From: Podarcis melisellensis
Taxonomy: Eukaryota
Direction: 5' to 3' (one strand)
Assembly (NCBI GenBank): GCA_964234715.1
Contig: OZ174279.1
Length of the DNA: 64,000 bases
Shown: in pieces, positions 1-64,000 of the stretch
Position numbering within the stretch: position 1 is the first letter of the stretch
Layout of the letters: each line of letters starts with the position of its first letter
Translations under genes and position numbers: made by a program
The notes under the pieces: model-generated
Databases searched by the model: none
What the model saw: the letters and a program-made list of their open reading frames with translations, nothing else
Told to the model about the DNA's origin: nothing

Positions 1-1144
1 GGAGAGGGGAAGAAGCATTTATGCAACCGTGAGTGATGATTACAGCCTCAGTGAAAATATGCCCCCCCAGCTGCTATTTGCACAAGAGAGAGGGGACTCT
101 CACTGGAACCATGGCAGTCAACCCCCCCCCCCACTAATGGAAATGGAACCAAGATACAAGAGAGAAGGTTTAAGCCCCCTCTCCACATGTTGTGATCCCA
201 ACCCTGATCACCACCTGTTAAAAAGTAAAACCAAGACATTACACAATTGGACCCTGAACTCATCTACGAATGTGCAGTTTTTCATTCTGAACTACAGATT
301 GCAGTGAATATATGGACATTTGGGGGCGGGGGGGAGGGAGCCCCACCACACAATGACGTCTAAACAATCTCAGCTGTTTTCTTCCTGCTTATCATCTCTG
401 ATAGTGAGAACCCTGCAGCCACCCAGAGGCTTGAGATAAAGGGGAAAAGCAAGAGTCAGCGGCTGCTGCGTACAGAACTAGGGGAGGGTGCAGAGCGATG
501 TGATTAGTTTTAGAACAATGTCATTTCCTTATCTCGGTCGCTGGATGGGATGTCTGACCTAGTATTAACCCCAAAATTTAATCCTCCCTAAAACCTTTGG
601 TGGGGTTATTTACAGAAGCCTGGCTTTTGGAACAGCACAAAGCTCATACATACTAAACACCCACCCACCTGTTACTACCACAATGTGTGCACTGCTAACT
701 CCCCCTGCCCTTAAATTTTCTTAGTACTAAGACTCTCTCCACTGCATGCAGAAGTTATATGCTTGCATAGTTCTAGCGTCATAGAATTGTAGAGGCTTGT
801 TTCACAAAGGCTTGTTTCAGACTGGGAGATAAACATACAGAGTTTGATGTTGTGATGACACCTTCCCTGTTCCCTCCCCGCGCCACCCACCCACCTGCTT
901 TATTAGAACATCTGAAAGGCGCTTCAGACAGTACTTTGGAAGTGAACTAAAGCATGTCTACCCTGTAGGATAGGTCACTGCTGTTGCTTCTTAATGTTAA
1001 TTCACTGCATGTGGTCTGCTTTCGGATTTGGACATTTGTTTCATGCTGTTCCTGCTTAGAATTGTACAAATGAGAGCTTCTTCTTTGAGATTTCCCAAAA
1101 GGATGGCGCTCAGATCTTTTGCTACCTTGAAATCATATTATAAT

Positions 1145-1279
1145 CAGTGCTTTTTTCTGGGGGGACACAGGGGTATGCATACCCCTAAACATTTTGTGAA
1201 ACTACGTTTGCCTCATTGAGGGGCAGTATTTCAATATGAGTAGGAAAATGAGAGTACCCCTAAACATATTTTTTTAGTG
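1145..1279. mobile_element. hAT-type MITE (family A), right end eroded
   Basis: Starts CAGTGCTTTTTTCTGG. Perfect 8-bp TSD ATTATAAT (1137-44 and 1280-87). Near-identical to the copy at 5764-6205. Confidence 0.75.
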
Positions 1280-1287
1280 ATTATAAT

Positions 1288-1413
1288 TAGTGCTATTTTT
1301 GTAGAAAAAGAGGTGTTGGAACTCACCATGAACACCTCCTTCGTTCTCTTAGAATGGTAATGGCGCCCTCCTGAGAGGTCCCGGAACTGAGTTCTGGCAG
1401 AAAAAAAGCCCTG
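1288..1413. mobile_element. hAT-type MITE (family B) abutting the family A copy
   Basis: Imperfect TIRs (T)AGTGCTATTTTT...AAAAAAAGCCCTG; internal GGAACT repeats. Confidence 0.6.
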
Positions 1414-1489
1414 GTTATTTTTAATAGTACTATGCATGTTAATAAACAACAGACCAGCCACCTAGGTCTCTGCCCAGTGAGCTTATAAT

Positions 1490-1605
1490 CTTTTGTGGGC
1501 TATTGGGTTGTTGCTTTTATTTTGATTATGTATTTTGTGGTTTTCTATTTTGATTTTATTCTGTGACCCACCCTGAGACCTCCAGGTATAGGATGGTATA
1601 TAAAT

Positions 1606-1659
<54 letters not shown>
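1490..1659 (+). mobile_element. LINE (L2-like) 3' tail ending in (AAT)n microsatellite (1607-1659)
   Basis: T-rich 3' UTR, then CACCCTGAG...GGATGGTATATAAAT and (AAT)n, the typical squamate L2-type terminus. Confidence 0.5.
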
Positions 1660-2440
1660 TTACTTTGCAGCAGGGGAGGGATTTTGGCTGGGGTGAGAGC
1701 TATTTTCTATTAAAAAGACAAAACAGTGGCAAGCCTTCTGCAAGACAGCTATTTGCAGTACAAAACACCCTCGCAAAGCCTGCTTCTCACTTGTTCTGTT
1801 TTGCCACCCAAAAGAGAAGGAACAGTTTCAGAGAAGGACCTGGTTAGCTGACTCTAGGTGGTTTGTTCCATTGTGACTGGGCGCACTCCCTCTCTCTCTC
1901 GAATCCTGGGAACTGTAGTTTACCCCTCAAAAAGCTACAGTTCCCTGCACCCTAAACAGACTATAGTTCCCAGGATTCTTTCCTTTTGGGGTGGGGTGGG
2001 GTGGAGATGCAGCCTAGGATTCTTTCAGCATCCACTTCCTGGAAACCTCTAGACAAAAGTGCCTCCATTTTCATTAAGAATAGCTTGCAGACTGATGCTA
2101 GCATTTCCCCATTTCGGATCCTCTTGAGAGTGAAAGGAAGAAAATGGAATGACCAAGTGGTTTGCTGTTGATATCTGTTACGAATCCATTAGCTCAGATT
2201 GTTTTGTTTTCTCTTTGCCCGCCAAGAGAGGGATTTCCGCAATAAGGCAAAAAGCAATGATGTCTGGTAAGCTCCCCTGCTTCTACAGATGGAGAGATCT
2301 CTGGGGCTTGGGATTTGGGTTCATGCTTTGTTTTATGGAAGGGCAGCTTTGAAGAGGGGACAAGGGGGTGTGGACCAGGTACCCCTTCTCATACCCCCAT
2401 GCCCATATATGGGCATGAGCCCCCAAATATATTTATTGTA

Positions 2441-2666
2441 CAGTGGTACCTCAGGTTACATACGCTTCAGGTTACAGACTCCGCTAACCCAGAAATAGTA
2501 CCTCAGGTTAAGAACTTTGCTTCAGGATGAGAACAGAAATCGTGCTCTGGCAGCACAGCGGCAGCAGGAGGCCCCATTAGCTAAAGTGGTGCTTCAGGTT
2601 AAGAACAGTTTCAGGTTAAGAACGGACCTCCGGAACGAATTAAGTACTTAACCTGAGGTACCACTG
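2441..2666. mobile_element. Tc1/mariner (pogo/Tigger-like) MITE
   Basis: 18-bp perfect TIR CAGTGGTACCTCAGGTTA / TAACCTGAGGTACCACTG, TA target duplication on both sides, internal TCAGGTTA repeats. Confidence 0.9.
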
Positions 2667-3759
2667 TACCTGACATTCCTCTCCTTTCCCTGCCGCCCTG
2701 GATATTATGAGAATTTTTTCTTGGGTGCACCTTGCTTGCTTTCAACCCACCCCTTTCCTCTTTTGGGATTTGCTTTCTGACATCGAGAGGCTGTCCCAGC
2801 TCCACAATCTGTCATGCCCCAGGCCTTTCTTCTTTCCTGCCACTCCCCAAGGGACCAGCTTGCACTCTGCACTGCTGCTCCCTATCCCCAGACAGACAAG
2901 CCTCTGCTCCTCCCAGCAACACGAAATCCTGGAGTTGGGTGAAGAGCAGTGGACTGTGAGTACAGCATTCTGCCAGATCTAGCCATCCAATCGCTCTAAC
3001 TGCGTAATAAAGATACAGTGTTATGACCCAGACTGCATGCTGCAGTAAACAGCATCTCATAAAACAAACATGAATCATCTCTCAGATTCCCATCATTACA
3101 CACCACTTCTTGGAATTAAGGCTGTTCTGGAAAAGCCAAATACAGTCTGTTGTGGGGCTCTTCATCCTCATTTCCTACCTACAGGCCCCAGTGCCAAGAT
3201 CTTAATACCCCCCCCCCCCCAGTTTTGGTTCCACTTGCGTTAACAATGTGTTGTTTTGGGCAGTCATCCATACCTAACTGCTTGGCTATTAAAATGTCTG
3301 CTCGGTGCTGCAAATGCGCATTTATTTTCCAATCTGATCAGCCAGTGATGGGTAATTTAGAAGGCCAAGAACATGGCATATTTGGGAGCATCAGAGGGCT
3401 GGCTAGTTTTATCGGATACAGGCCTGCCTTCCAGCATTTAAGAATTCATTGGGTCAAATTAGAATTATGCTTTCGTAAGTTGGCACACATGGTACGTTAA
3501 ACAGCAGTAGCTTCAAACACTGTGCACAGCAGAGAAACAAAATCACTAGCATATTCATTAGGGTAGCCAGGCAAAAAAGAAAACAGGAGTCCTACGGTTT
3601 TCACAGGTGTGTGGGAAAGGGAATGATTACAAATTACGCCTCCTGAAACAATGATTAAACCTTCAGGAGCCCTCCTCTCTTTTTCACCTGTCAATACTAC
3701 TCAGCGATATTTTAAATATATTAAACAGTATAGAAATTAAATAATCCATGATCTATATC

Positions 3760-3919
3760 CAGTGGCGTAGCGTGGGGGGTGCAGGGGGGGCCGGCCGCAC
3801 CAGGCGCAACATCTGGGGGGGGCGCGCTCGCAGCTCTCTGCCCCTGCTAAAATCCACGAGTTAGGGGGCGCAAATTCCTTGCCTTGCCCCGGGTGCTGAC
3901 AACCCACGCTACGCCACTG
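3760..3919. mobile_element. hAT MITE, CpG-rich (young)
   Basis: 17-bp perfect TIR CAGTGGCGTAGCGTGGG; 8-bp TSD TCTATATC/TCTATACC. Confidence 0.9.
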
Positions 3920-4690
3920 TCTATACCTTCCCCAGGTGCAGCTGGAAATGAGGGAAGGTGAAAAAATGGTTTTCTCATTGTGTGCAGGAGTTTAGAGTTG
4001 CCATATTTCAAAAAATAGAAACCAGGACACCCCAAAAGTGTAATGTCTGGGGCGTATGGTGGCCATATGATTGTTCCTTGGCCAAGGGAAGTGAGACCTT
4101 TGGTTAACTTGAACATTCATCATTTCATTTGTGAGAGTCGAGGGGCTGAGCTGCAGGCGGCTGTCTGAGATGAGCCAGGAAACAAGCAAGGATCAAAGCC
4201 AGGGAGCAGGCCAATGGAAACATGGGAGGCCTGGGAACAAGGAGTAGGTATGTACTAGTTTTCTCCTGTGGACAAAACTAGGGAGTGGGGAGGCAGGTGA
4301 TTTGGAAAACTGTGATGTGGAAAGTGTTACCCCCCCCCCACTCCCGTGCTACAGTTATGATCAAACTGACAGCCTGCGTGTTTGCAGTAAGAATATGGAC
4401 GGAAGTGGGATAGAATCAGCATCACATCTCAGGCCTGCTTACCATCTCACCTTGAGACTTTGAATATAATGTTTTAAGTGGCATGGGTGAGCATAAAATC
4501 CAAAGTACATAACTCTGATAACATATTCCTTGTTCCTTTAAAATGACATGTGTGCTAAAGATCATGGCCTGAAGCCAACTCAAACGATAAATGTTGCATT
4601 AAAACCAACTGAAGAAGTGAGTAATGGTTAACTTCAAGCACATGTTTCTGATCATTTGGAGGGGGAAATGTAGGTACATGTGTATCTTTC

Positions 4691-4823
4691 TATGGGTGTA
4701 GCCAAGGGGGGGGCAGGGGAGCAGTTGCCCTCAAAATAAATAAAAATACATAGCAAACTGAGGTTCTGCCCCCCCCAACAAAAGGCCTGCCCCCCCCCAA
4801 CTAAAATCCTGGTTATGCCCATT
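4691..4823. mobile_element. hAT MITE
   Basis: Degenerate TIR ATGGGYGTAGCCA / TGGTTATGCCCAT; 8-bp TSD TATCTTTC/CATCTTTC. Confidence 0.75.
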
Positions 4824-5763
4824 CATCTTTCCCCCTGTGATTCTTGTAGCAGTGTCTTTGGATGTGAGAGGTAGGTCAGGAAATATCTCATGGAAGAGAG
4901 GGTTAAACAATCCCCCCCAACACTGCTCTGATTCTGATTCTCCAATAATTTATTATAATAGTTTAGAATTTAATTTCATTATCAGCATGTCTTTTGCAAT
5001 TCTACTAAACTAGTGGTTTAAAGAAATATGATTATTTCTGCTCCTGTCCCTTTCTGTAGCTGCTCAAACAGATAACCCTAAATCTTTAGTGCTGCTTCAG
5101 TCAGTTACAGCTATATTATTCTTTTCAAAATATGCCCAGTACTACTAGTTCCAGGGTAGTGGCACTGTAGCTGGGAAAGAGGCATTTCCTGTAATAAGAA
5201 GTAAATGTTATTTCTGAAAATAGTTGTGTCTGATTAATATTCAAGACACAGAGCTGCATTTGGGGTTTCGCAGCTGCATTAAGAGGCTACAAAAGAGCTG
5301 TCAAATCCAAGCTGCCTCTGAGTTGTTAATGCAAAATGGATACCAAACAGAAGAGCCTAGCAAATCAACTACTACATTCTGCTAGTGAGACTTCCTAGTC
5401 TCCACAGCTTGTTGCTAAGATCCGTCTCTATCAATTCATGTATGTTTTTGATTGCTTTGAGTCCCAGCAAATTCTACATGACATCTCTCTTTTTTCCTTA
5501 TGGAGGTTGATAATGGCAGGGCACATTCTTCTGGCTTTAAGGAGGCATACCATTTTTACAAGGTACTCAGATGGGGCTGGGGGGCCAGAAACAGATATTA
5601 AGTCCTGTAAAACTGTGCAGGATGCTTTGTTAACTAAAATATTTCAGTCAACATAGCTTCCCTAATATTTTTTTTAATTTTAAAATTGCCCTCTTGTTTT
5701 CTGTGCCACATCAACAGTATTCACTGGAGCTTTTGAGCCCTCCTTTTAGGAAATTTGTGGGGT

Positions 5764-6205
5764 CAGTGCTTTTTTTCTGGAGGGACGCAGGGGTAGAACA
5801 GCATCAGTCAATTAGCGACACGAGCCTCAGACACGTTCCAAGACTCATGCACGCCCTTTCTGCAGACTTTCCACAACAGAAGATGCACCCAGAAGAGCAT
5901 ATTTACAGCTTTATTCAACGTTGGTCAGAACAAAGGAAAAACATGACTGCTTGTGTCCATGTCGAGGAAGCAGCCAGCAATAAAAGCTATATACAAAATG
6001 GAAACTCCCTGTGAGCAGGAAGTACGCAGGCTTGTGACACACAACAGCCTGTCCCTTTTTAAGGAGGAACGGAAATATCCTAATAACGCATACCCCTAAA
6101 CATTTTGTGAATCTAAGTTTTGCCTCATTGAGGGGCAGTATTTCAATATGAGTAGGAAAACGAGAGTACCCCTGAACATGTTTTTTTACGGGGGGAAAAG
6201 CACTG
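5764..6205. mobile_element. hAT MITE family A carrying a ~290-bp insertion (5796-6086)
   Basis: TIR CAGTGCTTTT / AAAAGCACTG. Both arms align to 1145-1276, which lacks the insert. Confidence 0.8.
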
Positions 6206-6518
6206 GGAGGGGGTATACTGAAATGACCTACAAAGAGGCCAGTGAACATGCTGAAGACATTTTGTAGCGTTGCCCTCACGTTATAGTGGTCAATGAGTCT
6301 TTCCCTCCCACACTTCAAACTTATTTCAAGCTCGCTGAGATGTGGGTCTCTTTCTACAAACAAATGCTTACATGTCAGCAATGCTTCCTAGAATGCCCAT
6401 GTGATCAGGAAACATCTCGCCACTGTGACCATGAGCGGTGCTTTTCTAAAGCTTGAGAGCAAGTAAAGCTCAGATGTAAAGATGGGCGCAAAGAGTCCTG
6501 TACTAAAATGAGCGTCTT

Positions 6519-6584
6519 CATAGAATTAGAGTACTGTAGAATGGGAAGGGACCCCACGGGTCAGCTAGTCCAACCCCCTGCAAT
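6519..6584 (-). mobile_element. CR1 LINE 3' end fragment
   Basis: Reverse complement of TTGCAGGGGGTTGGACTAG...GGTCCCTTCC...ATTCTATG; same family as 11417-11488. Confidence 0.7.
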
Positions 6585-8643
6585 ATATATATATGGTCTG
6601 AAGGCAGAAAAGACCTCTCGACCACCCCATACCTTTAATAAGGTTAGTGTTCCATGGGATCTTGTTCTCAGGTTTGGTGCAGTCTCATCACTCCCCGCAT
6701 TAATTGTGCCAACATTGCGTGTGGTGACTTCATTATAAATGCTGAAGGGGCTAAGCCAGAATCAGAAAAGGTCCTTGAGGAGTCCATTTTTCTGATTTTG
6801 TATGTCATGTGGCAGAGGATAGCAACAGATGCATTGATGTGACAGTTTGTAAAAGTGGGAGGGGCCTGCTACTAATTCAGGAGTTGGAGCAGGCATTCAT
6901 TCCACCTTGGCCCATTCCCAGGCAAAACCATGCTAAATTGGTGCTTTCCAGTTAGTAATGGGGCAACCAATATATAAAGAGTTTAACAAGGCAACCCTAC
7001 TGAAAAAAATATGTCTTACTTCTATGTAAGCATCTATATTGGCTTGCCCCACACTAGTTAAAAACATTTAATTTGTGATATCCGAAGACTAAAAACAGGG
7101 GTGCTGTAACTTTACAGAGGCTGCAATCTGAACTCCACTTACCTGGGAGTAAGTCCCGTTGTGTTCAAAAGGATTTTCTTTTGAGTAGACATGGTTAGGC
7201 TTTCGATGCTAGTCAAAGAAAGGGATTGCTGGATAAACATGCCGACAACAAACACTCCACATGCCACATGAAAGTATATTTTAAAAAAAATGTTAAAAAT
7301 GCCTTGTAAGCTATGTCTTCAGGTTTTCTGACACAATGGTCTTGCAAGAATTGTAAAGCACCAATCCTAGCACACAAACTCATTACAGTATGTGCTTATG
7401 CCATGTGAAATAATATTGGAGACCAGAACAATATTTCTTTATTTGAAGCTAATGAAAGATGGGCATGGATCTGTCAGCGGAGCTTTGTACGACAGGCATG
7501 AAGCCTTTCTGTTTGCTGTCAGAGAACTGTAAGGCATTTTCTTCCTTGTGCTCTACATACACATTATTTATGTAGGACATGATCCTTCCCAACCTAGCAC
7601 TTCTAAGCCTCATTGATTCCACCGAGGGAGATAAGCATATGCTTCAATCTTTCCCACTAAAATCAATGGAGCTTAAAAGTGCTTGGCCCCAGCCATGCAT
7701 GTGGAATGAAGGTCAGAAGTGTTACACAGCAGAAAAATAGCTTTACAGCATTTATGTATACTTATAATTAAGACTCAAGTTTTTATTGACTTTTCTTTCA
7801 AAGGTTGAGGATACAGAAAAATCCTCTGGTTTCAGTGAATACAGAGATTAGTTTTCTCATTTAAAATGTGCTTCTTTTTTAGTGTGTTGATTATTGGTTT
7901 ATTAATCTTAAAATATATAATCTGCTTTTCCACTTGTTCCCTCGTGATGACTTACATATTCATCCCAAGACATACTGAACAGTAAAAAACAAAAACATAC
8001 CCAGTATATATATATAAATGAAAAGGTAGTACAAGTTGCAGAAATATCCTGAAGATGATTGTTGCAAGTGAAGCCAGTGGCACCATGCAACCTCGATGGG
8101 TGGTACAGAAATACAGTCAAACTCATATTCCAAATGATTTCTTTTTATGAAAGCAGTATATAAAGCGAAAGTGGGAGAAAAGCTGTGAATATATGCAGTA
8201 AAGAAAAATAGTTTTGCGTACTCAGCAAGTAGGCTAGTAATGTAGCCTCTAGTACTGTACAGAGTTTTCCAAAGCCTGCGGTTCTCCCGGGGCTGGAAAG
8301 GGATTATTTTAACCTCTGGTTTGCTAGTAAAACTGAATAACAGTGTCACAGAATGGTGCATGTCTAAAAAGTGTGTCACCAACATGAAAAGTTTGGAAAG
8401 CTCTGCTCTAGTTGTTCTTGGAGCCTCTTAGCAAGGTTGAGGAGTGAAAAAATAGAGGCTTACCCCACCCTGGTCCCAATGTTTTATATCATCTAGTCAA
8501 CAGGGTCATAGCTGAGGGACTAACTACCAGTGGTGTGGGCTGCCTGGGGGTAGGTGTGAGGTGTGTGTCTTCAAGTCCATCCAAGGAAAGGCATGATTAA
8601 CACTAGGAATTAGCACTAGGAATCACTCTGAGAAGGTGACAAG

Positions 8644-8955
8644 CATACCCTCCAATATTTCTCCGATGTAAACAGGAACATCCTATTCCATAATAATAAT
8701 TTTAAAATTTATACTCTGGGTGGCTTCCAGCATATATAAAAACACAACAAAACACAAAACATTAAAAAACTTCCCTATACAGGACTGCCTTCAAATGACT
8801 TGGGGGGCAGATAACTCCATAGCCTCCCACATTTTTCTGATGAAAATAGGGACATCCTAAGGCAAAGCAGGACATTCCTTGATAAAATCAGAAACAAGAA
8901 CAGCTTCTGTAAATCTGGAACTGTCCCTGGAAAATAGGGACACTTTGAGGATCTG
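8644..8955. mobile_element. Non-autonomous DNA transposon with 6-bp TSD, containing a LINE 3' fragment
   Basis: Imperfect TIR CATACCCTCCAA / TTTGAGGATCTG, flanked by GACAAG on both sides (8638-43, 8956-61); subterminal AAATAGGGACA repeats. Confidence 0.65.
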
Positions 8956-10379
8956 GACAAGTGAAGAAGAATGTGGCTAATTCTGTGCCAGACAAGTATG
9001 TGGATTTAAGAGAGGATTGTGATTTCTAGTTATTGTAGCCAAGAGCACAACATTCTTAAATCTAAAAGCCTAATTGGAGCAAGTTTGTATCACTACCCCA
9101 CTCTGTCCTGCTTTTTTTTCTTTTGAGGTGCTTTCTTTTAAATATTTTGTTTAAAACAAATTTCCTTTTAAAACATGGCTGTTCTCCTGTACTCCCTTCC
9201 ACCTACAGATGGGATGTTAACACTGCTCTTTTCTAAAAACGCATTAAGATAAATGCAGTTGGGACATGTTTTGTATGACTGTGTAGAATTCCTCATACTG
9301 CTGCCAAATACTGAGACTTGTTAACAATGTAATGCTAGCATAGATAACTTTTTAAAATTCCTTTGGCATTGCTCTCAACTAAATGAATGGAAGATTCAGG
9401 CCCTTGTTTCCTCGCATATCTCTTTTTCCCCAGCTCCCCTCTGGCACATATGTATCATAGTCAATGAAAGCAGCTGGCCATACATAATTAAGCAGTGTTC
9501 ACTTGAGACATCAGCCTCTTGTTCATTTCAGTCCATCCACTGTGTGTGCCCATTGTACTACATGGCCCTTGAAAAGAGAAGGATGCTAGGGGCTATAAAA
9601 ATATATATGACAAAATTGAAGACAACTTTTACAGTGCATGGTTTAAAACACTTCCAAACCAAACAGATAACTGAAAGCAATTTAGAAATGGAAGAAGGCC
9701 AAACACACCATCTACGATGATCCACAACTCTTATTGTTTCCCACCTAAGTGATTTTTCTAATATTACATGTAATGCATCCCCAATAGCAGTTTCCATTGC
9801 TGCCTCTGATTGTTTCAAACATTATTTGCTCACCCTGGAAAGTGATTGCTTTCTAAATTTCCTGGTACCTACTGCCATCTGAATCTGATTTTCAGCATCC
9901 TCTTTCTGTTTTATGTCTTCCTTGTCTGCATGCCTTGGTTTTGCTTCTCTCGGTTTTATATAAGCATGACCATATAGTTTTCTGTCCCTGTACCCTACTT
10001 TCCACGTTGCTGTAAACACACACTTTAGAAATTATTTGCCCATTTCAGGGCATAAAATCGCCACAGGAGTTTCAGCAACTTTCTCAAGGTCCATTCCTTT
10101 CCTAGCAAGAATAGAAAACAAGCCTAAATATAAGGTTGTTGTTTAAACTGTGTTTTAAGATGTAAGATGTAAGAAAAAAAGATTTTAGAAGACTCCATAT
10201 GTTTGGCACCAAATTAAGAGAAAGTTAATCATACAACAGTTCCCGTGAAATCAAGCAGGCAACTTAGTGATTTTAACTTAAATTAGAATGGATCGGGCCC
10301 TGCGTGCAAAGATAGGAGGCAGAAATTCTGCTATTTTTGTTTATCTTGCAACCTCTGCAAAATATATCTGTGTAGTGAA

Positions 10380-10452
10380 CTGAAGAAGTGTGCATGCACA
10401 CGAAAGCTCATACCAAGAACCAACTTAGTTGGTCTCTAAGGTGCTACTGGAC
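10380..10452 (+). mobile_element. Penelope-like element terminal fragment with hammerhead-ribozyme core
   Basis: CTGAAGA-A-GTGTGC-AT-GCACAC-GAAA-GCTC-ATACC...GGTCTCTAAGGTGCTAC matches the recalled reptile Penelope pLTR signature; followed by (CA)n at 10453-79. Confidence 0.7.
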
Positions 10453-11124
10453 AACACACACACACACACACACACACACCTCTTCTGGCAGCACATAATG
10501 TTGAAAAAAATCACATGAAATTCAACTCTTATGGGTTTTGCTATCAGTTTTCTGTCAATAGGACTATAACGGTGGGTTTACCTTAAGGCAGTATGGAGCC
10601 AGAGTCTTGCTCTTGACAAATGAGTATTAAGAGCTCAGAATGTCAGGTGATGTGCCCAAATGGGAGCCTATTGTTAAAATAAGAAAACCAGATCAGAGAA
10701 CAGGGTAGATAAGATGCTCACCAGATAAGGATGATGCAATCTAGATTACTATGTGAAAAGAAACAATAAAAACCTGCAGTTTGGGTTCTAGGGTGGGTCA
10801 TTACTTTAGGGCAGCCCTCTTTTTAAAGGCGTCTTCTTTCTGAGGAGCTGCCAAGCCTGGTTTAAAGATAAAGGTGGGCTTCGGGTCCCCACCAAGCATT
10901 GTTTGGACAGATTGAGAAGGAAGCACAAGGTGCTGCCTTCCTTACTAAGGTGATATATATTTCTATTTAAATAATAGTGTTTTCTCTCTCTCTAAATTTG
11001 GGTCTGAACCTGAAAAACTAACAGAAAAATTATAATTATATAATAATATTATATATTATTATTATTATTATTATTATTATAAGTGTCCTTTTCGGGTGTG
11101 ATGTATATAAGGCCACTATAAATT

Positions 11125-11193
11125 GTTGCTGTTGTTTAGTTGTGTCCGACTCTTCGTGACCCCATAGACCAGAGCACGCCAGGCACTTGTCTT
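11125..11193 (-). mobile_element. RTE/Bov-B LINE 3' end, heavily 5'-truncated
   Basis: Minus strand GGGGTCACGAAGAGTCGGACAC...(CAA)n tail; 12-bp TSD CCACTATAAATT (11113-24, 11194-205). Confidence 0.8.
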
Positions 11194-11416
11194 CCACTAT
11201 AAATTAGACAACTTTATGTTTTGCAGTTAGCTGGGGGAATATCTCATCCCACACAAAGCAAATGGTTATTGGATTGTATACCAACTTTAACTCACGAGTG
11301 GACCCATTGGAATTAATGGACTAGGTTTGCCATGGCCATTAATTTCAACGCATCTACTCTGTATCTCAGCTAACAGGTTGGCCGGCTATCATCTGTGTCA
11401 TGTATGCACGAGCTAG

Positions 11417-11488
11417 TTGAGATTCCTGCCTTGCAGGGGGTTAGACTAGATGATCCTGGGGGTCCCTTTCAACTCTTATGATTCTATG
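11417..11488 (+). mobile_element. CR1 LINE 3' end directly upstream of the CpG island
   Basis: GCAGGGGGTTAGACTAGATGATCC...GGTCCCTTTCAACTCT-TATGATTCTATG; CR1 ATTCTRTG terminus. Confidence 0.8.
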
Positions 11489-11769
11489 GACTTTTGGATC
11501 AAGCCACCGGACGAACGCTACGGCCGCCGGTTTGAATTTGGGCGGGAAAAGCCGTTGTCGCGGGGAAGGGGGGCGGGGTTTCCACCTTCGGAACGTCGGG
11601 ATTGGGCCGAAGCACGAGCGGCGCGCGCATACTCCCTGCCCAGTAACTGTGCTGCGCGAGACAAGTGATAGAAAAATGGGCGGGGGGGGAGGAGTAAGGG
11701 CGCAGGGCTACAAAGCGAAGCGGCGGCAACAACACGCGTGCGCACTGCCTGCCGCATTACGTCAGCGTC

Positions 11770-12021
11770 AGCTGTCAGCCGCCGCCGCCGCCTCAGCGGA
11801 TGGGGCAGGAGGCCGGCAGCGAGTTCCGGGGCGTGTGCATGAAGGGAGGCGGGTTCCTCGGAGGACGCTGGCCGGTTGCGAGCGAGCGAGTGAGGGAGAG
11901 AGCGAGAGCGACCGAGGCTGCGACCGCTAATCCCCCTTTCCCAACACTGCCGGTACGCTGAGGGACGCCGGGCGAGGCCCACCTGCAAGGCGCTGCTCCT
12001 CCCTCCCCGCCTCGCCCTTGG
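11770..12021 (+). other. CCSER2: CCSER2 non-coding exon 1 (5' UTR); start is approximate
   Basis: GCC-repeat leader inside the CpG island, ending at a strong donor TGG|GTGAGT (intron starts 12022). The TSS cannot be fixed from sequence alone. Confidence 0.65.
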
Positions 12022-12407
12022 GTGAGTGTCAGCCGCGGGTGTGTTGAGATGGAGAGTAAGGAGCCGGCTGAAAGGACGGGGGGGTTGTGATGAGGAGGAA
12101 GGAGCCGGGTCTCCCCCCTCCCCATACCCTTTCCAACATCCTCTCCCGCATTGTAAGGTTGGGGGGGGCAGCGAGGGGCCTCCCTGCTCGTGGGCTGAGT
12201 CAGCGGACAGCTGGTACCTTCGCCCCATCTCTCTCTCTCTCCCTCCCTCCACGGGGGGGGGGGGCTTCTGACCTCTCTTCTCTCTCTCTCCCCCCCCCCA
12301 TCTGCGAATCTCGTGGTTCTTCGGTGGGCGCGATTGGCTGCACGGCCGTGTGACTGACTGTGCAAGAGACGGACGAAGATGCTGCATCACCGTCGTGACC
12401 ACTAGCC

Positions 12408-12409
<2 letters not shown>

Positions 12410-12466
<57 letters not shown>
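12410..12466. repeat. (CT)n microsatellite in intron 1
   Basis: About 28 perfect CT units. Confidence 0.95.
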
Positions 12467-12468
<2 letters not shown>

Positions 12469-15400
12469 CCTCCTTAAAGAAAACCAGGCTTAGGAGATGC
12501 TCGTGTCTTGGAGAGAGAGCGGGGAGGGCGGACTTAACCGCTGCGTCGGGGAGCAGATTTGCTAACCCTCCGGTTGATGGAAGGAGGGAGGGAGATGCCT
12601 GGGCTCAAATCTGCTCGGAGAAACGCCCTAGCTCTCCCCGGGAAGTCTTGTCCCTGAGCTTTTTGGGGACTCCCTAGTTTATGCAGGTTGAGGGAAATTC
12701 AGTTTGTGCTTGCTCATGGTTGCCTACAGCATGTCTTCCTGGATTCAGCCCAGGCCTTGAAAAGAGATGCTGGGGAGACCTGGCAGGAGTCGAGCACTGG
12801 TCCTAACTGCAGGCCTTTCTCAATCCACCTTTGCTGGCTTGAGGCAGGAGGTGGCCTTGCGGCAGTGTTTCCTGCCTACCAGTGTTCCTGTAGGGGTGTC
12901 CTTTTTATCCTAGGGTGGGGGCAGTGTTTGAGAAGTGTATGTATATGTGTGTGTGGCCAGGTAACACTTCTACCGGCTTTAAAGGCCGGATGACATCTCC
13001 ATATTGCTTAAAAACAGACAAAGGCTGCTGCTTCTGTACCTGGGCTGGTGACTGAAGGAGTGCTACTGTGTTTATCCTCATTTCAAACATACAATGACTC
13101 ATTATAAGCTTGTCCTGTCAGGGAAGGTAATATTGAGTGTCTTTCTTTGTTTTCTTATGTTTCAGACTTTGAAGCTCTCTGACCTTGGGCAAGTCATCAC
13201 TTCTCAGCCCATTCTCTCCTACTGCTATTGTGAGGATAAAAGGCACAATGTTTGTAAAGCACTTTGCAAATGGAAAGTGATGTTGAACTAATAATTAACA
13301 GTATTTAATTTTTTTCCCAAATAGTTGGAACATAAGTTCACCATTCAGTCCATTTGAGAGAATTTCTGAAACTTGAGAATAACAACATTCATGGTTACTT
13401 TTTCACACACTCAAATTCTTGCCACAGTCTTCTTTTCAATGGTTTTGTATGACTAGCTCCTTTTCCCTTGACCTTCTCTGCTGTCTTGTCCCTTCTGCTT
13501 CCTGACAGCTGGTATAAGGAGAGGGGTCAGACAGGCGTTGAACAATTCAATCTGTTTGGGAGAGACGGAGGCTGAATTCAGCTGACATGGCAATCCATGG
13601 ATTGTTTTTACATCTGAACCCATGTTTGCTCGCTGACTTTGTGTTTTGGGATATAGGAACATTGTTTTAAACTGGTTTGCACTGGCAAGCTTGCCCCAGC
13701 TGGAGTTGCCATTAAGTATGAGTTCACAGTGCAACAGCCTCTTGAGACTGAGCAGCAGCCATAAATGTAGTTTGTTGATGATTTGTGGAGCTGGGAGTGA
13801 ACTTATGAAGATAAGTGCTAAACAGTAAATGAAAACAAACAAGCAATTCTAAACCATGGTTTGCCAATTTTACATTTGGAATCACAAACTGTGGTGTGGG
13901 TTATTAATTATAAGCAAAAATATTATGCTTGGATGTATGCATAGAAGGCAGTATGATTTTATCTCTATTGCCGGTCTTAAAAGGGGAGAAACCTCACTTT
14001 GGTAATCTGGTGAGCAGTCTCTCAGGTTTCTCACAGTGGATTGACATTCGGCTGTAACCTCTAAGGGCTCATCCATACAAAAGCTTCCTGCACTCCCATT
14101 TGGCGCTAGTACACAGTTGGAGTTGATTTCAACTTACTGAAACTAGAGAGGGTAGATTTTGTCCAAATATAGAGAGTGTCTCTCTGTGTGTAATTGGATC
14201 TCCTCGTTTGTCTGATGTATGTATTTTAAAAAATATTGTTGGATAAGTAAATGATTAGAAATTGTACAGGACTAACAGCCTGGTCCTCTGTAGAGTTAAG
14301 TACACCAAAGCCTATTGAAATTGGTTGGATGGGTCGCTGACTCAGCATAGATTGGGTTATAGTTCTTTAAAGGGTTTCTGGTTCCTAAGATGAGAGTCTC
14401 CCTGGGTGTGGTCTGTGCAGCCAGGTTGGTACTTGAGCACTGTGTCAGAAAGCAGTAATGATAATCATTGCACAACTGTTAAAAGCAATTAAAAATACTA
14501 AATTTAATTTATTTAATGTCATGTTCAGAAGGTAACAGCATGGATAGATTTCTACTACTCACAAACAGTAGTTTCCTTAAGTTACATTATTAATAATACT
14601 GAGCTGAATTCAGCTAACCCCTGATCTGTTAGCAGGTCAGTGCAATGACTCCCACTAGTGTAGCAGGACTCCCTCTCTGCTCCCCCAATTTACACTGGAG
14701 GTCTGGGAAAGCCCCCAAAATAGCATGCAGTGGGAGGAGAGGAGAAGTTGTTCAGTTGGGCAAATAGAAATACTTGTGCTGACAGAACAATCTCCTTAAC
14801 ATTGTGTTGAATTCCATCCACTTTGTCTTAGTGGCAAGAAGGGTAGTTTCTTCATTGTTGCCCATAAGAAATGCTGTTAATGTTGCTGAGTATAGGTTTT
14901 GAAGTAGTAGTCTTCAAAACAATGTTAATCTTTAATATTTCTAGGAAAGTTAAGAATTATTTTAGAAGTGTCTCTTATGTCTCTTAGCATAAGAAGGCAT
15001 ACCTCTTGTATTAGGGATATGGAAGTCTTTATTTGGTCCCTAGAAGTAAATATTGTAGTTCAGATTGTTGTTTCTTTTCTTTAGAGGATCAAACAGAAGA
15101 AGTTACAGATGGAATCTGGGCTGTCCGTTAGCCTCTTTGAAGGCTAGCATCATTACTCTTTCTAATGATTTGCAGTGTCATCTGGTGCCTAGCAGTTCTT
15201 GGCAAGTTCCATCATGAGATGAGCATTCACATTTTTCAGGATGTAGTACATTAATAACATTTGTAATTCTAGGCTGTAAAATTGTAATAGCAATAGTAAC
15301 CAAAAAATGAACGAAATAAATGAAATTTAAAAAGAAAAAAGGGTTGTTGTGTCACAAAGCAGCCTTTCTCAGCCTTGTCTCCCCAGATGTTGTTGAACCA

Positions 15401-16639
15401 CTGGTCTTGCTAGCTATGGATGATGGGAATTGTAGTCCAACAACATCTGGAGACCCAAGGTTGAGAAAGGTTGCCTTAAAGGCTAGTGCTAGGATTCAGT
15501 CTAGCACTTGGAATCTAGTAAAAGAGAACATAATATGCAACCCAAACATTCATGAGGAACGCCATTCCCTTTCTCTCATCACCTTTTTCAGGACAAGACA
15601 TCAACTGTTTGTTGTCTTTGAGCATTCCTTATGGTGTGGATGTTAGCTGTGCCAATGCAATATGTTCCCTATTGCCCACAATCCAGATTTAGTTTCTTTG
15701 TGCTCAGTTCTGCTTCTGTGAATATGTTCAGGCAGCATGAGGAAAGCCATGTCTGTACAACTCTTGACAGGGTATTTTTGGGATATGGGCAAAAGATTCC
15801 TCACTATAAGTGTAAGGAATCTCTACAGATGGTGAGATCCTACTCTCCTTTGCTAGCTGGCCACAGTAGATAATCCATATGGTTGATATCTACTTCAGAA
15901 ATATATCAGTATATATTTTATCTGAGTACCACTAGCAAACGGTGCTGTTGAACTGATATTGAAGAGAAAATGAATGCAAATCAAGAAGTACCAGGTGCTA
16001 TAAGTAATAATTTCGTCAATTGTAATGAGTTCTGCATTGCTTCAAATGATTCCTTAATCGGGCAGGAATTAAGGCCCATTTGGTCCAAAGCAGTGTCAAA
16101 TGTAGCACAAGACAGTCCTTGTAACCAGATCTTACAACATTGCCCAGGTGTGTCAATGAGCAACATAAATGAGAAGATGGAGACAACGTGTGATGTCCCA
16201 TAACACCTTAAAAGCTATTTTAAAAAACCCTGTTGATATAATACATTTGTAACAAAAGTGAATGAGAAGTAACTGATTCTGTCTGAAAGCTTACCTGCTT
16301 GATGGTTAGTGACTGAGTGTCTCAATTTTCTGAACATAATATGATAAACCTGTTCAGTTGTTCAGGGTTACCTTTGGAAAAATGCTAATATAAAACATTA
16401 CAAACCATTGAGTTCTTGGCTGTTGTTCTGATGAACCCTTCATATATAGTTAAGTGCTTATGTATCTCCCAAATTTGAAATATTAAAATACAAGACTGTC
16501 TTCAAAGGACATAGGAGAAACAATTGTGGGAAGAGGGTGTTTCAAGTCAGGGTGCTACCGTAAAAAATGCCCTGTTGTATGTCCTGAGCTATGATTTTTA
16601 GTGGGGGCCACAAGCAGAACCCCCTGCTTTTTGTTGATT

Positions 16640-17070
16640 GAGTTGTCTTGTATCAAGGAGGTGCTCCAGCAGATATTTAGACTCCAAGTCGTTAAGGCCT
16701 AGCAGCCCACAGGCAGATATTACCATGGTTTTAAGAGCATTGTTCTATTCTCCCATCTTACTTTCCCAGTTAATAACCAAGCAGCAGCATTCTACACTTG
16801 CTACAGCTTCTGGACCATTTTCATGGTCAACCCCACTTAGAGTTGCAGTAATCCAAATATGAGGTCACCAGAGTGTATGGCACTCATGCCAAAACATCCG
16901 TTCAGGAACAGCTTTAGCTGGTGAGTGAGCCACATCTGGAAATAGGTACTCCAAGGCCCCCTGAGCCTCCATTGACAACATGGGGTTAAGGTGTGCCCCA
17001 AAGCTACCTACATGCCACTACAGGAGGAGTACTACCTCATCCAGAACAAGCTGTTTCACCAATTCCTGGA
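16640..17070 (-). mobile_element. Degraded L2 LINE ORF2 fragment; boundaries approximate
   Basis: Minus strand of ~16839-16877 translates YTLVTSYLDYCNS, resembling the L2 motif HALVTSRLDYCNS. Confidence 0.55.
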
Positions 17071-19308
17071 ATTGAGCTGCCTGGCTACACTACCAGCATC
17101 TTATCAGCATTCAGTCTATAAACTTAGGCAAACAAACAGTGTACAAAAGTTAAGGGCTACTCTGCTCTTGTGAATCCCAGTGAAAGTTGTAATATCACTT
17201 TCTCACAGGCTTATTGGTAGTTCCTGTATAATTGTGGGGGACGACTCCCAACGTCTATAAGCATAGAGCATGATCCAGCTAAAGTTAAATGGATTTATGC
17301 CTGCTGCTGGAGGATTTCAGCTGTTGCCAGACTCTCCCATTTAAACTGATAGTATCTAAAGATGCTTAATATTGGCCAGATTGTTTTATCCAAAATGTTT
17401 AGTAGACATAGTTCAGTTGTAAACCTAACCTCCTATTGAATTTGGTCAGTGAAGATGTTGGTTAATTCATATTTTTAAATAATTCCAATCTTACACTGCT
17501 ATATTCAGTATAAATTTATAAAGGTTCCCTGCCTAGTCAACTGTTGTTCTTCATCACAGATGTTGACTGTTTTTGTTGATCATAGATGTTCATCGGAGAT
17601 CACCAGGCAAGTGGATGTTTGCATGTGTCAAATTATAAGTGCTAGGATTCAGTAGTCCATTAAAAAAAATAAGTGTTCTGTCTCTGGGTTGCATTCTAGC
17701 AAAGTCTAATTGGGTTTAGCTAATGCTGGAACACTTTTCCCCATCTCATAATTAAACTTACCGTGCAGGCATCAGCAGCAAACTATATTGTAGTTATTGT
17801 ACCCGACTTGATTACAGAATGCTGCAAATATTATTTAGTTTTTCTTTGTGTTTCTCTTTAGCAAAGGATTGTGGAATAGCCAGTAGACTTGTTTCCCATG
17901 TTCCATTGTAAAATATGTATCAGTAACACGTTAAACACTGTAATATATTGATCTCAGAACTTCATATGCCTCATAGCACAAAAATAATGATTCACTTTTT
18001 AAAAACAATCTATTCCCGCTCTATGTTCAAGTATGTTATCAGAGTGCTTTAACAATGGAAGCACTACCACCCGAATAAGCACAAGAGAGAGTACATTAGT
18101 GAAGGATAGGGGTGTTAAAGCTTCACTTAATTATTGTTTGTTTCTTTGTATCAATCAAACAGAGATAAAACTTAGCCAGATTATATTTGTATGGGACCAA
18201 CTTCCCAGGCAATCATAATAGTGATTTTTAATTTAGATGGTTAATTTTGGTCAACAGCATGTTTGGAATTATTTACACACCTGGTGGCTAAGGGTGAGTA
18301 AACATTCCATTCTGATAAGTTTGAAAGATCTCCAAGTACTGGCTCTGGTATGGTGACTGCATCTTTCCTTCCCAAACTATACTTAAGGTGCACCCAGCAT
18401 AGGTAACTGACTGTGGCAGGATGGAAAAAGAGTTACTGTCTTGCTGACTGGAAGAGGAGACGAATGAACCTTGCCTATATCAGTTTTTACAGTGCTACAT
18501 TGAAAATATGGCTTTTTCATGTGGCCTACATTTCTCATGAAAGAATGTAGGTCATAACTAGCTGGAAACTAGAGTACATACATTGGATGGCGATTGATTT
18601 GACTGTTCAGTTGTTACTGTAAGCTATTTGTAAACTATAGACTTCTTTAATATTTAGATTTTTAACGTATAACTGAATGCATAAAGCAATCCATTAAGGT
18701 TATTGGATCCCTATTATGTGCTTTGGTTATAAATGTTTTCCTGTGGCAGTTGATTTTTGTACACTTGCTATAAGAGCTTATGATCAAAGCTGATAAGGAT
18801 TTATAGAGCTTTGGGTGACCCATTTCTAGTTCAAAAATTACTTACTAATCTAAGTGAAATGAAGTCAAAGGTAGCAAGTTACCAGTATAAGGAGTTTCTA
18901 CTTATTAGATATGAAGGATAGCATTTAGCTGTTTCAGATGCAAAAAATGCTGGCAATGCCTCAAGCATGGAGCAGCCCAAGCTACTTGCTAGGGCAGTTT
19001 TATTTTATTATACTTGATGTATGTGTAGTTTTGGTACACACAGCAGTAATTATGTTACCATTCATCGTAAGCCCTGAGCTCTTGTGTACACAAATAAAAA
19101 AGTGTAGAATTCAAAGTCCAGAAATGAAATTTAATGCATGCATATTAACATGATAGGAATTCTTAAGAGTGAAATGCTTCCATTTTGTTGTCTCCTTAGT
19201 TTTGCAGTTACAAACAGTAGTTAAAAACTTATCAAGTATGGTACCCAGGCCTCTCATGACATACTCACTGAACACCTATGGTATTTTACCCATTTGCGTA
19301 CACAGTGA

Positions 19309-19440
19309 AAACATTAAACCTTAAAAAGATTCCCTAACCAGGGCTGCCTTCAGATGTCTCCTGAAGGTTATTACCCATCTCCTTGACATCTGGTGGGAGG
19401 CCATTCAACAGGGTGGGTGCCCCTACCAATAAGGCCCTCC
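19309..19440 (-). mobile_element. L2-like LINE 3' fragment
   Basis: CAGGGCTGCCTTCAGATGTC...TCCTTGACATCTGGTGGGAGG...AAGGCCCTC; similar to the internal segment of the 8644-8955 element. Confidence 0.5.
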
Positions 19441-20284
19441 AAAGTTTCAAGCCATTTTCAATATATGGAATTAATACTTTACAATAATATTGGTAGATTA
19501 GATCAATGTTGCCACCTTATACATCATGTTCTGGGCTTGTATTCACAGAAATGCCTTTATTCTCTTTCAAATGGAACAGCTGATCCTGCGCAATATTTGG
19601 CTTCTGTTTACAGAAAGTGTTTCTATCTATCTGCCTGTGCTCTCAACAGCTTAGATATTTTGTGGATAAATTGTAACTGTTGCTATGGAGTTCTTGGAAA
19701 TACAAAATATAATCTTGAGATAACAGATACATGCATCAGTGTGGACTCTTGAGCAGGTAGCAGTGCTTACTTGGTGACAACACTTGATATTAAAAGTGTA
19801 TTGAGGTGACATTTGGAAAGATGCTGTGGGCAATGATTTGTATTGGCAGCAGCCCACAGGATGGCTTCTGAAGAAGTTGGATATATGATGCATTTTGATG
19901 AAACCTCCCATGTTTACTTCAGATTTATCCCCAGATCATCACCCTTTGCCAACTTTATTATATTTGTGAACTAGTTCCTACATCTGTCTTCTCCGCTTTT
20001 CTAGCGTAACTGTGGTAAAATTGCATTTGGCAGATTTACATGGATCTCTTTCTGAAATACTTGTTTCTGTGTAAGAAGATTCTATTCATTGTAAATGTAT
20101 TTGAGTTGTTTCAGTAAACAGATAGTTGCTCATTTAAGGATGTCAGGTCAGATTTATACAATACACTGTGTATACACTCCGTAATCATGGTTGTGCAGTT
20201 AACATTTTCATCTTTTTCTCTTTCTTTCTCTTTCTAGAGTCAAGTAATGTTAAAGGACAATATCTCATGGAAGGACTATAGCTA

Positions 20285-21689
20285 ATGGAAGAGAAAAGTC
20301 ATATCAGGACATCATTGGTTTCCAGGTTACCAAAGTATGGAACAAAACCTGCTGGAAATATGCTACAGACCATCCCAAATGGGACAGCTGTTAATTTATC
20401 AGGGAATACTCGGAGCGTTGACAAAGGTTTTGGCAAGCACAATGGCACTATTCGTATGTCTTCCTTCTCTTTTAACTGGCGAAAATCAAATAAATACCAA
20501 CTGGGTGATCAGGTCAGCAGTGAATCTGACTCTAGTCATAATTCCAATGAAAGGCTGACAGATTCTGAAAAGTGCCCTCAGTCTGAAGGAGCAGTTGGTA
20601 AAGAAGTTCTCAGGGTGGGTTCAAGGAACACCTTGTCAAAACTAGCTAAGCAAAACAGCATGTTTGTGTCACCTACCGACGAATTAAACCAAAAGGCTTT
20701 GCCTGGGCTGTCTAGTTCTGCTAAGTACAGTAAAAGTTCCTTGTTAGGCAGAACTTCATTTTCTGGACTTCATGCTCCAAAATCACACTTGAATGGAATT
20801 TGTGGGAACCGTTCAACTATAGGCTTGCAGAGGAATAGAGGTATTTCTACTGCCACCAGGAGCAGCTCAGGGGAGAGTCTGGCAAAATTGACTGACAATG
20901 ATAAATCTTGTGAAAAAATGGTTAGGTCACAAAGCTTTTCACATTCCATTCAAAGCTCTATCTTGCCCCCTGCAACCCTAACTAGGTCACACTCTTTTAA
21001 CAGAGCTGTGGATCTTACAAGGCCTTATCAAAACCAACACTTAACTATTAGAGCATCTCAGAGGTCAAATCTATTGTCAAGAAGTGCACGGCAGTTGGAT
21101 ATGCCCAATGGCAATGAATCATTAAGATATGGGTTTTCTAGATCATATGCTGCTTTAGCTCCCCCTGGTTTGAAAAAACAACCACTATCCAATGGCTCTG
21201 GGGATGCACCTTCTCTCAGATTTAGAACAGCTCGTCCATCTTTATTGAAGCCAAGCAACCAACATTTGGGGAGAAAGATACCTGTGGATGGCAACACAAG
21301 TAAAGATGCTGAAAACTGCGCAGAAGACTTGATTTCAACAAATAGCAGTGGAGGAGTTGATGCAAAAGGAATGCAAAACAGTGAAAGAACTGAAGATGGA
21401 GAAACTGTACATAATAATGTAGATAAAATTATTAGCATGGATGGCGATGTTGATGAAATATCTATATCTTCCTTGTCCTCTTCTGAGAAAAATGATCTGA
21501 GCGAAGACTTTAGTGATGACTTCATAGATCTAGAAGATCCCAACCGACCAATAACAATTCAAGAAGAAGTGGTTTCTGTTCAAGAGCTGGAGCATGGCAA
21601 TGGAATACCACTAGATCAGATTTTGTCTCTTAAGAAAAGTGAAAGATCCAACTGTAATTCTGATGAATGGCTGAATATACGTGTGTCTG
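20285..21689 (+). CDS. CCSER2: CCSER2 exon 2 coding part (exon starts 20238); Ser-rich N-terminal region, 468 codons + 1 nt
   Basis: Polypyrimidine tract with TAG acceptor at 20236-37. MEEKSHIRTSLVSRLPKYGTK...EKMVRSQSFSHSIQ...RSHSFNRAVDLT...SSSEKNDLSEDFSDDFIDLED matches recalled vertebrate CCSER2. Donor TCTG|GTAAAT, phase 1. Confidence 0.96.
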
Positions 21690-23087
21690 GTAAATATATG
21701 TTATGTTTTTTCTTTGAAAATGGGAACCTAAGCTCTTACAGTATTGTCACTACTATTTTGTCACCTAATAGTGTGCATTAAATTTTTTGGTTAGATTATA
21801 AATAACAAATATGTGAAGAAGTCTACCAATAGGTTTTATTGATTGTTCAAAATTTTATTAGTTTTTCTAATAAAGTTTTAGAGGAAAAAATAAGTTATTT
21901 CTTGGACTTAGGTGCTCTGGAGGAAGTTTTCCCCAATGTGTTTTGTCCACAAACACATTATTAACTAGTTCTATATACAGTGGTACTAAGAAACTTGGCT
22001 CTATTACAAAACTATTTTTAATTGTCCTAATGGTACTACCAAGCAGCTAATTTGTACGTCTCCTCAAACAAGGTAACTATGAAGCTGTTCTACCATTGAT
22101 TGCTGTTCATCTTCCTGGATTCTTAGTGCCATCATGCTAGTAGACAGTGTGCAGATGCAAATTCTGTGTTAAAATAATGTGCCTGATCTAGCCAAATTTG
22201 ACCATAGTTTTAAGTCCTCTTTAATTTGATGGAAGAGTAAAAAGCAAATGCCTAGCTTGTGCAACAGTCTAACATTTGTGGCAGAAGAAACTATGGCAAG
22301 CTATCATTGTTATTATTTATTTGATTTATATACCACCCTCCATCAGTTATGTCTGTTTTGGAAGGGCTAATTTTAGAAAGTTAAAGTCTTGCCTCATGTT
22401 CTCTTAGCCATGTTTTGCAGCAAAAGAAAAATAGTTTATACTATAAAACACTGTGAAACTATGAGTTGAGCTGTGATCCTAGAAGTAAATTAATATCAGT
22501 AGGTTTTGGTATGTTTGCTTTATAAATTGAACAATTTCTTAGAAAGTGTTGACAGATGGAATGCTTGTAGTTGTGATCAGAATATAAGAGGTAATCTGTA
22601 TCTTTATTCCAACAACAGCAAGGGTCAAGATTCAAGGACGGAGTCCTGTTTCTTCTCCTTGGTTGCGTCTGAAATTTGAAAAGAGGAGACAATTGACTTC
22701 TGCTTACTCTAGTGGAACATATAAAATGTTTGCAACATGAGGTTCCATCTAGTTTGAGAGGAGGTTCTGAACAACAGAACAGCATTTGCTAATCTGCCAA
22801 TTCTTACTGGAACTCATGACTAGGTCCACTTTCTCAGCATCCAATGTTAATACTGTGTTTTAATTGTTGTAACCCACCCTGAAATATTGGGGTGAAGGTT
22901 AATGAAAATAAAAATAGTAATTATTAATAATAACAGGAAAGAACTATGTAGCTAAGTTAAGTTACAAAGTATTGTGAGCTTGCCATTCTTGAATATGTTT
23001 TCAACATTGCTGGCTGACCTGCTTTACAAAACTCTTAAACTATTTGCATTGGAATATTTACTTTTTAGAAATAGTACAGAGAGAGAA

Positions 23088-24005
23088 GGCATGTGGGTGG
23101 TGCTGTGGTCTAAACCATAGAGCCTAGGGCTTGCTGATCAGAAGGTCGGCGGTTCAAATCCCCTCTTTTTTATTTTATTTTTTTAAAATAATTTTTATTA
23201 ACCGACCAATCAAATCACATCACATAAGTTCTGAATTACAAAGCCGAATTTTATATTTTTTGTTGGGGGGACCCATATTTCATGTTCCGAAGGGGATTCC
23301 AATCATCTTCTTGCTGCTGCGTTAATATCCACAAATCTGTCCAAATAATGTTCATAATTCTATCCAGTCCTATCTTGCTGTTCTCACGTCTCATCTTGTT
23401 CGTATATTTTTCTTTTTTTCTTTATGATCTCTTCTGATAATCTCCTTAAGCAGGTAAACACCAGTTATAATCCTGTGTGAATTTTCTGTTCGTCCAATCA
23501 TCATGTTGAGATGGTATCCATATATCATCACTTTCATAAGCATCCAGGAGCGCCGAAGTCTGCACAAGGGCTTTCTGCCTAGTGCCCCCACCCCCTCAAA
23601 TTCGGGGGTGGTATAGGGCACAGCAGGCAAGGGCAGTCCCCCCCACATGCCACCTCGTGTGGGTCGGAGAGATGTTATTGTCAGCCATCTTCCGATGCGC
23701 CCCTAGTGGCCCCCCGGCGGTTCAAATCCCCTCAATGGGGTGAGCTCCCATTGCTCGGTCCCTGCTCCTGCCAACCTAGCAGTTCAAAAGCACATCAAAG
23801 TGCAAGTAGTTAAATAGGTACTGCTCCGGCAGGAAGGTAAACAGCGTTTCCGTGCGGTGTTCTGCTTCGCCAGAAGCGGCTTAGTTATGCTGGCCACAGG
23901 ACCCGGAAGCTGTACGCTGCCTCCCTCGGACAGTAAAGTGACATGAGCACCGCAACCCCAGAGTTGTCCGTGACTGGACCTAATGGTGGGGGGTTCCTTT
24001 ACCTT
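23088..24005 (+). mobile_element. Sauria SINE interrupted at its B box by a 549-bp insertion
   Basis: tRNA-like head (GGTGGTGCTGTGG A box, GGTTCAAATCC B box), CCTGCCAACCTAGCAGTTC core and (CCTTTA)n tail; 13-bp TSD TACAGAGAGAGAA (23075-87, 24006-18). Confidence 0.92.
23166..23714 (-). mobile_element. Polyadenylated non-autonomous retroposon (L1-type mobilisation), unclassified
   Basis: 19-bp perfect TSD CGGCGGTTCAAATCCCCTC (23147-65, 23715-33). Minus strand AATAAA (23194-99) plus A-rich tail (23166-84). 5' end GGGGGCCACTAGGGGCGCATCGGAAGATGGCTG. Confidence 0.8.
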
Positions 24006-24135
24006 TACAGAGAGAGAAACTGAGGCGACTCTTGATAACTGCACGTAGGTAATGCAGTATGTAAATTGCAAATTTTGAGAGTTTGTGTATAATGTTAACT
24101 TGTTGCTTTTGCTTTTGCTTTCATTTAAATAGTAG

Positions 24136-24335
24136 ATGACAAGAGTGAAAGTGCAAAACATCCTGCTGGGAGCAATGTGATTTCCTCTGACATGGACTAC
24201 AGAGCTGGCTCTTCCTTTGAGCTTTCTCCATCTGATAGCTCTGATGGAACCTATATGTGGGATGAAGAAGGGTTGGAGCCCATTGGAAGTGTCCATCCAT
24301 GTGGAAGTTATGATTCTTCAGAAATGAATAGTATA
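24136..24335 (+). CDS. CCSER2: CCSER2 exon 3
   Basis: (D)DKSESAKHPAGSNVISSDMDYRAGSSFELSPSDSSDGTYMWDEEGLEPIGSVHPCGSYDSSEMNSI. TAGTAG acceptor, ATA|GTAAGT donor; 200 nt, phase 1 to 0. Confidence 0.95.
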
Positions 24336-26878
24336 GTAAGTATAACTTGCTTATTATTATTGGGATAGTATTCAAAAGCAGTTAACTTTCTGTAAGGCTC
24401 ACAATAGCCTAGTTCACCTGCAACCTTAAATTATAGTCTTAAAACAAGACTGCTTTAACAAAGATGAATGCTTTGCTGCTCCCCTGTTCCTAGTTTGACA
24501 TTATGCGCAACCTGAGATTGCGCTGATTTGATAGACCTTGGTTTCTGCTCTTCATTTGGGTTTGCACATGACAAACCAAGCTTTGGCTTATTTAGTCTCC
24601 CAGTGACACAAGGGGTAAAATGCTTGTGTTTATTTAATTAGAGTTTAACTTAAAGGGAGTATGGCATCCTTTGTAAATAGGCAACCCACTTCTGATGCAG
24701 GTGAAATGAGACCATTGCAATATTTTGTATTATGCTCAAGCGCCAAGTCTTCCAATATCACATCACAATTCCAATATCACAATTATATTTGAGGACAGTG
24801 ACTTTTTTCCCCTTCTTCTGACTATCTGCTTTAAATCGTGAAATGATGTAGAAACAAGTTCTTGCTTGCAATTTGATACAGTAAGCCTGCAACTTGTGTG
24901 CTTTTAACAAATGTGCATTCAGCTTTATGGGTGTGACAATTTTTTTAAAAAAAGATGGTTGGGGTTCCTGGAAAAATGACTTGGGTAACCCCACCCTCCA
25001 TTGAACCCAATGTTTTAACTACACGCAGTTTTGCTGAAATTCAGTTTTTAAAGTCATAACCAATTGAACAGTAGCATGTTAATTTAAAATCTGGAATTGT
25101 AGATTGGAAATAGTTGGAATCAGAGCTGCAGGTTTTCATTATTATTACTATATATTTATACCCCATCTTTTCCCCTGGTAGGCCTCAAGGTAGTTTAGTC
25201 ACCTGAAGTATGTGCTCATAAATATAGCAAAGTAATATATGATGCAGAGGATATTTTGTATCTTCATGAATGGTTGTCTGCATTTAGCAAACTCTTCAAC
25301 TAGTGTCCTCACTTACGTGAACATGAAACAGAAATAAAAGCTTTTTGGTCAGAACAGGTATTGTAGAATTATTTCCATTAAGAAACACTTGCCACAGTAG
25401 CAGTTGCTTCTGTTGTTGGGATAGGTAGAAAGTGGTATTGGGTTTAGAATTGAGGAAGAATAAACTTTTTAAATAGCCCTTATTGCTGCAAGGATATGCT
25501 GAAATATGTGTGGGGAATGCCAGCTTATATTTCAGAAGCTGAAGAAATGCTAAAATTTCCCATGCCTGGAGGTGGGCTTCATAGTCTGGAGAGCAGAATG
25601 GCTTTACATAATCCAGAAAATGTGCTTTTGTTCAGTTTGGATGCTGAATTTGGATTGCCTAGGTTGAGAATTGTAATTTAGTGAAAAAGTAAATGCAACT
25701 CTGAATAGCTCTTCTAAAGCAGGGTTCTGATATCCTGCTGTGAAAAATTTCACAACTTCCAATTGCTTCCTGCATTTGTTTTTTAGTGGTTATCTCCTTG
25801 CATTCTGTGGTTACAGCTGCTTCATAAGGCACTGTGCTTGTTTCCTCTTACCACAGGAGAGCTTCTAGCTGCAATTGAATGATCTGCTTGAAGTTGCAGA
25901 TGGGCTGCGTTGTAGCTGCCTTTGGCTATTCATCAAAGAAAACATTTAAAACAAAACTGGCAATGATGATACCTGGTGAAAAGTGAAAAATATCTTGCAA
26001 CTTTAATATAATTCGTTTCACTAAGCCACATTGTTAAACTCTGATTTAGATTAATCTTATAAAGACTGCTAGATGTGTTGCCTGTATAAATTCTTTTGAT
26101 TTTTTCAGAGGGACAAATTCTGGATAAAGATCTTTCAAATATAATGATGTAGGGGAAAAATATTCTGTACTTGAAGACAGACAAAAAGAAATTAATTTTC
26201 TCTATAAATCCCCCTGTCCTTCTTTTAGCAGTGCTTTCACTTTTTCTTTTCTAAGAGTCTGTTTCCCAGTCTGTCTTGCTGCTGCTGCTACTTTACTTAA
26301 AGAAATCTGAAATCATCTTTATATTTTTAGCACTGTAAATATATGTGTAACCTGCTCTGAACTCTGAAGATCAGGCAGGAGAGAAATTCAGATAAATGTA
26401 CCTTCAAGATTTGTTTGATAGTCATTATGCCTAAAATATATTTCACTTTGAAAGTATATATTTAAATTCTCGAGTCTAGCAAGATTAGTTTGGTTTCCCA
26501 GGCAACTGGAGGTCTTTATTTGGCTAACCACAACTGCGGTAAGGCTGAGTAAAATTCCTAGAGCTCTTGTTCAGCTGAAACTCCCTCTTGTAGAGATCAA
26601 AGAGAATAAAACTATTGCTTAAGTATTTATCTCCTTCGAGAGTGTATCTTTTTCTTTTTGTGAAACCTGTAGATTTTTGTAGTAAAACCACAATCACTGA
26701 CTCTTGTTCATAGTATGAAATATAAATGGGTTTGGAAGGGGTTACAGTTTGAATTGGAAGTTTCATGTAAGAAGCAATAGCTGATGTAATGTTACCTGAA
26801 GCTGTGCTTAGTTGTCTGATGCTTGTAAATATCTGTAATCAAAATGTGTTAAGCTGTATGAAAAAATACAGGCATTTA

Positions 26879-27925
26879 ATCATAGATTTGGAACGGATCA
26901 TGGAGTTCATTTAGTCCAACCTCTTGCCTTGTGCAGGATCTTCAGTGTAGCTATTTAAGCCTTTGCTTAAATATCTTCATTAAAGCAGAGCCCACCCCCT
27001 CCTGAGGTAGCTCTTACATTGTCAAACAGCTCTTACTGTTAGGAAGTTTATCTAATGGTCTTGTTTACACTCTGATTCTGCTTGCCACCTCCCCAAAGGC
27101 AACAGGTTGGCCACTAGGAGAACAAATGTTGGACTAGGTGGGCCTTCGGCCTGATCAAGCAAGGCTCTTTTCACATTATTTAGCTGAAACCTGGTTTCCA
27201 TTTCCACATCTTAGTTCTAGTCTTGTCTTAGAGAATAACAGAAAGCTAGCCTGCTCTACCTTCTGCATGACAATATCACCATCCTGTTTCTCGCCAGCTA
27301 AACAGTTAGTTTCTAGATTCTTCACCATCCTGGTCACCTTCCTCTGGACATGCTGCCAGTTGTCTGTCTCCTCCTTAAAAGGCAGTGTCCAGAGCTGAGC
27401 ATAGTATTTCAGATCTGGTCTGCTTAGCAGCGAATAGTGTGTGTTTCTGTCAATGCTGCCGGAGATTGCATTTAGTATTTTACCAACCTCTTTCAACTGC
27501 TAGTGCAGCTTTATCTTGTGACTAATTTAGACAAATCTTTTCAAAGTATTGTTGCAAAGCTAGGTTTATTCCCTCCCTATATTTATGTATTTGATTCTTG
27601 GTACCTAAATGCAGGATTTTATTTTTATCTCTGCTGAATTCTTATCATGTTGGTTTGGGTCCATTGTTCCAACCAAGATAAATGCAAGCTGCATATTTGA
27701 TAAGCTTCCCTTCTACTTTGACCAAGTCATTTGTAAAAATGTTGAACAGCATAGGCCCTAAGGCAGAGCCCTATGCCATTCCAATGAAAGCCTTCCTTAA
27801 GCTTGACAAAGTCATTAATGAGCACCCACTGGGTACAGTTGTTCAACCAGCTGTGGATATACCCAAGACTTGTTATCTAACCCATATTTTACCAGCTTGT
27901 CAAGAAGGATATTGTGCAAATTTTG
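26879..27925 (-). mobile_element. Degraded CR1 LINE (ORF2 C-terminus and 3' UTR)
   Basis: ORF 27176..27496(-) YAQLWTLPFKEETDNWQHVQRKVTRMVKNLE resembles the CR1 motif YCVQFWAPxFKKDIxKLERVQRRATKMVKGLE; CR1-like 3' end near 26880. Confidence 0.8.
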
Positions 27926-28471
27926 TAATCATGGTAGCTGTTTTAGAGTACATTGGTCATTTTATGAGATAGTAGCTCTCTCCATTTGAAGAATCCCTTA
28001 AAAATAAACATATAATCTAACTCTCTGTAAAGTCAGTTGAATTCTCTGTGGTGCTGAATATCTAGTGCACTTCTTGGTAACTTCATGAATGGAGGCTAGA
28101 TGGCAGTATAAGAGCATAAGCTGATGGTTTAAACATCCTTCGAATCATATCAGGTGGACAGCTTTCATGGTGCCTCCTTTATTCTTTATGTAATTGAATA
28201 TAAAAATACAGTATTAAATGCAAATATCTGCAGCTGTAAATGTATCTACTTTCATTTGCCATAGTGAAAGTGTCTATGCTATACATATCTAATTATTTGC
28301 ACAGAAGTTAGCATGTTTGCCATAGCTTTCCAATGAGTAAAATACTGAAAAACTTACCAGGTACAAAGTAGTATCATTAGTATGGTGTTAGTTCCACTTA
28401 AGTGACCCTGCCTATATTTTATATCTGGTGATAGTAGCTATTTGCGGCTATTGCACTATTTTAAAGGTGTC

Positions 28472-28473
28472 AT

Positions 28474-28512
<39 letters not shown>
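28472..28512. repeat. (ATTT)n microsatellite
   Basis: About 10 perfect units. Confidence 0.95.
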
Positions 28513-28513
<1 letters not shown>

Positions 28514-29230
28514 AACTATTCTACCCTGCCAGCCCACTGAAAGGACTTCACTAATTTAGTTTTGTTTTTCATACCATGAAATTTAATCATGTAAATTTAC
28601 TATGTGTTCTTTGAATGACTTGGTGAATTTACATATTTAAATATTTGCTCTGCATATTTTGCTCTCATTGTATATAACAAATTGCATTATCAGTACCTTT
28701 GTTTTCCATTTAATTTTAGAAGTAGAGAATACTTCCCATAATGCAAATTTTAATACTTCTATATTAGCAGATTATTAAGTGTTTTGTAATAAGCTGCTAG
28801 ACTTTGCATAAGCAAATGTATTGGTAGTATTAATATGTTTTAAAATGCTGCTCAAAGGAACTTAAAATTTAATATTTCCTTTCTGTGATCTTGCTGTGTT
28901 CATGTTTCTGTTCCCAGCTTTCTGGGTTCAATTCAGCTAAGGTTTTGAATAGGTGGAGCAAGGTTTGTTAACGCATTTGGACTTTCTCCCCTCTCCCTGT
29001 GTGCTCCTTACACTCCCTAAAACTCTTCTGCCCTCCCCCCCCCCATTTAGGTGGTGTGGGGTTACACAAGGGGTGGAAAGGAAGTCCTGTTGTACAAGCA
29101 GACTTCATTTTGCTCTTACATACCCCCCCCTTAACACTGTCTGGATCTAGACACATCAAAGAAGTATTTCAGTTTAAAGCTTTGTAAATTTGAACAGGGA
29201 AAACAGGTAGAGAAAAATGGGACACTACAT

Positions 29231-29244
29231 TGCCATCTGGTGGC
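29231..29244 (-). promoter_or_regulatory. CTCF core motif
   Basis: Minus strand reads GCCACCAGATGGCA, a full match to the CCASYAGRKGGCR consensus. Confidence 0.6.
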
Positions 29245-31252
29245 ACCATGTTATATCACATATGCAACACATATAAATTGATTTTTCTTTACCAGTCTAG
29301 CTGAGTCCACTATATTGAACTCCACCTTATGTATCTAGTGTGTGTGTATATACATATATGCTATAGGTTTCCTGAATGTTGTTTGAAGAGACAAGTATTA
29401 AATTAAGTATTTGGGGGTTAGGGTTGCTGCTGGGGGAGCAAAGAGTGGATTTTGTGTCACTGGTAGACTGCAATTTCTGGTTGACTACCTAACAGGTCCT
29501 AACACCTACTAGCAGCTGGGATTTCCCAAAGAATGCTGTACTATGTAGGTATTGATTTTACCCACCAGCAAGGAAATGGTACACACTCAGTACCACATAA
29601 CACAGATTAGTTATGCCTTAACTGTTAGGAGGGCATACTTGTGGTCTTTTGTTTCATAATATAGGATGTATCTTTGAACCATAGTAATTCTAGTCTATTG
29701 TTGTTTTTAAAGAAAATACCAAACAAGAGCTAAAGTCTGCCTGTCCCTGCCTTACAGGATGTTATCAAACTATAGTTGTATTCCTGGTATATTTTTGTGC
29801 ATTTCAGGAAATGAACTAAGTATGTCCCTTATTAGTGGTAGTAAATGCGCATTTTAAGTCAGTAATGCTAATGCTTTTTTAAAAAAAGATAATCTATGAG
29901 CATGTTTGTCATCTCAGTCTGTTCATTAAACCTGGGCCTTAGATATTATAATACTTAAAACAAAGACAGCATTGTAAGTGTTGTTTTCCATTCTTCTCAT
30001 AGACGTTATACACAGGATGGCTGTCCTCATTTTTCTTTTTTTAATCTCCTCTAGTATGTGGTATGTATGCATTCATTCTCAAATTTGGTTTTAAGGAGCT
30101 TGATTATATTACTCCGAAACCTTGAGAGATGCTAATGAACGTTGTTTAATCTTCTAGATTATCTATATTTTCATTTTGAATGTGGGACTGCTTCCCAGAT
30201 TCTTTCAGAGTAATGGTGTTGGTTTGTTGCTGTTCAAAACCGAAACTTCTTTACCAGTAAGACACTTGTCTGCATTTTGTTTCCAAACTTACCAAAGCTT
30301 GGTGATTGCCTTTGGCAACAAAATAAAATAGAGAGTTGTAGAAGGCACGCCCTGCCACGCTGAGCAAATATGAGCCTATAAAGAGAAATGTGGGAGGAAT
30401 CAAAGTAGATGAGAACCCTAGGAATGAGTAATACTGCTGCAGTTGGCACTGACCTATATGTTTAAATCTTACAAACTAGTGAAAAGTAACCATATTGATA
30501 GAAACCATCCCAGTTCACACACTCCATGCAGAACTAGTATAAACATGTAGAGATGGAGGTTGAGGTTTCAGTACACATTCTGTGGGCAGAAGCCAGTGGA
30601 AAGTTCTCCTTCTTAAGTGTTTTTGAAAAGAACCAGGGAAGCTTTGCAAAAGCATGCCTTTAATTTTAATTCCATGTGTGCTAGAGACATACCATTTTAT
30701 CCGTATGTTCTAAACATGTAGATTTTTTTTTTTAGTTTCATGCACTCATGCTTGTAGGATGGGTCGGGAGAGTAAAAAGTTTCTTGAAGAAATGGAATCA
30801 CATTCTAGTGCAGAGGATAGACATCTAATGAGTTCTTTTAATTTGTTTAAAAAAGGAGCATGTACTAATATAACAGCATTACAAGCAATATGAATGCTCG
30901 TTATTACAGATGAATTATTATTGTGCTTAGTTATTGCCTTCACATTTGTATAGGCTAGCTATCTTACACCTAATATCTGGCAGATGCGTAGCTACCATGG
31001 AGTGCAAATGTGTGCTAAATCTCCCTATTTTTTGGTGTTTGTGTCTATATGAATAAAATTTGTTAAATTGGAAGAGACATTTTTTGTCCAAATAAATTAT
31101 TCTCTAATATTTACTTCAGCAAATACTTCATGGATGTTTTTGTTTTGTTTTTATTTTATTTTATTTTTATTTTTTGCTTGCTTGCTTGCTTGCCTGAGTC
31201 AATAAGATGATGGAGGGGTGGTGGCTTCAAATGCTAATAGTAGCACTTCTTT

Positions 31253-31490
31253 GTCACCATGACAACAGTCATACTGACCTATGTGATTGTTTAGTTGGCT
31301 TCAGGGAGACTGGAGATGTTAAGGCAATGTCAGTGGTTGCTGCTTCCTGATTGGACAGCTAGTTGATTAAGGTTAGAAGGACTCCCTGACTTGCCACATG
31401 GTTTCTATGGTAGCTGCAATAGTAAGCCTAAGTTGTGGAGCATTTTTACACTTAATCATCTTCCTTTTTTCATTCTTAAAGGTATGAATG
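31253..31490 (+). promoter_or_regulatory. Candidate intronic alternative promoter (two RFX X-boxes and a reverse CCAAT)
   Basis: GTCACCATGACAAC (31253-66), CTGATTGG (31347-54) and GTTTCTATGGTAGC (31401-14), followed by donor-like GTAAGC (31422) and AG|GTATGA (31482). Confidence 0.4.
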
Positions 31491-32603
31491 CTATTACATT
31501 GTGCTAATTGTGTTACCTGGGTAGGAGTTAAATTGTGTGATGTTCTAAGTCTGATAGCTCAAAACATAACAACATAAAATTTTATATATCAAAATCAGTC
31601 TAGTTGCCCCTCTCCTTTTTGCGAAAGAGAGAATATCACTGTTGGGATTCCTAGTCAAGCCTTACTTTTCTGTAACTTTCTGACTTGTTTCAGGTAATGG
31701 TTGTAAGGCAATGCGGAGAACAAAACCTTGTCTGCCAATCCTTCATTTATTTGAGTGCAGGATATGACTAAGCTTGACACTATGGCATGGCCAGTGAGCT
31801 TTGCCCAGATGTTTCTAAGTTTATATTGTTCCCTATCATTTTGTTTCCCATGTTGTTTCAATTTCTTAATTTTAATGAGATGAGGCAGCTAAATATCAGA
31901 ATTAAGTTAGGGTTGTTGTTTTTTTTACTGCAAGGTATTTACTGAGATACAGGGACTCTCGGTTTCTTTTGACATATATTTGTGCTGTTTTTAACGACAG
32001 AGTAATTTTCAGCTAATATTTTTCTAACGTAATAGACTTATTAAGATTGATAAAATTATAAGTTTACTCAGTAACTATATTTAAAAATCACTTTCAAAAC
32101 TAAATTATGTAGAGCAGGCAGGGGAAACCTCCACCTTGTAGGGATCCTAATTTTGTCCACAAGTTCTAGCTGGCCTAGCTATCCCTGAAGTTTCCCCTTC
32201 CCTCTGCATCTGGCAATTTACATCTGTAGATGGATCTGCTGTAGCCATTGGAATGATTCTTCTGTTCCTCTGCATGACTAGCATTGCAGCTGTTCAGGCA
32301 GGCAGGTCTAATACCTTTCTAGCCTTGGTTTCTAAACCTGTCTATTTTTTATGTGGAAAATTCAGCACCATAAAACTAGTGCATTATAAGAAAGGGAAGG
32401 GAAGCTAGTTCTCCTGGTACTTCCAGGAGCTTGAAAAGATGACACGCCTTGGCTTGGAGCATGGTAATTTCACATTGGTGTTCTGATGTGTGAGACAGCT
32501 GGAGAGTCAATGAAATGTTTATTTCAAAAGGCACATAGTTTAAACTGGAGAGACAGACACAAATGTGCACATCTTGTAGCAGGTATTTTTTATTTTCTTG
32601 TAG

Positions 32604-32694
32604 GATATTTTGAATAATCTTGATTCATGCGATCTTGAAGATGATGATCTTATGCTCGATGTTGACTTACCTGAAGACGCACCCTGTGATAATG
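32604..32694 (+). CDS. CCSER2: CCSER2 exon 4
   Basis: DILNNLDSCDLEDDDLMLDVDLPEDAPCDN. TTGTAG acceptor, ATG|GTTAGT donor; 91 nt, phase 0 to 1. Absent from the ORF track. Confidence 0.95.
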
Positions 32695-34333
32695 GTTAGT
32701 GAAATAATTTGAATATGTTTAAATGCTTTATTGCAACTTCCCTTACCCGGGCTACTTTGGTTGCCCATCTCTCTTTCCTTGCCAACTATGACTGTCATTT
32801 CCTGAACTTGGGAAACATCCACAGAGGTACCATCAGCAACACTGAGCCCTGTGTTCAGCTTCATGTCTTTATTCAGGGGAAATTGCTGCTCCTACTACTG
32901 TAATACAGCTTCTAAAGGATCCTGTTCTGAAAACAGCATTTCCTTAAAACCTTTTTCAAACAGTTTGTGAGCACTAATTTTACTTAGTGTCATGGCTTTC
33001 AGCTTTCAAAGTACTTTTAAGGAGAATTCTTGATGTGTTTTGTATTGCATTCTATATAAGAGATTTTTAAATAATCACATACTTTTTTGTGTAAAAGCTC
33101 AGCCAGAGTGTACAAGTATTTTATACAAATACTTTTGGCTTTTTTAGGATTAAGTTGTGAAAGCTGTTACATGTAGATGGAGTTCTAATATCTGTTGAAG
33201 AATAGCTTTTAATATACGATTGTGTTGAATGTTTTAATGCACCTTACTTTATACTTGTTAGATTCCTCATAAAAAGTTTATTAAATAAGTTTGTTAGAAT
33301 AGTTCATAGGGCTGTATTTTACTTGTTACATTTTGGAGTCTGTGAGGGAACTTGCACTCTATTTATAGCAACGGTTCTAGTGCAGCAAGTATGTTCTCAG
33401 TGAGCAAGGCGGTAGTTCTAAATCACAGGGTCAAATTGGGCTCATTTCCCAACAATACGCAAGCAGGGAATGAGCAGGAAGGAAGGCCTGTTTACCACGG
33501 TCTTATGCAAAACTATGTCTGAGTAGGCAGTAGAATAAGACTGCTCAGTTTTATGAAAAGCTTCTCGTAGCCGAGGCCTGACAATGTGAAGAGAAAGTGT
33601 CTGGGTAAGTAAAAAGCCTAAAGGGTTTCTTGAAACTTTTCCTTCCTGGCAGTATTTTCCATTATTATTTTTTACTTGGCTTTTAATAGCTTGTAAGTAG
33701 CTGCCAGTCACAGCTTTCACTGACTAATCTGTTGTTGTTGTTGCTCATGCAAACTGAGAGATCTCTGAAATCTCATTTTCATTATGTGATAGAATGTATA
33801 TGTTAAAACTTTTTTGTATTTAAAAAAGCTTTCTGTTTAAATATTCATATATTTATCTTGCCATAAAATGAAATGCTGTTTCTGTTGCTTTTAAAGGTTG
33901 CTCTTAAATCTTAGGATACTGATGGCAAGGGAATTACTCTTTACAACAAAAAATACTGCTGAATTCTGTCAGCATCAGTTTAAGTTTTGATTACTTCTTG
34001 TCCTTTGTGATTGAAGCAATAAGTTTCTTAACTGAAGTAGTAATGTGACCTTGTGGATGCAATTATTTAAAACATATGTATCCTGCCTTTTGCTGTTGAA
34101 CTGATGAACAACAGTAATTAAAGTCTCATCACAGTTTTATACAAATAATTAAAAGCACCAAGTTAGCAGCAGTAGCAGTTGATAACACAAATTTGTTGTA
34201 CATCAGTTCCTGTACTTATTTCTGTACATCATTGTAAATCAGTAATGAGTTATATCTGGCAGCCACTTTGCATTTCTGGGTGATCATATTTCCATTTAGA
34301 TGAATATTGAAATAGTTTCTATTATCTATGTAG

Positions 34334-34493
34334 TGGATTGTGAAAATATGAATCGTTATGAGCGGCCAGAAAGAAATATTCGACAGCAGAAGGAGGGGTT
34401 GTGGAAAAGGACACCACAACGATGGAATGCCCAAGACCATTATCATCTTGGTCATACTGACCATTTTTCCCATAGTAGAAACGATCTGAACAG
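34334..34493 (+). CDS. CCSER2: CCSER2 exon 5
   Basis: (V)DCENMNRYERPERNIRQQKEGLWKRTPQRWNAQDHYHLGHTDHFSHSRNDLN(R). CAG|GTAAGG donor; 160 nt, phase 1 to 2. Confidence 0.95.
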
Positions 34494-35015
34494 GTAAGGC
34501 CCTTACTTTTCACTCTTTTTGTTGTTGTTAAAACTATATATAATAAAAGAAAATGATTATAAATTAGTTTGGAGATGGTATTTAATTTAACACCAGTCAG
34601 ATTAAATCAAATAAACAAGGATTATTTGGTGTTATGTTGGAGGGGATGCGAGGAAACAGAATTAAGTTCACATGTGGTGGGGATGTAAATATGTACAATT
34701 TCTTTGGCAAAGGGTGTTTAAGGAGATAACAGAAATCATTTGGTTAAAGCTGACTGAAAGTACTTAGTGCTTATAGTCTACAGTTTATATTGTAGAAAAG
34801 GCTTCCTTTTCATGCATATACTGTACATATGCTGTCGAAAAACAAAGGTATCCTTTTTTCTTCAAGACTGTTTGAGCCCTATGTATAATTGATTGATTTA
34901 AGGATGGAGTGATAGCTGTAGTAATATTTGATTGGTATTAAAGATTTCAGAATGTTTCTCTTACTGAAGTACATCAGAAGATTGTCTATTAAAACATTTC
35001 TAAAACACTTTTCAG

Positions 35016-35205
35016 GAGCTGCAACTATTTTGACTCTCCTCCTGTCGGTCACCTTGAAGGATATGGAGCACCAAGCTTGTACCCACCTCTGAGAAGTTTG
35101 CCGGCAAACACTGTGATGCTGGATGAAATGACCCTTCGGCATATGGTTCAAGACTGCACATCTGTGAAAACTCAGTTATTAAAATTGAAAAGAATATTTA
35201 ATCAG
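35016..35205 (+). CDS. CCSER2: CCSER2 exon 6 (start of coiled-coil region)
   Basis: SCNYFDSPPVGHLEGYGAPSLYPPLRSLPANTVMLDEMTLRHMVQDCTSVKTQLLKLKRIFNQ. TTTCAG acceptor, CAG|GTTAGC donor; 190 nt, phase 2 to 0. Confidence 0.95.
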
Positions 35206-36729
35206 GTTAGCAAGTTTTTAACATGGGAATTGAAGGGACACTTGTCACTTGTTTGTGTTATGGTACTTGATGCTAATAAGTGTGTGCCACCATACCAACT
35301 GACCTAACCCTCCTTTGATTCTAGTCTTTATTATCAAGTAAAAGACTAGGGTGGCTTGGTGTTGTTGTTGTTTTTTAAAAAATAGCGAGCAATCGTATTT
35401 CATTTGAATTAAATTGCTTCATTTGTGATCAGTGTTAGAAACTGAAAAATGAAAGCTAGGAGCTAAATGGCACCTTAAACCTAGGTTATGGGCGCAACAA
35501 CAGAATGTCTAGGCACACTCTTTTTATAACAAGAATACATAGCTGAAAATGCAGCTAAAACAATATGTTCATTTTTCACATAGTCTAGTCCTTCCCCTGC
35601 CCACCCCCCTAATATTCTTAAGAGGGTCTCATTTCCAGTCTTCAGAGAGTAGCTGGAAGTGGGGAGGCAGAAAAGGTCCTCCTTTTCTTCTACTCTGCAG
35701 TTTTAACCTGAAATCTTAAGCGCAGTACTGTGCCCAGTGCTCAGAAACTGCTTGTGCTAATGAAATTCCCTGTTGCCAATGAGCCTAGAACAATAGGAGT
35801 TTCAAACACTGTTTGTGATGTAATTGTGCTCAAATCCATGGAAGTGAAGCAAAATCTGTTAGAATGCCCTATGTCACTGAAGGTCACTTCATAAGTTCCC
35901 CTTCATGCAAGGGGGAGCAGAAGTACATGTTTTGCCGAATGTGTGATGTGGTTCTGTCATGGGGAGGAAATAAACCTGTGTACAGGGGTTTTTTGGGCTT
36001 CCAGATGTTGCTGAACTGTGACCCTCATCATCCCTGGCTATTGCCTATGTTTTCTGGAGCTGATGGGAGTTATACATCTGGAGGGCCAAGGGTTCCCTAC
36101 ACCTGCTTTAGATGAAATAATGGTTGTGAATGTTCTAACACTTCTCAGCCAGATTTGTAGTGCTCATATTTCTATGGTGTTAATTCACATGCGTGTGGAT
36201 TGTTTTTCTTCTGCATAATAATTCGAAAAAGAAAAAGGTGTGATTGTTAGAGAGTCTTGCATACATAGCTTTATTGATAGGATCATACAAAGCTTTAGTC
36301 AAAGAACTGAAAATGTGTAAGTTAAATTGAGTGTTAACCTAATTGTTCTGGACTGGATTTGCCAATGTCTAGTCTAAGCCTCGCTAGAGAGAGGGAGGCC
36401 TGCTTCTGAAGTTACTTTGCGAAAACAATAACCGTAAACGTCATCCCTTTTTCCTGTGCATAACTGTCTTGGCTGAGCCTTTCTATTTTTGTACCTGTGA
36501 ATAACGTACCTGACTTTTCTAAGTACGAAAGGACTTCAGCTTCAAGAAACCCTACCCAGTAATGGGCACTCTAGCTGCCCTCCCTCTAGTCAGGTCCTCT
36601 GGCAAGTAGAGTACTGCTGTTAGCTACAGAGCAGCCTGGATGGAAAGGCGGAACGCTCCTTCCTTTAGGAGCTGTGCTTCCCAGGGTGCTTGTGTATGTA
36701 AAGCACTGCTCTTAAGTGCCATTCTGCTA

Positions 36730-36772
<43 letters not shown>
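36730..36772. repeat. (TAT)n microsatellite, probably the tail of a minus-strand LINE remnant
   Basis: About 14 units; explains the poly-Tyr and poly-Asn ORFs in the track. Confidence 0.9.
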
Positions 36773-38562
36773 TATTACAGTTGATCTGTTACTCACCTGG
36801 TAAACCACTGTCTCAAGGCCATTTACATGTAAGATCATTAAAAACACAAAAACAACAGATACATTTAAAACAATACTAAAACCCCAACAAATGGACCCAT
36901 TTATCCAGCTGGGAGAGCCTTTCTGGAACAAAAATATAAAGCACAGCATTTTGAAGGCTTCCTCCTGCGCATCTTTCCCTCTCAATTACAGCTGTGTCTA
37001 AGAGCACTATGTAGTGACGGAACAGTTTTCAGTACCTGCTCCTCAAACTGCTTTATCTCGGAGAAAGTGAAATAAAACATCATATCATTGTGCCCCCAAG
37101 TCTAATGTGTGCTGCTAGTACAAATTATGGTACATTGGTAAAATATATGATTAATTGAAATCTTCCATTTTCTAACATATCAGTACAGTGCTGGCTTTGT
37201 AGAGGCAGTTCGCTTATTACAGTTATGATGTCACTAGTGATGAGATCCCTTTAAACAGAAGAAGCCCAACATTCTTAGTTCTTAAAAACAACTAAGTAGT
37301 CTATGGTGATTATGTATCTTTCAGCTAGTCTGGGAAGTATAAGAAGAATTCAATATATGCCATGTAGACGGAAAGTAAAATTGGAAAAAAAGGTTGTTTT
37401 CAAATACTCGGAATATTTCAAGGGGGGCTTTTTAAAAAAAGTAACCATATGTAACCTGGTCTTTTTTGTACGCACAAAGGTGCTACACTGTATGTGTCCT
37501 ATCAAGCTAGGGATATAGTGTAACAACCTATTATGTGTGGATCCTGGCTGGAAATAGTGATATTCAGTTTGCTGTTGCACTCCAGTGAGAACTAGGCCCT
37601 AATCCTGCCTCTGGACTATACCACTTCAAACTGCAGGTGGGGGATGCTCACATGATTGAATGTCTTCCTGTATATAGAAAACTAGCAAGCTGAGGAGAAG
37701 GTGCAGATACAAGCCCTATCCCCAAACACCTTTTTTAAACATTCATTTTTTATATATATACCAATTGGTGCACTGTAAATAGTGTACAGTAGAACACTTC
37801 ATGAAGTGAACATCACTTGTGGTGGAAATGTTTTGAATGGAGGAACCCCCCTCCCCTTTTAGTGGTGCAGGCAAAACACAAATTTACAAGCTCAATCTTA
37901 CCGAATCTGTTGCACTAATATAACCAAAGTGCCTGGTTACACGTAGGAAATAGTTTAAATGCAAGCTTCACTTTTCTGTAGTTCAGTAGCCTTCTAGGAT
38001 GCAAGATTCCTGTAAATCCCTGAACCAAAAAAGTTTTAGTGAAGTGGAATGGTATAACACCCCACAGCTATGTGACCTTTTTATAATTATTCAGCAAACA
38101 AACTAGAAGTAACAAATTAAGTTCCAGCCCTTATAATTCTTGAATAAATCATTGTGTGGTCTAGGCATTAAGAAACACTTTCTTTCATCTCTCTCTCTCT
38201 CTAAGCAATTTCATAATAAAGCTAGTATTTAACATGTTGAATACTGCTAGGGGGGAAAGTTTCTTTGAACATGGATACCAGAAATTGTTTGACAATTTCA
38301 GGAACCTGATAGATTCTTAGTGCTGAGAAACTAAAATGAAAAGTAAAATCAGTGCATACAATTTATTAGCAGATCTCACTATCTAGTTTTGGAAATCTGT
38401 GTTTGAAATAAAACTCTGATAAGATGGAACCATTTGGAAACTACCAGATCTCCCAAGGTCAGTTCAAAATGTCAGGAATAATCCAGGAATTAGTAGTAGT
38501 TATCATTCAAATACTATAGGATTTAGGTGCTCAAATAAATGGAAACCTTTCTCTTCTTGCAG

Positions 38563-38646
38563 AATGATGACAATGTGTCACTCCACAACATCACATTTTC
38601 ACTTCCTTCAAGCCCAGAACTGCAGGAGCCTGAACCAGTTTATAAG
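38563..38646 (+). CDS. CCSER2: CCSER2 exon 7
   Basis: NDDNVSLHNITFSLPSSPELQEPEPVYK. TTGCAG acceptor, AAG|GTAAAC donor; 84 nt, phase 0. Confidence 0.93.
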
Positions 38647-39215
38647 GTAAACCAACTGTGCTTATTTCAGAGTTGACCCTTTTGAATGAAGGAGCTAATG
38701 AAAAAGCATCAAGTGTGTAGGTCAGCACTATTTATTTATTTAAAGAATTATCTTGTTTACCCTTAGTAGGTATGACAAGTAGAGGAGTTCCTTTAATTTT
38801 TTCTTTCTTTGCAAAGCAGCTGCAAACTCTGCAGACTGTTTTGAGAGATAAGAATTGTGGTGGAAAAACTGGGCAAGCAAAGAACCGTGTTGCTAGGCAG
38901 AATGAGGTGAGAAGACAGTTTCAGGAAAAGCACCACTAAGAAACACTTGGCCTAGGGAGCAGGTTTTGTTTTCCAGCTGCTGTTGCCACATGTATTTGGT
39001 AAGAGGTTTGGGCAGGATTGCAAACAAACCAAACTTAAGGGAGGATCTTAACTTCAGACATAATGTTGGAGTAGATTCAGGGAAATCAGATTAAGTCTAT
39101 TTATTTCAGGAGGTTTGATGTAGTTTGATATCACCCAGTGGTCTGTTGCCCCCAAGTAAGCTATAGTTAGTTGTCCATTTAATTGTCCAGAACTTTCAAA
39201 CCATAGCTTAACTAC

Positions 39216-39590
39216 CAGTGGTGGAGCATTCACCACCTGTGTCCAGGGCGTGCATACACCAGGGTACGTTCAGGACATGCTGTGGGGTGGGGAATGTTGC
39301 CAGAGTGACCCCTGCCCACTGCTGTAAAGCAGGGCACACTTATGGGGCACCGCAAGCTGTTGCAAAGCAACAGGCATCACCCTGGCCCCTGCAAGCCCAG
39401 TGCTGCTTTTGTGAGTGGCAGTGGGCTCACAGGAAGGGTGTCATATGCTGTTGAATCCTTCTCACTGCACTCTACAGCTGGAGGGCAGCTGAGGACACAA
39501 CAGCACACCATGCGGCAGAGCGCCGTGATGCACCCCCCAAAAAACTGCCTGGGGTGATGGCCCTCCTCAGCCCCCCATTCTACGCCACTG
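39216..39590. mobile_element. hAT MITE
   Basis: TIR CAGTGGTGGAG / CTACGCCACTG; 8-bp TSD TTAACTAC/TTAACTAT; GC-rich interior. Confidence 0.8.
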
Positions 39591-39824
39591 TTAACTATGA
39601 TACCAGAACCTGACCAATATTTGCAGTTTTTTTTCCATCACCCCCCCCCCCATTTTCGGTTCTCAACATTTGGTAATGAAAATAATGCAGAGCCTAAACT
39701 TTAAAAAGCAATTTGCTCCTAGACAAAGATTTTACTTTCTCTCTTCCCCGACCCCCTGGACAGATAAGAATTATGTTTATCTACTTCATGGAAACCATTA
39801 AGATCTCCACTTTTTGTTTGGCAG

Positions 39825-39911
39825 ACTGATGATTTGCTGAATGAGATCACACAGCTTAAAGAAGATTTAAAGAAAAAGGATGAAACAATCAAACAACTAG
39901 AGCATCGGCTT
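39825..39911 (+). CDS. CCSER2: CCSER2 exon 8 (coiled coil)
   Basis: TDDLLNEITQLKEDLKKKDETIKQLEHRL with heptad pattern. GGCAG acceptor, CTT|GTGAGT donor; 87 nt, phase 0. Confidence 0.94.
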
Positions 39912-41111
39912 GTGAGTATATTATACAGTATACTCTGCAGAGAATGTGATATCTACCATAATTTCTATAAAGCAATGTGACAGCACTTCTTGTTCACTTG
40001 CGTGGGACTAACTTCAATATTTAAGTCAGTGGGAAATCCTTTTATAGGAGCTGCTTATGTAAATTGAAGCAGTCACAGGAATTCCTGGATCAGGAGTATG
40101 ATACCTTAGTGTTCTTACATATTATGGCCATGTGCTGTGTATGTTAACTTTAGAGCACAGAATTCTGAAATAACAGGAGTTCAAACCGCACCATTCTTCA
40201 TTTTAACATATCACACTGTCAATTTATTTTACTCTTAATGCAGCTGCATTTAGCAATTTGTATCAAGTGATAAGATTTGGCATGAGTAATCTAACTATAC
40301 TTTAAAGAGCAGCAGATGATGTTTCTTATAATGTAAAGCCTAAATTACAATATTAACACATTCAGGGGAACTATTATGGAAGCAGGTATTTAAAAATAAA
40401 AATGAAAAACTCTCCAAACAATTGAAGTTGTTGTGAATGATTTGGAAATATTTCATGTTAATTGCAGATAACTGTGATAAATTTAAGTGTATAAAAGCAT
40501 CAGGATATATATGAGTCAAGGTTCCTTTCTGGGAGACACTGGGTTGTAACCCATGACCTTGTTCTGTTTAGTGCAAGACTTCCACCTGCACAATGGGACG
40601 GGACTTCCATTTCCTGTCCTTGCTACTACCCCCCCATCAGTTATGGGTTTCTCCCCAACTTTCTGGAGGAGATCTGGGGGGTTTGCGGGGAGTGCATGGG
40701 GAGAGGAAGTCCTGTTCTGCAGGTGGAAGCCCTTGAACTAATGGAATAACTTGATGGGTTACAACTCTATATTTTGCACTGCTGTTTGTGTACAGTTTAC
40801 ACACTGTTCAGTATACACTTGAATTAAGTATTTCTAATGTCTATTATGTGGATCAGCCTTTGGACCTCTGTATCCATCCTTTTCTTCTTTCTTAGCAGCA
40901 GTTTGTGGCTCCTGTTTTGCGGTGGTAAAACTCATGAGAGTACGGAGGGATCGTTTTATGGCCTTACTGCCTCATATTTTGTTTAATTCATTTGCTAAAT
41001 GTTATATTGTGTATTATACTATCTGTAAGACATTTTGAAATGTTTGTGTAAAGTAACTAAAAAGCGTAATAAATAACCATCAAATCATTTGTCTTTTGCG
41101 TATGCATAAAG

Positions 41112-41210
41112 TCTGTTAGGTGTGTCTGCGACAGAGACAGCAAGATATCTGAACAGCCTTCGTGCACATATGCTGACAAATACACACAGACCTCCTGGAG
41201 GAAAAGTGCT
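41112..41210 (+). CDS. CCSER2: CCSER2 exon 9
   Basis: SVRCVCDRDSKISEQPSCTYADKYTQTSWRKSA; CTYADKYTQT.W matches recalled CCSER2. Donor GCT|GTGAGT. The 5' boundary uses the weak in-frame AAG at 41109-11, so the start is less certain than the end. Confidence 0.85.
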
Positions 41211-43185
41211 GTGAGTAGTTGATCAAAAGTTAGTTGTTTATGTAAGATAGCTCCTGGTTTAGATCCATTAGGTTTCGTCATCTTGCCATGTTACCTAGGT
41301 TCTTTCAATTTCTTCTTTTTGTTGTATATAATTTTAAAGATGTTTTGCAATTTGCTATATTGTATATACATAGTTATTTATCAGGTGACGGAGACATACA
41401 GTTCTTTGTGTATTTTTGTGTGTGTGTTGACTCCCATTTGAGTCTTAAAAATGCAATTTAGGATTTCAGATAAGTAGGATTTCAGATTTGAGTCCTTCCT
41501 GATTCCTAAGTATCATTTTTAGGAATGCCATCAAAATGCAATATAGTGCTAATGTAGTTCATATTAAAGTTTAATATGAGCTGCAGACATTCCAGAATCG
41601 AAAAACCATTTTGGATCTTAGTAAATCATTTTAGATGGGTTCTGTAGTCTATATTTAATTCTTATGGATTAAATTCACTGGAGTGTATCCAATATTTGTC
41701 CTATTCAGGATTGTTCCATTGAAATGAATGGACATTAGTGACTTAGGTCAATTAGTTTCAGTGGGTCTGCTGTGAGTATAACTTAGTTGGCTATAACCCA
41801 CTATTTTCAAATCTCATGAGAATCTATTACCAGTACATATTTTCCTGGCAAGGTTACCTCTTTGTCTTTTTAATAACTGTCAAATTTTAGTCCTGGGTTT
41901 ATTTCTGTTTCCAATTTTGGAATCTGAAGTATTGGTGTAGGTGACAATATAATTCTTTACAAGTTTGATGGATTCTAGTAGAACATATTCTCCATTAGCG
42001 TTCATAATGCACAGCAGCATTTACCAAAAATATGAAATATCTCTTGTAAGAAAATTGTGATCTTTTGGATTTCAGAATAATGCTGGACACCAGCAGAAAT
42101 CGCACTAGTTCTAGATTTGAATGAGAAAAATTGGGGTTCACTTGTCCTTACCCCTTTTAGCTAATTTGAGGTTAGTGTTTTCATATTTCTGAGGAGGAAA
42201 GAGAGGATTTCCTAATTCTATGCATCTTATTCAACATTGATGGTTGAGCATCTTTTCTAAGGTAAAGAAAAAAATTATGTGCAAACTGTAGCAATATATT
42301 TTGACTGTTGAAATGGCAACAAAGTGTTCTGTGATGTCACATGCTCTACACATCACTGATTTTTAATGGAGTTTCCTAGCAGTGCAGTATGTAGTTTATG
42401 GGTTGCTAGTATGCAGAATGTGTGCCACAAATGGTACAGGCATCTGTGTGGACCTCATAATATGGCTAGACACGAACAAATGGACCAGTGGACCCGGCTG
42501 TAACGTAATTAGGCCTGTAGCTCTGTCCTGCTCAACTATTAGTAAACTAGAGGCAAAATAGCACTAAAAGAATTGCCCTGAAACGGCATTATACTGCTCT
42601 AGTTCTCATGGCACATTAAACCATGGTTAAAAACAAGCCCATATTTTAATGTGAACATGCAGTGTACTAGTGCACACTACTGAAAAGGTCCTGTTGCTAA
42701 GTGTGGGTATGTTGCTAGGAAACAAGCCAGCATCTGGGTTGTGATGCCTGAACCTTGGCTTGTTTCTCTTTAAACAGAGAAGCAGTATCCCAAGGTTGTT
42801 CTTTGTTTATTGTTTACAGTTTGCAGTGAAACAAATGAAAAGCCCCGGTTCAGATGTCATCAGAATCCAAACTCTGACTTGTTTCGTGGCAGTGGCAGTA
42901 GTAGGGAAAATAGTAGTTTAACATGCTATGCAAACCAGGACATGATTTGAGAAGTACTATATGGTCTTTAGTTGTAAATTATTCTATGAAACTGCCCCAG
43001 AAGCCTCTCCTATTCTATTTCTAAGAGTTGTTAGTGGACACTTTGTTGTGGACTAGAAGTGAGCTTTAGGGTTTTCTGCTGAAAAAACATCTTTCACATT
43101 TTTCAGTACATGATTTGGAAGAACAAATAACAAAAAAACCATACTCAGATCATAGTGATTGGACGTGTTTTGTATATTTGTAGGC

Positions 43186-43467
43186 CAGGGGTCAGCAATC
43201 TAAGGCCCATGGGCCACAAGCAGCCCACAGGGGTCGTTTAACCAGCCCCCGAGTCGCCCACTCGGCGAGTCCCCACGCACAGCGCTAAACCAGTGTGGCG
43301 CGGGGACTTGCTTCCGTGGTGCCAGAAATCATGTTGATGCAGATGCCAGAAATCACGTCTGCACAGACGCAGATGCCAGAAATCGCGAGTGTGTTCATGA
43401 TCCGGCCCATGGAGGGATCTCCGCTGGAGTGAACTGGCCCAGGTGAGGTAAACCTTGCCGACCCCTG
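43186..43467. mobile_element. hAT (Charlie-like) MITE
   Basis: TIR CAGGGGTCAGCAA / TTGCCGACCCCTG; 8-bp TSD TTGTAGGC/TTGTAGGA; internal tandem GCCAGAAATC repeats. Confidence 0.85.
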
Positions 43468-44051
43468 TTGTAGGAAAATAAAACTAGCACAGTGCAATAT
43501 GTACTGGAATTCATACTTGATTAGGTTAAAGCAAAACTATAAACTCAAAACTCCTGATTTGACTCTTCTTGACATTCTGACTCTAATCTACTTTGAATAA
43601 TTTTTGAAGGACATTTTAAATGAACCTCACTGATTCATCAACAAATTCTATAATATTCTATATTTTTATTCTTATTATTTTCATTTAAAACTAATTCAGT
43701 ATACAGATAGATATATGCATATATGCATGTTTTAGTTGACCTGTTGAGACCCCCATATTGAATAATTTTGTTTATTTATTTATTTTTTAAATTTGTATAA
43801 CGCCCTTCATCCAAAGATCTCAGGGTGGTTCACAGCATCAAAACACAAAATGCATAATAAAAACAAAAACAAGAAGTATTATTAGAAACCACTGTCATTT
43901 TCCTATAGCAGAACAGAAACAATAACAAAAAATGACTAGCTGAAATACTGGGCCCATAGTAAATAATGAAAGGGGTTGAATGTTTCTCCTAATATTCCCC
44001 CCATCCACCCAGAACAAGATATTGTTGCATGCCACCTCAATCCCAGAGCAG

Positions 44052-44411
44052 TGTGAGATTCCAGGGTTTCCAGGCACCCAAGTTTGTGTTTCCTTCAGAA
44101 TGAGGAACAGCAGAGACTGCGGTGTCTTTATGATATATGATTTATTTACACTGCACTAACATCCTAGAAGAGTCTTGCTTCACCCATAGCCACAGCCTTG
44201 GGTACGAGCAGAAATCAGGCATACTTCTTCCTCCAGCTTCTAACTTACACACACAAAACTCAGCTCACAACTCTGTCTTTATCTTACTAACTACACACAT
44301 CTGCTACACAGAGCCACTTCCTTTGCTACCTTAGTGACCCATACTTAGAGCTATCACCAGAAAGCTTACCTGACTATTCCAGGAATTTGAATCCTTGCTT
44401 AGATTTTAACA
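44052..44411 (-). mobile_element. Possible solo LTR
   Basis: TG...CA bounded ~360-bp block with a minus-strand AATAAA (TTTATT, ~44140). No clean TSD (GCAG vs CTAG). Confidence 0.3.
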
Positions 44412-45173
44412 CTAGCTGAATCCAGAAATTACTCCCCCCCCCATATAAAATTTCAGTGTTGTAAGTTTGCACTAAGTAACTTTTCTTTCAAGATAAAAAT
44501 CGGCTTGGAACAGAATTAACCCCCTGCGGTAAAATCGATTTTTGTGGTCTGATGGAATTTTGCAGTGTTCTGTAATAATTTGTTTTAAATATAGGAGAAC
44601 CATTCTTGAAGTGGTGTATAACCTCCTCCTCCGCACACGCACACACACACACACACACACCGGGGGGGGGGCATTAATTTATGATGATAGGCAAAATGTG
44701 AAGTTATTTTTCCTACCCAATTTTGAGAAGTTGCTAGGGATAAAATGGACCCTAATTAGTCCAAAGTGTGTGGTAGTGTCACTTTCCCTTTCATTTTAAT
44801 AGGGGTAGACCGGACACTTGCTTCAAAAGGAAGGGCTTGTGTTTTACCAAATCGACTACAGAGCTTCTGTTGCTGCAGTTTTCAGGGCAGGCACGATGGT
44901 GATGTATCAAAATCTGCAACCTATCCCTGAGTTGTGCTACTTCTGGCTCTGCCCATGGTTAATTTTCAGTTCTCCTCCCCCATTAGTTGTCAAGGGGGGA
45001 GAAAAAGAATGCAGCAGCTTTTTGTTTCCACAAATAGGTAGGCCAGCTCCACAGCTTACGACAGAGGGAAACAAAGCCCATTTTTAAACTTCCCTTTTAC
45101 ACCCCCTCTGCAATAAGGTTACAGCATTACCTTAGGAATTACAGCTGTTAATTCATCTCTCACATAAATATTA

Positions 45174-45176
<3 letters not shown>

Positions 45177-45230
<54 letters not shown>
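45177..45230. repeat. (GA)n microsatellite
   Basis: 27 perfect units. Confidence 0.95.
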
Positions 45231-45233
<3 letters not shown>

Positions 45234-47297
45234 GAGGGCAGGCATGCTAGCAGCTTTATAATGCCACCATTTGTGTACTTCTTTGCTGTAATTTATTAAA
45301 GAAAAACCTTCATTGATAATAGCTGATTTAGAAGAGTGCAAGTTACGTGCTAGGGGTTCGGCCAAAGGAAGAAGTGATCGTAGCAACTTTGCAGTCCACC
45401 AGTGGAAAAAAGCAACTTTTATTATTTCATATGTTTAACTATGGTTTACTGATGTGCAACCAAACCACTATAGATTTACTGCAGCCTGTAGAAAAGGAAG
45501 AAATCTTATTCAAAGGTTGCTCAGAGTTGATTCTTCACATAGGCAACCAAACCAATGGATATTTACATAACTGTTTTGCAATACTATCTTGTCTATTCTT
45601 CATACCATTGTACCGTTCATTGTATGTTATCAAAAGTATCACCAATATCTCATGTAACATCAAGCAAAGTTGCTGAATGTTCTACTTGTATTGCAAGCTT
45701 TTGTTTTCTGGAGCTCAGCATAATATATAGAATCCACACATGCAGTTTATAGAGCTGTTTTAAGAATTTAGTCTCATCTGAAATTTCCCCTCTATCTAGC
45801 TAACTATGTAAGTCAGATTTAAATGTAGTGTGTGTGTAACCCCCACCACAATATAATGACTACAATTCCCTATGTTTCAACTTAGCAAAATCTGTCCACT
45901 CTTTCTAAAGTAGCAATCCTGTGCACATTATTTGAGAGCAAGTCCTATTGTGCCTGCCAAATGCATTTTTAAAAGACCGAGTTACTCAGGTTTCATGCAT
46001 GTGTGCACCTGCTGCAGAACAAATTGAGAGGACGTGGTTTCACTATCCTCAAGAGGGCATTTCTCTATTTATTAGCATGGAGACAAACAAACCAGGCACC
46101 CCTTTTTCTACATTAAAATGGAGATTGATATTCACATGATGATTACTGCCCAGGGGATGCATGAACTGGCCTTCACGTGGCAACTGTTCTATGCAGTGGC
46201 TGGAATGAAAGGCAATTGCCATGGATAATTTTTAACCGCTTCTTAAACTATTTAAGCTTTTTTGGAGCTATGTCTTTTTACAGCCTGAAACAAACCTAAA
46301 ACCCAAGCATGCACTCGATTGCAATTATCCATGATCAGATAACATTTTTGTTAGTCTGAATGTATTATATATGGGGCTATCCTTAAAAGATGGTTTGGAT
46401 ACTACAGATAGACACTGTACCATGAGACTGTTAACCAGGGCATCTCATTAGAAACATCTCCCTTCAGTATCAAAAGAGCTTCACTGACCACCATTTGATT
46501 TTTCAAACCCAGTTTGAGTTGCTCATGTTGACGCTAAAGTCCTTTCTCAACATCACCCTGCCCACAAATTCAGCTATCTACCAACACTCCTCTTCAGGTG
46601 TTCTGATGTTGGACAAATGTGATGACCGAGAGAGGGAGTGCACCTAGGACCTATTCTGCCCTTTGGGTGGTAGTCTAGCTATTTCTATTTACCCAGGACT
46701 TCTAAGAATTTTACAATTTCAGTAAGCCATTTTAATTAGTGTATTGTCTTGTGTTTATGCTGATTGGATTTTGTGAGTTGTAATTATTTGTGTACGTCAG
46801 GCTTAACATCTCATCCCGGGTGTAAAGTGTGGGTCCCATTAAAACATCTTTCAAAGATCTTGAGGTATGCAGGCAATAGAGAATCTACCCCAAGTTCCTT
46901 GCTATAATCTTTTCAGGTTTGAAAGGCATACACTTTTAAAGCCTTCCCTGTTCTTTGGACGTCTTCGCTGATCTTTATAATAAATTAGAATTTGATAAAC
47001 AAACCACTTACTTCCACCAGGTAGTCTGAAACAATTTTAAAATGTATATAAAAAGGCTATTCTTGTCTTGATTGACTTGGTGTTGCATTTAATAAATACA
47101 TTTCGAATACCTAAAGCCAATTTTTCCTTCAAATATTTTCCAGAATCGAGCTTTTACAAACCTTGCTGATCTTTTGAATTATTTCAGATTTTAAAGTACT
47201 TGTTCTTAGTAAGAGGAACAATGTGGCTTTTGGTGCTGTTTGCCCCCTCTCCGTTCTCTTTTTTATTATTCTTTCTCCCCCATCTTTCTCTGCACAG

Positions 47298-47382
47298 GGT
47301 GGGTATTCTGCTCCTTCCTTCTCTCCCTGGCAGGGCTCATTCCAGGGCATCCCTCGGACTGTTCCACCGCAGCGCAGACAGA
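47298..47382 (+). CDS. CCSER2: CCSER2 alternative (frame-shifting) cassette exon 10, 85 nt
   Basis: GGYSAPSFSPWQGSFQGIPRTVPPQRRQ, nearly identical to the recalled human isoform sequence. Long pyrimidine tract with CAG acceptor, AGA|GTGAGT donor; phase 0 to 1. Confidence 0.92.
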
Positions 47383-49573
47383 GTGAGTCTGTACTTCTCA
47401 CTCATATCCCTCACTGTGCTCCAGTAGCAGTTTTCCCTTTGCACGCACTGTTCATTGTGTAGCATTCTGTTCTTTCAAGCAAAAACATCAGACACATGCG
47501 AGTCTGTGGTCTAACCTCAGCACCTCTTTCACTTAACGATATAACTGCAACTTAACAGCTTTATCAAATGGTTTAATAATAGATCTTTAAAGCTACCTGA
47601 AACCTTTATTTCATCTATCCTGAAAGTTTGCTTGTTCTCCACCCTTTCATGGCTTTAAAAGTGTGTGTTTGTCCCGTTTGTTCATGTTATCAGCATGTAT
47701 GCTCATCCAAATATATTTGTTTGATATTTGTGGAGATGTGTTCATACAAGTCATACTTTGATAACAGTATGTGACGCATTGCTATATTTGGAAAATTAAA
47801 CTTTTCTTTCAGCTGTGAAGCTTTTCTAAGAGATCTCTCAATCAGCAATGTGCCAGAGTAACAAATTAAGGAAGTAGTGGCTTTTCCAGCAATGCATGAT
47901 TTATTAATATTACTCATTAACTAGCAACAGTTTGATCTAAAATGGGATATTGTTCTTTATGCACAATAGAAAAGACAAATTTGTTGATTTGTACTGTACT
48001 AAAATAGAGTAGAAAACTAGTAAAACTGATATATTGTGAAGCACTAGCTTAAATTATTTCAGGGGAAATATAAAGTGGCTACCTTGTTTGTGTAAACATT
48101 TTCATTTGCTTATGGTAGATTTTTTTGCATTTTAAATTATCCATACCCTAGAAAGCTGATTTGCAAAGTAAGGATATATTCCAATCTTATTAAAAGTTGA
48201 GTGGTGAAATACTTTTTTTTAGTAGTTTGAGAATTTGCATTCTCAGCTTCAGTTAGATGCTGCTAAATAAATTAAGTATGGGCAGAAATTAAGATCTTCA
48301 GCAATGTTCTTAAGAATATAAAAGGATGATAACTAAAGGGGTACGTATGTTGTGAGAATGCTATTTGGGAACTAAACAAAGACTGAATACTAACTGGTAA
48401 GCTTCTGTGTGTGTGTGTGTGTGCTCTCTTTTGAACAGAGCAAAAAACTGCTCCTATTTTATATTGTGGGCAGAATTGGAACTGAGAACTGGCATTATTT
48501 CACCCTTTCCCTGGGATTTGGACTTTGCTATATGCAGTTCCTGCTGTGGACATGCCCCTGTTCTAAATAGCAACACACAGATGTGCTGCATTCCCAACAT
48601 GTGGTTCAAATCCATGACCCCTGAGATTCAGGGGGTCTCATTCCCAAATGAATGCCTAGTTTCCATTATACTGGACTACACTTGGACGATGAACTGCTTT
48701 GGCTGCTTAGCTGAATTTGCCTGGGCCCATCTTCTCATAGAGTTCGGATTAGATAGACCTCTGTTGTGGTCCAACAGGATCCTCCTTATGATCTTAGTAT
48801 GTCTTCCATATTTGGTGGTTCATTAATTTTCAGTGCTATAAGCTGTGCAGTGAAAGTTGCTTAGGGCTAGAAAATCAGTGAAATAAGTAATATGAAAGAG
48901 TTCAGTGGAATGCACTTACTGGCCTAGTTCACACATCACATTAAGCCACAGTTTGAAACAGGATGGAGCACCTACGGCCCAGGGGCCAAATGCAGCCCTA
49001 CTGACCTCTTCCCAGACCTTGGGACTCTCTCTGAGTAAAGCCCCCTCCCCAACAACACTGTTTCCCCAAACTACACCCCTAACTGGCCTTCCTTCACATT
49101 CTCCTTTAGAGTTTTTGCTTGGCTGGAATGTGTCCTTGGACGCTGATAATGACCCCTTTTTTTATCTGGATGGACAAAGAGGTGTGTGAGCATGTGCAGA
49201 AACTAATGTACTGTAGAAAGGAGCTACCCACTTTTGCCTTCCCAGCACTAGCATGTGGTCCCCACTCCCAGAAGGTTGTCCAGATGGCAGTATAGTTTTC
49301 AGGCTGAAAATGTTTTCCGATTCCTAATTTTAAACAAACCTGTTTGCTTTTTGTGTTGTCCAAATCTGGGCTCATAGTTTGTTTCCTTCCAACAAATCAC
49401 AAGTAGTAACCAAGGCTTGTTCTTTGCTTACTGCTTGACATTTGTTTGAGGGAAACAGGTCCAAACCTGGGTTCAGATGAAATGACAAGCCTAATTCTGG
49501 CTTGATTTGTCTGTGGTGTGGAAGCAGCAGAAGTGTGGAACAGCAGCATAGGAAGCTGCTTATGTGTCTAGAC

Positions 49574-49690
49574 TAGGTGTGGTAAACCTGTGACCTTCCA
49601 CATGTTGTTGGACTCCAACTCCAAACATCCATGGCTGATGGGATTGGAATCCAACAACACATGAAGGGACTGGAGGCTCCCCCATCCCCC
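49574..49690. mobile_element. Old palindromic hAT (Charlie-like) MITE; related copies near 15360-15475, 35983-36105 and 50030-50166
   Basis: Internal ATGTTGTTGGACT...CCAACAACA hairpin; flanks GTCTAGAC/ATTTAGAC fit the NNNTAGAC target pattern. Confidence 0.6.
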
Positions 49691-51850
49691 ATTTAGACTG
49701 GTAAACTTCAATTCCTCATACCCAGTTGCCTGGAAGCTTCTCTGTAAAGTCTTTGGTATGTGAACAGTCACAGAAGTGCTGATTAGTTTCATAATCAAAG
49801 GACCAATCATACCTATATTGAGTCAGGATGGTGGAAGTAAGTGGAACAAATCTGGCAAAATTTCAGGATAGAAACTTGTGCAAAACCAGCTAGGGGTTGG
49901 GCAGAGTAGTTGTGGATTTAGGAAATTATGAGCTGTGGAAATACCCTGACTCATTTTTGGGTGAGGGAAAGCCAAAAGCTTATAGTTTATCACATATTAC
50001 TTTTTGAGCATTAATGATAGACTGCAGACCAGGGGCAGGCAATGTGTGGCCCTCTGGATGTTGTTGGATGGCAGCCCCTATCAGCCCCAGCCAACATGAC
50101 CGATGGTGAGGATGATGGGAGCTGGAATATAACAACATCTGGAGGTGCACAGGTTTCCTACATCTGATATAGACAAAGCCTTCAAAACAATGTGATGAGC
50201 AGGAAGTCCAGAGGCTATTAGAATTTCTGTGTAATCCTTCAAATTATCATAATTGGAGTCAATGCTGAGTTCCTGATAAAGGTGAGTAGAAATTAGGTGC
50301 CAAGTCAGTTTTGTCCTTTGAAAAGATGGCATAGATTTGTTCTTAAGATTCAGGGATATACATGCTTTATGTAAAAGACCTGCGTTAGTACATTGGAATA
50401 AAAGCTTTCCTCAATAGGTTCATATACACAACCATGTAATGAAAGAGAGGGTACTCTTTGGTCATGGCAATTGCTCATTGTTGTGTCTTGGTCCTCTGAC
50501 ACCACTGTCCTTGTCTTTTTCTTGTCTCTGCTTTCCATTTTGCTATTGGCAAGGAGTTGAGGAATTAGTCCATTACTTCTATGATAAAGCGTGGTACAGT
50601 ACAACTTCAGATTTCTTCCTCCTTCCACTTCTTCACTATTGTGTATGCTGCCTGCATGGTGCATGCATGTCAAAGTTGTGCATGCAGAGTTGTCTTGTTT
50701 TCTCCATACCTCATAACATTAATAGGAAAAGGCTGTTTGGTAGTTCTTAATGAAATCAAAGTAAATGTTTCATCTCACCTGTGTTATAAGCAAGAGAATC
50801 ACATTTTCATGCCTGTATTTTTCTACACCTTACTGAGTGGCATTAAGTTGTATGCAAAATTGCAAAACATTTGAAGTAATTTCTAGTTTACTGTGTGTGT
50901 CTTATGTGGCAATTCTCTTCATTGATTTTCTGCTATTGAGCACCCTGCGACAACTCATGTAGAACCAGCCTTCACAGGATGCTGCTATATTGTGGCAGGG
51001 TATGTGTGGATCCTTTATACTAGAACATCTAGAGAAATCTGGAAATGGATAATTTCTAGAACCTATCTTTATTGTAAAAATACATGTTGACAATATCCAA
51101 AGGCACAATTGGTGTTTAATACTTTGTCATAATTTTCTTCCTTGGTTAGACAGCATTGGAAGTATTCTACAGCACAATAAACATATAGTGCTTTTCTTAG
51201 TGCACACAGCATTGCATATGAGTTTTCATTAATCCTTATAACATCCTTGTAAGAGGCTGTTATTACGTCCATATTACAAAGTGAGATGGGGATATGGTTG
51301 GAAGAGTGATTACTTAATGCTTCCCAATGAGTTCATGGTAGAAATGAAATTTAAATTGGGACCTGACTCACAACTACTCGGTCAGGCAACATTAGTTTCA
51401 CATTAATGGAAAGCTCCACAAAACAGTTTAAACAAGTAGCTATCATATACATTTCAGTTAGGTCTGTACCAGGTGTTTGCTGGTGAACAACTTAAGGGTG
51501 AAAGTAGAGCTTTAGAGGGGAACCTGGCAATGGAGATACGTCTTCTGTTTCTCTGACATTTGCTCCATAAAACAAATTGACGTGTTTGACCCCTTCCCCT
51601 GCAGCAATTTTTTTACATGAGTGCTACAAAGCAGGCTGCTTTTTGTAGTGGGTGAAGTGTTTGTGAAAGTCCCTCTCCAATTTCATCTCAGCCATGCAGT
51701 TTCAATATACTTCAGACTATACATGTATAGCCAGCCAGTCAACTTATTTAACCAGCTAGCTTATTGAAATACTTCTGTAACTGAAAGTAAATGAAAACTC
51801 AGGCTTAAATTAAACTAGACCTAAATTAAAACAAACTAGTAGTACTAGTA

Positions 51851-52205
51851 GGTGGCGCTGTGGGTTAAAGCCTCAGCGCCTAGGACTTGCTGATCGAAAG
51901 GTCAGCGGTTCGAATCCCTGCTGTGGGGTGCGCTCCCGCTGCTCGGTCCCAGCGCCTGCCAACCTAGCAGTTCGAAAGCACCTCCGGGTGCAAGTAGATA
52001 AATAGGGACCGCTTACCAGCGGGAAGGTAAACGGCGTTTCCGTGTGCAGCTCTGGCTCACCAGAGCAGCGATGTCACACTGGCCATGTGACCCGGAAGTG
52101 TCTCCGGACAGCGCTGGCCCCTGGCCTCTTGAGTGAGATGGGCGCACAACCCCAGAGTCTGTCAAGACTGGCCCGTACGGGCAGGGGTACCTTTACCTTT
52201 ACCTT
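51851..52205 (+). mobile_element. Sauria SINE, near full length
   Basis: A box GGTGGCGCTGTGG, B box GGTTCGAATCC, (ACCTTT)3 tail, TSD core TAGTAGTAC; many CpGs retained. Confidence 0.92.
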
Positions 52206-55162
52206 TAGTAGTACATAGGAATTCCATACACTGGAAAGCACATATTAATGCCTATGCAGATTTCTACAGTTGATAGCATTTGTTTCAATAAATGGCCTAT
52301 TCATTGTGATTATAGAAAAGACTGTAATTTTGAATATGTAAACATATTTCTCTTGCTTAGACAGAAGGTACATCTTTAAACTAAGCTTATTAAAAGTGGC
52401 CAAAACATTCAATAATAACTTAGCAAATTTCCTTCTGGATTCAGTATAAATGTCAGTAATAAGAGTACATAAAAACAAATGTTTTTGATCACCTGAGCTC
52501 AACAAATCGAAAACAAAGAATTTTCTGATTCCATTCCTCATATCAAGTAGACACGATTTGGCATATCAGTAGCCATATTCAGATTATCATATCCTGGATG
52601 ATTGAGCCAAGATATGAACAATACTTGTACCCACATAGGCAGCTCCTTCATTCCTCTTTATGATGACATGTTCTCCATTGGCCCTTCCATTAGGATAGGC
52701 CATGAAGGAGGCTTGCCCAGAGGGGAAATAATCTGGGGGCAGAAACTGAAGACCCTTAATGCTAATTAAAGACTTCCTGGCTTTACTGCATAGATGGGTA
52801 AAAGGCTTATGATATCTCTGCTTATTGTTAATGTAAGATTATCCATAGTGGCCAATATGAGAAATGTTTTATGCAGGGCAAACCATGTTAATACTTGAAA
52901 AGAATGTGGACCGTTTTTTAAATGAAGATTAGGAGCAAACTCTTTCCATCTTTTAGAAAAATGTTTTCTTAATTTAGCTATGATAAGGTGTGTGTATTTT
53001 TTTTTTTTGCCTGACATTGATTTTTTAGATATTGTGGAATGATCCTAAATTTGGCATTGAAATCCAGTTTCTGGATTTGATTCTGCTTTGCTAATAAGGT
53101 ATTAATCTATTTTAAGAGGCTTTTAATACTACATAAGGATTCAGAACCTTTTAGCTATAAATTTCAATTCTGTCCTAAATCAAACTTCTGGCATAGAAGT
53201 CTTTGAAATCTATTTTGTGGAATTTCTAGCTGTTCCGTCTGCATTGTTCCTCTAATCTTGGCTCCATATGACAAATTGGGAAAAGATTTCTGTGTGCCCT
53301 ACCTGCAGGGGGAATTAAATTTGGCCAGATGGCAGGTTTAGCAACCTTTTACTATGAGAGTGACCCCAATTGTTAAAGCAAACTGATTCAAAGAACTGTG
53401 AGCATAAGGAGAAATGCATCAATGCAGTGTAGTGCCACAGTGTAGTGGGGATTGGGTTATTGCAGTCTTCTCCAGTGTGGTGCCTTTCAGATGTAGTTAG
53501 ATTCTCAGCCTGCATTATCCCTTATTTTTGGCTATGTTGGATGGAATTGGTGGAAATTGAGGCCTAACATCATAAGTTGGGGAATGCTGGATTACAGTAT
53601 TAGAAACAAGAAATAAGGTAAATATAGGATGCAGCCTATTAATTTGAGTAGGCCATAGAAAGGCTTGATACTTTGCTTGTGCAAATGAGGGGAGTCCTTA
53701 GGGTCTGGAGTGTTCTTCTGTTAAGCCACAGGGCACAGCCCGCTACATTAATGCATTAGTGCAAAGATGCACTGCTACAACTACTAGCTAGTGATTTTTA
53801 AAAATGCATAATTGGATGGTAACCTTTGGTAATGGTAGAAATGGAGAAAGGATCTGCACGGTAAAGCTCTGAATTATCCCTTTTTGTCTTCATCATCCAC
53901 TGCCATGCTTCTCCACTTTGACAGTCTGGAGATGTCATGGCAGATACAAGCCAGGACAACCTTTCTGGCTCTTCTGCATGTCCTTTTCTGTTAACCATTT
54001 CTTTTCTCCCTTTCCATCTCCTAAAATAGTAAACTGTGGAATGTTAAGTCCTCCTACACACAGTGTTGCATGTACCTCCGTGTAACTTTGGAGTCTCCAG
54101 CAGCAGTTAAGTGACATGCGCACATGGAAGTTGGGGTTCTGTCAAGATTGCTTAGACACATATTCACACTTAGGTTGTCAACATTGTTGTGGAAAACACC
54201 TAGTTTACATACTGTATTTGTTGTGTGTACCTGCCCTGAGACTAGGAAATTAATGCATCATATTTAATGTTCAAATCTTGCAAATTGCTTTCTTAGCAAT
54301 TCCTTATGTTGACAGCAACTCTAGGTGCTGGAGGAAATGTAGAAGAGCAAAGGTGGGCATACAACTTAGAAATATAAAGAAGTAGAACGTCAAAAAGATT
54401 ATAGGTAGGCACTGGACAAATGAGAGAAAATGAAAGAATTTCAGGCAAGGGGTAGGATTTACAGGTGGATTTTCTTCACATTATGGTACCTGGCACTTGT
54501 ATGCCTTCTTCTAGTAGTAATATATTTTCATTTCCTTGAGTTGCCAGTATTTTTACTGGGGCATATGGTCAGAAATGATGGACTGCTGGGAAATACAAGA
54601 AGTGAATAAATATAAAGACGTGAGTAAATATTACAACATAAAATGTTTAAGGTCTTTGGAATAGTTGTTCCTGCATTTCTTGGTACATATAGAAAATAAT
54701 AGAGCAGTCAAGTGCATATCTTCTCAGAAGTAGGTTTTATAGTAAAGTGGTATTTACTGTCAGATAGATGTGCCAAGGATTGCAACCTTAGAATATTAAA
54801 ACACTTTGTGTCAATAGAATTCTTTCATTTTGTAAAGGAGACTTTGCAATGGCTGTCTGTAGTTAGATTTCTACAATACAAGAGCAGTCCTAGAGTGCAG
54901 TTAAGAAAGGAGAAGGGGTTTCCATGACTATAGGAGGTGTGTGTGTATGGAAACACACACACACACACGGTAACAAATGTTATAGCTCACCCAGTCATGA
55001 ATCTCCAGGACTGGGCAGTTTGAAGACCACTTAAAGCATCTCTGGCCCAGGGAGATGCACTTAACCACATGCATAATATGTGGATGTTTTCATTTGAGGC
55101 AACCTGCACCTTCCAGGCAAGTCCCCAAGCTGCTTTTTAAACTCCCCTAAGCAATAAAAGAG

Positions 55163-55515
55163 GGACGCGGGTGACGCTGTGGGTGCCTAGGACTTGCCGA
55201 TCGTATGGTCGGCGGTTCGAATCCCCGCGGCGGGTGAGCTCCCGTCATTCGGTCCCAGCTCCTGCCCACCTAGCAGTTCGAAAGCAGCCCCGGGTGAAAG
55301 TAGATAAATAGGGACTGCTTTATAGCGGGAAGGTAAACAGCGTTTCCGTGTGCTGCGCTGGTGCTGGCTCGCCAGCTGCAGCTTCGTCACGCTGGCCACG
55401 TGACCGGAAGTGTCTTTGGACGGCACCGGCTCACGGCCTCTAGAGCGAGATGAGCACGCAACCCTAGAGTCGGACACGACTGGCCTGTACGGGCAGGGGT
55501 ACCTTTTTACCTTTT
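55163..55515 (+). mobile_element. Sauria SINE, full length, young
   Basis: GGGACGCGGGTGACGCTGTGG head, B box GGTTCGAATCC, ACCTTTTT tail; perfect 15-bp TSD TAAGCAATAAAAGAG (55148-62, 55516-30). Confidence 0.93.
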
Positions 55516-58008
55516 TAAGCAATAAAAGAGTATAGTTGGGGAGCTACTGATAAGGAAACTTCTGCTTCACTCTGCACCATAAATACTGGCTTGTTGAGAA
55601 AAAGTTATTTTTACTTTTGTTTCAGTCAAAATAAGATGGTAAAGCTTGTAAAAAATTATTGAGGTTTGGATGGTTGTGATGATGTACTGCAGTGTAGAAG
55701 TGTGCGCACACTCTTTTTCACTCACACATGGTGCCCTCCTAAATCCCTGATGATGATCATCATCCAGAGGGACTTAGGAAGGAAGCAGAATGTTCTAAAA
55801 GTGCTTCTGCAACCTGATCAATGGATGATTGCTGACTTGAAAAAAGTACAGCATTTGTACATTGCATTCTGATTACCTGCTTGAGTTTTGCTTTCCTCCC
55901 TCTTTCTGTAGTGTATTCTGTAGTGTAATCCTCCTAGCTTGATTCTGGTATAAGCTGTTATCCATGCATATATCTTGCAGTCACACCCTTTCCCCTTGTT
56001 ACTAATTATATTACTTTATTTTGGGTCACTTTGTAACTGCTTTTAAAACTAGCTTTTCTGGGAAGCTGCGTAGTCTTCTTTCTCCCTCCCACTCTCACAA
56101 AACATTGTAGTCTTCCCTTCAGCCCTGCACAAAGTGACTATACTCACGCAACAGTGGTATGTCGTCTAACATCACATCTACAAAGCTAGGATTGCTATAC
56201 AGAAATTCACTGAGAACAAAAATAGGCTAGCAACCCAGTCCTAACATATACAGAGCTGTATCTGCCCACAGTGTTGACACAATGATCATTGTAATGCCAT
56301 TTTTACATTTGCAGTTTAACGTGTCGCATTGGCTCAGTTTGCAGTTGACACTAAGCTAAAACACAGCTTAGCATGAATGAGTAAGGCCTTGGATAGGAGA
56401 TCAGATTCACTTTACTCCCCCAGTTCTACTGCTCTCCTGTGAAATAAGCCACAGTGGGGACATCTCTGCCCCACAGGCCTAATCAGACCCACTGAGCTTC
56501 CACATTTGGCCCACTAGGCCGTTTTGGTTAAGCCATGCTCACATGTCCTACCCCTCACATGTCCATAAAAAAGCTCAGAGCAGCACAGCAGGACAGGGGG
56601 AGCAGCAAAGCAGCAGAAATATCTTTTCCAGGAACTTCCACATTTGCAATAAGCCAATGGCTTACAGTTGTGTGTGGTCCTGGTCTTTGATACATTCCAA
56701 CTTAGGTATTTATGTAGAAAACTTGGGACTGGATAGTCACTATGTTCCCCTAATTTGCAGCTTGTTGATCTTGTGGGGGGCAAGGGTACTCCAAAGTATA
56801 GTCTCCAGGTCTTTCACTTTCTAAAGTTATGGGAGAGGGAGGAGCACATTGATATTTCTTACAGAACTAAATGTAAGCCTTTGTGTAGGGTAGGGTTTTT
56901 TTAAGTGCCCAAAATTCCATTGGTAAAATGAGATGAACCTATACATAACATGCAGTGAACATAATAGGCTGCTTTATCTTACCCATTTCTGTCTGCTCTG
57001 ACAGGTGGTAGTTTTTTGAGGTCTCAGGCAAAGATCTTCTCCAACCTTGCTACCTGTGTTCATTTAAATTGAGGCAGTATGAATGTGGCTATTGTACACA
57101 AAGCTCATGCTCTTTCACTTAGATATAAGTTCTTTGTTGTATATTTACATCCTTTTCTCAGGTGTGGCAATTGCAATATAATGTTCCTAAACTCAGGGTT
57201 CATTCTGTATAATTGTTTTATGCAGTGACTTCATTAAAAATCTCTCTCTTTAATCTCTAGCTTTATAATCAAACCTTCAATTCATCTGTTTTCTGTTTCT
57301 TGAAAAAAGTATTTTCAATCCATTGCAAAGTGTTATTTAAAAAAGGGGGGCAGCAAATTCCTTATGTCAACGGCGGGTATGCAGCTCTTACCCTAGTTGC
57401 AAAAGCATTCTGCAAGCTCTCAGTTCAGACCTTTGACAACAACAATCAGACCATCTGCGGGCAGCCCATTGAGCTGTCAGGGAGCCGGGAGAGAAGCTTG
57501 GCCTTACCTACAGTTGACTTGTGGCCCCTTTAGGTTACCTCAAGGTAAAGCAGCCCTCAACAGAATAAAAGGTTTCCCCTCCCCACCTTACATAATAAAA
57601 CCTTAAGAATTTTATTCATAGCTGTAGCGTATGAGCACTTAATAGGAAATTATAGATGTAACTTCTCATTTACATGTGTGTGCCATTAAATTTGCTTACC
57701 ATTTCTTGGGCATTAACGTTCTTTTTGCTACAATAGTATGTGTGTGTGGGTTTTTATTGTTTGATCTAGCTATTTTTCCTGCTACAATTGAGTTAGTAAA
57801 TTTTCCTCTGTGTTGCACAATTTATTTGAGATTGCTGGATTTTATTCTTTTGTTGTTTCAGATGTCTGGAATGTGCTTCACCTGTTTTTCAAATGTAAAC
57901 TTTTGAGGGAAAAGCTGGATTTCAAATTACCCTAACAGATCAGTGTGTCTTTCATTTATATTAGCTGATTTTTACCTAATTGTTGGCATGTAACTCTCTC
58001 TCCTGTAG

Positions 58009-58103
58009 CCTCAAGTACTACAGCCTTCCAGCCACCTTCCCAGTTTCACAGACCTCGTCCAGGGAAAATTAATAAAAACGTCACTCATCGGGGCCCACAA
58101 TGA
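58009..58103 (+). CDS. CCSER2: CCSER2 terminal exon, short frame (exon 10 included; full protein 831 aa)
   Basis: (T)SSTTAFQPPSQFHRPRPGKINKNVTHRGPQ-TGA, matching the recalled human C-terminus TSSTTAFQQPSQTHRSHPGKTNKATTYRGPQ. Confidence 0.9.
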
Positions 58104-58818
58104 ACCAACAGAAGACCAAAAGAAAAGTGCTGGCCATGAATCTCAAAATGCTGCAGATGGCTCCTTCACCAATAGCCTAAATGAACTGAGCACTTTAAAT
58201 ACACAGTTAAATGTAAGAAAGTCAGAGGAGAATGCACATTCCACCAAGAATGTAAAAGTTAGAGAGAAACCTAAAGAACTGTCTGGTAGAAAAATTAATA
58301 CGCTACATTCGCATCCCTCTTCTCACTCATCTTCCCAAGTAAATACTCAAGAAGTGCAGACCAAATTAGTTCTAAAAAACAATTGCTCACGGACAAACCA
58401 GGCTTCAGCGCCAAAGAGTCCAAGAGCCACCAAGACTCCGAAGCAGAATGCTTTAGTGCCTCCTCCAGTAACGGTTGCAGCAGCATCTGCAGATGGCTCT
58501 TCTGCTTCAAAGGAGCCTGAACAGCTGCCGCCAAGCCACCCAACACAACTGCAGCTGGCATCAAGTCAGTCTGACCTGAGTCATAAGAGCCAGAAAATCT
58601 CAAAGCTTCGTCCTCCAACGATTTCCTTTAGGCCCAAGCAAATGACAAATCCAAAAATCATGATGCCTCCTGAATCTCAGAATACCTGGTCAAAGACAAA
58701 CCACTCAAGGCAACTAATACAAGCAAAAGAAAATATGCAGAATCAAGATTCAAACATTCATTCTGGTGACTGTGTGGCTCCTAATCGGCATTCCCGCCTC
58801 CCTAAACCAAAGACATAA
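58009..58818 (+). CDS. CCSER2: CCSER2 terminal exon, long frame (exon 10 skipped; 269 aa; full protein 1041 aa)
   Basis: TCCTGTAG acceptor at 58007-08. Open frame PQVLQPSSHLPSFTDLVQGKLIK...SKLRPP...HSRLPKPKT-TAA, continuous with track ORF 58354..58818. Confidence 0.9.
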   Translation, partial: PQVLQPSSHLPSFTDLVQGKLIKTSLIGAHNEPTEDQKKSAGHESQNAADGSFTNSLNELSTLNTQLNVRKSEENAHSTKNVKVREKPKELSGRKINTLHSHPSSHSSSQVNTQEVQTKLVLKNNCSRTNQASAPKSPRATKTPKQNALVPPPVTVAAASADGSSASKEPEQLPPSHPTQLQLASSQSDLSHKSQKISKLRPPTISFRPKQMTNPKIMMPPESQNTWSKTNHSRQLIQAKENMQNQDSNIHSGDCVAPNRHSRLPKPKT

Positions 58819-59710
58819 TAGAAATCATGACTTGCATATGAACATCTCAATGTCCTGTATTGTAAAGCTGCTTACTCTCACCCTTTCTTGTCTCAGTCAA
58901 GAATCTTCATCAAAAGCATGCATGCACTGAATGCTTCAGTTCTTTTGGTACTTAACTATTATAGTCTAATCTCCCTTGATTTTGTGCCATTTAGAAGTCT
59001 GTGCTATCCATTGATTGCATTGCCCATTTGTCCCCTTTTAAGATTGTTTGGCTTAATACTAAAGTTTGAAATGGCTACTTGGTTGCTAAGAGTAATGCAC
59101 CATTTGTTTGAGGAGGACAGGTTGCTTGCTGGAAATCCAACCCTTAGTAGTTTGGACCACTGAATGTTAGGTGGTTATAGATACACGTTTGGCTCTGACA
59201 TCAACTATAAATGATAAATTAGTTTTTTATCTTCAATATCAGCCATAATTCTGACTCTGTATCTCAGAGACCTATGCAAAATGCTCCTATTTATTACAAC
59301 ACTGAACCCAAGACTGTCTAAATGATGTATATTTGGTGTTGAATTGGGGTTTTTATGCCAGGAGGATCCCAAATTGCTGTAGTTACTTTTTGAATTTATA
59401 TTTCACTGTTCACAAGCGGCAAACAAAATTTCACAGGGTGAAATGGATATTAGTTAAATTTTAAACATTAATCCACCCAAAACCTTTTCATGCAGATAGT
59501 TGTAAAATGGTTATGTTCTGTGACCCTGGGAATAATGACTCCGTGACACCTGTGTTGTGGATTTTCGCAACATAACTTTCATGTTAAGATTTAACTTAAT
59601 TGTAACATTATTTATTAATTTATGTTGCTGTTGCAAGTCTTATGAACCCAACTTGAAATGTTTGCACAAACCTTTGCCATAAATGTAGGGATTTGAAAAT
59701 TATTTTTCAT

Positions 59711-59716
59711 AATAAA
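59711..59716 (+). terminator. Candidate proximal polyadenylation signal AATAAA
   Basis: AATAAA with upstream TGTA (59685) and U-rich sequence, followed by GCTTGTTTTTT. Confidence 0.5.
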
Positions 59717-62700
59717 AGCTTGTTTTTTAAAGAAATATTTTTAAAATACACAGACACACTTTGGGAAGTCTTGTGGAGTCATAAGAACAGAACTGGTACT
59801 CTTTCAGAGATTAGTAATATTGCATTTGTGGCTAGTTCCTAGGTATTGAATGAGGGATGGAAAATGACTGGTAAAGGAGAAAAAACTCTTACTCTGTATG
59901 AAGATGGTTGTAGTTTAAATATTTATGGCACAATGAAGTGTAAAGATATACCTGTAACTTGCATTAGCAAATATGCAATAAAATGCTCTTATGAGAAACA
60001 CTGCACACACCCCAAAACCAAATATGTAGTAGGTTATCTAAGTCTTACTCGAATGCCAACCAGAGAACAACGGTTAGAAGGTAGCCTTTTCAAATGCTGC
60101 GCTTTGTACTGTTAAATGAAGCAGGTGTGAGTACATTACAGTAGTAGGTTTGAATCCTTTGTTGAATGCTATCTCAAACATTGATACTTCATAAATGAAA
60201 CCAGAGCATTTGCAGCTTGGGCTTCCTTTAATCCAAGAATATATGCTTCCCTCCAAAGGGATGTTGAAGACGTTTCCATAAATCAAACATGGTTCATTAG
60301 TCATAAGACTGACCAAGAATATCCTCTTAGGTTAACTATATCTATGCACCTTAAACCTGTAAGAGCATATGTTTGTGATTGCTGTCCTCAACTAGGGAAT
60401 ACTCTCATCCGCCCAAGAATTGTCAACAGCAGGAAACATTTTCAAGATGCAAAGCTGGTCGATGGGAACTGAGGATTGTGAATTTTGCCTCCCAGCACCT
60501 TACATTTCTGTGATAACTGATGGGGAAGCTCTATCATTGTAGGCTCCCAATGCAATTCAGAACCCTCTAAAATGCTTGAAGGCGGCACATGGGTCTACAT
60601 GATTCCCAAGAAGTTATCCTTCAATATGTGAAGGGTCAGAATGAGGCCGACAGCCCCTGTATAACCCTTTTGCATGAGTAATGCATTAAAAGGGCTAAAG
60701 TACAACTAACTTCCTAAAGCAACACAACTTTTTTAAACATCAGTTGCCTTTTTGTGACCAGGGATAGGGTAATATGAGGTCCTACAATTTAAATTGTACA
60801 GTGGTTTTCTCAAACCTTGAAATGGATTATAACTCAAATTCTCACATTATTCTGTTTAATTAAGGCAGACTAAACGCTTCCTTTTATATTCCATCTGTCC
60901 AAATAGTTTGATTAAATGGTTACTTGCTAGATGTGATGCTCACAGTAGATATTTTAGCATTTACAGTGGCACAGCAGTTTGTGTTACAAAAGTGTTCCTT
61001 TCTGGTTGGAGTCAAGGTGCAATTACAGCATACTCTTTGAAAAACAAATATAGCATGATCCCATATTGACATATACAGCTGGTACTCAGTGTTTTTCCAA
61101 TATTCAAACATTACTGGAGCAGAGGTTATTGAAACATCTTCTTGCCCCTTTAGATAAATTCAGACATCTTGTTGAAGAAAAGAGACCAGCTGTCATTGGT
61201 AAATGAAGTTTTAGGAATAATTTAATTATATCTTATCATTCTACATCTACCCTTATTAAGTCAGTTTCAGTCCAGCTACAAAAAAATAATTTGCCAACCC
61301 ACCAACATGTATAATGAGCAGTCTGACAATTTGCTCTTCTGGAAAGGAATTGTCACTTGCCCAGGGCAACTACTCTAAAAGCTGTTTTCCGTTATTAAAG
61401 ACCTTTGCACCACATTTTAAAGCTTGGACTTTTACAGATTTCCTTGGATATAAATTAGAAACAATTAAATTATTTATTTTTTAAAATTAATATTACTAAA
61501 ATAACTGTATTCCTCAGAGCACTTAATGAAAAGTTAGCGCTGGAGATGGTCTTGGTTCTATTTCTTAAATTACTAAAATATAGTACCTAATGAAAATAAA
61601 GTATTTTCCAAATATAATTTTAAGATTGCATGCCCCATTTTTTAAAAAAATGTCTGGCAATTTAGAAACAATGCAGAGGATAGCGGATTGATTACATGCA
61701 AGGTTTAGATGGATAATCTAACTTGATTGTGCTGCCAGCACATGCAAACTTTGGGGTGGGCTGAGTTTGCCACTGTCCCTAGAAAAATGAGTTTCCACCC
61801 AGCCAAAGGCAATTATCTGACAGAGGAAGCTTAGCTAGGGGCTTTCACCATCATGCATTTGTCAGTCTCTAAACTGGATATGTAATCTTTCCCCAAGTAT
61901 GACTATAACAAAGAAAGTTACAAAGTATGTTGAGAAAGTTCAGAGTGTGAGACAAAGCTCTTTTAGGTGATGAGAGGGAAAACTGAAGGCTCATGGTGGT
62001 TTGGAGAAAGTTCTGTTTGGAGTGCCAGGCCTGTAGTGGGACTCTAATGGTTATATATTTCAAGAAATATTAATACTTACTTAAAGGGAAGAAATGCCAT
62101 TAGCACCAATAGAGATGATTATTCTAAATGCAGATATTTAAAAATTTGGATTTTGTTTAGGTTTTTAAACGTGTGCATTCTACCTTTCTGGATCCTCTTA
62201 CGTTATGCAATAATTCCTAAAGTGTTAAACAGCTCCTCAAAACGTATATATATTGAAGATATCTATCTTTTAACAATAGCTGTAAAAGCGAAACAAAACT
62301 AATTTTGCACTTTATAAACTATGAGCTCCGTTGCTTGGAGTTGTGCCTAAATTTAATCTAAATGCCTGTGGTTGAGTTAGTGAAATAGTTTTTCATTATG
62401 CATTGGAATTAGAGTTTGGGCTTTTAAAACAATGGCAGCTTTCCATGGATGATGCAGCTTACAAATGCCGCCAGCCTCTTCCATTCCCTGCCACCTGTTC
62501 ATTATTATCTCCAAATGTTCACTGTATCATTGTGCATTACTGCAAGGTATTGTCCCCCAAACACTTGTCTCACTAAGCATCCACTTATTTAATACCTAGC
62601 ATTTGCATACTATCGCTAAAAAATTGGGAGCAATTTCTTTTGAAGGAGAGGCCCCTGGAGACACCAAAACAGAGGCTTAAATACTCCACTTTGTTCTTCA

Positions 62701-63632
62701 AGTTTTATACGGTTCGATATGATTTTTGATCTATTAATGAAACCATGTGCAATACTAAGCACCTCAAAGTTGAGTGAATCATTTGTGTAATCAATGAGCA
62801 TCAATTCTTTCAAGTGGTTCTCAGACAAACATATAACATGAACTCCCACTCCAGCTATGGTGAAGTTCAAGTTGACTGCACAGAAATCAATCCTTGGTCT
62901 CAAATGCTGTTTTTTTGTTGTTGCTGTTCTAATGCAGCATACATACATAGAATGGCATTTGTGATTTCTTTTGTTCCTTGCATGTCAATACACGTGCATT
63001 CATGAAACCTTTCATATACTGGTAGAGTAATACGTCTGCAGATGAAACATAATTCCTTTTTTTTTTTTTGCATAACTATCTGCATTTTTGCTAGGCACGC
63101 CTTCTTATACCATTAAAATGGATATTGGTTTTGGAATGGGGTTTCCATTTTGTCTTTGTTTTCACCTGGTTGCAATGATTCTCTGACCACCATGGGCACA
63201 ATTCAGGCAAAGCTAAGCACATTTAAGGCCTGTTGATTTCCATAGGTGAGTTTGGTTTGTGCTTGGCTCTCCCTCATTGAAATCAGTGGGACCTGTGTGC
63301 TTAATGCTGGTGAAATTTGTCCTGCTGAAATGCAATCATGGTCGTAGATCCGGGTTTCAGTCTCTTCTACAACCATGCTCTCGGAAAACTCCAAAATATT
63401 TTGATCACTGCTGTGGTAAAGCTGCTCACTGCCTACATAAATGTCAAAAGCACCACAATAAATTAATATTAACTGCAGTGTTAGTATTAAATTTGGTACT
63501 AGCTGCAAAAGTACCCTTAATACATAGTATTTCGTTAAAAAAATATTAAAGTAAATACTGTATATTGGAACTTGCTTGTAAAGATGATTTAAAAACTTGT
63601 ATGTAAAGACTTTACTCAGTGTTGCTTTAGTG

Positions 63633-63638
63633 AATAAA
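63633..63638 (+). terminator. Distal polyadenylation signal AATAAA
   Basis: AATAAA preceded by several TGTA elements (63559, 63577, 63597, 63602) and followed ~15-30 nt later by GU-rich TGTCTTTGTGTGTT. Confidence 0.7.
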
Positions 63639-64000
63639 ATTCATAATTCTGAATGTCTTTGTGTGTTAGCAGTCATTTGTCTTCATTTTTGTGGTTTGCT
63701 TGGGTAGATTCTGGGAGATGCAGAGTGTTCTGGATCTTAATTTTAAAATGAGCATTCTGCCGCCTAGTGTTATCAACAGAAATCTGAACAAATCACAATC
63801 CATTGGCTCATCTGAAATTGAATGTAATTTTAGATGAACAGAATAATGGAAATAATGGGGTAGGGACAACAATGGGTCCTACAAAAATGTTTTGAACACG
63901 TCCAGTCAAAAGTTAATGCAACTGCATTCAGTCGAACTTACTCCCAAGCTATGCATAGGAATTCAGTCATGCTAATTTTAATAAACTGAGTATTACTACG

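Follow-up and report, generated by a model that had tools for sequence, protein, structure and literature searches.

The window analysed here, a stretch of 64,000 nucleotides on contig OZ174279.1 of Podarcis melisellensis (GCA_964234715.1), contains one retroposon nested inside another (Table 1). The host is a SINE spanning ~23088-24005, or 353 bp once the insert is taken out, flanked by a target site duplication (TSD) of its own with a T-run about 10 nt upstream. Its family is presumably Sauria/Squam1; the length of ~350 bp, tRNA-like head, high copy number and Tn-TA signature are those of that family, the best identity to other SINE copies is 87%, and SINEs of this type make up 2.2% of flank DNA. 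The 'Tn-TA' target signature has been reported for Bov-B and the Sauria SINE (PMC13295347, section 3.2), and a study of lacertid genomes gives 65,000-131,000 copies of the Sauria/Squam1 SINE (PMC10670947).

The second retroposon lies in the B box of this SINE. The initial annotation had placed a 549-bp minus-strand insert between perfect 19-bp duplications, and both repeats were recovered exactly (100%, spacing 568) and set the insert's length. Re-reading of the minus strand also bore out the annotated ends, which consist of G5 followed by AAGATGGC at nt 24-31 on the 5' side and of AATAAA, TTATTTT and a degenerate A tail on the 3' side. The sense-strand target is CCATT/GAGGGG, and the duplication takes in the host's B-box-like word, GTTCAAATC. 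Because a SINE copy at locus L123 reads GTTCGAATC in its place, the host variant is a CpG-decayed one, and it is found in both copies of the TSD. The insert is younger than its host, as had been proposed, since its end branch in a 68-copy family tree is 0.031 (similar to other copies; its sister is L003, support 97/93) against the 87% of the host. Nor is the insert a chance pattern, because it has hundreds of relatives with TSDs of their own.

The insertion site is probably intronic: it lies ~130 bp upstream of, and the insert is antisense to, a plus-strand, exon-like, stop-free frame (~24135-24335) that contains DGTYMWDEEGLEPIG and is followed by a GT donor. We presume this frame to be CCSER1/CCSER2-like. 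Other stop-free frames in the window, at 20282-21781 (+, 499 aa), 11518-12489 (-, 323 aa) and 58009-58818 (+, 269 aa), gave no Pfam match above cut-off and may be either exons or repeats.

Table 1. Features of the nested insertion, in window coordinates.
Feature	Position	Strand	Remarks
Left TSD of host SINE	23075..23087	+	13 nt, TA start; repeat search, signature from PMC13295347 (section 3.2)
Host SINE, 5' part	23088..23165	+	tRNA-like head up to B box
Insert TSD, copy at element 3' end	23147..23165	+	host B box
549-bp insert	23166..23714	-	singleton of ~1.13-kb family, two internal deletions
A-rich 3' part of insert	23166..23539	-	conserved block 23258-23276, (TGATT)n, AATAAA 23194-23199, T-run, A tail
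Deletion 2 junction	23539..23540	-	522-542 nt absent relative to 25 copies, 454 relative to one
GC-rich hairpin domain, remainder	23540..23650	-	
Deletion 1 junction	23650..23652	-	42-52 nt absent relative to 26 copies; one filler base
Family head, nt 1-63	23652..23714	-	G5, CTCF-like word one G short, YY1-like AAGATGGC (23684-23691), start of 12-codon uORF
Insert TSD, copy at element 5' end	23715..23733	+	
Host SINE, 3' part	23734..24005	+	ACCTTT-type repeat at end
Right TSD of host SINE	24006..24018	+	

A DNA search of the genome with the insert returned 1469 candidates, and scoring of the best 40 gave 77 matches with a three-piece pattern, in which other copies align to nt 1-63, 65-175 and 176-549 of the insert, carry extra sequence in between and total ~1.13 kb. 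The 549-bp form stands alone, as a copy with two deletions from a 1.05-1.2-kb family. A degenerate pattern laid across the deletion 2 junction matched the genome once, at the window itself, and full-length copies span 1.05-1.22 kb. The notion of a full-length unit of ~550 bp whose copies share that exact length is thereby set aside, although the element does belong to a multi-copy family, as had been suspected, with at least 740 copies genome-wide by its 3' block. Deletion 1 begins 2 nt inside a strong donor-like GAG/GTAATT, the deletion 2 junction has short microhomology only and no GT-AG, and neither junction is an exact GT-AG join. Splicing was rejected as the source of both gaps on these grounds and because four RNA runs contained no such joints. 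Private gaps of at least 30 nt occur in 8 of 106 full-length copies, with large ones also in L057 and L302. The annotated ATG that opens a 30-aa ORF is present in the insert, but the ORF itself is a product of deletion 1; in 96 of 102 full-length copies with the same ATG a stop follows after 12 codons.

Exact patterns counted 102 genomic matches for one 5' word and 118 for one 3' word, a loose 5' pattern gave 497 forward (redundant) and 251 reverse matches, and the conserved 3' block gave the 740 cited above; all are lower bounds, and every reversed-pattern control returned 0. Copies were chosen by exact motifs, which biases the sample toward young, intact ones. Two sets of 30 3'-anchored loci indicate that about two-thirds of copies are full length: 20 in one set, where three of the other ten represent one duplicated segment, and 18 within the locus plus 2 across nested insertions in the second, whose remainder comprises one copy starting at nt 17, eight 5'-truncated copies and one ambiguous case. 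A tandem segmental duplication at L078-L080 (G000:C2:39.17-39.33 Mb) repeats one truncated copy every 50-60 kb, and at L354 a partial copy stands head-to-tail before a full one.

Grouping the 106 full-length copies (a set without L305) at a 12% cut yields 21 clusters, all of which retain the length, the YY1-like head and the 5' hairpins, the latter with compensatory changes. Identity between cluster representatives falls to about 0.5-0.65, and that of a copy to its nearest neighbour has a median of 0.95. One 'singleton' cluster turned out to be a subfamily with at least 25 full-length members, ~1.19 kb long, and a truncated copy in L227 is still more distant from the known subfamilies. The clusters, and the subfamilies with young copies, therefore imply many source lineages active at similar times; the family tree is ladder-like. 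A sequencing-run index search listed DNA rows (shares 0.36-0.40, eight organism labels) and no RNA row. No description of the family appeared in the literature searched, which lay outside most subscription journals, Dfam and Repbase and took in the supplement of PMC5381506 alone; the family may well be present, without a name, in some automatic repeat library.

Neither single copies nor subfamily majority sequences contain a long ORF, the longest stop-free stretch being 125 aa. No Pfam family rose above cut-off in 39 stop-free stretches, and a homolog search among longer proteins produced 37 candidates with none at E<=0.01, which is weak evidence. Indels between subfamilies come in multiples of 3 in only 85 of 488 cases. 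In 96 of 102 copies the 12-codon uORF opens within the YY1-like word, and its substitutions show no clear synonymous bias. Translated in one frame, a conserved 3' block (family nt ~1015-1050; window 23258-23290, -) gives [ED]-x-W-[VE]-P-x-x-K in 19 of 21 representatives. Several changes fall at third positions of that frame, and there is no consistent in-frame ATG for a conserved small ORF around the block; judged from sequence, it could be an ORF relic or an RNA- or protein-binding motif.

A or B boxes were found in 0 of 106 copies, which have a median of five T4+ runs each, and Rfam gave no match inside the element at gathering score across 13 loci. The lack of A/B boxes and the internal T4+ runs speak against an element of Pol III type. 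SINEs as defined in SINEBase (PMC3531059) are shorter than 700 bp and have a Pol III promoter or a small-RNA-derived head; the family has neither, measures 1.05-1.2 kb, and only its deleted window copy is 549 bp long. The view in the initial annotation that the element is non-coding, non-autonomous and not a tRNA SINE thus agrees with the lack of a long ORF, Pfam match or A/B boxes.

The L1-style G-run/YY1 head holds for the family as well, with AAGATGGC kept in 101 of 106 copies. A strict CTCF-like word, scored against the general CTCF consensus, occurs in 22 of 106 copies from 7 clusters and in 0 of 39 in the window's cluster. Head variants among subfamilies differ where the CTCF motif is degenerate (alignment columns 6-19), and the window's cluster is one G short. 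Mammalian L1s open with a G-run and a YY1 site, and zebrafish L1-1D has a G5 start with AAGATGGC at a similar distance (PMC5381506 and its supplement, in which sequences are cut at ~400 nt), so that both resemble the family in having a G-run and then this word. The published lizard L1 starts, GACTTCCGGTG-N8-ATGGCG for clade 1 and GGGNGCTGCGCATGC for clade 2 (PMC5381506, section 9), both differ from the family head.

Conservation along the element is highest at its ends (0.94 and 0.89 over the opening 80 nt, 0.81-0.90 over the closing 150) and drops to 0.55-0.64 at nt 550-800. The region at nt 65-215 is more stable than shuffled sequences (z < -2 in 12 of 19 representatives, mean -2.3), its antisense strand folding as well (mean z -2.9 vs -2.3 for sense). 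Middle and 3' windows show no excess folding stability, the 3' z being positive, and the 3' RNA structure amounts to a 3-pair hairpin without covariation. An alignment of 27 rows showed changes on both sides in 13 of the 46 predicted pairs, a number reached in 0 of 500 shuffles, a control that takes no account of relatedness. Across subfamilies the stem of one hairpin occurs in at least five different complementary versions, and in two stems the native arms match each other better than swapped arms do (equalled in 0 of 20000 permutations). A C-GNRA-G loop is present in 32 of 106 copies from 13 of 21 clusters, and in 1 of 39 in the window's cluster. Conservation and covariation point to selection on the ends and RNA shape of the family, and the hairpins probably exert their effect as RNA; against selection on the hairpins, palindromic stems could be repaired by template switching without it.

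The insertion signature was read from 87 unique loci. The 3' end fell outside the locus in 4 of them, 4 were without signal and 8 yielded no TSD; of the 71 TSDs obtained, the 67 with at least 13 nt were kept, and 38 copies of other subfamilies brought the set to 105. TSDs measure 13-22 bp (median 17). A pyrimidine stands at -1 in 88 of 105 and at least four of the first five bases are purines in 85 of 105 (Y/RRRRR), the scarcity of A at -1 being partly an artefact of TSD calling beside the A tail. Variable TSDs, a poly(A) tail, a Y/purine-run nick and 5'-truncated copies extend the annotated hallmarks of L1-type target-primed reverse transcription (TPRT) to the whole family. TSDs starting with TA number 6 of 105, with no T-run at -10.

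A fixed target of the kind used by Tx1-type elements (tRNA, snRNA or B box) is not seen. Five of the 105 targets (L013, L043, L271, L300 and L301), together with L305 and probably L372, lie in one TA-flanked MITE-like repeat, which makes up no more than 0.5-1.2% of background DNA, and L013, L300 and L305 are independent insertions at about the same position in it; this repeat may be a real insertion hot spot, an observation made post hoc. Two further loci have unusual architectures. At L345:1250-1540 a family copy immediately follows the poly(A) tail of an L1, whose target site it apparently reuses. At L309 (G000:C1:36087800-36094800) a 1.6-kb L1 3' fragment in the same orientation replaces ~78 nt inside a family copy, the whole within one 19-bp TSD, and represents either an insertion with deletion or a template-switch chimera.

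L1 ORF2 fragments retrieved with Pfam zf-RVT gave 50 clade-1-type and 50 clade-2-type loci, a division we drew from ORF2 type and the published 5' consensus. A single L1 family came out complete, at 5.9 kb and with ORFs of 336 and 1266 aa that carry EN and RT; its start, GACTTCCGG, agrees with the published lizard clade 1. Several clade-1-type copies end in AATAAAAA-(T/A)TATTTTT-An, and 75 of 106 family copies have the same tail. A TSD could be called in 9 of 20 long clade-1-type loci, six of these at 17-22 bp, and in 16 of 50 clade-2-type loci at 7-17 bp, which overlaps the family range. Across 132 LINE-bearing loci, one L1 5' UTR among them, blastn, tblastn and nhmmer found no homology beyond the A/T tail or family fragments. 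An L1 5' end joined to an L1 3' end, as annotated, is a possible origin, with the tail common to clade-1-type L1 as its one sequence link to these loci.

A PF14529 search brought up CR1-like and 1114-aa families without homology to the element, and a PF02994 search for a partner found nothing, its controls being silent as well. Profile matches in L198, L220, L227 and L229 come from the family itself, as separate copies or fragments. L268/L309, L345, L349, L354 and L361 were rejected as parent elements, being nested or tandem insertions with L1, and Anolis L1_AC9 as a source, its first 400 nt looking unrelated by eye. No ORF1 remnant was found in the family. L1-type mobilisation of other RNAs is known in Anolis, in an account whose available part does not describe the family (PMC4476161). 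The genome also contains, at L095-L121 and more, APE-RT families of very recent origin, probably active LINEs, in which numerous frames of 1114, 1121, 1131 and 1036 aa are open. Along one chromosome arm (G000:C19:21.3-38.7 Mb) and on small contigs (L186), dozens of near-identical, equal-score L1 ORF2 fragments suggest an amplified segment or sex-chromosome array.

Four raw RNA runs of a related species were aligned to copy L006 at 88% likeness. In run X23, of unknown tissue, the element is covered end to end at a mean depth of ~44 in one orientation vs 3 in the other (~13:1), which is sense if the library is of dUTP type; a flanking repeat has no such strand bias. Mixed variants in this run suggest that more than one copy is expressed. 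The other three runs are low in depth and unbiased, so that the bias is seen in 1 of 4, and none of the four has a transcription start peak or a GT-AG joint. The X23 coverage fits autonomous transcription without proving it, and could come from copies lying sense-wise in host transcripts.

We consider it quite probable that the insert is a deleted copy of an ORF-less, ~1.1-kb, L1-mobilised, Pol II-type non-coding retroposon family, one that likely makes its own messenger-type RNA and borrows the L1 enzyme. A Pol II transcript would start at nt 1, driven by the G-run/YY1-like head, to which many subfamilies add a CTCF-like word, and AATAAA would direct its polyadenylation. As the hallmarks suggest, L1 ORF2p would then nick at Y/RRRRR, prime on the A tail and carry out TPRT. 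The hairpin domain may serve a step at the RNA level, for instance stability, export or L1 protein capture, and the short length of the element would explain why most copies retain the promoter. The window copy was shortened by ~46 and ~540 nt, in the course of insertion or later, and gave rise to no further copies; its landing in the B box was a matter of chance, since TT/GAGGGG suits the purine-run preference. More tentatively, as an idea that may well prove wrong, we suggest that the family is a protein-free, Pol II-driven, long-lived L1 parasite, neither SINE nor LINE fragment, with a CTCF/YY1-type promoter and structured RNA domain of its own, dozens of concurrently active lizard subfamilies and no L1 ancestry, which has spread hundreds of promoter and possibly CTCF sites.

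The family could instead be a bipartite or 5'-UTR-only derivative of an extinct or unsampled L1 lineage, an ORF-less relative of HAL1 with the same mechanism, which we regard as somewhat unlikely. The L1-style head and the terminal tail common to clade-1-type L1 argue for such a descent, as does a length near that of the lizard clade-1 5' UTR (~930 nt in L175, and 1352 nt in L1_AC9 according to the supplement of PMC5381506), and the 3' block frame of 19 of 21 representatives could be the relic of an ORF end. Against it stand the lack of DNA or protein homology to the 132 LINE-bearing loci, a set without full-length clade-2 or Tx1 elements, and the GACTTCCGG start of the L1 family recovered whole. 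Moreover, all 5'- and 3'-anchored loci that were inspected give the short family and never ORF1 or ORF2, nested insertions aside, and GAAGATGGC appears once in the supplement of PMC5381506, among sequences cut at ~400 nt, in a zebrafish family. Mobilisation by a LINE other than clade-1 L1 (clade-2 L1, Tx1, RTE/Bov-B or the young 1114-aa APE-RT) is improbable: several further LINE families have open ORFs and no sequence link ties the element to any partner, but the rarity of TA starts and absence of a T-run at -10 are unlike the 'Tn-TA' of Bov-B/Sauria, there is neither a microsatellite tail nor the fixed target of site-specific Tx1, and TSD length and tail agree with clade-1-type L1.

That the insert represents a ~550-bp family preferring SINE or tRNA B boxes, as the initial annotation had considered, is scarcely credible, and the B-box preference is refuted. 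The window copy does sit in a B box and L077 has a B-box-like word near its nick, yet the junction is unique, and in the tabulated targets the window's own is the only one of 105 in this SINE; B-box words near the nick occur in 2 of 105 (window and L077) vs 0.7% of random 37-nt windows, and among the 104 other targets 0 lie inside this SINE, which accounts for 2.2% of flank DNA, and 1 has the word, with 0.7% expected. SpIREs are spliced retrocopies of a longer element. An origin of this kind, or as a processed copy of a cellular RNA, is very improbable despite the poly(A) tail, the TSD and the start of deletion 1 at 2 nt into a donor-like site, because the deletions do not lie at exact GT-AG splice sites, no GT-AG joints appear in the four RNA runs, and private gaps also occur in other copies. 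The short cellular RNA offered earlier as an alternative is rejected by the subfamily structure and ladder-like tree: one cellular source gene, as for a processed pseudogene, cannot give 21 clusters down to ~50-65% identity, the larger ones with young members.

Among known systems, the closest design in the sources available is Sadhu of Arabidopsis, which is ~1 kb long, non-coding and non-autonomous, with poly(A), LINE-type TSDs and a driver left unidentified in the available text (PMC2848041). Neither has Pol III boxes or resembles known RNAs, and both have similar targets (T/AAAA-like in Sadhu), a motif conserved at the 5' end and deeply divergent subfamilies. Sadhu has a head of CAATCGTTSC plus a pyrimidine patch, whereas the family has a G-run/CTCF-like/YY1-like head, and the Sadhu motif and patch are absent from 27 aligned family heads; Sadhu is also represented by 16-21 full-length copies with TSDs of 7-18 bp, against hundreds of copies and TSDs of 13-22 bp here. 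Covarying hairpins set the lizard family apart, Sadhu is a plant element, and convergence is assumed.

ORF-less bipartite LINE derivatives include RIME, NARTc, Vingi and RTE derivatives and the R2 SIDEs; RTE, Ingi, Vingi and R2 are the only LINEs for which Kojima 2018 (PMC5786205), in the part available, gives ORF-less Pol II derivatives. Like them the family is ORF-less, Pol II-type and LINE-dependent; they match both ends of an autonomous LINE, however, whereas the family has L1-type hallmarks and no partner homology in the loci compared. HAL1 (half-L1) shares with it a non-autonomous, L1-dependent character and L1-type ends but encodes ORF1p (PMC5753468, PMC5786205), of which the family has neither ORF nor remnant.

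Known L1 passengers comprise Pol III SINEs, ORF1-coding HAL1, SVA-type composites of apes and dead retrocopies. SVA/LAVA elements of apes are non-coding, Pol II-type, L1-mobilised and longer than 1 kb, SVA being a composite of Alu, VNTR and ERV; in the searches run the family has no recognisable module, and it has a fixed length and an L1-style head. The family is a probable new variant of L1-dependent non-coding retroposon, and the window locus itself is ordinary. An ORF-less 1.1-kb lineage that has kept its length, head and hairpins while its body drifted by 35-45% would map the RNA features needed for choice in trans by L1 proteins, and the family would supply dispersed promoters and young phylogenetic markers in lizards. 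If true, the reading of the family as an L1 parasite would make it the animal counterpart of plant Sadhu.
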